This document shows positions 1 through 64,000 of a stretch of 64,000 nucleotides of DNA, piece after piece. Numbering within the stretch: the stretch's first letter is position 1; every line of letters begins with the position of its first letter. This DNA comes from an uncultured Phycisphaerales bacterium (GTDB lineage: Bacteria > Planctomycetota > Phycisphaerae > Tepidisphaerales > Tepidisphaeraceae): NCBI GenBank assembly GCA_963844715.1, contig CAWJPJ010000008.1, forward strand, positions 288,001 to 352,000, written 5' to 3'. A program made the position numbers and the translations under genes. The notes beneath the pieces are model-generated. The model made no database searches, was not told the DNA's origin, and worked only from the letters and a program-made list of their open reading frames with translations.

Positions 1-701
1 TGGACGGCGACGGCGGTGTCGCCGAGCATGGTTTCGGGGCGGGTTGTGGCGACGGTCATGAATTTGTCTGTGCCGTCGATGGGGTAGCGGATGTGCCAGA
101 GGCTGGTCTTTACCGTTTCATGGTAAATCTCGTCGTCGGAGATCGAAGTTTGTAAGTGCACGTCCCAATTGACGAGGCGTTTGCCTCGGTAGATTAGGCC
201 GTCTTTGAAGAGTTTGAAGAAGGTTTCTCTAACGGCTTTGGCGAGTTGGTCGTCTAGGGTGAATCTTGTGCGGGACCAGTCGCAGGAGCAGCCGAGGCGT
301 TTGAGTTGTTCCAGGATTCGGTCGCCGTATTGTTGTTTCCAGGTCCAGATTCTTTCGACGAGGGCTTCGCGGCCGACGTCGTGGCGGGTTTTGTTTTCTT
401 TTTCCTTTAGCTGCTTTTCTACGACGGCTTGTGTGGCGATGCCGGCGTGATCGATGCCGGGGATCCAGACGGTGTTGAATCCGCGCATGCGGTGGACGCG
501 GGTGAGGATGTCCTGGAGGGTGTTGTTGATGGCGTGGCCGAGGTGAAGGGCGCCGGTGACGTTGGGGGGAGGGATGACGATGCTGTAGGGGGAGCCGGGG
601 GCGTTGGGGTCGGCGGTGAAGCAGTTTTCGTCCAGCCAGATTTTGTAGATCGGGGCTTCTATGCTGGCGGGGTCGTAGGTTTTGGAGATGGGGGCGGTCA
701 T
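1..701 (-). CDS. valS: valyl-tRNA ligase, N-terminal part (runs off the window)
   Basis: Manual minus-strand translation MTAPISKTYDPASIEAPIY...IPPPNVTGALHLGHAINNTLQDIL.R..RMRG...WIPGIDHAGIATQAVVEK is the ValRS HIGH region. Not in the ORF track because it is truncated. Confidence 0.96.
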   Translation of the reverse strand, partial: MTAPISKTYDPASIEAPIYKIWLDENCFTADPNAPGSPYSIVIPPPNVTGALHLGHAINNTLQDILTRVHRMRGFNTVWIPGIDHAGIATQAVVEKQLKEKENKTRHDVGREALVERIWTWKQQYGDRILEQLKRLGCSCDWSRTRFTLDDQLAKAVRETFFKLFKDGLIYRGKRLVNWDVHLQTSISDDEIYHETVKTSLWHIRYPIDGTDKFMTVATTRPETMLGDTAVAV

Positions 702-734
702 GGGTTCGTAAATGTTACTGGATAACTATGGGTG

Positions 735-911
735 AAAACCAGAAACCGGAAACCCGAATGAAGAATCAGGCGAAAACCCGAAGCCCGAAACCAGAATGAC
801 GAATCAAATCCGAATGACTGAATGACCGAATGGGCTATCGGCGGGGCGAATGCTATGGGTCATTCGGGAATTCGGGTTTGATTCTGGTTTCGGGTTTCGT
901 CATTCGGATTT
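735..911. repeat. degenerate GAATGAC/GAAACCC heptamer tandem repeats arranged as two inverted arms
   Basis: ccgaaaccagaatgacgaatcaaatccgaatgactgaatgaccgaatg is followed by the near reverse complement cattcgggaattcgggtttgattctggtttcgggtttcgtcattcggattt. A related copy lies at 7297-7381. Confidence 0.85.
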
Positions 912-2099
912 AGGTATTAGGCGTTTGCCTACGGTTTGTCTTATTCCCAACGCCTTGAGGTATCGCCGGCGCAATACGGTGCGCTTTCGTTCGATTTCTG
1001 TCGGGGAATTGGTTTCGAGGGGGATGAAGCCTCCGGCTTTGGTGCGGTGGCCGCCGCCTTCGCCGGCGCCTCTTAGGAGGCGTCTGATCATGTCGGCGGC
1101 GGAGAGTTTGCTGCTGCTGGTGCGGAGGCTGAGGACGAGGCGGTTCTCGTAGGCGGCGGTGACCAGGGCCCAGTGGATGGGCTCGAAACGTAGGAGAAAG
1201 TCGGCGATGAGGGCGGGCTTTTCTGGGGTGTCGATGGTGTCTAGGTGGGAGATGATGGCGTCGTCGTAATAGAAGGCGTTGGACAGGCCGCTGAAATAGC
1301 TGGTGTAGTAGGACTGGGGGAGGTCGACGTAGCGCATCTGGTAGAGTTTTCTGGGATTGGCCAGGAGGGTGAGGCTGGAGAGGGCGATGTTGTCGAGTTC
1401 GCCGGGTTGGCCGGCGGCGCCGGCGAGGTCGGACTCGACGCCGTAGAGAAGCGTGGCGGCCAGTTCGGGGGAGATGGACTGCTCGACCTCCATGAAATAG
1501 CTGAAGATGATCGAGCTGGTGGCGCCAACATCCGTGCGGATATCGCAGAAGGGGCAGTGGGGGCGTTTGCGGTTGCGATGATGGTCGATGACGGCGAGGG
1601 GAGGAAGATCGGCGGGGAGGGGGTTGTAGGAGAACATCGGCTGCACGTCGGTGAGGATGTGGGCGTCATAATCGCGCAGGGCGGAATCGTTCCAGGGTTT
1701 GAGATCGAGGTTGCTGTTTTTGACGAAGGCTTCGTTGACTCCGCCGCCGACTTCGCCCTTGATGGACATGTCAACCGTGGCGTGGGGGAGGCGGGCTTCG
1801 AGAAGCGTTCGCAAGGCCCAGGCGCTGGCCAGGGCGTCGGGGTCGGGATAGATGTGCGTGGTGACGAGGATGTTTTTTTTGTCCTGGAGAAGTTTGAGGA
1901 GCTTGCCGAAGCGGGGTCGGTGGCGGGCCTGGCGCTCGGCGGCGACGGCGGAACCGACAGCGGTTTCGACGCAGGCTTCGACGAAGGCGGTGGGTTGTTG
2001 GGAATCTTCTGATAACGATGCGATTTCTGAATCGGTGGGATCGGGATTGGGTTCGGGTGACGAGGGGGGCGGCTGAGGGTTTTGGGTGGTGCGCGACAT
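900..2099 (-). CDS. DHH/DHHA1 family phosphoesterase (NrnA/Pde2-like)
   Basis: Motifs THIYPDPDALAS, IDHH, YGVESD and GGGH. Start taken at MSRTTQ (2099). Confidence 0.9.
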   Translation of the reverse strand: MSRTTQNPQPPPSSPEPNPDPTDSEIASLSEDSQQPTAFVEACVETAVGSAVAAERQARHRPRFGKLLKLLQDKKNILVTTHIYPDPDALASAWALRTLLEARLPHATVDMSIKGEVGGGVNEAFVKNSNLDLKPWNDSALRDYDAHILTDVQPMFSYNPLPADLPPLAVIDHHRNRKRPHCPFCDIRTDVGATSSIIFSYFMEVEQSISPELAATLLYGVESDLAGAAGQPGELDNIALSSLTLLANPRKLYQMRYVDLPQSYYTSYFSGLSNAFYYDDAIISHLDTIDTPEKPALIADFLLRFEPIHWALVTAAYENRLVLSLRTSSSKLSAADMIRRLLRGAGEGGGHRTKAGGFIPLETNSPTEIERKRTVLRRRYLKALGIRQTVGKRLIPKSE

Positions 2100-2182
2100 T
2101 TGAATTATTTGCCTGGGTAATGATAGCACTTTGATGGGAGGACGGGGAATTGGGGGTTGGGTGGGGGGGATAAGTCGTTCGA

Positions 2183-2445
2183 TTTGAGGCTCGCGGAATA
2201 TGTGACGTAAATGCGTTGATGGGGAGTTGGGTCGGGGGAGGTTTTGGTGCCGAGGGGATGCGCGGGCTCGAATGCGAGAATGCGCGGCCGATTCGATAGG
2301 TGCTGGCTGGCCTGGTGGGGGAGGGGTGGGCATTTTCGCGAGGAGAGACGAGAGAGTCGCCGCCTGGGGCGGCAGGTGTGAAAGGAATTTCGAGCTACGG
2401 GCTCGACCTCAATCGTCCTTCACGCCGCCTTGTCCGACCTCGGTG
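2183..2445. repeat. dispersed structured repeat, copy 1 (possible MITE, IS end or ncRNA)
   Basis: 2183-2340 is repeated at 2587-2743, and 2245-2440 is homologous to 25176-25372. Contains conserved hairpins gccgcc-N3-ggcggc and cgagc-N5-gctcg. Confidence 0.8.
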
Positions 2446-2586
2446 GGGGTATGTCGGAACACATTGCTCGTGGTTCATCCGGTGACACGGGGTACGTCCG
2501 CGATCGGGGGGTACGATGTGATCGCTTTGGGTTTGATCGGGCGGATCGAGCAGATGCGGGAGTCTTCGGCAGCGTAGTTAATACAT

Positions 2587-2743
2587 TTTAAGGTTCGCGG
2601 AATCTCCGACGTAAATTAATCGACGCGGGGATGGGTCGGGGGAGGTTTTGGTGCTGAGGGGATGCGCGGGCTCGAATGTGAGAATGCGCGGCCGATTCGA
2701 TAGGTGCTGGCTGGCCTGGTGGGGGAGGGGTGGGCATTTTCGC
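2587..2743. repeat. dispersed structured repeat, partial direct copy 2
   Basis: Near-identical to 2229-2339 (tgggtcgggggaggttttggtgc...gggcattttcgc), with weaker upstream similarity (tcgcggaat...gacgtaaat). Confidence 0.85.
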
Positions 2744-2835
2744 AGGGGGGGTGGAATCGCGGTGCTGCGCACCGCCGCTAAATTGGGGAGGGGGGCGCGG
2801 GGAACGATTCGGGCGGGGCTGGTTGGTTCACGAAT

Positions 2836-3155
2836 TCAGTCGTCGGTGATTCCTAGAGCGAAGAGGAGGGCTGGGGCGAGCGGTCGCATTTTTTGCTGGG
2901 GGAGGGTGGTGATGAGGGGTCCGATTCGTCCGCGCGAGACGGTTTGGATGTGATCGAGATTGACGGCGCAATGCGCGGCATGCCGTCGGCGGGAGTGAGG
3001 GGGACTTCGGAGGGGATGTCGCGCACGGTGGTCGTGATGGGGGCGACGGTGACTTCGCCGAGGAATTCGAGGGCGGAGTCGCGGGTGAGGATCAAGACGG
3101 GGCGGCGTTTGTCGGGGCGGGGGAATTTGTACCATCGAACTTCGCCGCGCTTCAC
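2836..3155 (-). CDS. mazF: PemK/MazF family toxin (one frameshift)
   Basis: MKRGEVRWYKFPRPDKRRPVLILTRD...VTVAPITT continues in another frame as CAVNLDHIQTVSRGRIG...ALLFALG. Confidence 0.9.
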
Positions 3156-3385
3156 GGCTCACCCCAGGCCTGCTGGGATTCCCAGCCGGAGAATTCGCCT
3201 TTGCGAGGCGGCTTCTTTTTGTAGCCGGCGCGGTGTTTTGCCTCGAGTTCGCGAAGTTTGAGGCGGGTCATGGCGGTGCGCAGGGCGTCGCGCGTGAAGG
3301 CGGATCGGGTGGTGCCGAGTTTTTCGGCAGCGGCATCCACCTCCGCGACGAGCTGATTGTCCAGGGTCATCTGAACGGTCTTCAT
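3152..3385 (-). CDS. ribbon-helix-helix antitoxin (MazE/CopG-like)
   Basis: MKTVQMTLDNQLVAEVDAAAEKLGTTRSAFTRDALR has the RHH pattern, and its stop overlaps the toxin start. Confidence 0.88.
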   Translation of the reverse strand: MKTVQMTLDNQLVAEVDAAAEKLGTTRSAFTRDALRTAMTRLKLRELEAKHRAGYKKKPPRKGEFSGWESQQAWGEP

Positions 3386-3487
3386 AGTTATAATTATAGC
3401 TATAGATATAGTGGCTTCAATCCACATTGATCGGCGAATTTCGGCCAAGTGATTAGGCGATTGCTGGGGCGAGGGGGAATGCCGCGG

Positions 3488-4168
3488 CTAGTGGCGGATG
3501 AGTTGCTGTCGGAGGGAGGCGATGGCGGCTTGGCGGTTGGGGTGGTCGAAGATGGCGCTGGCGACGACGAACCAGTCGATGCCGGCGCTGGCGGCGTGGG
3601 CGATGGTTTCGGGGTTGATGCCGCCGTCGATTTCCAATCGTTGGTTGGGTCTGAGGCGTTTTTTTACGGTTTCGGCTTTGGGGAGGACCTCGGGCATGAA
3701 TTTTTGGCCGGAGAAGCCGGGGACTACGCTCATGATGAGGACGTGATCGACTTCCTCGATGGCGGGGAGAATGTCTTCGACGGGCGTCGCGGGGTTTAGC
3801 GTGATGCCTACGTGTTTGCAGCCCAGGTTTCTGAGTTCCCTGGCGGTGGATTTTACGTCGGTGACGACTTCGCAGTGGAAGGTGAGGGCGTCGGCGCCGG
3901 CTTTGAGGAAGCCGGGGGCGTAGCGGACCGGTTCGGAGATCATCAGGTGGATGTCGAGGTAAGCGGGGGTGACGCGGCGGGTGGCGGCGGTGATGGCGGG
4001 GCCGAAGCTGATGTTGGGGACGAAGTGGCCGTCCATGATGTCGAGGTGGAGGAAGTCGACGCCGCCGCGGTCGACGTCGGTTATTTCGGAGGCTAGTTTT
4101 GAAAAGTCGGCGGAGAGAATCGACGCGGCGATTTGGGGAGTTGAGAGCTGGAAGGGATTATTGGTCAT
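3488..4168 (-). CDS. rpe: ribulose-phosphate 3-epimerase
   Basis: [43 protein letters not shown] and EIDGG motifs. Confidence 0.97.
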
Positions 4169-4172
4169 GAAT

Positions 4173-4245
4173 AGTTGCCAGTTGCCAGTTGCCAGTTGCC
4201 AGTGGGTGCCTTCTACTGGGCAACTGGCAACTAATAGCTGGCAAT
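4173..4245. repeat. (GTTGCCA)n heptamer inverted repeat
   Basis: agttgccagttgccagttgccagttgccagt...actgggcaactggcaact. Same family at 12649 and 58273. Confidence 0.9.
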
Positions 4246-4263
4246 TATTTTTATTTTCAATTG

Positions 4264-5452
<1,189 letters not shown>

Positions 5453-5513
5453 GAATGTCTCCTTGATGTCGGGGATGCTACGACGGAGGAGAGGGAGGTC
5501 AAGATGAAGGAGA

Positions 5514-5620
5514 TAGGCACTGAGGCACGTAGGCACGAAGGGAGATGCAAATGCGGCTTGCCTTCACTTCGTGCCTTCGTGCCTATGTGCCTTCGTGTCT
5601 ATGTGCCTTCGTGCCTTTCC
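5514..5620. repeat. octamer (AGGCACGA / TCGTGCCT) inverted tandem repeat
   Basis: aggcactgaggcacgtaggcacgaagg ... cttcgtgccttcgtgcctatgtgccttcgtgtctatgtgccttcgtgcct, lying between the divergent pgk and hisI genes. Confidence 0.88.
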
Positions 5621-5664
5621 TTCACCCGTTTGACAAACTGGGGGCGGGCATCAAAACTTCCCTT

Positions 5665-6055
5665 ATGGATTCTCAATTGGAAGGGCTTAAATTCGATGCC
5701 AGCGGATTGATACCGGCGATTATTCAGGATGCGCGGTACGGGGGAGGTTCTGATGATGGCTTGGATGAATCGGGCGGCTCTGGAGCAGACGGTGCGGACG
5801 GGGCAGACGCATTTTTTCAGCCGGAGCAGGAACAAACAGTGGCTGAAGGGGGAAAGCAGCGGGCACGTGCAGAATGTGAAGTCGATCGCGACGGATTGCG
5901 ACAAGGACGTGCTGCTGGTTCGAGTGGAGCAGGTCGGGGCGGCGTGCCATGAGGGGTATTACAGTTGCTTCTTCCGCCAACACCAGGCGGGGGGAAAAGA
6001 TTGGAAAATCGTCGGCGAGAAAAAGTTCGACCCCGAGACGGTCTACAAAAAGTAA
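5665..6055 (+). CDS. hisI: phosphoribosyl-AMP cyclohydrolase (one frameshift near 5735)
   Basis: LKFDASGLIPAIIQDA / TGEVLMMAWMN, FFSRSR, WLKGESSG, DCDKD and ACHEGYYSCFF. Confidence 0.95.
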
Positions 6056-6129
6056 CGCGTCCCAAGGGAGAACCGGCCAGGAACGACCCACTGGGGCGTC
6101 TGGTGGCTAATTGGGCGTTCCCGGTCTAC

Positions 6130-7287
6130 ATGGGATTGATGCTGCTGGGATTTTATTTGATCCGGCAGAATGGATTCCTGACCGGGACGCGCAGCGGGGT
6201 ACGCGCGCTCTTCTTCGCCATCAACGCGGGAACGCTGACGGGGTATGAGCAAAATCCCGGCGTGGGGGGGCTGGCGTTTTTTGGGCAGGTTGTGGTGCTG
6301 GTGCTGATGATCGTGGGGACGCTGTTCACGACGATCGTGGGGGGGCTGGCGGTGAAGCGGATCATTCGGTCGCGGTTCAGCGATGATCAGGTGATTTATG
6401 CGGCGGTGATTGCGCTGGCGGCGGCGGTGATTTTGGGGACGCCGGGGCTGGTGACGGGGGACCGATCGGCGGGGGAGGCGTGGTTTCGCGGGTGTTTTCT
6501 GGCGACGAGCGCGTATGGGAATTGCGGGCTGTTTCTGGGGGCGCTGCCGGATCGGATGAGTTGGATGACGCACGGGGTTTTGCTGCCGCTGACGGCGCTG
6601 GGGGGATTGGGGATTCCGGTGCTGATGGAGATGGCTTGCGCGGTCGGGCGCAGGGGGGCGATGTCGAAACATTCGCGGGATGTGCTGATTTCTTCCGCGT
6701 GGCTGTATGTGATCGGGTTTGGGGTGCTATGGGGATTGAATCTGGCTTCGGCGCGCAGTACGCCGACTGCGGAGTCGGAAATTCAGGCGGCGACTTCGAG
6801 CAGCATTTTTGCGATCGAGTCGCGGTCGGGAGGATTACCGATCGTGCCGGTGCATGATCTTTCGCAGAGCGCGCAGTGGGCGCTGGTCGTTTTGATGATG
6901 GTCGGGGCGAGCCCGGGAGGGACCGGGGGCGGGCTGAAGACGACGACGGTGCTGGAATTATGGAGAGGAACGCGGCGGCTGTTGGCGGGAGAGCCGGCGG
7001 GCAGAGCGTTTGGCGTGGCGGTGATGTGGGTGGGGATTTATGCGGGGATTGTGATTGGGGGGGCGATGCTGCTTTCGTTCATCAATCCTGCGGCGGCGTT
7101 TGATGGGACGCTGATGAACGCGGTGAGCGGGGCGAGTAATGTGGGGTTTACGCTTTCGGGCGTGCCGGATGCGCAGAATATTATGTATGCGCACTGCGCG
7201 ATCATGCTGCTGGGGCGGATGGTGCCGGTGATGATTTTGTGGTGGGTGGCGGACACGATGCCGGAGGTTGAAGTGGCCGTCGGGTAG
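6130..7287 (+). CDS. TrkH/KtrB-like potassium uptake membrane protein (start uncertain)
   Basis: Hydrophobic protein with four pore-loop-like segments (TLTGY, YGNCG, SRSGG, SNVGF), plus GASPGGTGGGLKTTT and MLLGR. Confidence 0.85.
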   Translation: MGLMLLGFYLIRQNGFLTGTRSGVRALFFAINAGTLTGYEQNPGVGGLAFFGQVVVLVLMIVGTLFTTIVGGLAVKRIIRSRFSDDQVIYAAVIALAAAVILGTPGLVTGDRSAGEAWFRGCFLATSAYGNCGLFLGALPDRMSWMTHGVLLPLTALGGLGIPVLMEMACAVGRRGAMSKHSRDVLISSAWLYVIGFGVLWGLNLASARSTPTAESEIQAATSSSIFAIESRSGGLPIVPVHDLSQSAQWALVVLMMVGASPGGTGGGLKTTTVLELWRGTRRLLAGEPAGRAFGVAVMWVGIYAGIVIGGAMLLSFINPAAAFDGTLMNAVSGASNVGFTLSGVPDAQNIMYAHCAIMLLGRMVPVMILWWVADTMPEVEVAVG

Positions 7288-7296
7288 AGGCGCGGG

Positions 7297-7381
7297 AAAT
7301 CCTGAAATCCGAAACCCGAAACCAGAATGACGAATCAATGACGGAATGACCGAATGAGCGAAGGGTCGTTCGTCATTCGGA
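7297..7381. repeat. GAATGAC-family heptamer repeat
   Basis: aaatccgaaacccgaaaccagaatgacgaatcaatgacggaatgaccgaatg shares about 20 nt exactly with 785-806. Confidence 0.82.
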
Positions 7382-8155
7382 GTATTCGCACCACGTCTTG
7401 CTCGTTTCCCAGACTGTGACGGCGGCTAGTTTGGCGCCGGATTTTTCGACGGGGTTTTTAAGCAGCCGGTAGATGACCATCGCTATGTTTTCGACCGAAG
7501 GGATTAATTCTCGGAATTGGGGTAGCTCTGTGTTTAGGTTTTTGTGATCGAAGGGTTCGATGATTGTGTCGGAGACGATTCGCTCGAAGTCGGGGACTTG
7601 GAGTTGAGTGGTGGCGGGGGCGGAGAGGGTGACTTCCAGGACGTAGTTGTGGCCGTGGCCGTTGGGGTTGTTGCATTTGCCGAAGAGGCGGCGGTTTTCT
7701 TCTTCGCTGAGCTGGGGGTTGTGGAGGCGATGGGAGGCGGAGAATTCGAATTTCTGGCTGAGGCGGACCATGGCGGGCTCCTGGGAAAGGATCTGGTAGG
7801 AAAGATAGGGAGTCAGTCTTAGGCGCAGGGCGTGCAGATCGGTGCTCGGCCAGGCGCGGCGGATGAGTTCGTATTGGCGCGAGAGAAGCTCGGCGGGATT
7901 GCGGCGGCCGGAGCGGAGGAAATCGGCGGTTAAGGGGATGGCGCGGTGGCGGACGGCTTGGTCGATGTCTTTGATATTCAGAACGCAGCCGGATTGGGGG
8001 TCGGGGGTTCCTTCTACTGTGGCTTCGAGGGTGAAATATTGGCCCAGGCCGGTGAGAGTGGGGTAGCCGGCGAAGCTGTTGGTGGGCGGGGTGTTTAATT
8101 GGTCGTCGGGGGGGTCGTTGATGGCGAAGCGGACTTCGCGGGTTAGGCGGAACAT
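7373..8155 (-). CDS. 6-pyruvoyl/6-carboxy-tetrahydropterin synthase family protein, tandem T-fold domains
   Basis: FSASHRLH, FGKCNNPNGHGHNY, FDHKNLN, SVENIA and VWET in the C-terminal domain, preceded by a degenerate N-terminal copy. Confidence 0.9.
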   Translation of the reverse strand: MFRLTREVRFAINDPPDDQLNTPPTNSFAGYPTLTGLGQYFTLEATVEGTPDPQSGCVLNIKDIDQAVRHRAIPLTADFLRSGRRNPAELLSRQYELIRRAWPSTDLHALRLRLTPYLSYQILSQEPAMVRLSQKFEFSASHRLHNPQLSEEENRRLFGKCNNPNGHGHNYVLEVTLSAPATTQLQVPDFERIVSDTIIEPFDHKNLNTELPQFRELIPSVENIAMVIYRLLKNPVEKSGAKLAAVTVWETSKTWCEYSE

Positions 8156-8212
8156 GGGGGGGATTATAGTCTGGGATGCGCCGCCTGAAGGCGGCCGCTA
8201 AAGTTGGTGAGG

Positions 8213-10111
8213 TTATGGGGGGGAGGAGGGTTGGGTGGCGGCGGCGGCGCGGAATTTGGTTAGTTGGGCTTCCATGAAGGTGTCGCCGGGGGTGAGTTGT
8301 AGGGCGCGGGATTCGAGTTCGACGGCTTTTTGGGCGTGGCCCAGGCGATAGTTGACGTCGGCTAGGGTGTCGATGACGGCGGAGTCCTGGGGGAGCTTGG
8401 CGACGGCTTGGGTGGCCCAAACGAGGGCTTCGGGGAGATGTTCGCTCGTTTCGGCGCAGAGCCAGGCGATGCCGTTGAGAAGTTCGGGGTCGTCAGGGTG
8501 GGCGTCGAGTTTGGCTTTTTCTTCGGTGAAGGCGGTGTTGAAAAGTTTCGAGGCGGCGTCGAATTGGCCGCGTTGTTTTAGGAGGGGGACGGCGTCGATG
8601 GCGATGTCCATGGCGGTTTGGGCGTCGGTGGCTTTCAGCTCGAGGAGATCGTTGAGCTGTTTGGTGACTTCGGCGTTGTCGTGTTTTGCCTGGGCGGCGC
8701 GGATGCAGCGCCAATGGACTTCGGCCCAGATGTCTTGTCTGGAGACGTAGATTAAGTTGCCGCGGCCGTCCGTACGGGTGAGGTTGCCGTCGCCCGCGCG
8801 AAGGGCGAGTTCGGTATTTTTGGCGGCTTCGAAATCATCGCCGCGGCGGACGGCCATGGCGGCGAGTTGGAATCTTGCGTCGATGATCTGGGGTTGGTTG
8901 CCGTCGGGGTCGGGAGTCATTTGGAGGATTTGATTGAATTCGGGTTGGGCGAGGTCGTCCCAGCCGTGGTCGACGAGGAAGGAGCCGACATTAATTCGCT
9001 CGGTTTGGGTGTGAGAAGCGGCGAAGGCGGCGGCGCGAGCGGCGGCGGCGTCCTTGGGTTTGGACTGGTGAGCGTAAAGCAGTGAAAGGCTGTATTCGAT
9101 TTTGGGGGTTTGCGCGGCGGAACCGGCGAGTTGGAGATCGTTGTCGAGGCCGGGGAGGGGGCCGTAATCGGCCTGGAGGGCGAAGAGTTCCAACAGCGGA
9201 AGGGGGATTCCGGATTCGTCGGTTGTCGAGCCGCGGGCGTATTGCTTGCGGCGGAGATCGGCGGCGGCGGCATAATTTTTGTCCGCGACATCGAAATCGC
9301 AGAGGAGATCGACGACATAATCGAATTCGCTGTCGTCGCAGGGATTGGCGAATTCCAGATCGGCGCAGCGGGCGAGGAGCTTGCGGGCCTGGTCGGGGTC
9401 GGTTTCGAGACGCGCGTAGGCGCCGAGGGCGAGGAGGGGCGGATCGTTTTCAGTCGGCTGGATGTCGCGGAAGCGCGAGAGGAGATCGGCGTCGCCCATG
9501 CGGCGGAATTGGCCGGCGATGGTCCAGCGGACATCGACACTGGGGTCTTCGGCGAGGAGGCGGGCGAGGACATCGAAGACGGCGGGATCGTCGCGGAGCG
9601 CCGCGCGGTCATCACCGGCGCGCTTGCCGCGCTGTGCGGCGGGATCGGTGAGCGGGGCGGCCAGTTCGCCGGTGATAATCTGGCGGCGCTGATTGATGTC
9701 GGGGTTGCCGTAATGGCGGAGGATGTCCTGAATGGCGGCGGGATCGGAGGGGAGATACCAGGGCATCTGGAGGAGGATTTGTGCGGCGCGGTCGCGGAGG
9801 TCGGGGTCGTCGCCGCGGGCGGCGCGGAGGACGGCGGGGCGCGCGGGGCGTCCGATTTTGAGGAGATCGACGGCGGCGGCGCTGCGCTGGACGGCGTCCT
9901 CGCTGGCGAGCTGGTCGATCAGAGTATCGATGCGGGTTGGGACGCCTTGCGGGGGCGCGACGGCGAGGCAAAATGAGGCGGAAAGCAGGACCAGACTTAT
10001 CGAAAAAACGGTCCTAAAATAGGTGAGAACGGGAGAAAATCCCGCAGTTCTTTTAAGGCCGCCGGCGTGGCAATCCGGCGGAATTCTGCGATAATGTTTG
10101 GTTCGTTTCAT
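8213..10111 (-). CDS. exported HEAT/TPR-repeat protein (start uncertain)
   Basis: Signal-like LVLLSASFCLA, HEAT-like LIDQLASEDAVQRSAAAVDL, and C-terminal TPR LLNGIAW...IDTLADVNYRLG. Confidence 0.7.
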   Translation of the reverse strand: MKRTKHYRRIPPDCHAGGLKRTAGFSPVLTYFRTVFSISLVLLSASFCLAVAPPQGVPTRIDTLIDQLASEDAVQRSAAAVDLLKIGRPARPAVLRAARGDDPDLRDRAAQILLQMPWYLPSDPAAIQDILRHYGNPDINQRRQIITGELAAPLTDPAAQRGKRAGDDRAALRDDPAVFDVLARLLAEDPSVDVRWTIAGQFRRMGDADLLSRFRDIQPTENDPPLLALGAYARLETDPDQARKLLARCADLEFANPCDDSEFDYVVDLLCDFDVADKNYAAAADLRRKQYARGSTTDESGIPLPLLELFALQADYGPLPGLDNDLQLAGSAAQTPKIEYSLSLLYAHQSKPKDAAAARAAAFAASHTQTERINVGSFLVDHGWDDLAQPEFNQILQMTPDPDGNQPQIIDARFQLAAMAVRRGDDFEAAKNTELALRAGDGNLTRTDGRGNLIYVSRQDIWAEVHWRCIRAAQAKHDNAEVTKQLNDLLELKATDAQTAMDIAIDAVPLLKQRGQFDAASKLFNTAFTEEKAKLDAHPDDPELLNGIAWLCAETSEHLPEALVWATQAVAKLPQDSAVIDTLADVNYRLGHAQKAVELESRALQLTPGDTFMEAQLTKFRAAAATQPSSPP

Positions 10112-10139
10112 ATCACCCGGAAACAGGCAGGTGGGGTGA

Positions 10140-12641
<2,502 letters not shown>

Positions 12642-12648
12642 AACGGAT

Positions 12649-12680
12649 AGTTGCCAGTTGCTAGTTGCCAGTTGCCAGTG
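12649..12680. repeat. (GTTGCCA)n heptamer tract directly after the gyrB stop
   Basis: agttgccagttgctagttgccagttgccagtg. Confidence 0.85.
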
Positions 12681-12698
12681 ATCGGCGGAAGACCAGTC

Positions 12699-13095
12699 AT
12701 GAGGCGTTCAAACGCAATCGCCGCGCTTGCCGTAATTGCGTTTGTTCTTTTTGTTTTTTGGGCTCACCGATGTAATTCCACCGCGGGCGATGACTCGGAC
12801 CAGAATGTTTGTGACGGCCGATCGCATTGGTTATTATTTCTCCGGCCACAAATGTCTGCCTTCGAACTTAGGCGCACTGCCGCCGCGCGCGGGTGACGCG
12901 GGACAAGCCACGGACGTTTGGGGGCATCCGATTCAGTATGTAGTCGATGGGAATGACTCTTTTACACTGGTCAGCTTGGGACGCAATGGAGTTGTCGGCG
13001 GCTCGGGTGACGATGCGGACATCGTTGAGCGGTATCAAATCGTCAGGGGGCAAGCGCAGGAAATTCCGCCTTCGACGCGCAATGGAAACCAATGA
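12699..13095 (+). CDS. small membrane-anchored protein with a GspG/T2SSG-like C-terminal domain (probable frameshift near 12755)
   Basis: N-terminal TM segment MRRSNAIAALAVIAFVLF, and DVWGHPIQY...FTLVSLGRNGVVGGSGDDADI resembling the GspG C-terminal motif. Confidence 0.65.
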
Positions 13096-13466
13096 CTGAA
13101 CGAGTTCGTAAATCCAGAATCATCCGCTGCACTGCGCGAGGGCTGCGAGCGAGTACGAAAAAAGAGCTGGATGAGCTTGAGCGGTTGATGGATAAGCCCG
13201 TGGACACTTCGGACATACCGGAGATGAATTTCGTGAAACGGCCGTTCAGTCAGATTCGCGCGGCGATTGTGCGTGAATTGCACCGGCAAGGCCTGACCGC
13301 ATACCGGCTTTGGAAGCTGGCCAATCGATTTTCGCCGAGGCTTCCTGAATCGGCGGTGTACGAATTCCTCGCGAATAAGCGATCGGTGCGGGTTGATTAC
13401 GCCGACGCGATGCTTCGGGCGCTGGGAATTGAATTGACTGTGCCGAAGCGCAAGCGGGCAGGCTGA
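13092..13466 (+). CDS. XRE-like helix-turn-helix protein with a BrnA-like N-terminal motif
   Basis: PVDTSDIPEM followed by GLTAYRLWKLA...SAVYEFLANKRSVRVDYADAMLRALGIEL. ATGA overlap with the upstream gene. Confidence 0.6.
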   Translation: MTERVRKSRIIRCTARGLRASTKKELDELERLMDKPVDTSDIPEMNFVKRPFSQIRAAIVRELHRQGLTAYRLWKLANRFSPRLPESAVYEFLANKRSVRVDYADAMLRALGIELTVPKRKRAG

Positions 13467-13496
13467 GCCATCCGCATCACAACTGGATCGCGCGAA

Positions 13497-13545
13497 CGGC
13501 CCCCACCCCGCCCTCCCCTGGAGTACCGGGGGAGGGGGAAAGAGG
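13497..13545. repeat. REP-like palindrome (CCCCnCCCCnnCCTCCCC-GGAGTACC-GGGGAGGGG family)
   Basis: ccccaccccgccctcccctggagtaccgggggaggggg between convergent genes. Related copies at 14305, 31049, 43023, 43102 and 45070. Confidence 0.8.
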
Positions 13546-13591
13546 GGGCGGGGATTTCGGTGAGATTCCGCTGGATCGATTTCGAAAATTT

Positions 13592-14266
13592 TCACGGAGC
13601 CGACGCCAACTGCTTCGCGACCTCGGCTAAGTTCTGGTGGGCGAGTTCACAGGCGTAATCCACTTCGATCGTTTTTCGATAGGCTTGGATTTTTTTGAGG
13701 GGGTCGGGCTCGGCATCGGCGGCGGCCAGGAATGGGGCGTGCAGGCGCTCCCAGAGGTTCATCACTTCGCTGTAATCGGGTCGGGGCAGTTCGTTTTTTT
13801 TCAGAATCAGGCTGTGGGGGGGAAATTGGTCGTGCGAGATTTGGTCGGTTTCGGTTGGGACGATTACCACGACATCAAACGGTTTTTTGGGGAAGACCGC
13901 GGCGAGGAGGGTCTCTGCATATTGGGCGCGGTCTCGCTGCAAACGGCGGAGTTCGATGGCGGGTTGGATGGTGCCCCATCCTGCGACGAGGAACTGGCCT
14001 TGGGGGAATTGGGGAGCGATTTTTTCGGGGTCTAGTTTGTCATCGGGGGATTTGGCGATCAGGTCCAGGCGGATGGTTCCTTCGCCGCAGCGCTGGCGGC
14101 GCTGGCGGCGGGCTTCCTGCAGGGGCATGTACAGGCGCGCGAGGGCGTCGAAATCGTTTTGGGCGAGGGCCAATTGCTCGGCGCGGACGAGGGTGAGTTC
14201 GGCCTGCAGGTATTCCATGGCCATAAGCTGTTCCTGGCCTTGTTCGCAGAGGGATTGGATATCCAT
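13592..14266 (-). CDS. hypothetical protein
   Basis: 224-aa ORF with natural composition and a TAAAAT element 7 nt upstream of the ATG. Confidence 0.75.
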   Translation of the reverse strand: MDIQSLCEQGQEQLMAMEYLQAELTLVRAEQLALAQNDFDALARLYMPLQEARRQRRQRCGEGTIRLDLIAKSPDDKLDPEKIAPQFPQGQFLVAGWGTIQPAIELRRLQRDRAQYAETLLAAVFPKKPFDVVVIVPTETDQISHDQFPPHSLILKKNELPRPDYSEVMNLWERLHAPFLAAADAEPDPLKKIQAYRKTIEVDYACELAHQNLAEVAKQLASAP

Positions 14267-14304
14267 TGGGTGGATTTTAGTCGCATGTCAATGGAATCGC
14301 GCGG

Positions 14305-14373
14305 CCCCTCCCGTCGTGCCGAAACTAGCGGAAGGGAACAGGGAGTGCTCCCCCGGAGCACCGGGGGCGGGGG
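14305..14373. repeat. REP-like palindrome carrying a ~35-nt insert
   Basis: cccctccc-gtcgtgccgaaactagcggaagggaacagggagtg-ctcccccggagcaccggggg. The insert is nearly identical at 43112-43146. Confidence 0.82.
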
Positions 14374-14381
14374 AATAAGGA

Positions 14382-14978
14382 TTAGCCGATTGAAGTGCGG
14401 AGGGCTGCGACGGCTTGGCGCCATTGGGCGCTGATCTGGGTGGTGTCGTAGACGAGCAGGTCCACGAGGGTGACGTAGTCGCGGTTTTCCAGGGCGGATT
14501 TGATCATCTTGAGCTGGGTGGCGACGTCGTTCAGCAGATCAGCGAGGGATCGGTCGGAGAGACGGATTTTATCGAGGCTGATTTTGGTGATCTGGGCGGC
14601 GCCGGCGAGGGAATCCTGGGCGTGCTGCCAGGCGCCGAAGCAGGCGGCCAGCTTTTGCATGGCCTTGTTGGGTTGATTTTTTTGGAGGAGATCGACGGCC
14701 TGGTTCTTCATGGTTTCGGCTTCATCGAGTTGGGCGGCGACTTGTTCGAGGACCTCGGCGGCCATGCGGCGCGGGTCGGTGGTTTCGATGAAGATGGAAC
14801 GCTCGCCGATGGGGCTTTTGCGGACGTCGCCGAGGCGGTCGAGATCGGGTTCTTCGCCGTCGATGACGATGTTGACGACGAGGCGGTTTTTGGTTTTGAG
14901 ATGGGCGAGGACCTGGCCGACGGTTTGGAGGCCGAGTTCGTCCGTTTGGAGGGGGGAATCGTCGACGGTTACGGGCAT
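14382..14978 (-). CDS. hypothetical helical protein
   Basis: 198-aa ORF with an AGGAG Shine-Dalgarno upstream and a helical C-terminal half. Confidence 0.78.
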   Translation of the reverse strand: MPVTVDDSPLQTDELGLQTVGQVLAHLKTKNRLVVNIVIDGEEPDLDRLGDVRKSPIGERSIFIETTDPRRMAAEVLEQVAAQLDEAETMKNQAVDLLQKNQPNKAMQKLAACFGAWQHAQDSLAGAAQITKISLDKIRLSDRSLADLLNDVATQLKMIKSALENRDYVTLVDLLVYDTTQISAQWRQAVAALRTSIG

Positions 14979-15082
14979 TGGTGTTGCTCCTCTAGAGCGG
15001 CAGACCGCTCTAGCCGGAGATATATCGGCGTGAATGAGGCGGGCGCGTGAATGGGTCCGATAAAGAGGCGTTTTTGAGGAAT

Positions 15083-15922
15083 CTAGGCGGTTTTGACGGG
15101 GTGGGGCTGGGCTTGGGCGGGCGGGGCCGGCGGGGGTTTGGCGGAGGGGAGAAAGACGGTGAAGGTGGTTCCCTTGCCGACTTCGCTTTCGACTTGGATT
15201 CGGCCGTGGTGGTGTTCGACGATTTCCTTGCAGATGGTGAGGCCCAAGCCGGTGCCGTGGGCTTCGTCGGCGCGGGCGGTGCCTTTGGTGGTGAAGAAGG
15301 GTTGGAAGATTTTGGGCATGAGCTTTTCGGGGATGCCGGGGCCGCTGTCGATGACCTGGATTTTGACCTGGTCTTCGACCAGCGCCGCCTTGATGGTGAG
15401 GGAGCCGCCTTTGCCGAGCATGGCCTGGCGGGCGTTGATGAGGAGGTTGAGGAGGACCTGCTCGACCTGTACGCGGTCGGCGTTGACGTAGAGATCGGGC
15501 TGAATCTGGACGCGGAGGGCGATGCCGTCTTTTTGCGGGTCGCGGGCCAGAACGATGAGGGTCTCTTCGACGATCCCCTGGATGGAGACGGCGTCAAAAG
15601 AGGACTGCCCGCGCGCGAGGCTGAGCATGGAGGCGCAAATTTTTCCGGCCTTCTCGGCGCTGACGAAAGCCTTGGAGAGGGCTTTGCAGATGAGGGGCAT
15701 ATCGGGCTTGTCGCTCTGGGCGCTCTGAAGGGCGAACTGGGAATAGCTGACGATGGGGGTGAGGAGGTTGTTGAACTCGTGGGCGATGACGGCGGCGATG
15801 GTGCCGATGGTCGCCAGTCGCTGCGACTCCATGAGCTGATGGTGGAGCTGATCGAGCTGTTTTTGCGCCTGGTCGAGCTGCTGAAGGACGGCTTGCTCGG
15901 GAGTGGGCTTTGAATCGGTCAC
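15083..15922 (-). CDS. histidine kinase (HisKA + HATPase) without a sensor domain
   Basis: AHEFNNLL H-box, QVLLNLLINARQA N-box, DSGPGI, FQPFFTTK and GTGLGL. Confidence 0.95.
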   Translation of the reverse strand: MTDSKPTPEQAVLQQLDQAQKQLDQLHHQLMESQRLATIGTIAAVIAHEFNNLLTPIVSYSQFALQSAQSDKPDMPLICKALSKAFVSAEKAGKICASMLSLARGQSSFDAVSIQGIVEETLIVLARDPQKDGIALRVQIQPDLYVNADRVQVEQVLLNLLINARQAMLGKGGSLTIKAALVEDQVKIQVIDSGPGIPEKLMPKIFQPFFTTKGTARADEAHGTGLGLTICKEIVEHHHGRIQVESEVGKGTTFTVFLPSAKPPPAPPAQAQPHPVKTA

Positions 15923-15990
15923 GTCTGCAATCTATCGGTCGGAGGCGGGGCACCGCTGCATAACGCGCATCCGTGTTACATTGATGGATT

Positions 15991-17730
15991 ATGGGACGGT
16001 ATCGATGGGGTTGGTATCTGGTGGCGGGAGCGCCGGCGCTGATTCCGCTGATATTGATTTTTCGTTACGGGGTGAATTTTCATTACTACGACGAGTGGGC
16101 GCCCGACATGGCGGGGGTGCTGATCAAGGCGCACAGCGGCCAGCTCACGCTGGGCGATATTTTTGCACAGCACAACGAGCATCGGCCGGCGCTGACGCGA
16201 TTGATCTGGGTGGCGATGGATCCGATCACGCATTGGAACAATATTTCGAATCTGATCGTGTCGTGGCTGGTGGTGGTGGGGACTTCGTTCTTGATGGGGC
16301 TGCTGATCCGCAAATCCCAGGTTCGCGGGGGGCTGGTTGTTTGGTTTCTTTGTAACTTGCTGCTTTTCTCGCCCGCGCAGAATGAGAACTGGTTGTGGGG
16401 AATAGGGTTGGCGAATTTTTTGCCGGGGTTTTTCTTTTTGGCGGCGATTTTGGCGGCGCGCTCGCGGCAAGGGATGGCGGTTCGACTGGCGGCTTGTCTG
16501 GGGCTGGCGGGACTGGCGACGGTTTCATTAGGGAGCGGACTTTTGGTTTGGCCTCTGGCGGGTTTGCTGCTGCTTTGGCCGAGGGAGGATGCGTTGGGAG
16601 TGAAAGAAGTTGGGGAGAGGTCGGCGCGGGCGGGGCGTGTGTGGGCGGGACTGGTATGGGTGGCGGCATGGGCGGGGATGATGGCGCTGTATTACCGGGG
16701 ATATGAGCGGCCGACGTTCGACATGAACCCGTACGACCGAACGTTTTGGACGATCTGCGATTGGACGTTGGCGTTCATGGGGTCCTGGTTTCCGCAATTA
16801 CAGGGGCCCGGCGTGTTCTGGGGGCGCATGATCGTGGGGGGAGCGATCGGGTTTGGGGCGGTCGCGGCGGGATTCTATTTTGTGGTGAAACTGCGGATGT
16901 TGGACGAGCGAATGCTGCCTTGGCTTGCGGTGGCGGCGTATGGAATCGCCAGCGGACTGATCGCCGCATTTTTTCGTGCGGGGTTCGGATCGAGCCAGGC
17001 TGTAAGCTCGCGGTACGTCACGCCGGCGGTTTACATTCCGATCGGGCTGATCAATCTGATTGCACTCATGGGCCCTGGGCGGATGTGTAGATTTGCGAAG
17101 GGGGGTTTGGGGCTTGCGCTGGTCATTTCGCAGATTTTGATATTCCCGGCCGCGATGGAGGAAGGGCGATCGCGGGAGCTTATCTTTCGACTCGGGAAGG
17201 GGGCGTTGTTGCTGATCAATATTGTTCCGGACAATCCGCAGTCGCAGTATTTCGGGCATTACACGGCGCAGGGGTTAGTGGGGACGGCCAATGCGCTCGA
17301 TGCGATTGGGGACCTACAGCCGCCGCTGCTGACGTCGAACGACGCCGGGCGGATCGCGCAAGAATGACGGGGGGCGGCGGGATGTGGCGGGGGCGATCGA
17401 CGGGTCGACGAGGCTTTCCGCAACGCAGGTGGGGGCGCGCGGGTGGGCGATTTTTCCGAAGCTGGGGCGGGCCGCGACATGCGTTTTTTTGACGTACGTG
17501 GGCGCGAATGGGAGGCCGATCATTTTGGAGCGGCAGAAATGAGATTCCGGCGCGACGATCTGGCGGACATTATTCCGGAGGGGGATCTTCGCTTTTGCGG
17601 GTGGCAGGCGACTTTGAATACGGGGGAGATTCCGGCGTCGATTCACTCGACGTTTATCGAGGCATGGGTTTTGGATGAGGAGACCGGGCGGGCGACGCCG
17701 CTGGATCGCCCCGTGCGGTTTGAGCGATAG
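15991..17730 (+). CDS. multi-pass membrane protein, putative GT-C-like glycosyltransferase, paralogue 1 (frameshift near 17365)
   Basis: DEW, QHNEHR, ENWLWG and SSRY motifs shared with two neighbours. The C-terminal soluble domain continues in other frames to 17730. Confidence 0.7.
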
Positions 17731-17790
17731 GGTCATGGACCCGCAGGTTCAGCGATTTGCGGGCGCGCTTCCGTGGTACATTGGGCGGCT

Positions 17791-19506
17791 ATGGGACGGC
17801 ATCGATGGGGATGGTATCTGGCGGCGGGCGCGCCGGCGCTGGTGCCGCTGATCATGATTCTTCGGTATGGGGTGAACTTTCATTACTTCGACGAGTGGAT
17901 GCCGGACATGGCGGGGGCGCTGATCAAGGCTCATAACGGTCAGCTTACACTGGGCGATATTCTGGCGCAGCATAACGAGCATCGGCCGGCGGTGATGCGA
18001 TTGATCTGGGTTGCGCTCGATCCGATCACGCATTGGAACAATGTCGCGTATCTGGTCGTGGCGTGGGCGATGGTGGCGGCGACGTCGGGGCTGGTGTTGC
18101 TCCTGATTCGCAAGACGCAAGCGCGCGCGGGGGCGGCCGTGATTTGGTTTCTTTGCAACCTTTTGATCTTCTCGCCGGCGCAGCATGAGAACTGGCTGTG
18201 GGGGATGGGGCTGACGAATTTTTTACCGGCGTTTTTTTTCATGGCGATGGTGGTGATTGCGATATCGAAGCGGTCGATTTGGGTTCGGGTGATTTGTTGT
18301 CTGCCGCCGGCGGTGCTGGCTTTTTATTCTTTGGGGAACGGGATATTGGCGTGGCCCTTGGGCGGATTGCTGCTGGTTTGGCCGCGCGGAGATTCATCGG
18401 CTGTGAAGCGGTTTTGGGCGGGGGTGATTTGGGCGATCGGAGGGGCGGGGACGATCTATCTTTATTATCACGGTTATCATCGGCCGACATTTGGCGCCAG
18501 TCCTTATATCCGGACATTTCCGGCGATATCGATATGGACGCTGGCGTTTGCGGGGTCGCCTTTCCCGCACTGGCAGCCGGCGGGGGTGGAGACGGATCGG
18601 ATTGTGTTTGGAGGGGCGATTATGGCGGGGGTGGCGGCGGCGGTGGTTTATGCCTTCCTGAAGCCTCGGGAGGTTTCGGGGCGGATGCTGCCTTGGATTG
18701 TGGTGGCGGGGTTTGGATTGCTGAGCGGAGTGAGCGCGGCATTTTTCCGGGCGGGGTTTGGGCCGGAACAGGCGGTGAGTTCGCGGTATGTTTCGTCGGC
18801 GATTTACGTTTCGATTGGGTTGATCAATCTGGTGGCGATTGTGGCGGAGGGGAAGCGATTCAAATTGGCGAAGGTGGGACTGGCGGGTGCGCTGATCGCG
18901 TCGCAGGTTTTGTTTTTTCCCGGCGCGATGGAAATCGCGAGGGGGCGGGAGATTCGGTATCGGCTGGGGAAGGGGGCGCTATTGCTGCTGAACGTGGTGC
19001 CGCACACGCCGGAGAGCGCTTATATCGGGGTGTATGAGCCGCCGGGCTTGGTTGAGACGGCCAATGCGCTGAGTGAGATCGGAGACGTGCGGCCGCCGCT
19101 GCTAACCTCGAACAATGCGGCGCTGATCGCTCGGCGGAATGACGGGAGCGTGCATGATGTCGCGGGGGCGATTGATGGGTTTGACAGGCGGACGGCGGCG
19201 CAGGTGCGGGTGCGCGGGTGGGCGATTTTTCCCAAAGTGCCTCGGGCGGCGACTTGCGTGTTCCTGACGTATCGCGATGCGGCGGGAGAGCCGATCATTT
19301 TCGCGGCGGCGCAGATGAGATTCCGGCGGGATGATCTGGCGGCGATTATTCCGGAAGGGGAACTTCGCATTTGCGGGTGGGAGGCGATTTTTGATCCGGG
19401 GGAGATTCCTGCGGCGATTCAGTCGACATTTATCGAGGCGTGGGTTTTGGATGAGGATACGGGGCGGGCGACGCCGCTGGATCGTCCCGTGCTGTTTCAT
19501 CGCTAG
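17791..19506 (+). CDS. multi-pass membrane protein, putative GT-C-like glycosyltransferase, paralogue 2 (intact)
   Basis: Same motifs, about 11 hydrophobic segments, and a C-terminal beta-rich domain (VRGWA...R.DLA...CGW). Confidence 0.75.
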   Translation: MGRHRWGWYLAAGAPALVPLIMILRYGVNFHYFDEWMPDMAGALIKAHNGQLTLGDILAQHNEHRPAVMRLIWVALDPITHWNNVAYLVVAWAMVAATSGLVLLLIRKTQARAGAAVIWFLCNLLIFSPAQHENWLWGMGLTNFLPAFFFMAMVVIAISKRSIWVRVICCLPPAVLAFYSLGNGILAWPLGGLLLVWPRGDSSAVKRFWAGVIWAIGGAGTIYLYYHGYHRPTFGASPYIRTFPAISIWTLAFAGSPFPHWQPAGVETDRIVFGGAIMAGVAAAVVYAFLKPREVSGRMLPWIVVAGFGLLSGVSAAFFRAGFGPEQAVSSRYVSSAIYVSIGLINLVAIVAEGKRFKLAKVGLAGALIASQVLFFPGAMEIARGREIRYRLGKGALLLLNVVPHTPESAYIGVYEPPGLVETANALSEIGDVRPPLLTSNNAALIARRNDGSVHDVAGAIDGFDRRTAAQVRVRGWAIFPKVPRAATCVFLTYRDAAGEPIIFAAAQMRFRRDDLAAIIPEGELRICGWEAIFDPGEIPAAIQSTFIEAWVLDEDTGRATPLDRPVLFHR

Positions 19507-19509
19507 CGC

Positions 19510-20130
19510 TCATTTTTCAGAATCGCCGGGGAGGGCTTTTTGGGGGAGGTCCTGGAAGGCGACTTTGCCATTGGAATAAGTGAGGACCCAGACGCGATCG
19601 TAGACCCGGGGGTTCCATGATTTGGGGGAGTCGGCGCCGAGGGCTTGGGCGAGGGCGGGGAGTTTGCCGTGATGCCAGCAGATGAGGATGGTCTTGGCGG
19701 AGTATTTCGGATCGGTGAGGAGATCGTGGGCGAGGTTGGCGAAATCGGCGCTGGCGTAGGGATCGAGGATGGGCATGTTAAGAGCTTTTGCCAAGGGCGT
19801 GACGGTTTCGATCGGTCGGTTGCTGTGCTTTGACGGGGCGGTGGCGAAGATGAAATCGGGAGTGCAGAAGTGATCGGGGATGACATGAACCAGGGCCTTG
19901 GCGCGCTCGATGCCCTTGGGAGTGAGGTTGGGGTCGGGATTGGAATCGGCGTCGGAATCGGAATTCGAATCGGAATCGGGCTTTTCGGCGTGGCGGATAA
20001 TGTAGATGGCCTTGGGACCCGCGGGATCCGCCGGAGCCGTCGTGTCGGCGGCGAACCCCTGGTTTCCTATCAAAAATAGGCCCGTTGCCAGGAGTGCAAG
20101 AAGAAGGAAACGGCGGCGGGAAATCGGCAT
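19510..20130 (-). CDS. Tat-exported histidine phosphatase superfamily protein
   Basis: SRRRFL twin-arginine signal, IIRHAEK, LTPKGIERA, RPIET and ICWHH. Confidence 0.85.
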   Translation of the reverse strand: MPISRRRFLLLALLATGLFLIGNQGFAADTTAPADPAGPKAIYIIRHAEKPDSDSNSDSDADSNPDPNLTPKGIERAKALVHVIPDHFCTPDFIFATAPSKHSNRPIETVTPLAKALNMPILDPYASADFANLAHDLLTDPKYSAKTILICWHHGKLPALAQALGADSPKSWNPRVYDRVWVLTYSNGKVAFQDLPQKALPGDSEK

Positions 20131-20222
20131 TGAAGACCTCGTTTAGAGAGCGGGGACGGAGGTTTATCGCTGTTTACGGCGCGATTTTCAACCCATGCGT
20201 TGTTTCGGCTACATTGACGATC

Positions 20223-21955
20223 ATGGGACGCAAATGGGGCCGGTGGGGGTGGTTCTTGTTGGCTGTTTCGCCGGCGATTGTGCCGCTGTCGCTGATCCTC
20301 AATTACGGCTTTGATTTTCATTATTTTGACGAATGGATGCCGGACATGGCCGGGGTCCTCCTCAAGGCTCACGCCCACCAACTCACGCTCGGCGACATCC
20401 TGGCGCAGCACAATGAACATCGCCCGGCGGTGATGCGGCTGATTTGGGTGGCGATCGATCCCATCACGCATTGGAACAACGTGGGGGACCTGTTGGCGGC
20501 GTGGTTGCTGGTCGCGGCCACGTCGGTGCTGGTCTGGCTGCTGATTCGCCGGACGCAACCGGAGGGCGGGAGGTTACCCCTCTGGTTCCTTTGCAACATT
20601 CTGATTTTTTCGGTGGCGCAGATCGAAAATTGGCTTTGGGGAATGGGGCTGCAAAATTTCTCCCCGGCGTTTTTTATGTTGGCGACTTTTTGGGTCGCGG
20701 GGTCGAGGCTGCGGATTTGGGGCCGATTGGTTCTGTGCCTGGGGCTGGCGACTTTGGCGACGTTTTCCTCGGGAAACGGAATTCTCGCCTGGCCGCTGGG
20801 AGGCATCCTGCTGCTTTGGGGCGATGATTCCGACTTGCGAAAGGCGAAAAAATGGGTCGCGGCGGTTTGGCTGGCGGCGTGCGGGCTGGTCGTTTTTCTG
20901 TATTACCACGGATATCACTCGCCGGGATTTGAGGGCAATCCCTACGCGAGAACTTTTTCGGCGATCACGCTGTGGACGCTGGCGTTCATGGGATCGCCGT
21001 TTCCTCATTTCGGGAACGTTCAGGGGGCGGTCGACCGGATGGTTCCGGGCGCGGTGGTGCTGGCGGTAGTGTTTGCCTCGGCAATTTACTTCTGCAAGCT
21101 CTGGAAATGCGGGAGGCAGGAAACGTGCGACCGAATTCTGCCGTGGTTGATGGTGGCGGGGTTTGGAGTTTTGAGCGGCCTGAGCGCGGCGTTTTTCCGC
21201 GCCGGGTTTGGACCGGAGCAGGCGGTGAGCGCGCGGTACGTGTCGGCAGCGATTTACACCCCGATCGCCCTTGTGAATTTGGTGGCGATTTTTTTCGGCG
21301 CGGGGCGCTGGAAGCCGGCGCCAGCTGTGCTGGCGGCCGCGCTGGTCCTGTCGCAGGTGATCATTATTCCCAGCGCGATCGATGCGGCGCGGCGCGAGAG
21401 GAGAAGCTTCGGCTGGGGAAGGGGGCGCTGCTGCTGGTGAACATCTTGCCCGACGATCCGGAAAGCGCTCAGTACGGCCCCTATTGGCCGGCGGAGTTGG
21501 TGGCGACGGCCAACGCGCTGAGTGCGATGGGAGATTTGCATCCACGGCTGATCGCCTCGGACCAAGCCGCGCAGATTGCGCGGCAGAACAACGGTGATCG
21601 GCGCGATGCAGAAGGGGAGATCGACAGCTTTACCGAGGATGCAAAGGGTTCGATGGTGGCGGGAGGCTGGGCGTATTTTCCGCAACTGGGGCGTTCGGTG
21701 AGCTGCGTTTTTCTGACCTATCGGGATGCGGAGGATCGACCGATCATCTTCGCCGCGGCGAAAATGGGATTTGATCGGCCGGACCTGGCGGGCAATCTCC
21801 CGCTCGAGGCGACCGGGCGCTGCGGCTGGCAGGCGATCGTCGATCCGGGCAAGATTCCTCAACCCATTCGCGCCACCATTCTGGAGGCGTGGGCGTTGGA
21901 CGTGGAGACGGGACTGGCGACGCCACTGGATCATGGAATCCCGATCCGGAGGTAG
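20223..21955 (+). CDS. multi-pass membrane protein, putative GT-C-like glycosyltransferase, paralogue 3 (frameshift near 21400)
   Basis: MGRKWGRWGW...DEWMPDMAG...QHNEHR...ENWLWG, continuing in another frame as KLRLGKGALLLVN...ATPLDHGIPIRR. Confidence 0.72.
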
Positions 21956-22015
21956 CGTGCATATTTTTGTTGGCTGAGGGGGCGCATGAAGAGCATGAGT
22001 GATGCGCGGCGTGCG

Positions 22016-22452
22016 TTAGCCCCATTTGTGCGGGCAGGATTGGCAGTGATATCTGGGCGGCATATAGGGAAGCATGCCGAGGAGGAGAATGTCCAGAAGT
22101 TTCCAACGCCAGGGAAGGGGGACTTTCTTGACCGCGGTTGAGCCGCAGCGCGGGCACCAGGTGAGGCCCATCTGGAAGGCCTTGATGATCAGATCGGCGC
22201 GGGTAGATCGGATTCGCGGACAAGCAATTCGACCTCCTGCTCGGGGGAGGTTGAGCCCATGAGGGATTGAATGTTGGCGCTGGCGAGGGATTTTTTGAGC
22301 GAGTGCCACTGGGCGACGCTGCGACAGCGCGTGGCGACGGCCCAACTGGCGGGGGCGGGCGGAGCTTGTCTGAAATAGTCGAGGGGTTCGACGGGACTCG
22401 GGCGAGGAGGAGGCTGAGGGGGGAGAGGCGGGGGCGTTTGATTGGATTCCAT
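22016..22452 (-). CDS. small DUF2007-like protein with a CxxC...CxxC zinc ribbon and membrane segment (one frameshift)
   Basis: SLASANIQS...VELLVRESDL joined to CPRCGS...LLDILLLGMLP...HCQSCPHKWG. Confidence 0.6.
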
Positions 22453-22583
22453 GGGTTTGGTCCGCTGGGCTTATTTTAGCGGAATTGCTGCGCGGAATTC
22501 GCATATTTTGGGGTGGGCGAGGAAATTCAACCTGCGAAAAAAGATCGATTGAAAGAGGAGCGGGGGGATTAAGATTGGGGATT

Positions 22584-23150
22584 ATGGCGCGAAAGATTCG
22601 CTGCTCGTGGGTTCCGGAGGACAAGGCGGATTACGTGCGCTATCACGACGAGGAATGGGGCAGGGCGGTGCACGAAGATCGGAAGCTGTTTGAGATGCTG
22701 ATTCTCGAGGGGGCGCAGGCGGGATTGAGCTGGTACACGATTCTGAAACGGCGGGAGGGGTATCGGAGGGCGTTCAGGAATTTCGAGCCGGGGAAAGTGG
22801 CGAAGATGACGGATGGGGAATTGAAAAAGGTGCTGGCGACGGGGGACATTATTCGCAATCGGCTGAAAGTTTTTTCGACGCGGAAGAACGCGATCGTGTT
22901 CTTATCGATCCAGAAGGAATTCGGGTCGTTTGACGCTTATGTTTGGGGGTTCGTTGGGGGGAAGCCGAAGGTGAACCGGCCGGAGTCGATGAAGGAAGTG
23001 GCGGCTCGGACGGTCGAATCGGATGCGCTGGCCAAGGATTTGAAGAAGCGCGGGATGAGTTTTGTGGGGTCGACGATTATGTACGCGTTTATGCAGGCGG
23101 TGGGGTTGGTGGATGACCATATGCGGGGGTGCTTTAGGGCGGGGAAATAG
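22584..23150 (+). CDS. tag: DNA-3-methyladenine glycosylase I
   Basis: RCSW, YHDEEWG, LFEMLILEGAQAGLSW, IIRNRLKV and FMQAVGLVDDH..GC. Confidence 0.97.
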   Translation: MARKIRCSWVPEDKADYVRYHDEEWGRAVHEDRKLFEMLILEGAQAGLSWYTILKRREGYRRAFRNFEPGKVAKMTDGELKKVLATGDIIRNRLKVFSTRKNAIVFLSIQKEFGSFDAYVWGFVGGKPKVNRPESMKEVAARTVESDALAKDLKKRGMSFVGSTIMYAFMQAVGLVDDHMRGCFRAGK

Positions 23151-23191
23151 CCGGGGCAGCGGGACCTGGAAAAAATCGTATCCAAGCCAGA

Positions 23192-23220
23192 TTGACAAAT
23201 ATAACACATGGTATTATAGT
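23192..23220 (+). promoter_or_regulatory. sigma70 promoter of the higBA-like operon with an overlapping imperfect palindrome
   Basis: TTGACA-N17-TATAGT. ataacacatggtattat is an imperfect inverted repeat and a candidate antitoxin operator. Confidence 0.8.
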
Positions 23221-23227
23221 ATGGGTC

Positions 23228-23584
23228 TTGCGCTGGACGCTGATCCAACTGGCGGGTTTTCAGAACCTATGGTCCAGGGAGAGGCTTCTGGACGAGGATT
23301 TGCGATCGCTCGAGACGGCGATTATGCGCGATCCGGCCGGGGCGCCAGTGATGAAGGGAACGGGCGGGCTGCGGAAAATCCGATATGCCCCCTCATCGCG
23401 CGGCAAAGGCAAGAGCGGGTCGATGCGCGTCGGGTTCGCCCAGTTTCCTCAATTCGGGCGAATCTATCTGGTGACGCTATTTCTGAAGAAGGACGCGGAA
23501 AATCTAAGCGCAGCCGATCGCAAAGCAATCAAAGCGGCGTTGGAAGGTTTGGAAGAAGCGCTGAAGAAAGGAAGAAATCCGTGA
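23228..23584 (+). CDS. higB: RelE/HigB2-family toxin
   Basis: DPAGAPVMKGTGGLRKIRYA...GKGKSGSMRV...IYLVTLFLKKDAENLS, with toxin-first gene order. Confidence 0.88.
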   Translation: MRWTLIQLAGFQNLWSRERLLDEDLRSLETAIMRDPAGAPVMKGTGGLRKIRYAPSSRGKGKSGSMRVGFAQFPQFGRIYLVTLFLKKDAENLSAADRKAIKAALEGLEEALKKGRNP

Positions 23585-23952
23585 AGGAAGAGAACAGGAA
23601 ATCTCGAAAGTCGACGCGCGGGATGACTGCCAAGGGGCGGGAAATTGTCGCGTCGCTGCGCGAAGCCATGGAGGTGGAGAGAGCCGGGGTCGCGGTTGAG
23701 TCTCGCTTTACGGTGCGCACGGTGGAATTGCCGGACGATCCGCGACAGTATGGCCCGGATGCGGTGCGAGCGACGCGCGGGAGGATCGGCGTGAGCCAGG
23801 CGATCTTCGCGCATTTGATGGGAGTGTCGCCGATGCTGGTTCGGGCGTGGGAGCAGGGGCAGCGGGTACCGGCAAAGTGGGCTCGCCGGCTGCTGGACGA
23901 AGTGAACCGCGATCCCAGGCATTGGCGGGGATTGTTTCGCAAGGCTTCGTGA
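23581..23952 (+). CDS. higA: HigA-type HTH antitoxin
   Basis: VRATRGRIGVSQAIFAHLMGVSPMLVRAWEQGQRVP...ARRLL. GTGA overlap with the toxin stop. Confidence 0.88.
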   Translation: MKEENRKSRKSTRGMTAKGREIVASLREAMEVERAGVAVESRFTVRTVELPDDPRQYGPDAVRATRGRIGVSQAIFAHLMGVSPMLVRAWEQGQRVPAKWARRLLDEVNRDPRHWRGLFRKAS

Positions 23953-23953
23953 A

Positions 23954-25053
23954 TCACACCGACGCCGCCAGCAATTGTTCCGCCGCAAATCGCAGTTGCT
24001 CCTCCGGCAATTCCGGGTAGATCGGGAGCGCCAGGACTTCCTTGCAGGCTCGTTCGCTTTGGGGGAAGTCGCCGGGTTTGTGGTTGAGGTAGCTGAAGCA
24101 TTCCTGTAAGTGCAGGGGGAGGGGGTAATAGATGGCGGAGCCGACGCCTTTTTCCTGGAGTTTTTGTTTGACCTGGTCGCGGTTGGGGACTCTGACGACG
24201 TACTGGTTGTAAATGCTCCAATTGCCTTCGTCGATGTGGGGGGTGATGACGTTGCCGCCGGCCAGGAGCTGGTCGTATAGGGCGGCGTTTTTTCTTCTTG
24301 CGTTGTGCCAGGTTTCCAGGTGGGGGAGCTTGACGCTTAGGACGGCGGCCTGGACGGCGGCCATGCGGAACATGCCGCCGATGAATTTGTGGTGATATTG
24401 GTGGCCGGAGCCGTGGACGCGGAGGAGGCGGCAGTCTTCCGCAAACTGGTCGTTGTCGGTGCAGATGGCGCCGGCGTCGCCGAAGGCGCCGAGATTTTTG
24501 GTCGGGTAGAAGCTGAGGCATCCCGCGAAGACGCCGGCGCAGGCGCGGACGTCGTGGCGGCGGGCGCCGATGGCCTGGGCGGCGTCCTCGAGGACCTTGA
24601 TGTCGTGTTTTTGGGCGATTTCGTTGATGGCTTCGCGGTTGTGAAGCTGCCCGAAGAGATCGACGGGCATGATGGCGCGGGTTTTTTTTGTGATTTTGGC
24701 GGCGATTTTATTGGGGTCGATGTTGAAGGTGTCGGGCTCGATGTCGACGAAAACGGGTTTGGCGCAGAGGCGGGCGACGCAACCGGCGGTGGCGAAAAAC
24801 GTGAAGGTGGGGAGGATGACTTCGTCGCCGGGCTTGATGCCGATGCCCATGAGGCGCAGAGGAGTGCGTCGGTGCCGCTGGATACGCCGACGGCGTGTTT
24901 GGTGCCGCAATAGGCGGCGAGATTCTTCTCGAATTTTTCGACGTGATGGCCGAGGATGAGGGCCTGATTATCGAAAACTTCGTCGACGGCGCGGCGGATT
25001 TCTTCGCGGAGCGGGGGGTATTGCGCGGTGAGGTCTAAAAGTTTGACGTTCAT
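23954..25053 (-). CDS. DegT/DnrJ/EryC1/StrS PLP aminotransferase (one frameshift near 24865)
   Basis: LLDLTAQY, SSGTDAL, EDAAQAIGA, SFYPTKNLGAFGDAG and YYPLPLHLQ. Confidence 0.94.
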
Positions 25054-25175
25054 GGTAACAACAAATTACGGCGCGCGGGGGAAAAGTAAAAGAGAGTGGG
25101 TAGGGGAAGGGTTGTGCGAATTATTCTTGTGTTGGGCGATTTCAGTCGATTGATGAATGGATTGATCGGTTGCGA

Positions 25176-25372
25176 TTTTCGTGCCGATGTACGCGCGTTG
25201 GCTCGTATGGGAGAAGGCGTCGCCGATTTGATGGCGTTGGGCTGGCCTGATGAGGGGGGACGGTCCTTTTCGCGAGGGGGGACTGGGGAGTCGCCGCCTG
25301 CGGCGGCAGATGTAAAAGGAGTTTCGAGCTTCACGCTCGACCTCAACCGTCCTTCACCGCCCATGTCCGACC
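25176..25372. repeat. dispersed structured repeat, diverged copy 3
   Basis: gctggcctg...ttttcgcgagg...gagtcgccgcctgcggcggcagatgtaaaaggagtttcgagcttcacgctcgacctcaaccgtccttcac...tgtccgacct aligns with 2305-2440. Confidence 0.8.
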
Positions 25373-25491
25373 TGCCCATTTTATTTGGATGGTCACACGA
25401 CTAGAACTGCTGCGGGGGCGCGGGGTCGAGCGTTGAGTCGGGGTGGCTGGCCGCTTCGCAGGGAGGCTTCGATTGGTATGATGTTCGGTTC

Positions 25492-26977
25492 ATGGAAGAA
25501 TCGGTACGGGCGCAGGGCAGGGGGGGAAGAGATTACCTTGTGTTGCGCTGGCGTTGATTGTGATTGTGACGGCGTTTGTGCGGCCGGGGGATACGTCTTG
25601 GATCAACGATGAGCCGAAGCTGCTGAAGCTGGCGCTGCTTTATAATCAGGGGCATTTTGCGGAGATTGGGTTTCGGGTTCCGTTCACTTCGGCGACGTTG
25701 GGGGTTTTTGGATTGGTGGGGATGCGCGGGCGCGGTATGGGCCGGCGCCGATCTGGCTGTATCAGATATTTCTCGGCATCACGCATGATCCGGTCGTGAT
25801 GGTCATGATGCGGGCGGTGATTTTCAGTTCGGTTACGGCGCTCGCGCTGGCGTGGTTGCTGCGGACTTTGAATTGGAATCCCTGGCTGGCGGTGGTGACG
25901 ATGCTGTCGCCTTGGTTGTGGCACTATAGCCGGCAGATTTGGGATAATAGTTTTTGTATTCCGCTTTCGGCGCTGCTCGTCGCGGGGTATGCGGATTATT
26001 TGAAGAGGAATCGGTTGTGGGCGATGGGCGTTGCGGCGGCGGCGGCCGGGCTTTTGCCTTTGACGCATTTGATGAGTTTGGCGCTGCTGGCGCCGGTTGG
26101 GTTGCATCTGGTTTTGCGGCGGGCGAATTGGCCGCGGGGAGTGGGGGTGGCGGCGGTTGTGTTTACGGCGGTGGAGATTCCGGCTTGGCCGTATTGGGAT
26201 TGGCTTGCGAATAACTATTCGCCGGCGATTGAGCCGGGGCGCTCGCCATACGCGGGATATTTTTATCCGTTGCTGGGGGGGCATCATCTTTCCGCGGTGG
26301 GATTGTCGAATCTTCTGGGTCGGAAGTGGGTGTATGGTTTGCCGGGGGTGTGGCCTTATCTGATTTTGGTCGCGGCGTATTTTTCGGGGATCGCTTATGT
26401 GGCGGTGTGGATCGGGATTGTGCGCGCGGCGCGGGAGGGGCGGCGCGTCGTGCGGCGGATGAACGCGTCGCTGGCGGATCATCTGTCGTTGATCGCGCTG
26501 GGGACTTTGGCGGTCCAGGTGTGGATGGATGGAACGCAGCGCGTTTATGGCGGGCCGCATTATTTCAATGCGACTTGGATCGCGTATGCGATTTTGGGGT
26601 ATCGAACGTTTCAGATGTTGCCTGCGAAATGGGGGAAGTGCGTTCTTTGGGCGTATGGGGGCTCACTGGGGTTTGTACTGGTGTCGGTGATGGTGCTGAT
26701 TGGACGAAATGGGGGAGCGCAGGGTTTGGGATGGGGGCCGGCGCTTTCGCAGCAGGTGGCGGTGGTGCGGGAGATCGGGAATACGCCGCTGGAGGGCGGG
26801 GGGGCACAGAGTCAGGCGGTGGCGAATTGGCGGGTTTGCCCGTGGGAGTATGACTATTTGAAGGAGTTGCTGGTGGACCCGGCGGAGCCGCCGCGGGCGG
26901 GGGTGGTGGCGATCGTGAAAGATCGGGATCAGTGGGCGGGGGATGCGCAAATTGTGGTGGAGTTTGCGCCGCAGTAG
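25492..26977 (+). CDS. ArnT/GT-C-like membrane glycosyltransferase (frameshifts in the 5' part)
   Basis: TM1 followed by DTSWINDEP, then YGPAP.W.Y, SPWLWHYSRQIWDNS and multiple TM helices. Confidence 0.65.
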
Positions 26978-27060
26978 TGGAAACAAGTTATTCCTTGAGT
27001 CGCGGCACGCGGCGCATATCATCTTTCGGCTCACCAACCTTCGAAGGAACGAATTAAAAT

Positions 27061-29727
<2,667 letters not shown>

Positions 29728-29731
29728 GTTC

Positions 29732-29971
29732 ATGAGTAAGAGCAAACTGAAATTCGAATACGACCAAAGCGTCGACGCCGCATATCTGACGCTGGGTCGG
29801 GGCAGGGTGAGCGGCTCCGAAGAGGTGCAGCCTGGCGTCGTGGTCGATTTCGACGCAGACGGTCGAGTTGTCGGAGTGGAAATCCTTCGATTTGCCAAAC
29901 GCTTTGTGAACAAGGTCAAGCTCAAATCCATGTCGGCGCATCGGGGAAGGTCGCTGAAGAAATCGGCGTAG
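29732..29971 (+). CDS. DUF2283 family protein
   Basis: YDQSVDAAYLTL...SEEVQPGVVVDFDADGRVVGVEIL. Confidence 0.88.
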   Translation: MSKSKLKFEYDQSVDAAYLTLGRGRVSGSEEVQPGVVVDFDADGRVVGVEILRFAKRFVNKVKLKSMSAHRGRSLKKSA

Positions 29972-30042
29972 TGGCTCGATTTCGCGCGGACACAAATTCC
30001 GGCAGACTATTTTTGACTTCCGTATTGGGGTATAAGCACACC

Positions 30043-31486
30043 ATGATCCGCCGGGCGGAGTGGTGGTGGATAGTTGCGTTTGGGTTGGTTGGCGCTGGCG
30101 GCGCTGGTGGTTCGGGTTTGGGGGTGTTTCGCGCCGCTTTGGTTTGACGAGATTTTCGCGCTCGTGCACGCGGTTCAGTTGCGCGGGATTGGGGATTTGT
30201 TCTTCACGGTTCACGATGACAACAAACATCATTTGATGTCGCTTTGGATGTGGGTTGCGGGGGCGAATCGCGGGTATTTTGTTTACCGGATTCCGAGTTT
30301 GCTGGCGGGATTGGCGATGCCGCCGCTGGTATATCTGGCGGCTCGGCCGCGGCATGGGAAGCTGGTGGCGTTCCTGGCGGCTTTCTTTGCCCTGACGAGT
30401 TTTCAGATCATCGATTTGTCTTGCGAGGCGCGGGGGTACTCGCTGGGGATGGCGTTTGCGGCGGGGGCTTGGGTTTGTTGCGGGAGATATCTGAGAAGCC
30501 GCTGTGTGGGGGCGGCGGTTGCGTTCTGGGGTTGTTGTGCGCTGGGGTTTTTGTCGCAACTGACTTTTTTGTATGCGTATACGGGGTTTGTGTTTTGGTC
30601 GGCGTGGGAAATGCGACAGGGTTCCTGGGTCTCCTGGTGGAGGGGTCTGATCGTTCTGCATTTTCCGGTGGTGGTCGGGCTGGCGTGGCTGTGGATCTTC
30701 GATCTGCGATTTTTCCACTACATCGGCGGGCCGCATCTGACGCTGCACGAGTTGTACGCTATGTATATGAGCCAGACGTTCAATATTCCGGGCGGATGGG
30801 AAAATTCGCTGGGTGTGGTGACGCTCATTTTGATGATCTTGGGAATCGTTTTGATGGTGCGGCGTGGGAAAGAGGACTGGCCGTTGTATGTGGGGGTGAT
30901 CGTTTGCATGGCTTGGGCGATCGATCACCGGATATCGGCGAATGTCGCGCCGCGGTATTTGGTTTTGGGTGCGCCGTTTCTGATGGTGCCGTTGGGGGTG
31001 GTATTGGAATCGGTGGCGGCGGGACCGAGTTTGCGATCAGGCGGGGCATCCCTCCCCCAATCCTCCCCCGGAGTACCGGGAGAGGGGGAAGGGAGAGTTG
31101 GCCTGGGGGATGCGGCGGTGTTTTGCGCGGCGATTTTGTTTGGGGTGGGCGGCGTGTGGCGCGGGGCGGAGGTTTTTTGCGGGGATAGGCATGGGTACGT
31201 GGAGGCGATTGAGTTTATGGCGCGGAACTCGAGGACGCCGGTGGGGACGGTGGATTGCGGGTGGGATGATTACGTGAATGCGTTGACGTTTGATTTTTAT
31301 TGCAAGCGTGCGGGGGAGAAATCGCTCTGGCCGGGCGTGGCGCCGGCGCAGTGGTGGGTGACCGGGCCGCTGGTGGATGCGGAGCGGATTCGGCGCGGCG
31401 AGCACGCGTATCGCCTGGTGGAAATTTTTCCGAATCGTGGGGCCGGAGCGGGATGGAATCTCTATGAAATCGACGATCAAAAGTGA
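30043..31486 (+). CDS. GT-C (PMT_2/ArnT-like) membrane glycosyltransferase (start uncertain)
   Basis: LWFDE after TM1, YRIPSLLAG, SCEARGYS, PRY, and many TM helices. Confidence 0.78.
31049..31090. repeat. REP-like palindrome inside a coding sequence
   Basis: ccctcccccaatcctcccccggagtaccgggagaggggg, read in frame as SLPQSSPGVPGEGE. Confidence 0.78.
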
Positions 31487-33918
31487 ACGATCCCGGTCGC
31501 TGTATCGGCGGATTCTGGAGATTGTGCCGATCGCGGGCGGGCCGAGCGAGCTGCTGGCATTGGCGGCAGTTGAGATGCGGCGTCTGCGCGGAGGGAAGCA
31601 CAAAAACGGCGAATCGAAATTGTTCGTTGGGTTTGAGGAATTGCTGGGGCGGGACGAGGCGCTGGGGTTGATTTATCAGGCGATCAATTCTCCGGCGCTG
31701 GAATCGGCGTATCGCGCGACGGCGCGGACGGGGCGGAAGTTTTCGGAAGCGGAGATTCCGGCGGTGACTCAGCTCTTCACACCGCGATGGGTGGTGGAAT
31801 TTTTGCTGCACAACACGCTGGGTCGATTGTGGCGGCGGATGCATCCGCGAACTCGGCTGCGATGGAAGTGGATGGTGAAGGAGGATGAGACTCCCTTGCC
31901 GGTGCGGCCGGTGGCGGAATTGCGGATTTGCGATCCGGCTTGCGGGACGATGAATTTCGGGCTGGTGGCGATGGAGATGCTTCGGGAAATGTATCGGGAG
32001 GAGGGATGCGAGGACTCGGGCGAGATCGATCGAGGCATCGTGCGGAACAATCTGTTTGGGTTCGACATTGATCCGGTCGCGATTGAACTGGCGAAGAAGA
32101 GTCTGGAGATCAAGACGGGATTGGAGATTCGCGAATTCAATTTGAGGGTCGCCGATGCGCTGTTCGACGTGGAGATGGACGGGCAGTTCGATGTTGTTGC
32201 GACGAATCCGCCTTATCTATCGGCGCGGAATCTGGAAGCGGGGCGGATCGCGCGGATGAAGAAAAAGTATCCGGCGGGGTGGCGCGACGCTTACGCGTGT
32301 TTCATTCTTAAATCGCTGGAATTGCTGCGGCCGGGGGGCAGGGCGGGGATTTTGTGCATGCACTCGTTCATGTTCACGGGGGCGTTTGAAAAACTGCGGC
32401 GGCAGGTTTTCAGCCAGGCAGCGGTGAAGACGGCGGGGCATTTCGGGCCGGGATTATTCGATATTGGGAATCCGGGGACGCTGCAGACCGTGGCGTTTGT
32501 GGCTGAAAAACTGGCGGCGGACAAGCGGGGAGTTTTTTTTCGGCTGGTGGAGGAAGACGATAAAGAAGACTCGTTGCGGGAAGCGATTCGGGGGGCGAAG
32601 GGATTTGAAGTTTCCGGGGATGAACTGAACGGGTCGCCGCGCGCGGCTTGGATGTATTGGACGGACGGGGCGATTCGGCGGGCGTTTGGGAAGTGCCGGC
32701 GGCTGGGGGAGATCGCGCCGCCGCGGCAGGGGCTGGCGACGACGGACAATCTGCGGTTTGTGAGGTATTGGTGGGAAGTGGAAGAGCCGGGATTTTGCGG
32801 GGAGCGCGTGCGGTGGATTCCTTATGCCAAGGGGGGGCGGTTTTGCCGGTGGTATGAAGCGGCTCGGCATCGCGTGGATTGGGAAGATGACGGGCGGCGC
32901 ATCAAGCGGGCGATCGTGACGCGGTATCCGTATTTGAATGGGCAATGGTCGTGGGTGGCCAAGAACAGCGCGTGGTATGGGCGGGCGGGGATCACCTATT
33001 CGTATCTGACCAGCGGGCGGTTCAGCGCGCGGATGCTGGAGGAGGGGACGTATTTTGACGTAGCGGGGTCGGCGCTGTTTCCGGAGGATCGGCTGACGGT
33101 GCTGGGGATTTTGAATTCTTCAGCGGCCCGAAAGCTGCTGGGGGCGATCAATCCGACGGTGAATTTTCAGGTTGGGGATTTGCGGTTGCTGCCGATGCCG
33201 GATGGAGCGCCGGAAGAATTGCGCGGACGTTGCCGAGGCGGTGAAGTTGAGCCGGGAGCTGGACCGGGGAAATGAAACGAGTCCGGAATTTTCGGGGCCG
33301 CTTTTGACGGATGAGTTTGAGGGGATGGCGCAGAAATTGGCGCAAATCGAGGGGCGACTCGATCGGACCGTGGCGGATTTATACGGGATCGAATGTGAAG
33401 ATGGAGCGGAAAAGCCGTTGGCGCTGGAGCGGGATGAAATCGAGCGGCGGCGAATCAGTTATGCGCTGGGGATTTATCTTGGCCGGTGGGGTGGGGAGAA
33501 GAAAAAAGAGTGGGTTTGCTTGTCGCCGCTGGACGGCGATTTGGAGGAATTTGTTCGCGATAAGACGGGGGAATTGGAAATCGATCGGAGGCGATTTTTA
33601 TCGCGGGAGTTTTCTATTTGGCACAATCGGCTTTATCGGGGGCGGCCGGTGTTTTGGGTGTTTGGGGCGGAGGGGCGGGTCGCGGTGACGGATGGGAGCT
33701 TTGCGAAACGGGAAACGATCGGGGAGATGCTCGATTCGATTGGCGGGAAGCTGCCGCGCGATTGGCGGCGGGTGCCGGATGAGCCGGTCCATTTGAATCT
33801 TGGCCCATTGGCGGATTGGTTGACGGACGGAAAGCTTCGAGAGTCGGTTAGGGAGGCGATCCGCGATCGGGAGATCAGGAGAAAATCGAATTGCGAATCC
33901 GTTCCTCTTCGCGGATGA
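31464..33918 (+). CDS. PglX-like (BREX-1 type) adenine DNA methyltransferase, compact, one frameshift near 33230
   Basis: IPAVTQLFTPRWVVEFLLHNTLGRLW, DPACG, NPPY, RQGLATTDNLRFVRYWWEV, WIPYAKGG and C-terminal HNRLYRGRPVFW. About 815 aa when joined. Confidence 0.85.
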
Positions 33919-34305
33919 GTTCGCTGGTGTCCTTGGCGGTGGTGTCCATCTGCCCGATGAATTCGGCTCCGATGAGATAGGATTGGTCTTTCTGCTGGCG
34001 GCAGTGAATGACCTGGCAGATGAGCGGAGCAATGGGGTTGTCGAGGTTCTCGACGGGAAGCTGAACGAGGAAGGTGCTGCCATCCGCGACGGGCTCGTGA
34101 ACGCGAATGGCCAGTCCCGCGCGGAGATGTCTTGCAACTCCGCGGCGATGGTTTTTACGGGGGCGTGATCGGTGTAGGCGCGGATTTCCAGGGCGAGGCG
34201 CAAGTTGACGCGGGGCGCGCGGCGAATATCGCCTTGTTTGTGGGAGGCCGATAATTTCCGCAGTAAGTTGATTGCTTCGGCGAGTCTGGCTTTGGCGGCG
34301 TTCAT
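33875..34305 (-). CDS. PilZ-domain protein (one frameshift near 34118)
   Basis: RRAPR (RxxxR) and QDISA (DxSxxG) motifs, continuing as LICQVIHC...YLIGAEF. Confidence 0.82.
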
Positions 34306-34400
34306 AGATTACCTGTCCCGAATCGGTTTATCGACTGGAAAATCCGCCTACTGAACTTGTAACGGGGACTACGAAGGGAACGGTAAGTTCTGGCGGCGGC

Positions 34401-35428
<1,028 letters not shown>

Positions 35429-35429
<1 letters not shown>

Positions 35430-35815
35430 CAACCGAACCAAAGCAATCCCGACAGGGTGAGGATCAGCACGGTCGCAGTGACGGCGGCGTAAAACCAGTC
35501 GTGCTCTTCAAAGGCGAAGAGGACCGCCGAGACGGCGACGCGCATGACGGGAGTGAGAAGGAGGAGATAGATTCCCAATTCGATAATGCTCTTGCCATGG
35601 CCCTGGCAGATTCCCTGCCAGATGTGGGCGGGGTGGTAATCGAAGGGGTCGCTGGTCATTCTTTCGACGGAGACCGTGCCGTGCACGAAGCTGAAGAGGA
35701 TTCCGACCAGCATGACGGTTAGGGAGACGACCAGGCCGCCGCGGAGAATCCAGCTTGAGGCGTCTTCGATGGCGAGTCGCGGCTGTTTTGGCGGGGATAT
35801 TTGGGAGTCGTTCAT
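35429..35815 (-). CDS. DUF1634 family membrane protein
   Basis: SWILRGGL...IIELGIYLLLLTPVMRV...EHDWFY, the usual partner of TauE. Confidence 0.88.
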
Positions 35816-35819
35816 TTGA

Positions 35820-36680
35820 TTAACCGCCGATGCCCAGGCCGCGCAATAGCATTTGAATTCCGATGATCCCCATGGCGGCGGCGAAGATCTTTCGGATCAG
35901 GGCGTTGCTCATGCGTTCCATTAAGAGCGTTCCGGACAGCGCGCCCAGAACGACGGCGATGGCGACGGGGACGACGAGATAGGGCAAAACCATTCCCCGG
36001 CGCAGATAAACGCCGGCGGCGGCGGCGGCGGTGACGCCGATCATGAAATTGCTGGTGGCCGTGGAGACCTTGGCGGGGAGCTTCATGGCAACTTCCTGCG
36101 CGAGGACTTTTACGACACCGGCGCCGATGCCGAGAAGTCCGGAGATGGCGCCGGCGGCGAACATGATGACCGTCGCGGCGGGGACGCCGGTGACGTTGTA
36201 GGGGACGTCGCGGCGGAGATGTTTGTCGTAATAATGGTTGTCCAATCGCAAGAATCGGGCCAGGCGGTCGCTGGGCATCGGTGGGGGGAGTTCTTCGCCG
36301 AACTTGGCGAATACGGGCGCCAGCGAAATAAGCAGGACGGACGCGAACAGGATATCGAGCAGGCGTGGGGAGACATGTCCGGCGAGGAGGCCGGCGCCGA
36401 TGAGGGCTCCGGTGGCGGTGAAAAGTTCCAGGAACATGGCGACGCGAATATTGGTGATCCGGTCCCTGACATAAACGGAACCCGCGCCGCTGCTGGTGGC
36501 GATGATGGAGACGATGCTTGCGGCGATGGCGGCGTCGATGGGAATTTTTAAAAAAAGTGTGAGAAAAGGAACCAGGACGATTCCGCCCCCCAGGCCGCTG
36601 ATGGACCCGATGAGGCCGCCTCCGAACCCGGCGGCGGCGATTTCGAGCAGCCAGAGAATCGAATGTTCGGTTGATGTCAT
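35820..36680 (-). CDS. TauE/SafE sulfite exporter family protein
   Basis: GLGGGIVLVP, SIIATSSG, SGLLGIGAG and KVSTATSNFMIGVTAA. Confidence 0.93.
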   Translation of the reverse strand: MTSTEHSILWLLEIAAAGFGGGLIGSISGLGGGIVLVPFLTLFLKIPIDAAIAASIVSIIATSSGAGSVYVRDRITNIRVAMFLELFTATGALIGAGLLAGHVSPRLLDILFASVLLISLAPVFAKFGEELPPPMPSDRLARFLRLDNHYYDKHLRRDVPYNVTGVPAATVIMFAAGAISGLLGIGAGVVKVLAQEVAMKLPAKVSTATSNFMIGVTAAAAAGVYLRRGMVLPYLVVPVAIAVVLGALSGTLLMERMSNALIRKIFAAAMGIIGIQMLLRGLGIGG

Positions 36681-36745
36681 GTTCGTCGGTCACCATATGG
36701 ACATGTTTGAAAACACGCAACGCGCGGCATGCCTATAATCCCGGC

Positions 36746-37692
36746 GTGGCAGCGAACGAGCACATGCAGTGCATGGAAGTTTGGGGCGGCAGCGAGACAA
36801 CGCGCCGGGGTGTCGAGATGGGCGGCATGGACGCATGGGTCTATAGCCGTCCGTTTGGGGAAGCGGAAGATGGCGGGGACGTTTACTATGCATCAAGCTG
36901 CGCGACGGGGCGGATCAACCGCTTGATGCTGGCCGACGTGGCGGGGCACGGGAAAGCGGTTGCGGCAACGGCGGCTTCGCTGCGGACGCTGATGCGGCGA
37001 TACGTCAATTTTCTGGATCAAAAGAAATTTGTGCGCTCGATGAATCAGCAGTTTGCGGCAATGAGCCAGGACGGGTGCTTCGCGACGGCGCTGGTCAGCA
37101 CATTTTTCGCGCCGACGCGGAAACTGTCGATCTGCAATGCGGGGCATCCTCGGCCGCTGATCTATCGGGCGGCGGAAAAGAAGTGGTCGATCCTGGAGCA
37201 CACGGAGGCGGAGGACCGCCGGCCTAGCAATATTCCGCTGGGGATTCTCGATCTGGCGGAGTATGAGCAATTCGAGGTGCAACTGAATGTGGGGGACTTG
37301 GTGATCTTCTATACCGATGCGCTGACGGAAGCGCGGACGAAAGACGGCGAATTGCTTGGAGAGGCGGGGCTGCTGGAGATTGTCGAGGGATTGGATCGGC
37401 GCGATCCGGAGAAATTTATCGATGGCTTGCTGGAACAAGTGGGGGCGAGGCACGTGGGGAATCTGTCGAGCGACGATGTGACGATCTTGCTGCTCTGCCC
37501 GAACGGGCGGCGGCCGAACTATTCGTTTGGGGAAAAGCTTTGGCGCAGGCTCGGTTGATGGGGAAGTTGATTCGGGCGATCGATCCGCGCGCGGAGCGCC
37601 TGCCGCTGCCGGACCTGAACCTGGCAAATATTGGCGGAGCAATCATTCCGCGGTTGGGGAAGCGATCGAGCGCGGGGGCAAAAAAATGCTGA
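36746..37692 (+). CDS. stand-alone PP2C/SpoIIE-type phosphatase (frameshift near 37545)
   Basis: MQCMEVWGG, GGDVY, LADVAGHG, FATA, NAGHP, YTDALTE and DDVT. Confidence 0.9.
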
Positions 37693-37750
37693 ATGATGAG
37701 TTCTGAACGATGAATTAAATTCAGCATTCATCACTCATCATTCAGCATTG
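37686..37750. repeat. GAATGAT/GAATGCT heptamer inverted repeat (possible bidirectional terminator)
   Basis: aatgctgaatgatgagt...actcatcattcagcatt forms a perfect 17-bp outer stem between convergent genes. Confidence 0.85.
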
Positions 37751-37755
37751 TCTTC

Positions 37756-37977
37756 TTAAGCCGCCTGTTCGGCGTGTTGTTCCACACCAAAATCGAGCAG
37801 CTCATCCAGAGTTTGTTCGAGTCTTCGCTCGGCGTTTCGAATATCGGGGGTGGCGACGCCGGTGCGGCGGTGGGCCAGCAGGCGGCTGAGACCGTCGGGC
37901 CGGGCCAGGGCATCGACGAGCTTGGCGTCGATGAGGTTTTCGATGGCTTTGCGAAGACTTTCGACTTGCGGGGTCAT
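37756..37977 (-). CDS. 73-aa hypothetical helical protein downstream of the c-di-AMP riboswitch
   Basis: AGGAGA SD, then MTPQVESLRKAIENLIDAKL...AERRLEQTLDELL. Confidence 0.75.
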   Translation of the reverse strand: MTPQVESLRKAIENLIDAKLVDALARPDGLSRLLAHRRTGVATPDIRNAERRLEQTLDELLDFGVEQHAEQAA

Positions 37978-38100
37978 GGCAGTATCTCCTGCGTCGTCGA
38001 GACGCGAGCAAGGCTCACATGAAAACGCCGACGAATCGGCACGATCGCGCGAGCGGACCAAACAACGGCAGGATCGAGACGCCTCTGAGGCGCATTGATC

Positions 38101-38340
38101 CCTTTCACGTGCCGACGGAGTTAGCTGACGGGCTGGGAGTTGAAAGTCTCCCTCGGCGGGCACAAGAGGTGAAATGAATGGAGCCGCTCACCCAGTTGTG
38201 CCAAACGCCACCGATACGCCCCGATTCGCAGCGACCCCTCGTCAAAGGCATCCACAGGTCGCAAACGAATTACGCCAAGTCGAACAAACCTCAGCGTTGG
38301 GTTCTCCGCGCCGTCCGAGTGCCGGACGGCTTAGGCGGTC
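38101..38340 (-). ncRNA. c-di-AMP riboswitch (ydaO/yuaA family) with a long internal insertion
   Basis: Minus strand reads ccgcctaa-gccgtccg(N5)cggacggc-gcggagaac...tgggtga...agggagactttca-actcccagcccgtcagctaactccgtcggc-acgtgaaagg. CCCGUCAGCUAACyCCGU is the hallmark, CGGAG pairs with CUCCG, and CUUUCA pairs with UGAAAG (pseudoknot). Confidence 0.88.
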
Positions 38341-38352
38341 AAGCGAAAGCGG

Positions 38353-38380
38353 ATTTTAAAAATGATGAGGGGCATGTCAA
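38353..38380 (-). promoter_or_regulatory. sigma70 promoter upstream of the riboswitch
   Basis: TTGACA-N16-TAAAAT on the minus strand, about 12 nt before the aptamer. Confidence 0.72.
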
Positions 38381-38567
38381 TGAAAAGATTGGCGTAAAGG
38401 GGCCAAAAATAAAAAAATTTTCTGTGTGATTTATGCACATTTGCAATGTGGAGAGGGTCTGGAGCGATCCACAGTTGCCACGGAATGGCATCGCATCGAC
38501 AATAAAAGGCAGTCGCCGAGGTGGGATCGCGGAACTGCAAGATCGGCAATACCGAACCGGAGGCTCT

Positions 38568-39429
38568 ATGAAGAAAATAATTCGCCGCATGATTTTGGGC
38601 GTTGTTGTGCTGGTGGTGGTTGTACTGGTGATTGTCTGGTTCAGCTTAAATTCGATTGTGCGAAATGCGATTCAGAGCGGGGCGACGGCTTCCTTGAACG
38701 TTCCGACGACGCTTGAAGCCGTGGCGCTCTCGCCGATCGGCGGGACCGTGGGGCTGACGGGTTTGGATGTGGGCTCGCCGCAGGGCTACACGGCGCCGCA
38801 CATGTTGGTGGTGGGCGGACTTAAGGTTGCCGTGAGCTATGGACAACTTCTTGGCAATCCCGTGCATATCCAGAAGATCGAGATCGACGCGCCGCAACTG
38901 ACGGTTGAGCAATCGAGCGGGAAATTGAATTTGCAGGCGGTGATGGATCAGTCGTCATCGTCGTCGAGCAGTTCGAGCACCGGGAGCGGGGCGGCGGCGC
39001 CGCCTTCGTCTTCGTCGCAGACCAAACTCATTATCGACGAATTGGATGTGACTAACGCGCAGGTGAGTTTTCTGCCGGGGCTGCCGGGGATGACCAAGGA
39101 GCAGGACGTGACGGTGCCTTCGCTGACGCTGAAGAATATTGGGAATTCGGATAACGCGCGAGAATGGGGCGGCGTTCAAGGATGTCATTATGCAGGTTTG
39201 CACGGGGCTGGCCGGGAAGGCGGGTCAGTCGGCGGGGTTGGGTCAGCTTACGTCGCAGCTTAATCAGGTTGGGTCGCAACTGGGGCAGTCGTTTCAATCG
39301 CAGGTTCAGAATAGCGTCGGGCAGGGCGTTGGAAATATATTGGGGGGCAATGGGAACAATAGCGCGGGGCAGGGCGTGCAACAGCAACTGAACGGCCTGT
39401 TCGGTTCGAGCGGGAAGAAGAGCCAGTAG
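38568..39429 (+). CDS. AsmA-like protein (frameshift near 39160)
   Basis: MKKIIRRMILGVVVLVVVVL TM anchor, then a beta-rich body (VGSPQGY, IQKIEIDAP, KLIIDELDV). Confidence 0.75.
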
Positions 39430-39457
39430 GTTTTCGGAGGCGCGGCATGGTTCGACG

Positions 39458-40627
39458 GTGGTGGTGGCTGGCTGGGGCGATGGTCCTGCTCTGCTGTTCG
39501 CTCCTGCCGTGCGCCAGGGGGTGGTGCGGACGATTGATGGGCGATCGATCGAGGGGGACGTGGCCGATGATCCGAACAGCGACACCGTGACAATTTCAGT
39601 CGGGAACGCGCAGGTCGCGGTTGAGCGGACGGATATCCTCTCCATCGACTATGGGGACGATATCGCCAAGCAGTTCAAGCAGCGGCTGGCGCAACTTCCG
39701 GGGACGGATATCCGCAGCCGATTGGAACTGAGTCGCTGGGCCCTGGATAAGAATGAGTATGCGCTGGCCCGTCAGGCGGCGCAGGAAGTGATGCGGATCG
39801 ATCCCGGGAACGTGGATGCGGCGACTTTGCTGGACACGATAGCCGCCAAGGAGAACCTGAATTCCCGGAAGCAGGGGCCGGTGACGGAGCCGTCGGATAT
39901 GTATACCGGGCCGGGGGTTACGCCGCTGGTGGCGCCGGCGGGGAATTTTCTTTCCGATGACCAGATCAACGTGATCCGGCAGCAGGAGCTGAGGTCGGAC
40001 GACACGGTCCGGGTGAGGTTCGACGCGGGGGTGGTGGCCCGATACCTGCGCGAGAGCGGGCAGGACCCGGCGGAATTCGCGGCGATGGATCCGACGGAAC
40101 AGGCGCTGCGCGTCATCGGGCTGGGCGATCCGTATTTGTCGGCGGGAGTGAAAATCCTTTCCGATCCGGGGGCGCTGGAAGTGTTTCACCGGCGGATCGA
40201 GCCGAAGATTCTGGTCGGCTGCGCGGCGGCGGGATGCCATGGGGATTCGGGGACGGCGGGGGATTTTTTTCTGTATCGGGACGCGGTGGCGACGCCTCAG
40301 TGGTATACGAACTTTTATATTCTTCAGCAGTATCGGCTGAAGCTGGATTCGCAGCCTTCGGTGTGGGGGAAGGGGCAATTGGAACGGCGGATGGTGGATC
40401 GGACGCATCCGAGCCAGTCGCTGCTGATTCAGTTTGGACTGCCGCGGGCGGACGCGGAGCTTCCGCATCCGGCGGTGAACGGGTGGAATCCGCTGTTTAC
40501 GGGGGACCAGGATCCGTACTACGCCGAGATGACGAATTGGATCGGGCAATCGCTGATTCCGCTTGATCCGGATTATGGGTTTAAGTTTGACTTGCCGACG
40601 GGCGTGCCGCCGGCGACTCAGCCTTGA
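39458..40627 (+). CDS. exported hypothetical protein with a TPR-like segment and CxxxxCH motif (start uncertain)
   Basis: VRTIDGRSIEG beta module, LELSRWAL...IDPGN helical segment, GCAAAGCHG, and C-terminal PATQP. Confidence 0.7.
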   Translation: MVVAGWGDGPALLFAPAVRQGVVRTIDGRSIEGDVADDPNSDTVTISVGNAQVAVERTDILSIDYGDDIAKQFKQRLAQLPGTDIRSRLELSRWALDKNEYALARQAAQEVMRIDPGNVDAATLLDTIAAKENLNSRKQGPVTEPSDMYTGPGVTPLVAPAGNFLSDDQINVIRQQELRSDDTVRVRFDAGVVARYLRESGQDPAEFAAMDPTEQALRVIGLGDPYLSAGVKILSDPGALEVFHRRIEPKILVGCAAAGCHGDSGTAGDFFLYRDAVATPQWYTNFYILQQYRLKLDSQPSVWGKGQLERRMVDRTHPSQSLLIQFGLPRADAELPHPAVNGWNPLFTGDQDPYYAEMTNWIGQSLIPLDPDYGFKFDLPTGVPPATQP

Positions 40628-41106
40628 TGCGGGAGGCGCGGGTGTCCCCGGAGTATTTTCTGATCTTTCTGGCCATGCTGACCGGGGCGGCGGCGACGGC
40701 GCAGATTGCCGCGACGAAAAAGCGGCGGCGAAGCTTGCGCGGGCTGGCGACGCAGTGGCAGATGCACTTTGTGCCGTGGGACCGGCTGAGGTTGGGGGAG
40801 AGAATATCGGGGAAGATCCCGGTGCTGGGGGCGGCGGATGTGAGGGTGATGGATCTGCTTTTCCGTACCGAGGGGCATCGGCATCGGTATGTTTTCACAG
40901 TGGAGTACGGGGTGGGGATCATCCGGGGGAAGCGGCGGCGAAAGAGGGTCGCGGGGTTCGATGAGCCGGTGCGGCGCGGGTCGGGTTCGCCGGTGCCGTA
41001 TGAGTTGGAACTGATGATCGCGCCGGAGTCGATGCCGATGCTGGATGCTTATCGGCATGTGTGGCAGAGGCTGTCGCCGTCGCAGATCGGGCCGGGGGCC
41101 GTATAA
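40624..41106 (+). CDS. hypothetical protein with an N-terminal TM segment
   Basis: ORF fills the gap between its neighbours and has hydrophobic YFLIFLAMLTGA. Confidence 0.6.
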   Translation: MMREARVSPEYFLIFLAMLTGAAATAQIAATKKRRRSLRGLATQWQMHFVPWDRLRLGERISGKIPVLGAADVRVMDLLFRTEGHRHRYVFTVEYGVGIIRGKRRRKRVAGFDEPVRRGSGSPVPYELELMIAPESMPMLDAYRHVWQRLSPSQIGPGAV

Positions 41107-41117
41107 TCCCGGCCTGG

Positions 41118-41984
41118 ATGAGGTTAAGCCAAATTACAATTCTTGGCGTCGGGTTGCTTGGAGGCTCCATCGGGCTGGCTGTGCGCGCGGTTGAGCCGAA
41201 GTGCAAAATCATTGGGTGGGGGCATCGGGCATCGTCGCTGGAGAAGGCGAAGCAGATTGGGGCGATCGATCTGGCGGAGACGGACCTTGCGCTGTCGGTA
41301 AAGGGGTCCGATCTGGTGATTCTTTGCACGCCGGTGGGGACGTTTGAAAAGATTCTGCGCCAGATCGGGCCTTCGCTGGCGGCGGGGTGCGTCGTGACGG
41401 ATGTGGGGAGCACAAAGCGGTCGATCGTGAAAAGCGCGGAGGGGATTTTGCCGAAATCGGTTCATTTCGTGGGGAGCCACCCGATCGCGGGGAGCGAAAA
41501 GCGCGGGGTGGAGTATGCGCGCACGGATTTATTTCGGCATGCGCTGTGTATCGTGACACCGACGAAGAAGACCCCGGCGGCGGCGATCAAGGGCGTCGAG
41601 AGCTTTTGGAAAAAGCTGGAGATGCGGGTGGTGCGAATGTCGCCGGAGGAGCATGACCGGCATCTGGCGGATGTGAGCCATCTGCCGCATCTGATGGCCG
41701 CGGCGATGGTGGCGATGCAGGAGGATTCGTCGGTTGATTTTTGCGGGCAGGGGTTTCTGGACGCGACGCGAATTGCCGGGGGGGACGCCGGACTTTGGCG
41801 GGATATTCTGATGGATAACGCCGGAAATGTGCGCGATGGAATCGAACGATTGCACGATCAGATCGAGCGGGTAATGGCGATTTTGAAAAAAGGGGATGGG
41901 CAGGCACTGGAGAAGTGGCTGGCCGCGGCGGCGGCGCGGCGGGAAAAAATCATGGAGAGGAAATTGCGCTCGCGGCGCGACTGA
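41118..41984 (+). CDS. tyrA: prephenate/arogenate dehydrogenase
   Basis: GVGLLGGSIG, TDVGSTK, HPIAGSEKRG, EHD..LA.VSHLPH, DATRIA and LWRDI. Confidence 0.95.
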   Translation: MRLSQITILGVGLLGGSIGLAVRAVEPKCKIIGWGHRASSLEKAKQIGAIDLAETDLALSVKGSDLVILCTPVGTFEKILRQIGPSLAAGCVVTDVGSTKRSIVKSAEGILPKSVHFVGSHPIAGSEKRGVEYARTDLFRHALCIVTPTKKTPAAAIKGVESFWKKLEMRVVRMSPEEHDRHLADVSHLPHLMAAAMVAMQEDSSVDFCGQGFLDATRIAGGDAGLWRDILMDNAGNVRDGIERLHDQIERVMAILKKGDGQALEKWLAAAAARREKIMERKLRSRRD

Positions 41985-41998
41985 CGCCCCGCGCCGCG

Positions 41999-42175
41999 TT
42001 AAGGCTGATTCTTCCCAATTACAAAATAGAGAATGACGCCGATTGGGCCCAGAAGCAGGACGATGACGGCCCACAGAATCTTTGTCTCGGTTTTGGCTGG
42101 GCTGGTGACGATCACGTAGATCGTGTAAACACTAAGTGCCAATAGCACCAGCCAAATAATCGGGTATCCAAACAT
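41999..42175 (-). CDS. small membrane protein, PLDc N-terminal-like domain (58 aa)
   Basis: Manual translation MFGYPIIWLVLLALSVYTIYVIVTSPAKTETKILWAVIVLLLGPIGVILYFVIGKNQP, with a GAGGAGG SD. Confidence 0.82.
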   Translation of the reverse strand: MFGYPIIWLVLLALSVYTIYVIVTSPAKTETKILWAVIVLLLGPIGVILYFVIGKNQP

Positions 42176-42208
42176 GGATGCCTCCTCGCGGTGAATCCCC
42201 TTTTCGCG

Positions 42209-42550
42209 TTACGGCAACAGACCCGGCGGAATTCCCATCTCGCTGGCGATCCGGTCCATTTCCTGTTTCATAAATTGCGCGGCCTTGGATTGAGCGGCAC
42301 GGACGGCGGCGGCGATCATGTCCTCCATCAGTTCGGTGTTCGACGCGTCGACGCGCAATTTGTCGATGCGAATTTTTAGAAGTTCGAGTTTGCCGTTGAC
42401 GGTGGCGACGATGCGGCCTTCACCGGCGTCGGCGGTGATTTCCTTGCGGGCGAGTTCCTCCTGCATGGCGTTCATTTTTTCCTTGAGGAGTTTGCCCTGT
42501 TTCATGAGTTCGCCGAGGCCGCCGAGATTTTTCAACGCGTCAAAGACCAT
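42209..42550 (-). CDS. ybaB: YbaB/EbfC nucleoid-associated protein
   Basis: AGEGRIVATVNGK...ELMEDMIAAAV, in the canonical position after dnaX. Confidence 0.95.
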   Translation of the reverse strand: MVFDALKNLGGLGELMKQGKLLKEKMNAMQEELARKEITADAGEGRIVATVNGKLELLKIRIDKLRVDASNTELMEDMIAAAVRAAQSKAAQFMKQEMDRIASEMGIPPGLLP

Positions 42551-42559
42551 ATTTTCCTT

Positions 42560-44353
42560 TCATTCACAGCGCACGACTTCGCCGCCGAATTCCTTGAGGA
42601 CGGCCTGGACGAGCGGGTCGGAGTGGATTTCCGGGGGAATTTCGACGGAGACGCGCGGCGCGGATGCCGGAGGGTCGGCGACGGCGGTCTGGCCGGCGGT
42701 TTGAACGGCGGGCGCGGCGCCGGGTGGGGTAACTTCGAATTTCAGCTCGACCGGCTGGCCGCGGATTTGGGAGAGGGTTCGGCCGATGATTTCGCGCTTG
42801 CCGTTGGAGGCCCAGGCTTTGGCGAAAGTTTCGCCGCCACTGCTGAAGCGGATGACGGCTTGGCCGTTTTGAAGAGATTCGAGGGTCGCCAGATTCAGTC
42901 CTGCGATGAGAGCGGAGCCGTGGGGTTTGAGCATGGCGATGAGGCGCGGCCAGATTTTTACGACGTCGTCGTCGTTGATGGGGACGACGGAGGGCTCGGG
43001 GGCGGGGGCGTCTGAGTGCGATTCCCCCTCGTAAGGTACGCTGGGGGAGGGGAATGAGGCGGATTCTTGCGATGGCGCGGGGCGGCCGGTTCTACGGTCT
43101 GCCCCTCACCCATCGTGCCGAAACTAGCGGAAGAGGACAGGGAGTGCTCTCCCCGTGAGTACACGGGGAGAGGGGATGAAGAGTCAGCGCTTACCGGTTG
43201 CGGGGGCTTTTTTTTTAATTCGGAGGGGGCGCCGGCCAGGAGTTGGTTTATGGATTGGAATTGACCGGACAGGGTCAGGCGGACCAGGGTTGCGTCGAGC
43301 AGGGCGCGGCCGGTTTGATTGGCGCGCATGTTCCTTCGCAGTTCTTCGATGATGGCGATGTTTTGGGAAAGTGCGGCTGGGTCGAATTTTTCGGCCAGGG
43401 CGGCGAGCTTGGGGTCGGCGGGGATGTCGAGAAGATCGGCAGCGGATGGGCCGCAGGCGCGGAGGATCAATAAATTGCGGAACTGGTCGCTTAGGACGGA
43501 GAGGAGCGTGTCGGGGGAGAGGCCGGCGGCGATCATTTCCTCGACCTGCGAGAGGACGGCTTTGACGTCGGCGCTGCCGATGGATTCGGTGAGTTGATTG
43601 ACGAGCTGCGTGCGCGGGGAGGCCGAGCATTTGCTCGATCATTTTGGCGGTCAGACGTTTTTCGCCGAGGCTGAGGAGGCGATCGAGGAGGGAGAGGGAA
43701 TCACGCATGGAGCCGTTGCCGGCGCGGGCGACGAGGGCCAGGGCGTCTTCGTCGGCGTCGATCTTTTCCTGCTTGCAGATGTTCTTCAGGTGCCCGGCGA
43801 TTTCGCGCGAGGAGATATTTCGGAAGTCATAGCGCTGGCAGCGGGAGAGAATCGTGGGGAGGACTTTTTCGGGCTCCGTCGTGGCGAGGATGAACTTCAC
43901 GTGTTCCGGGGGCTCCTCGAGGGTCTTGAGCAGCGCGTTGAAGGCCGATTTACTGAGCATGTGCACTTCGTCGATGATGTAGACCTTGAATCGGGAGCGG
44001 GCGGGGCGGTAGCGGCTGTTTTCGATGATCTCGCGGACGTTATCGACGCCGGTGTTGCTGGCGGCGTCGATCTCGATGACGTCGATGTCGTCGCCGCGGG
44101 CGATGGAGAGGCAGGAATCGCATTTTCCGCAGGGAGCGGGGGTGGGACCCTTGGCGTTCTGGCAATTCAGGGCTTTGGCGAGGATTCGGGCCATGCTGGT
44201 CTTGCCGGTGCCTCGGGTGCCGCAGAAGAGGTAGGCATGGGCCAAACGGTCGGTTTCTATGGCCTTTTTGAGGGTCTGGGCGATGTGTTGCTGGCCGACG
44301 ACCTCGTCAAAGGTGCCTGAGCGGTATCTGCGGGCCAGGACGGTGTAGGACAT
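42560..44353 (-). CDS. dnaX: DNA polymerase III subunit gamma/tau (frameshifts)
   Basis: [39 protein letters not shown] and GSMRD, with C-terminal [13 protein letters not shown]. Confidence 0.96.
43102..43176. repeat. REP-like palindrome with the ~35-nt insert, inside dnaX
   Basis: cccctcacccatcgtgccgaaactagcggaagaggacagggagtgctctccccgtgagtacacggggagagggg. A degenerate inverted partner lies at 43023-43060. Confidence 0.82.
43207..43216 (-). other. A9G slippery site in dnaX (candidate gamma/tau recoding site)
   Basis: GAA TTA AAA AAA AAG CCC near codon 380, and both alternative frames stop within a few codons. Confidence 0.7.
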
Positions 44354-44480
44354 ATAACACCCGCAGTTTAGCAGAGCGGGCGGGGGGAATGTAGGGGGAG
44401 TTTTGTGGCCAAAATCGACGGGTATGTTATAGTAAGGGTCGTCACTTCGTTTGGGGCAGGAAAATTTTGGAGGAAGCGTT

Positions 44481-44986
44481 ATGAACGGTCCTCAGTCGAA
44501 CCCTGGTCAGCCGGGCTTGCACACACATCCAGCGGCGCATCCGGGGATTCATCCACAGGCGCACCCAGCCGCTCATCCGACGGCACATCCCACACTTCAT
44601 CCGACGATTCGACCGATGCCGGTGACCCCGATGGGTCCGGCGGCGCCGAAGCCGATGAAGCATGATGATGAGCCGATCTCACTGGTCGCCGACGAGTCGA
44701 ATCTCGGCGAGCCGGTGAAGAGCAAGATTCGCGCATTCAGCGTTGCCGAGGCGCACATCGGTCCGCACAATTGGAAGCGAACGCCGCACGCGTGCGAGGG
44801 CGGCTTGCCGGATGCGGCACGTTCCACGGTCGATTGAGCGATCAGGGCATGGATTATCTCGACAACGCCATCAACGAATGGCTGGATCAACATCCGGAAG
44901 TCGAGGTCAAATTCGTGACCCAGTCGATCGGCATGTTCGACGGGAAGATCAAGGACTTGGCGCTGATCCTCAACGTCTGGTATTGA
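44481..44986 (+). CDS. hypothetical protein with an N-terminal (HPxx)7 repeat (frameshift near 44800)
   Basis: [28 protein letters not shown], and C-terminal [32 protein letters not shown]...LNVWY. Confidence 0.7.
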
Positions 44987-44997
44987 AAAGCGGGCGA

Positions 44998-45212
44998 AAC
45001 CGCCAAGACGCCAAGAACGCCAAGATAAAACACGCGAAGTAATGGGAATCATACTTGAATCGCGCGGATGCCCCTCGCCAACCCTGCCCCGGATTACCTG
45101 TATGAACCGGGGAGGGAAAAGCGCGCGGACATTCGCTGCGATGAGGTTCACGATCGGTACAAAAGAATTCTTGGCGTGTTTTATCTTGGCGTGCTTCGCG
45201 CTTGGCGGTTCG
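44998..45212. repeat. CGCCAAG(A)-type inverted tandem repeat enclosing a REP-like palindrome
   Basis: aaccgccaagacgccaagaacgccaagataaaacacgc ... gcgtgttttatcttggcgtgcttcgcgcttggcggtt, with a REP variant at 45070-45120. Confidence 0.85.
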
Positions 45213-45222
45213 TTATCCGAAT

Positions 45223-45998
45223 TTACGGTAGCGCCAGTTCCGCCCAGGCCATGGGGTGGTCGGAGGCGTGTTCTTCGACGAAGCCGCTATTTTTTGCGAT
45301 CAGGCCGCGAGCGAAGATGCGGTCGTAGCCTTTGCCGATGGGATCGATGACGCCAGGGGTGGCGGCGAGGATGGCGATGTCGGGGTGCGTTGTCGGTGAT
45401 GTTGAAATCGCCCATTAATATTGCGGGTTCCTGGAGGGAGAGGAAGAGGCCGGCGACCTCGCGGATCTCCGTGGGATGATCATTGTGTCGATCGATATGG
45501 GTGATGAGGATGGCCAAGGGATGGCCGGCGAAGGTGGCGTTGACGAGAATCGCGTTGCGATTTGAATCGGAATCGTTGCTGGAGATGGGGATGCGCTGCC
45601 AATGAATCACGGGGAGGTCGGTGATGGCGGCGTTGCCGAAGGTTTTGGTCCACCATTGGGTTTCCACGGGGGCATAAAGATACGACTGATGGAGAGCATT
45701 CCCGAGGTATTCGGTTTGATCTTGGCCGTGGACTTCTTCGAGGCCTTCGACATCGTAGCCGCCGCCGTTTTGCAGGGCGTGGGCGACGTGGTCGATACCT
45801 TCGGCGCCGCCGTCGATATTAAACGTCGCGACGCGTAGGGTGGGGCCGGAGGGCTGGGTGGTGGATATCTGTCCGGAAAAGGCGGCGCCCTTCGGCGGGG
45901 CCGGCGGGGTTTTTTTTGTTTTCCTGCCAGGCGATCAGGAGCAAAACGATCACAATAAATAGTGCAATGCGACGCGGGTGTGAATCTTCGTCCGCCAT
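45223..45998 (-). CDS. endonuclease/exonuclease/phosphatase family protein, membrane anchored (frameshifts)
   Basis: N-terminal TM, LRVATFNI, LEEV, ITHID, MGDFN, YDRIF and ASDH. Confidence 0.85.
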
Positions 45999-46016
45999 TT
46001 GCCATGGTATGCCCCT

Positions 46017-46769
46017 TATTACGCTTGTCGTGGAACGATCGAGATTCTCCGCGATTTCATATCCTAGCAGGCGGCTTTTCATCCAGCGAATGGCCAGGAG
46101 GTCTCGGAAGCTTTTGAAGAGGCGGTTCCAGACGCCGTATTTGCTTTCGCCGTGGAGGCGTGGGTTGTTGCTGACGGGGATTTCGACGACGGTGAAGCCT
46201 TCCATTTTCAGAAGGGTTGGGATGAATCGGTGCAGGCCGCGATAGAGCTTGAGCCTGGGGACGCACTCGCGGCGGAAGGCGCGGTAGGTGCAGCCGGCGT
46301 CGGAAATCTGCTCATCGGAAAGTTTGTTGCGAACCCAATTGGCGATGCGACTGGAGGCGACTTTGACGAAGGAGTCGCCTTTTCCGCGGCACGGCGACTG
46401 CGCGTGCCGCAGACGCAGTCGGGGCCCTTGGCCAGGGCCTCGAGGAATTTGGGGATGTCCTTGGGATCGTTTTGCAGATCGGCGTCCATGGTCATGACAT
46501 ATTGCCCGCGAGCGGCGCGGAGGCCGGCGTCGCTGGCGGCGGTTTCGCCGCAATTTTTGCGGAATTTCAGGCCGCGGCACGCGCGGGTCTTTTGCGACGA
46601 GGGCCTGGATCGCCTGCCAGGAGCCGTCGGTGCTGCCGTCGTCGACGAGGATGAGTTCGGCGTCGATTTTTTCGGGATCGACGACGGCGACGATGGCTTG
46701 ATGGAGCAGGGGAAGGTTTTCCGCCTCGTTAAAAACGGGGACGCAGATAGAAATCTTGGGCTGGGGCAT
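46017..46769 (-). CDS. GT2 polyprenol-phosphate glycosyltransferase (ArnC/DPM1-like; frameshifts, 3' end approximate)
   Basis: VPVFNEAENL, VDDGSTDGS, MDADLQNDP, DAGC, GLHRFIP and PRLHGESKY. Confidence 0.92.
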
Positions 46770-47524
46770 CAATCGCCGGCTCCTTTGAGTGTGTCGGCGT
46801 CGGCGAGAATTTCCGCGCCGGCGCGGCTGTTGCGCAAGGCGCGAAGGAGATAACCGCAGCCGATCCAGATGACAACCAGGGCGGTCATCGCGACGGCGAG
46901 ATAGCTGAGGGTCGCCTCAATCGAGGGGCGGACGAGCCCCGCGCCGGCGAGGGTCGTCGGGATCGCCTCGGGGAGGGAGCCGATGAGCGTGCCGAGGAGG
47001 AAGTGACGGTGTTTGACGTTGGAGAGACCGAGGGCGAGATTGATGAGGCTGCCGTGGATGGGAAGCTGGCGGATGAGGATGACGCCGAGGGTGCCGTGAT
47101 CGTGGACGAGATCGGCCCACTTTCTGAGGGCGGGCCAGTGGCGGAGTCCCCAGTCGCGTCCTCCCCATCGGATGAAGAGGAAGACGCCGTAGAAGCCGAG
47201 GAGGCTTCCGACTTGCACGACGGCCAGTCCCCACCAGAACCCGAGGGTCATTCCGGCGATTCCGCACAGGACGAGGCGGGGGACGCCGCAGGCGACGAGA
47301 ATGGCGGTGGCGGCGATGCCGGCGGGATAGACCCAGACTCCTGCCGAGGCGACGATTTTTCGGATTTGAGCGGCGTCCTGATGCCAGTTTTTAACGGGGA
47401 CGAAATAAGCGAGCACGCCGGCGGCGACGAGGATCGCGGCCAGGAGTACGACGCGGCGATGTCCGCCGCTCTGCTTCACCTCGGCGACGGGGGCTGAATT
47501 GCGGTCGAGCATAGAGTGGCTCAT
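46769..47524 (-). CDS. TVP38/TMEM64 (VTT/DedA) membrane protein
   Basis: GMTLGFWWG, RWGGR, LIRQLP, INLALGLS..K.RHFLLGTLIG.LP. Confidence 0.88.
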   Translation of the reverse strand: MSHSMLDRNSAPVAEVKQSGGHRRVVLLAAILVAAGVLAYFVPVKNWHQDAAQIRKIVASAGVWVYPAGIAATAILVACGVPRLVLCGIAGMTLGFWWGLAVVQVGSLLGFYGVFLFIRWGGRDWGLRHWPALRKWADLVHDHGTLGVILIRQLPIHGSLINLALGLSNVKHRHFLLGTLIGSLPEAIPTTLAGAGLVRPSIEATLSYLAVAMTALVVIWIGCGYLLRALRNSRAGAEILADADTLKGAGD

Positions 47525-47542
47525 CTACTACCCGCCAATGCG

Positions 47543-48651
47543 TCAGGAGTGCAGGAATTTCTTGATCGCGTCGGCCACGGTTTTGACCTGATCCTCCCTT
47601 AAGGAGGGGTACATGGGAAGGCTGAGGATTCGCTTGACGGCCTCTTCGGTGCGCGGGAGGGGGGGCTGCTTGCCGTAGAGTTCCTCGATGGCCGGCTGGA
47701 GATGGTTGGGCACGGGATAGTGTACGCCGGTTTCGATGGCGTTTTCCTTGAGATAACGGGCCAGCGATTCGCGTTTGTCGTGATCGTCGAGCTGGATGAC
47801 GAACATGTGATAGACCGATTCGGTTTCGCCGGGTTTGTCGATGGGCGGGAGGAGCACGCCTTTCACGCCGGCGAGTTCCCGGCGGTACCACATCCGCGGC
47901 GCGGCGGCGGCCGGCGTTGAGTTCGTCCAAAACTTTCAGTTGCTCGCGACCGACGGCGGCTTGAATTTCGTTGAAGCGCAGATTGAATCCGACTTTTTCG
48001 TGGAGGTATTTGTCCTTGCGCCCGTGGTTGCGGAGCATGGTGATCTTCTGGGCGATTTTGGGATCGGAGGTGAGGACCGCGCCGCCGTCGCCGTAGACGG
48101 TTAAGTTTTTGGACGGATAAAAACTGACGGCGGCATGCTCGGCGAAGCTGCCGGCGCGCTTGCCTTTCCATTTGGCGCCGTGGGACTGGGCGAAGTCTTC
48201 GACGATCCAGAGATTGTTGTCCTTGGCCAGCGCGAGCAATCCGTCGATGTTGGCGGGGCGGCCGTAGAGATAGACGGGGAGGATGCCGACGGTTTTGGAG
48301 TTGATTTTTTTGCGCGTCGGCGAGGTCGATGGTGTAGGTTTCGTCGACGTCGCAAAAAACCGGGCGAGCGCCGGCGTGAATCATCGGCTCGATGCTCGGG
48401 AAAGCCGTCAGGCTGGGGACGAGAACCTCGTCGCCTTTCTTGAGGCCCTGGGCCATGTGAAGGAGCATGACGGCGGCCGTCCAGCTTGAGGAGAGGACGG
48501 CATGGGGCACGCCGAAATAGGCGGCGAGTTCTTTTTCAAATTCCTTGCATTCGGGGCCGAGAATGTAGTTGCCGCCCTTGACGACTTCGAGGATTCGGCG
48601 GTCGATGGTCTCGGATTGATAAACGCGCGACAGGGGTATCTTTTCAGGCAC
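47543..48651 (-). CDS. DegT/DnrJ/EryC1/StrS PLP aminotransferase (frameshifts)
   Basis: YILGPEC..FE, EDFAQSHGA, SFYPSKNL, LRNHGR, TGVHYPVP and LSLPMYP. Confidence 0.93.
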
Positions 48652-48739
48652 ATAACCTCCCACGATTGTTATGGAGATTCAGAGCAAAATACGGGCCACG
48701 GAGGGGGGATGCAAGGGGGGGATGGGTCTGGATAAATGG

Positions 48740-48778
48740 GGAATGCGGAATGATGAATGATGAATGCTGAACTGAAAT
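48740..48778. repeat. GAATGAT heptamer tract
   Basis: gaatgcggaatgatgaatgatgaatgctgaactgaaat, same family as 37686-37750. Confidence 0.75.
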
Positions 48779-48862
48779 CGGCGGGGTATGGCGGGATTCC
48801 AAACCCCGAGGATTCGTTATTCGATCCACACGTTGTAGAATGAGATCGCAAGAGGTGAGCAT

Positions 48863-49087
48863 ATGGTGGCACAGGTACTGAAAGTGGCCGGCAAGCGGTT
48901 CGTGATCGTCGAAGAACGCCAGTTTCGCGAACTGATGGAGACTGTTCGGCAGATACGCCGCATGAGCCGCCAGGATTGGGGAGATGTTGCCGAATCGAGA
49001 CGACGACTGGCTGAGCCCGGGGCGAGCATTTCGTGGAAGCGCATCAAAGCCGATCGCGCGGGGAAAACGAGCAAACGAGTGGCCTGA
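48863..49087 (+). CDS. putative RelB/Phd-like antitoxin
   Basis: 74 aa, GKRFVIVEERQF...ISWKRIKA, with a TGATG overlap to the toxin. Confidence 0.75.
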   Translation: MVAQVLKVAGKRFVIVEERQFRELMETVRQIRRMSRQDWGDVAESRRRLAEPGASISWKRIKADRAGKTSKRVA

Positions 49088-49350
49088 TGGCCTACACCGT
49101 TGAGTTCCGTCCCACTGCTCGCAAGGCGATCGACCGGCTCGATAAGGCTGTTTTTCGCCGTATCATGCTGCGGATCGACGCACTGGCTGCAAGTCCCCGC
49201 CCATCCCGATGTGTCAAGTTGGCCGGACACGATTCGCTCTATCGGATCCGCGTCGGTGACTGGCGGATCGTCTATGAAGTGGACGACAGCCGCTCAATCC
49301 TGACGGTGACGATCGTGGCGCATCGTCGCGAGAGCTACCGCGGATTGTGA
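49087..49350 (+). CDS. relE: RelE/ParE family toxin
   Basis: YTVEFRPTARKAIDRL...PRPSRCVKLAG...YRIRVGDWRIVYEVDD...VAHRRESYR. Confidence 0.93.
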   Translation: MAYTVEFRPTARKAIDRLDKAVFRRIMLRIDALAASPRPSRCVKLAGHDSLYRIRVGDWRIVYEVDDSRSILTVTIVAHRRESYRGL

Positions 49351-49354
49351 TGCG

Positions 49355-50128
49355 TCATTTCCGGGTTAGTGTTTCCTGAAATAGCTCCAGCAGCTTTTCC
49401 CAATGTCTGTCCGCGGCGGGTTTGTCGTACGCCGGGTGGTCGTCGACCGCGAAGCCGTGGCGGACGTTTTCGTACACTTCCATCGTGTAATCGATCTTGG
49501 CGGTTTTGAGGGCGGTTTCGAGGCGGGCTTTTTCTTCGGGGGTAAAGTGGGGGTCGATGCCGGCGATGCCGATGTAGATCTTCGCTTTGATTTTGGGGAT
49601 GAGGAGGTGGGGGCTGTCGGGGGCGTCGGTGGCGAGGCGGCGCGCCATGGAAACAGGCGGCGGCGGCGACGCGATCGGGATAGGCGCCGGCGGCGCTGAG
49701 GGCCATGCCGCCACCCATGCAGTAGCCGACGGCGCCGATTTTTTCGCCGGCGACTTGGTTTTGGGTTTTTAGAAAATCTAGAAATGCTGCGGTGTCGCGG
49801 GTTAGAAGCGCGAAACTGATTGAGCTGTAGAGCTTCATCATGCGCTGGCGCTCGGGGCCGTCCTGGGCGAGATCGGCGGCGTTGAAGGGGGGATAGGGGC
49901 CGGATCGATAGAAGAGGTCGGGGAGGAGGACAAAATAATTGTGCGAGGCGAGGCGGGCCGCCATGTCGAAGAGAGCGGGGCGGATGGCCAGCGCGTCCAT
50001 ATACAAGATAACCGCGGGCCAGGAGCCGCCCGAGGCGGGGTGGAAAATGTAGGCGTCGGCGACGCCGTCGGCGGTTTTAATTTTTCGCGGGATTGAGAGA
50101 TCGAGTTGGGGTTTTGCATCGGGGGCAT
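49355..50128 (-). CDS. dienelactone hydrolase family protein (frameshifts)
   Basis: YMDALAIRP, PDLFYR, GYCMGG nucleophile and HGFAV. Confidence 0.92.
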
Positions 50129-50235
50129 TCTGCCTGAAACGGGGTGGGCGTGGCAACGTCATTTTTGTGTGCCGCTGCGCGCCTATCGGCGGCCGAGGGG
50201 TGGGATCAAGCGATATGGGGCGGGCGCAGTGCGCT

Positions 50236-53200
50236 TTAGTTATCCAGAATCTTCGAATCGGAATCCAAGGAGCTGGTTGCGCCGCCGGTTGAAGTGGTGG
50301 CGCTGGTTGTGTCATCCGACGTTGTCGGCTGCCGATCGGCGACGACGAAGCCGGGCGCGATGCTCTCTGACGGTGCTGCCGCGCCGACGTTGGCCTCAGC
50401 GATGTTCTGGGCCTCGGCCGTGGTGGTGACGGTTGGGAGTTCAATCCATTCGAACCAGTCGCGCCACTTCAGCGGTATGCGCATGATCTGGAAATTATTG
50501 GTTGAACTTGTGGAGAGCGCGCCGTCGGAGAAGGTGAGCTGGTAGGTTCCAAGCTGGCCGGTGGAGAGGCTGTGGAATTGGGCGATGCCGTTTACGACGG
50601 GCACGGTCGTCTGGCCAGAGAGGGTGGTGCCCGCGCTGACGGTGACGCTGGAAGAGTTGTTGGTGGCGACGTTTCCGTACTGGTCTTCCAGGGCCAGGAT
50701 TGTTTCCAGAGTCACGGGGCCGTATTGGGCGGCGACGAAGTGCTGGTCGGCGATGACGATTTGCGTGGCGGTTCCGGGGGCAACCGTAAAGGAGGTGGAT
50801 GTCGCGCCGGTCAGGCCCGAATCGGTGGCCTGGAGGGTGTACGTGCCGGCCTTGTCGAGGGAGATATTGTTGAAGGTGGCCACGCCGTTGACGACCGGGG
50901 CCGTCACGGTGCCGAGCAGGGTTCCCGAGCCGGTGGCGATTGAGAGCGTTACGTTGGACGAATTGGTGGTGGCGAGATTTCCGTTGCTGTCTTCGGCGCT
51001 GACGGTGATGGCGGGGCTGATCACGTTGCCGGCCGTAACGTCGGTGGGCTGCTGGGTGAAGACAACCTTGGTGGCGACGGCCAGAGCGATGTTGAAGCTG
51101 TTGGAGGTCGCGCTGGTGAGGGAGCCGTCGGTGGCCTGGATGGTGTAGGTTCCGGCGGTCGCGATGGTGACATCGCTGAAGGTGGCCACGCCGTTGGCGG
51201 CGGCGACGGTCGTCGTGCCGGAAAGGGCGCCCGGGCCGCTGGCAGTGGCGAGGGAAACGTCGGAGCTGTCGGTGGTGACGACGTTTCCGAATTGGTCTTC
51301 GACATCGACGGTGATTGCCGGGGCGATTGCAAGATTAACGACGGTTCCGGTGGGCTGCTGGGAGAAGGCGAGCTGTGAAGCGGCGGCGGCGCCGACAGTG
51401 AAGCTGCCAGTGGTGGCGCTGGTGAGGGAGCCATCCGTGGCTTCGAGGGTGTAGGTTCCGGCGGTGTCGATGGCGACGTCGCTGAAAGTCGCGACGCCGT
51501 TGACGGCGGCGATGGTGAGCGTGCCGATCAACGTTCCCGGACCGCTATTGATGGAGATGGTGACGTTGGAGGAATCGGCGGTTGCGATGGCGTTGTTCGA
51601 ATTGAGGACATCGACGGAGACGGACGGCCCGAAATTGCTGCCGGCAGTCGCGACACCCGGCTGCTGGGCGAAGCCGAGTTTCGTCGGAGGCAGGGCCGTG
51701 ATGTTGAAGCTGTTGGAGACGGGGGCGCTCAGGCCGCTGCCCGTGGGGTCGATCGTGTAGGCGCCGATCGTGGCAAAGGAGATGTTGCTGAATGTCGCGA
51801 CGCCGGCCACGGCCGCGACTGTCGCGGTGCCGGAAAGGGAGCCGGGGCCGGTATTTTTGTTGAGGGTGACGTTGGATGTATTGGTGGTGACGACGTTCCC
51901 GAATTGATCATCCACATCGACGATGACCGCCGGGGAAATGGCGGCTCCCACGACGGTATTGGTCGGCTGCTGGGCGAATACAAATTGAGTCGCGGCCGCC
52001 GGTGTGACCAGGAAGCTGCTGGATGTCGCGGCTGGTGAGGCTGCCGTCGGTGGCGAGGAGGGTGTAGCTTCCGGCGGTATCGATGATGGCGGAGGAGAAG
52101 GTCGCTACGCCGTTGACGGCGGCGACAGTTTGGGTGCTGGTAAAGGCGCCGGTTCCGCTGGCGATGGAGAGCGTGACCTTGGAGGAATCTCCGACCGCGA
52201 CGTCGCCGCCGTTGTCTTCCACATCGACGGTGATCGCCGGGCTGATGGCGGTTCCCGCGGTGACGTTGGTCGGCTCCTGCACGAAGACCAACTTTTGCCC
52301 CGTCGGCGACGTGATGTCGAAGCTGTTGGAGGTTGCCGCGGTGAGGCTGCCGTCGGTGGCCTGGATCGTATAGGCGCCGAAGGTTGCGGCGCTGATGTTA
52401 CTGAACGTCGCAACGCCGTTGGAAGCGGCGATGGTGGTGGTTCCGGAAATCGCCGCCGGTCCGGTGGCCGTGGCGAGGGTGACGTTGGAAGAGTCGGTCG
52501 CGACGACGTTTCCGAATTGATCTTCGACGTCCACCGTGATCGGCGGGGTAATCGCGTCGCTCACCTGGGTGCTGGTGGGCTGCTGAGAAAATGCCAGTGT
52601 GGCGGCGGCCGCGGCGCTGATCGTGAAACTGCTGGAGGTGGCGCTGCTGAGGCTGCCGTCGGTGGCCAGGAGCGTGTAAGCGCCGGCGGTGTCGAGGATG
52701 ACATTGTTGAATGTCGCCACGCCGTCGACGGCTGCGACGGTCAGGGTTCCGGTCGCCGAGCCGGGTCCGCTGGCGACGGCGAGCGTGACGTCGGAATCGT
52801 TGCTGGTGTTGATGGTTCCGCCCGCATCTTCGATATCGACGACGATGGAGGGGCTATTGGCGACGCCGGCGGTGGCGTTGCTCGGCTGGACGGCGTAGGC
52901 GAGCTGCGATGAAGGCGCCGAGGTGACGGCGAGGCTGTCGAACGTGGCGGCGGCGGTGTCGCCGTTGCTGTTGGCCGTGACGGCCAGGCCGGCATTGGCG
53001 GCGGCGCCCATTCCGGTGAGGGCTTCGGTGGAGCCGATTTGCGTGTAGGTCGTGCCGCCGTTGGTGCTGTAAAAGCCGGCGAAGTTGTTGCCGAAGCGTT
53101 CGACTTTCACGAACGCCGATCCGACGGCGAGGCTGATCGGCGCGGACGACTGCATGGTTCCGCCGGAGGTGGTGCGCCATTCGAAAATGATCTGGCCGTT

Positions 53201-54826
53201 GGTGGTCTGGACGACGGCGGCGAAAGGATCGGCGGCGTCGGTGCTTTGGCGATACATGACGCCCGCCTGCGGCACGGCGCCTCCGCCGGGGCCGGTCAGG
53301 CTGGTCAGCTGCGCGGCGACGCTGGAGTCGCCGGTCACGGATTGATAGCTGTAATTGAACTGGTCGCTGGCGCCGCTGATATTGGCGCCGCCGCCGTTGA
53401 CCGTCCAGTCTTCGGCGTCAGGGTCGTAAACGGATTCGGACGTGTCGAACGGAACGGTCGGGGAACCGATGTCGATGTTGGTGTAATTAGCCGCGACGAT
53501 TTGCGAATCGACGGGGGTCGGATAGGAGCTAGAGGTTGTTCCTTCGATGTCCGGCCCGCTGGAGACGGTGATGTGCGAACTGGAATCGAAACTCATGTTG
53601 CGCACGTGATCGATCTGCATGCCGGTCAGGGCGGTGATGTTCACGTCGTCAAACGAGATATTGGTCACCGGCGCTTCGGGAATTCCATAAATGGCGGCGG
53701 CGAGGGAACCGCTCTGCAAATCGGTCGAGGTGATGTTGGTGAAGGAAATGTTTTCCCAAATCGGGGTGGTCGAATTGACGGCGAAGCCGGGATCGGAATA
53801 GGGATCGGTGGGGAAATCGTTGGACTGGTTGTAATAGCTATCGATCAGGATCGGATACTCGACGTTGGTCATCGTGATATTGGAATAGGAGACGTTTTCG
53901 ACGAATCCGCCGTTGCCGCGGTCGGCTTTGAGCCGCAGACCGTTGGTGGTTCCGTTGAAGGTGACGTTGTTGACGATGAAGCCGTTGAAACCGGCGTTGG
54001 TTTCCCCGCCGACGGAGATGCCGTGTCCGGCCAGGATGGTGCAGTTTTCGACGTCGATGTTGGCGCAGTACTGGTCCTGGGGTTTGACGGCGATGTCATC
54101 GTCGCCGTCGGAGATGGTGCAGTTTTCGATGAGCCAGTTTTGTCCGGCGGGATCGATGCCGTCGGTGTTGGCGGCGGTGGAGGAGGTGTTGATGCTGATG
54201 TCGTTGATGGTCACATTGTTGACCAGGCCGCTGCCGCACTGAATGTGTTCGTGGGGGGAATTGTTGACGTTGACTTCCTGGATCAAGCCAATCGAGGAAT
54301 CGTTGATCTTGATCAAGTTCAGCGTGCCGGCCAGGCCGCCCGAATTGCCGTCGATGGTTCCCATGGACGCGCCGGTTCCGAGCCCGGTGATTTCCCAGTT
54401 GGAGCAGCCGTTGACGGTAATAAAGACGCTGGCGCTGAGGCCGGAGAGAGCCTGGAGTTCGGCGCCGGAGTCGATCTGAAGATTGACGTTGCTCTTCATG
54501 GAGATCGCTCCGCATTCGAAAGCGCCGGCGGCATCGGGGACTTCGACGGTGCCTCCGCCGGCGGCGTTGCAGGCGTTGATGGCGTCTTGAATGGCGGTGG
54601 TGTTGTTGGTCGTGCCGTCGCCGACGGCGTTGTAGGGGGAGGCGGTGATGAGGAAGTTGGTGCCGGACCCGGTGGGGATCACGGGCAGGGGAGGAGCGGA
54701 GAGCAGATACCGCTTTTCAAGGTTCTCCAGAAGCGGGCGTTGCCGGAGCATGGCGCGATTCAATTTTCGCGCGGAATTGACCCGCTTCGGCCGCATTTCT
54801 TCCATACCGCGCTCGACAATCGACAT
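50236..54826 (-). CDS. large extracellular GH28 (polygalacturonase-like) protein with a beta-sandwich domain and about 8 Ig-like repeats (frameshift near 52030)
   Basis: LENLEKRYLLS motif, GH28 motifs NTDG, GDDDIAVK, GHGISVG and RLK, and ~100-aa repeats starting L(A/V)F.QQP and containing GVATF. Confidence 0.9.
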
Positions 54827-55154
54827 AGCTCCTCCATTGCCCGTTTCTCAAAAACCGCAAATCGTTCTTCAGCGGACACTTAACAGCCTGGCGAGTGCTG
54901 TCTACTTAGGCAACAATCAATGGTTAGATCGGCGAATAAATCGGCAAAGTTGGATTAAACGAAATATTCGTTACAAGGTGTCAAAAATGCCTTAAGGGGC
55001 GGCGGGAAATGCAACCGACCGAGTCGAGTCGCAAGCATCAATAATCATTGGGGTTGCGTAAAACTGGTTTGGGTGGGGGAGCAACTTTTTGATGATGTGT
55101 TGTGATTTATGGGACGTGGCGCGCCGTGCCGTCAGGTCCGAAACCAATGATTCA

Positions 55155-57654
55155 TCAAGGCGTGCCTAAAAACGTCGCGGTGAACAGATTTCCGGCAGGG
55201 TCAACCGTGATGGTGACCGCGCCAGAGCGGCTGGTCCGATAAAATGGGCGGCCGGACGCCAGATCGTCGAAGAGCCGCTGCCGGCGCGAGAGCTTGGCGT
55301 TGCCGGACGCAATGATGAGCTGCGGGTGGCGCTGCGCGGAGGAACGCCGCGGTCGCGGCCTCGGCGGATCCTTGGTGGGGGGCGATCAGAACATCGCATT
55401 TGAGCAAAGCGGGATGTTTCAGAAGCTCGCGCAGAGCGGGGTCCTGGATGTCGGCGGTGAAAAGAAACGTGCGCCCGGCGCAGGTGAACTTCATTACTAA
55501 TCCACAATTGTTCGCGCTCAAATTGCAATCGGGCGGGGGCCAGAGAACGTCGAGGGTGGCGCCGCCGGGCAATTGTAGGTGGTCGCCTTTTTTGAGGATT
55601 CGCGGGGAAGTCTGCGCTTCGAAGAGGGTGTCGAGCAAATCCTCGGCCGGGATATTTCCCATCGCATGGCGCGCAAAGACCGGGCTGATAAAAACGGTCG
55701 GGTGGCCGCAATCGCGGAAAATTTCGCCGGCGGCGCTGAGATGAGCGTAGCTGTCGTCGCTGAGAATCATTTGATCGACGTCGGCGCAATCGAGAGTTTG
55801 CAAATAGGGTTCGAGCACTCCGCGGCGGAGATTGGATACGGTCTGCGAGCCGGCGTCGATGAGGATGATGTGCCGATCGGGCGTGCGCAGCACGGCGCAT
55901 TGTCCGTCGCCGATGCTGAGGAGGGTCAGCACATATTGGGAACCGGAAGGTCCGCGCGCGAGAGCCCGAGTAACGGCGACAGAAAAAACGCGGCGACCGC
56001 GATGGCGGGGCCGAGCCGGGTGATCTGACGACGCGGCTGGATCGGAAATGAAGCAGCGTTACGGCGAACAAGGCGTAATAAACGAAGAGCATCCAAAGGG
56101 GAGGGGTCGGCAGGGGAATTTTGGAGCCTGGAATGCGGGCGATGAGTTCGACGATCTGCCTGAGACAGGTGACGGGGAAGGAACAGACAACGGCCCAGAG
56201 ATGGGACGGCCCGGGCCAGCAGAGGGTGAGGGCGATTTTCGCCAGTCCGAAGAGAAGGCTGACGACCGTGACGGGCAGAAGGATCACGCCGGCGAGGGCG
56301 GAGTAGGTGTTGAGCTGGCCATAGTGATAGGCGATGAGCGGAATCACCATGAGCCAGGCGATGCACATCGCGCCGATGGCGGAGACGAAGAATCGGACGA
56401 TCCAGCGGCCGGCGTTGGCGGCGGCGTTGCGCGGCGGCGGGCGAAGGGCGACGGCGTCGGGGCCGCGCCAGGTCGCCCAGAACCAGTAGAAAGTGGGCTG
56501 GGCGAAAAGAATCATGCCGAGGACGGCGGCGAAGCTGATCTGGAATCCGCCGTTGGTCAGATCGTCCGGATGGATCAGCAGAATCGCGGCGATGGCGACG
56601 CAGAACAACTGAATGGAATCGGGCCGACGGCGCACGAGCATGGCGATGCCGAAGGCGCAGAACATGATGACGGATCGCCAGCCGGGCCAGGTGGGGGTGG
56701 CGACCAGGGCGTAAAGAATGACGGCGGTCATGGCGGCGATCAGGCTGGATTTCGGGGATGCGGAAGAGCCGCCCGAGGAAGAGGACGAATCCGCCGGCGA
56801 TGGCGATGTGCAGGCCGCTGATGCTCATGCAATGGACGGTTCCCGTGCTGACGAGCTGGTCTTCGAGATCGTTCAGCTGCGGATCGGAGTCGCCGAGGAC
56901 GAAAGCCTGAAGCAGGGCATGATCGTAAGATTGCCCGAGCAGAAAGCCTCGGGCGAGAAGATGGCGGGATTTTTGCGCGAGCCATTCGATGGGGCCGGGT
57001 CCGGGATCGGAAAGGATTTGCGCGCCGCCGGCGTGGGAGACGCGAAGGGAAGCCAGCGTGCGAATGGATCGCTCCCAGGCGGCGAAATCGAATTCGCCGG
57101 GGTTCATGGCGCCGGAGGGGCGCTCGAGAATTCCCGTGGCGCGGACGATCTGTCCGGGAGCGAGGCGCAGGATTGAATTCTTCCAGAAATAGCGAGACGG
57201 CTCCCACGGCGGGTCGCCGACCCTGGCGGGTTTGGATCGCGACGACATTGGCGCGCACGGTTTGCTTGGGGCCCAACAGGCGCGGATCGTCGGGGGCGGG
57301 GGGAATCAGCCGCGGCGGGTCGTCGATCTTCATGTCGAGCTGGGCGAAACGATCGGCTTGCGACGTAAAAATCCAGACGTGATTTGCGGGGTATTGGAAA
57401 TAAGCGATTTGGGCGGCCAGGAGCCCGACGAGGGCAATGGCCAGGGCGAGGGCGAGATCGGCGAATCGCGTGCGGCGATGGAGAATCGCTGACAGGACGA
57501 GGAAGGCAAATAGGCAGATCATCCACAGCCATGGGCGGCAGGGGAGCAGATCGCGGAGGGCGATTCCCGGAACGAGGCAGATCGCGAATGCGGCCGCCGG
57601 GCGGGCGCGGAGCGCGGCGGTGACGGAGCGCGGGGGTGGATTGGGTTGGGTCAT
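55155..57654 (-). CDS. comEC: ComEC/Rec2 competence protein (multiple frameshifts)
   Basis: NPGEFDF, TGTVHCMSISGLH, GFQISFAA, IGDGQC..L, DAG and APHQGS. Confidence 0.9.
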
Positions 57655-57669
57655 TCCCGGCGGGAGAGC

Positions 57670-58345
57670 CTAATCCCTGGCGGGTGTGCGAATCAAAAAA
57701 CGCCTGATTCCACAACCGAGGCAGAAAAACGCGGCGGCGATGGTGAGGTGAACGACGGCGCTGGGCCAGATCTGGGTCGGGAGGTGGATGGGGGTGTCCT
57801 GATTCAATCGCGTCAGGCGGTAGGCGATGATCCGCTCGGTCCAGGGAGGCTCGGCATGCAGAACCCCGTTTTCCACAAGGGGGGGATGCAGGGCGACCAG
57901 ATGGTTAATCAGATTGTCGGACAGATTGGGAATCTGTGGGGATAGCCAGATCGGCCAGGTGAGCCAGGCGAGGGCGAGTAGAGTCGCAATCGCCGCCGAA
58001 AAAGTTGGATGAACGCGGACGGACTTGAGAAAGAAGCTGATCGCCGCGACGGCCGCCGCGAAGCAGACGAGGAGAGCCGCCAATCTCAACCACTCAAAAA
58101 AAGTGTCGGCGGTTTGAAAGAGGGGGATGATCCAAATGAGCGCCACGCCCGCCGCGACGGTTTTCCAATCTGTGGGGGCGAAGAAAGCGGCGACGAAAAA
58201 GCCGCCGATGAAAAGGCCGAGTGTGGGGCCGGCGGCGAAGTAGCAAATTGAGGTGAAGGCAAGACAGAAAACAAAGTTGCCAGTCGCCAGTTGCCAGTTG
58301 CCGGTCAATGCATCTACCGGCAACCGGCAACTGGCAACTGGCAAC

Positions 58346-58356
<11 letters not shown>
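57670..58356 (-). CDS. hypothetical multi-pass membrane protein (start uncertain; the ORF N-terminus runs through a heptamer repeat)
   Basis: Several TM segments and WLTWPIWL. Follows gyrA directly. Confidence 0.6.
58273..58346. repeat. (GTTGCCA)n heptamer inverted repeat directly after the gyrA stop
   Basis: agttgccagtcgccagttgccagttgccggt-N11-accggcaaccggcaactggcaactggcaact. Confidence 0.9.
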
Positions 58357-60913
<2,557 letters not shown>

Positions 60914-61051
60914 AAATCCAGGCTCGTTTCATCCGTAAAAAGTCGAGTCGAACTAGAGCTGAATTTTAGGGGATTGGGGGGCAAAAATCGAATCGGCGTA
61001 AGGGGTGGCTCGCGCAGTTCGGTCGCATCAGGCAATAGCTTTTTTCATTCA

Positions 61052-61345
61052 AATGCAAACCAGGGGAGGTGGGAGACACCGCATACGGCCCCAAGCGGTT
61101 TCTCCCACCTCCCCTGGAACCCCTCCGCCCTCTTCCACTTCCCCTAACCGTCCAGTGGGAGAGAGGGAGAACGACATTTTTTTAGGTGCGCGAATCAGCG
61201 GCATCCGGGCATCAGATTGGCAAACGGCTTCGACTTTTTTGGCTCGGACGGTTAGGGGAAGCCGGAAGTGGAGGAGGGGTTGCAGGGGAGGAGGCGGAAC
61301 CGCTTGGGGCCTGATGGGGTTCCGCCTCCTCCCCTGCATTGCATT
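61052..61345. repeat. two ~100-bp inverted homologous arms, each with a long perfect hairpin
   Basis: 61052-61153 aligns with the reverse complement of 61246-61345. Stems of 17 and 21 bp show compensatory differences. Confidence 0.88.
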
Positions 61346-61461
61346 GGCATTTCAAAGCCCATTGCCGAACTTACTCGGATTAAATGGAGCGTCGATTTGC
61401 AAATATGGGTGGACGCGGGGATGGCCTTTGATGAACTCAGGGCGGCCCATCCGTTGGCTTG

Positions 61462-63130
61462 CTAGGATTGGCACCAATTTCGCCACATCTGGCGGTAGGC
61501 GGCTTCGACGTCGCGGGCGAATTGCGGGGCGTCTTTGATGGGGGAGGACTTGACGCGATCGCGCAGGGTTCGGCGTAATTCGGCGCGCCGATCGGCGTCG
61601 TTCGCGAGGTCGACGGCGACGCGCAGGTAGTCGTCTTGCGTATAGGTGACAAGTTCCGGCAGACCGATGTTGGTGAGGATGCTGCGGCCGCCGCGGCCGA
61701 CGGCGGTTCCGCCGGAAAGCGTCACGACGGGGACGCCTTGCCAGAGGCTGTCGAGCGTGGTGATTCCGCCGCCGTAGGGGAAGGGATCGAGGCAGACGTC
61801 GATGCGGCCGTAGCTTTGCAGATAGTCGTTGTATGCCTGAATGGGGAGGAAATCGACGCGGGTTCCGTCGATGCCGTGCGATTCGAAGAACTTGCGGATG
61901 ATGTCGCGGTGCGTGCCGACCGCGGCGTGAAGAACGAGGCGCGAACCGGAGACGGACTGCATGATGCGCGCCCAGAGGGTTTTGGCCTCGGGGGAGACTT
62001 TTCCGAAAGTGTTCAGACAGCCGAACGTGATCGGCTCGCCGGCTTTGCGCGTGGCGTCGGGAGTCTGGGCGAGGGTTTGATAGCACCAGTAGGTGCGCGG
62101 CAGGCGGATGGTTTTTTCCGTGTAAACGGAGAGATCGAAATCCTCCGGGTCCATGTGCGGGTCGGAGAGGCGGTAGTCGATCGTGTCGAGGCCCGTGGAA
62201 CTGCAATAGCCGAGATAGCTGAGCTGCACCGGGGCGGGTTTTTGCGCAAAGACGAGGAGCCGGTTGTCGGCCGAGTGAAGGGCGAGATCGACCAGGATGT
62301 CGATCTTGTCCTCGCGGATTTTCTCGGCCACGGGCTCGTCCGGCACGCCGATGATGCTGCGCCACTGGTCGCACTGATCGCGCAGCAGGCGGGTGAGCGG
62401 GTCGGGGCGAAGCACGTGGGCGTAGCAGAAGATTTCGAATTGCTCGCGATTGTGGCGATGCAGCAGGGGCAGGAGATTCCGCCCCACGGAATGCCAGCGC
62501 AGGTCGGGCGAGACGTAGCCGATTCTCAGCTTCCGGTCGGGATTGCGGTCGTTGCCGTGAGGCTTGATGAATTTGCGGAGGGGCTCGCCGTGGGTTTTTC
62601 CCCACGCTCGATATTCCTCGGCGATCGCGGCCGCGTCGTAATCGGAATGATAGTGCATCGCGTAGATGAGATTCCCGTGCGTGTAGGCGTAATTGGGGCC
62701 CGAGGCGTTGGCCTTTTTGAAACATTCGATCGACTTGCGATAAGCGGCGATCGCCTCGCCCATCTCTCCCTTGTCGCGGGCGGTGCTGCCAAGATTCGCG
62801 TACGCCTTGGCATGGTCGGGCCGCAGGGCGATGGCCCGGCGGTAAATTTCGATTGCCTGATCGGGGTCTCCCTTGTCCTTCAGGACGTTGCCGAGATTGT
62901 TGTAAATCTCCGGCAGATTGGGATTGATGGCGAGGGCGCGGCGCATCAGATCGATGGCTACATCGGTGTGGCCGGTTTGATGGGCGATGAGGCCGAGATA
63001 ATGGATCGACTGGGCGTGATTCGGATCGCGCGAGGATTTGGCGGTAGAGTTTTTCCGCCTCGGGAAGCCGGCCAGCTTCGTGGTATTGATTGGCGAGGCG
63101 GAAGGAGTCCTGGATCGTCGTGGCTGTCAT
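61462..63130 (-). CDS. TPR + GT41 O-GlcNAc transferase (SPINDLY-like), frameshift near 63020
   Basis: TPR repeats, LRIGYVSPDLRWHSV, IDILVDL, PAPVQ, LDPFPYGGGITT and GVPVVTL. Confidence 0.93.
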
Positions 63131-63279
63131 GATGCTGGGGAGAATATGCGGCGGGGGGTTATTTCTGTAAAGCGGACCGGTTAAGTCGAGTCGCGGGGCG
63201 AACCGGGTGGAGGCCGTTGGCGGAAAGGCTATAATCTCGCAATCGCGCGGGAGAATTTGCTCGCGGGAGCATATCCGCC

Positions 63280-63666
63280 ATGGCCGAAAAAAACGATGAC
63301 CCGTCGCACTTTATTGCAGTCGCGAAAAAGCATCTCGTTCGCGTCAAGGGTGCCTGGAATCCGCCGGACTGGAGCGATTTGGGTACCTATGGAACCTATT
63401 GTCTGGAGGCGCTGATCCTGCGCACGGCGCTCAAGGCCGGCGAGACGCCGATCCGCACGCATTGGGGAAAAGCGGATCAAGCCACGAATTTGGCAAATCG
63501 CCACGGACTGCCGGATATCGCGCCATTGCATCAGAAGTTGAACGCGTTGAGAAAAGCAGAAGGCTATGGCGATACCGAAATAAAGAAGTCGGATTACGAC
63601 GCGAAAGCGATCGTTCAAGAGATCGAAAACTACTTCAGCAAAGTGTCGGAATTCTGTGCGAAATAG
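63280..63666 (+). CDS. HEPN-domain protein (putative toxin)
   Basis: Helical 128 aa, YCLEALI...RTH...LNALRKAEGYGD, next to an MNT gene. Confidence 0.7.
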   Translation: MAEKNDDPSHFIAVAKKHLVRVKGAWNPPDWSDLGTYGTYCLEALILRTALKAGETPIRTHWGKADQATNLANRHGLPDIAPLHQKLNALRKAEGYGDTEIKKSDYDAKAIVQEIENYFSKVSEFCAK

Positions 63667-63671
63667 GGATT

Positions 63672-64000
63672 ATGCGGCAACTCTATACTGACAAACTCGC
63701 CGGCATTCGCCACTGGGCAGGTGGCTCGCGGCAATGGATGCATACCTTCTTGGAGGATGCTCCGTCGCGCCCGGAGGTCTTGGCCCTTGTCGCAATGGGT
63801 TCGGCAGTCCGAGATCGCGGGCACGGCCGTTCTGACTTCGATATTCTAATTGTTTATCGCGGTATTCGCCCGACTATCGAGGCGCCGATGGAAGTCGACC
63901 TTCGTTTTGCTCGGTACGAGGAGTTGAACGACCTGGTTGCCAAAGGCAACGAAATTGTCTGCTGGGCGATGAAGTTTGGGATTGGTCTTTACGACCCCGA
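63672..64000 (+). CDS. minimal nucleotidyltransferase (MNT), runs off the window
   Basis: Manual translation ...VLALVAMGSAVRDRGHGRSDFDILIVY...EVDL gives the GS-x-DxD Pol-beta-type motif. Confidence 0.8.
   Translation, partial: MRQLYTDKLAGIRHWAGGSRQWMHTFLEDAPSRPEVLALVAMGSAVRDRGHGRSDFDILIVYRGIRPTIEAPMEVDLRFARYEELNDLVAKGNEIVCWAMKFGIGLYDP

Follow-up and report, generated by a model that had tools for sequence, protein, structure and literature searches.

A minus-strand transcription unit in a 64,000-nucleotide stretch of a Tepidisphaeraceae genome (the window, part of contig 8 of the source genome) couples a c-di-AMP-class riboswitch with its own promoter to the gene for a 73-residue protein, and we estimate at roughly 0.5 the probability that this riboswitch shuts off the synthesis of a short-lived, helical-hairpin protein that assists in taking up potassium or in balancing osmotic conditions. 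The riboswitch class itself is already known; what is new is the tightly linked small-protein target and a lineage-specific variant of a peripheral arm. The target protein family appears to be undescribed. Our literature search returned nothing on the protein or on switches of this kind in Phycisphaerae; primary riboswitch papers and their supplements, which lay outside this search, could list such cases. According to PMC7266159, it is chiefly through associations between riboswitches and genes that functions in the c-di-AMP regulon have been found.

In window coordinates, the unit consists of the following features:

38353-38380, minus strand: sigma-70-type promoter, with the -35 element TTGACA at 38375-38380, a 16-nt spacer and the -10 element TAAAAT at 38353-38358
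38095-38347, minus strand: ydaO c-di-AMP riboswitch aptamer (Rfam RF00379; 43.9 bits against a gathering cut-off of 38, E = 4e-8)
38304-38336, minus strand: 5' strand of P1 (38334-38336), P2 hairpin (38310-38330) and 5' strand of P3 (38304-38309)
38223-38298, minus strand: enlarged P4 arm of 76 nt, with hairpins at about 38272-38297 and about 38224-38270 (fold energy z -3.4)
38214-38222, minus strand: conserved GGGGC junction, the 5' strand of P5 and counterpart of the class GGGGUGAAU (Rfam alignment)
38152-38214, minus strand: P6 and its variable extension, about 62 nt, containing GGGUGA at 38188-38193
38102-38151, minus strand: P7 with the pseudoknot loop (38141-38146) and the conserved core (38121-38132) (Rfam alignment, pair counts)
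within 38102-38151, minus strand: 3' strands of P3 and P1, and the pseudoknot 3' strand (38102-38107)
38068-38101, minus strand: conserved platform hairpin abutting the pseudoknot strand, with a candidate anti-Shine-Dalgarno element as its 3' arm (38068-38075)
38013-38054, minus strand: variable middle hairpin, the tip of which is a UUCG hairpin (38025-38042)
37986-38005, minus strand: hairpin next to the Shine-Dalgarno sequence (37991-38005) and the Shine-Dalgarno sequence AGGAG (37986-37990)
37756-37977, minus strand: gene for the orphan helical protein, 73 amino acids, ending in Ala-Ala; predicted helices at residues 3-25, 29-39 and 44-72
37679-37749, minus strand: 65-nt inverted repeat (37685-37749) followed by a T run, directly past the stop codon (by eye and hairpin match)

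The RNA is a member of the RF00379 class of c-di-AMP riboswitches, every testable defining feature of which is present. When the whole window was put through the standard gathering scan, RF00379 was the sole match, and the covariance model matched significantly without deletion of any insertion, which bears out the ydaO-type aptamer proposed in an initial annotation of this DNA. The P2 hairpin and the CUUUCA/UGAAAG pseudoknot lie in their expected places, as do the strands of P3 and the CCCGUCAGCUAACUCCGU core. As judged from the Rfam alignment, the pair counts and the base stem of P6, helices P1-P3 and P5-P7 are arranged around two three-way junctions, the same core that PMC11963983 gives, and the RNA occupies a 5' leader downstream of a promoter and upstream of a gene. 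Among the 51 of 53 loci that could be parsed, the P1 pairs are invariant (51/51), the fifth pair of P3 occurs as A-U (43 loci) or, by a compensatory change, as G-C (eight), and P7 likewise shows compensatory changes from A-U to C-G (47/3) and from G-C to C-G (45/5). All six pseudoknot pairs are kept in these 51 loci as standard or G-U pairs; since they are nearly invariant, the pseudoknot is documented as complementarity and not as covariation. The promoter claimed earlier, TTGACA-N16-TAAAAT, was recovered at 38380-38353, where it fits the search motif at 11/12; three such sites were found against 1.0 expected in shuffled sequences. The -35/-10 pair is present in 52/53 loci, with a spacer of 16 nt in 46 and of 17 nt in six of them, and both TTGAC and the -10 A are invariant in all 19 aligned leaders. 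The AGGAG Shine-Dalgarno sequence with its abutting hairpin could likewise be confirmed.

The proposal of a c-di-AMP-class riboswitch in a planctomycete is supported by the RF00379 match, by the presence of a diadenylate cyclase gene and by the retention of the motif upstream of the small ORF. A diadenylate cyclase (DAC) domain (PF02457) scores above its cut-off in the source genome next to a YbbR-domain gene, though the cdaA frame is split in the assembly, and DAC is found in 60/61 genomes of the taxonomic class. As do many other genes in the assembly, cdaA (whole in most relatives), the APC permease gene, kdpA and one that looks like dnaX by eye each fall into several frames (L001:291-2240, L002:371-1385 and window 42958-44353), likely as a consequence of assembly or sequencing indels. 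Two RF00379 switches were detected in the genome, the other one before an AA_permease_2 (APC) gene, and the other switches of relatives stand mostly before APC permeases and once before a TrkH gene. We take the APC genes behind these switches to encode KimA-like potassium importers. Additional c-di-AMP switches, at L236, L254, L259 and L178, are located ahead of genes that by eye resemble SPFH/flotillin genes. By analogy with its class, the RNA of the window would almost certainly bind c-di-AMP.

The pairing of riboswitch and small ORF held in every locus tested: RF00379 lies upstream of the ORF in 19/19 loci and the riboswitch core motif in 52/52 GTDB loci, two sets that overlap and consist of kin that are not independent. 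In view of the 52/52 linkage, the riboswitch would very probably control the 73-residue ORF; and since the same protein stands behind a c-di-AMP-class switch in every related locus examined, it is likely to be a new part of the control of potassium or water balance. The protein occurs in 62/141 Tepidisphaeraceae genomes, and in 18/36 family relatives versus 0/24 genomes of other families in the class; a search of 400 other genomes of the phylum gave nine weak matches, all judged to be chance frames, and none was found in the phages and viral contigs searched. RF00379 itself was found in 28/36 family relatives and 16/150 genomes of the phylum. A profile search for the protein returned 1035 sequence clusters, and the nearest homologues and loci are labelled as Tepidisphaeraceae, Tepidisphaerales, Phycisphaerales or Phycisphaerae, with one record each labelled as Planctomycetota and as Methylococcaceae. 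One genome flagged as unpublished (G004) enters several of the genome and locus tallies as a single row, and no conclusion depends on it. None of the RNA sequencing runs contains the stretch of this organism (shares 0.04); in the four runs, out of 24, that were mapped, the aptamer core and ORF of relatives are covered, and one 523-nt contig bears both, although contigs from RNA libraries do not prove transcription. At one locus (L233; G025:C19:18559-18743), a switch of the two-hairpin type described below is followed by hairpins and, next, by a gene in convergent orientation, with no ORF apparent in between, and this RNA may have lost its target or act as a small RNA.

Between the aptamer and the Shine-Dalgarno sequence with its start codon lie about 110-170 nt of structured leader, in which the alignment of 19 leaders reveals a conserved hairpin (the platform hairpin) immediately 3' of the pseudoknot strand; the variable middle hairpin and the hairpin abutting the Shine-Dalgarno sequence follow. 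The UUCG hairpin with its short U tract is the tip of the longer middle hairpin and not a conserved terminator, and a terminator scan of the window gave two sites against 2.5 expected. By the default of its class, high c-di-AMP would likely switch the gene OFF, the behaviour reported for c-di-AMP riboswitches in PMC11963983. As to how this might be achieved, we regard the following scheme as evenly balanced: without ligand, the pseudoknot strand would lengthen the platform hairpin and thereby sequester the 3' arm of this hairpin, which is rich in pyrimidines; once ligand is bound, the strand would go to the pseudoknot, and base-pairing of the arm with the ribosome-binding site would become easier. 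In the window, the 3' arm is complementary to the Shine-Dalgarno region over 6 bp (-10.6 kcal/mol). Across loci, the cognate pairing averages -8.11 versus -7.69 kcal/mol for permuted partners, with 158/5000 permutations as good in a set of non-independent kin, and the cognate pair ranks best in only 2/53 loci. Modelled folds of the free state pair the pseudoknot strand into the platform hairpin in 34/52 loci, with a modelled probability of 0.24 for the extension in the window itself, and the modelled mean accessibility of the Shine-Dalgarno sequence is 0.31 in the free and 0.28 in the bound state (lower when bound in 19/52 loci, higher in 8/52). The covariation between arm and Shine-Dalgarno sequence is thus weak and the modelled shift small; translational OFF control is our best guess, backed by the OFF behaviour of the class.

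The platform hairpin could instead, together with the U-rich stretch behind it, constitute a weak intrinsic terminator and thus control transcription; if such a terminator worked only with the hairpin extended into the pseudoknot strand, the gene would be turned ON by c-di-AMP. This arrangement would agree with the conservation of the hairpin, with an 8-nt stretch containing at least five U that lies no more than 13 nt from the hairpin in 26/53 loci, and with the termination of transcription by B. subtilis switches of the class, as stated in PMC11963983. We nevertheless consider it unlikely, for the U tract starts 0-2 nt past the platform stem in only 17/53 loci, the stem of the window is not among the scan matches, the hairpin extends into the pseudoknot strand by a mean of only 1.8 bp, and a strong Shine-Dalgarno sequence and the long structured leader leading to it have been retained.

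The product of the gene (37756-37977, minus strand) is modelled as three helices with a mean pLDDT of 88.5, in line with the small helical ORF noted at the outset, and members of the family are about 72 residues long, helical and, by sequence, hydrophilic. The family found no significant match in Pfam or NCBIfam, and nothing significant was found among PDB sequences; one search of the ESM Atlas yielded no usable match, and a further one there gave only hypothetical clusters at 0.76. Foldseek searches (PDB, viral) and VIA-align returned only generic helical matches, none of them significant, and no Acb2, Tad1, HTH or ABATE structure is among the fold matches listed. Three longer matches of 163-190 amino acids, which lack domains, provide weak evidence for fused forms. 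The C-terminus ends in Ala in 141/186 fetched homologues and in Ala-Ala in 67/186, while 45/186 end otherwise and the tail is variable; among 1374 crude genome ORFs, 11% end in Ala and 2.8% in Ala-Ala. Clp proteases recognise C-termini of the Ala-Ala type, and the predicted tmRNA tag of the source genome also ends in Ala-Ala and resembles the C-terminus of the 73-residue protein. As far as its sequence allows such a statement, the protein is likely to be short-lived. The tmRNA (contig 7, 1281451-1281832) carries a long predicted tag of 20 residues ending in Met-Ala-Ala.

A link to potassium comes from a single genome (G479), the only one among 141 with a second copy of the protein. This diverged copy, which has no riboswitch, shares 42% identity and keeps 16 of the invariant columns; it is preceded by a KdpF gene and by a short hydrophobic ORF with a stop codon that overlaps the start of the copy, and followed by kdpA, kdpB and kdpC. 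A kdp-linked copy devoid of a riboswitch points to potassium uptake independently of the riboswitch, albeit as a single event: 21 other kdpA upstream regions contain no copy of the protein, and the linked copy is confined to 1/141 genomes. The kdp cluster in question (L267:8372-19001; G479:C140) is expanded, with the KdpF gene and two more KdpF-like short ORFs seen by eye, three kdpA genes, one kdpB gene and two KdpC proteins of 428 amino acids, each with two separate KdpC-matching stretches. An obligate subunit or partner of Kdp was considered and ruled out, because kdpA is found in only 39/62 genomes with the protein and in 38/79 without it.

Judging from the genomic context, the 73-residue protein would, on balance, serve potassium or osmotic homeostasis. 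Its mode of action is a more tentative matter: it might bind a partner, either a potassium transporter or its regulator, and be removed through its C-terminal Ala tag. We therefore put forward, with less confidence than an even chance would warrant, a rapidly degraded c-di-AMP effector that the messenger controls via its synthesis only and that tunes potassium uptake by binding Kdp, the switched APC permease or a regulator.

An isocitrate dehydrogenase-like gene (window 34401-35441, minus strand; relatives L044-L069) lies within 3 kb of the small ORF in 15/52 loci; an operon with it was rejected, the gene being 150-830 nt away even where it is the next one and mostly having a promoter-like motif of its own, as seen by eye. 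In several relatives, TATAGT shortly ahead of its start codon (by eye) suggests a leaderless or short-leader transcript. Three of these relatives (L044, L045, L046) share an intergenic motif of about 100 nt, located about 80-190 nt past the stop codon of the small ORF and before the dehydrogenase gene; the motif closes with a GC stem plus a run of T, and L044 has no Rfam match there. A SpoIIE-family phosphatase gene (window 36671-37558, plus strand) is found near the unit in 24/52 loci, either downstream and convergent or upstream and divergent, a neighbourhood that we read as synteny only. The inverted repeat at 37679-37749, which faces this convergent gene, is the probable 3' end of the transcript, and the terminator scan of the window does not list it. 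It is AT-rich and built of ATGCTGA/ATGATGA units, and some relatives possess similar but different repeat hairpins at this position.

A protein of this kind might also relay the signal at the level of transcription, either by binding DNA itself, as small proteins can, or by opposing a transcription factor in the manner of the phage protein Aqs1, in which case the c-di-AMP regulon would extend beyond the two switched genes. Twenty columns are invariant among 19 sequences, and five of them are basic (R9, K19, R32, R37, R47); moreover, the stretch comprising helix 2, TGV and helix 3 resembles, in our estimation, helix-turn-helix motifs. The top Foldseek row is Aqs1 (E 0.6), with an alignment at Z 6.6 and an rmsd of 3.0 over 58 residues; however, helical hairpins commonly give Z values below about 13, and unrelated chains score as well as Aqs1. 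Single members match RHH_3, GntR and ABATE at E 0.04-0.2, but no HTH, RHH or ABATE regulator profile exceeded its cut-off, and the matches, all below significance, differ from member to member. A role in transcription is hence doubtful in our view.

In the aptamer itself, the initial annotation saw a self-complementary insertion of about 110 nt at 38190-38300. Read as one hairpin, these 111 nt have an ordinary fold energy (z -0.24; 72/200 shuffles equally good), and this reading can be ruled out. In the alignment of 19 leaders, the GGGC of the GGGGC junction is invariant (19/19) and sits in the middle of the stretch, which for this reason cannot be a single hairpin: it comprises the two-hairpin P4 arm, the junction and the 5' half of P6. 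The supposed insertion is thus two separate expansions, of P4 and of P6. The GGGUGA taken for a class hallmark pairs with UCACCU (38167-38172) inside the variable extension of P6, a region missing from many relatives in the same alignment. Nor does the enlarged aptamer escape standard scans, as had been feared, since the standard gathering scan detects the window copy and 19/20 relatives (chosen from 52); a fast whole-genome search gave a shortened RF00379 match of 32.5 bits for the window.

Among 53 loci, P4 varies from 41 to 111 nt (median 63) and P6 from 14 to 93 nt. P4 folds into exactly two hairpins in 53/53 loci versus 49% of shuffles, its fold energy has a mean z of -4.4 (below -2 in 50/53), and its flanks are fixed as AA in 44/53 and CA in 43/53. 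Elsewhere in the class, P4 has a median of 9 nt and reaches at least 41 nt in 4/105 parsed metagenome switches, a background drawn from 119 class-core matches after nine that were too short and five unparsed ones had been left out; one switch (L177), the arm of which is long by eye, is mis-parsed there. The two-hairpin arm is consequently unusual for the class but lineage-wide. One of the four long-armed metagenome switches (L204) stands before the same small-ORF family, and another metagenome switch (L185), the P4 of which is a single hairpin of 92 nt, is followed by a small ORF rich in Cys and by a gene that resembles PII/DarA by eye. PMC5393176 describes a crystallised construct with 2 nt at P4, followed by the same GGGGCGAAUC as in the family consensus; because of this construct, and because the core is listed without P4 in PMC11963983, P4 would be peripheral, and by this analogy the enlarged P4 and P6 arms are likely dispensable for sensing.

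Could the two-hairpin P4 be a functional module in its own right, that is, a second sensor, a protein-binding site or a determinant of changed ligand specificity? Its uniform folding, its fixed flanks and its rarity elsewhere would be compatible with such a role. On the other hand, its sequence and length are free, without a conserved loop, the pseudoknot and all core helices keep their canonical form, and the same kind of arm (49-118 nt) is present in 8/8 switches ahead of one APC-permease subfamily, and hence is not tied to the small ORF; ahead of another APC-permease subfamily, P4 is a single hairpin in 15/18 switches. We thus hold a dedicated function of this arm to be improbable.

It is even harder to envision the protein as a c-di-AMP sponge or receptor resembling phage Acb2 or Tad1, which would create a feedback loop buffering the messenger. 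A Pfam match to Acb2_Tad1_hairpin (E 0.078, residues 45-62) hints at it, as does the alignment of the HRRxGVA loop with part of an acetyltransferase among PDB sequences (E 0.014), a stretch that we presume to be the CoA phosphate-binding loop. Yet the former (PF24729) scores 13.6 bits against a cut-off of 27, spans 18 residues and is found in 2/19 members; searches for phage or viral homologues found none, and the GV loop is lost in the kdp-linked copy. A predicted complex of the homodimer with c-di-AMP scored 0.02 and speaks neither way. Finally, that the ORF is incidental and the transcript acts as a non-coding RNA is hardly credible, for although the ORF has no annotation, it is under purifying selection (pS 0.67 versus pN 0.13 over 38 comparisons, 14 loci having been dropped for an indel or anchor mismatch), its third codon positions vary far more than its second (0.43 versus 0.09), its Shine-Dalgarno sequence and start codon are kept in 19/19 loci, and its frame is open in all 62 genomes carrying the protein.

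One of the two switches detected in the genome is devoted to an unannotated family of about 1,000 clusters, in a pairing that held in every riboswitch-type locus checked. This family offers a candidate effector, small and soluble, to which a concrete and testable hypothesis can be attached (potassium or osmotic balance, C-terminal turnover); should the reading as a rapidly degraded effector be true, it would add a new output layer in a phylum in which c-di-AMP signalling has hardly been studied. The enlargement of the RNA is a minor point that widens the known tolerance of P4 and P6.

In B. subtilis, RF00379 leaders precede kimA (ydaO) and ktrAB (yuaA). With these switches, the RNA described here has in common the core helices, the conserved junctions, the 6-bp pseudoknot, a DAC in the genome and a second copy before an APC-family transporter. 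It differs in its two-hairpin P4 arm of 41-111 nt (against a background median of 9 nt), in a P6 that often carries an extension, in the lack of a consistent terminator, and in its target, a stand-alone, soluble protein that falls into no known family. With riboCdA of Thermoanaerobacter pseudethanolicus, as presented in PMC11963983, it would share the pseudoknot as the switching element and translational OFF control. In riboCdA, however, the pseudoknot strand is the Shine-Dalgarno sequence itself, whereas here that sequence lies about 110-170 nt past the aptamer, so that a relay hairpin would be needed; the same paper shows that signal relay is possible through a stem-loop in competition with the pseudoknot.

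On the protein side, KdpF, DarA and DarB are likewise small stand-alone proteins in a potassium or c-di-AMP context, and one copy of the new family is located beside kdpF; the family is set apart from them by the lack of a Pfam or NCBIfam sequence match and by its hydrophilic, predicted all-helical nature. The phage anti-activator Aqs1 (PDB 6v7u, 6v7v, 6v7w) is also a small helical hairpin of similar size and provided the best Foldseek rows, but the scores given above, tied with those of unrelated helical chains, leave homology unsupported. For the Acb2 and Tad1 sponges, the Pfam match stays below its cut-off, and fold searches gave generic helical matches only. The likeness to substrates with ssrA-like degrons extends to the C-terminus, the ending of which matches the tmRNA tag of the host and is enriched in the family, a resemblance at the level of sequence that would fit a protein made under the control of c-di-AMP and rapidly removed.
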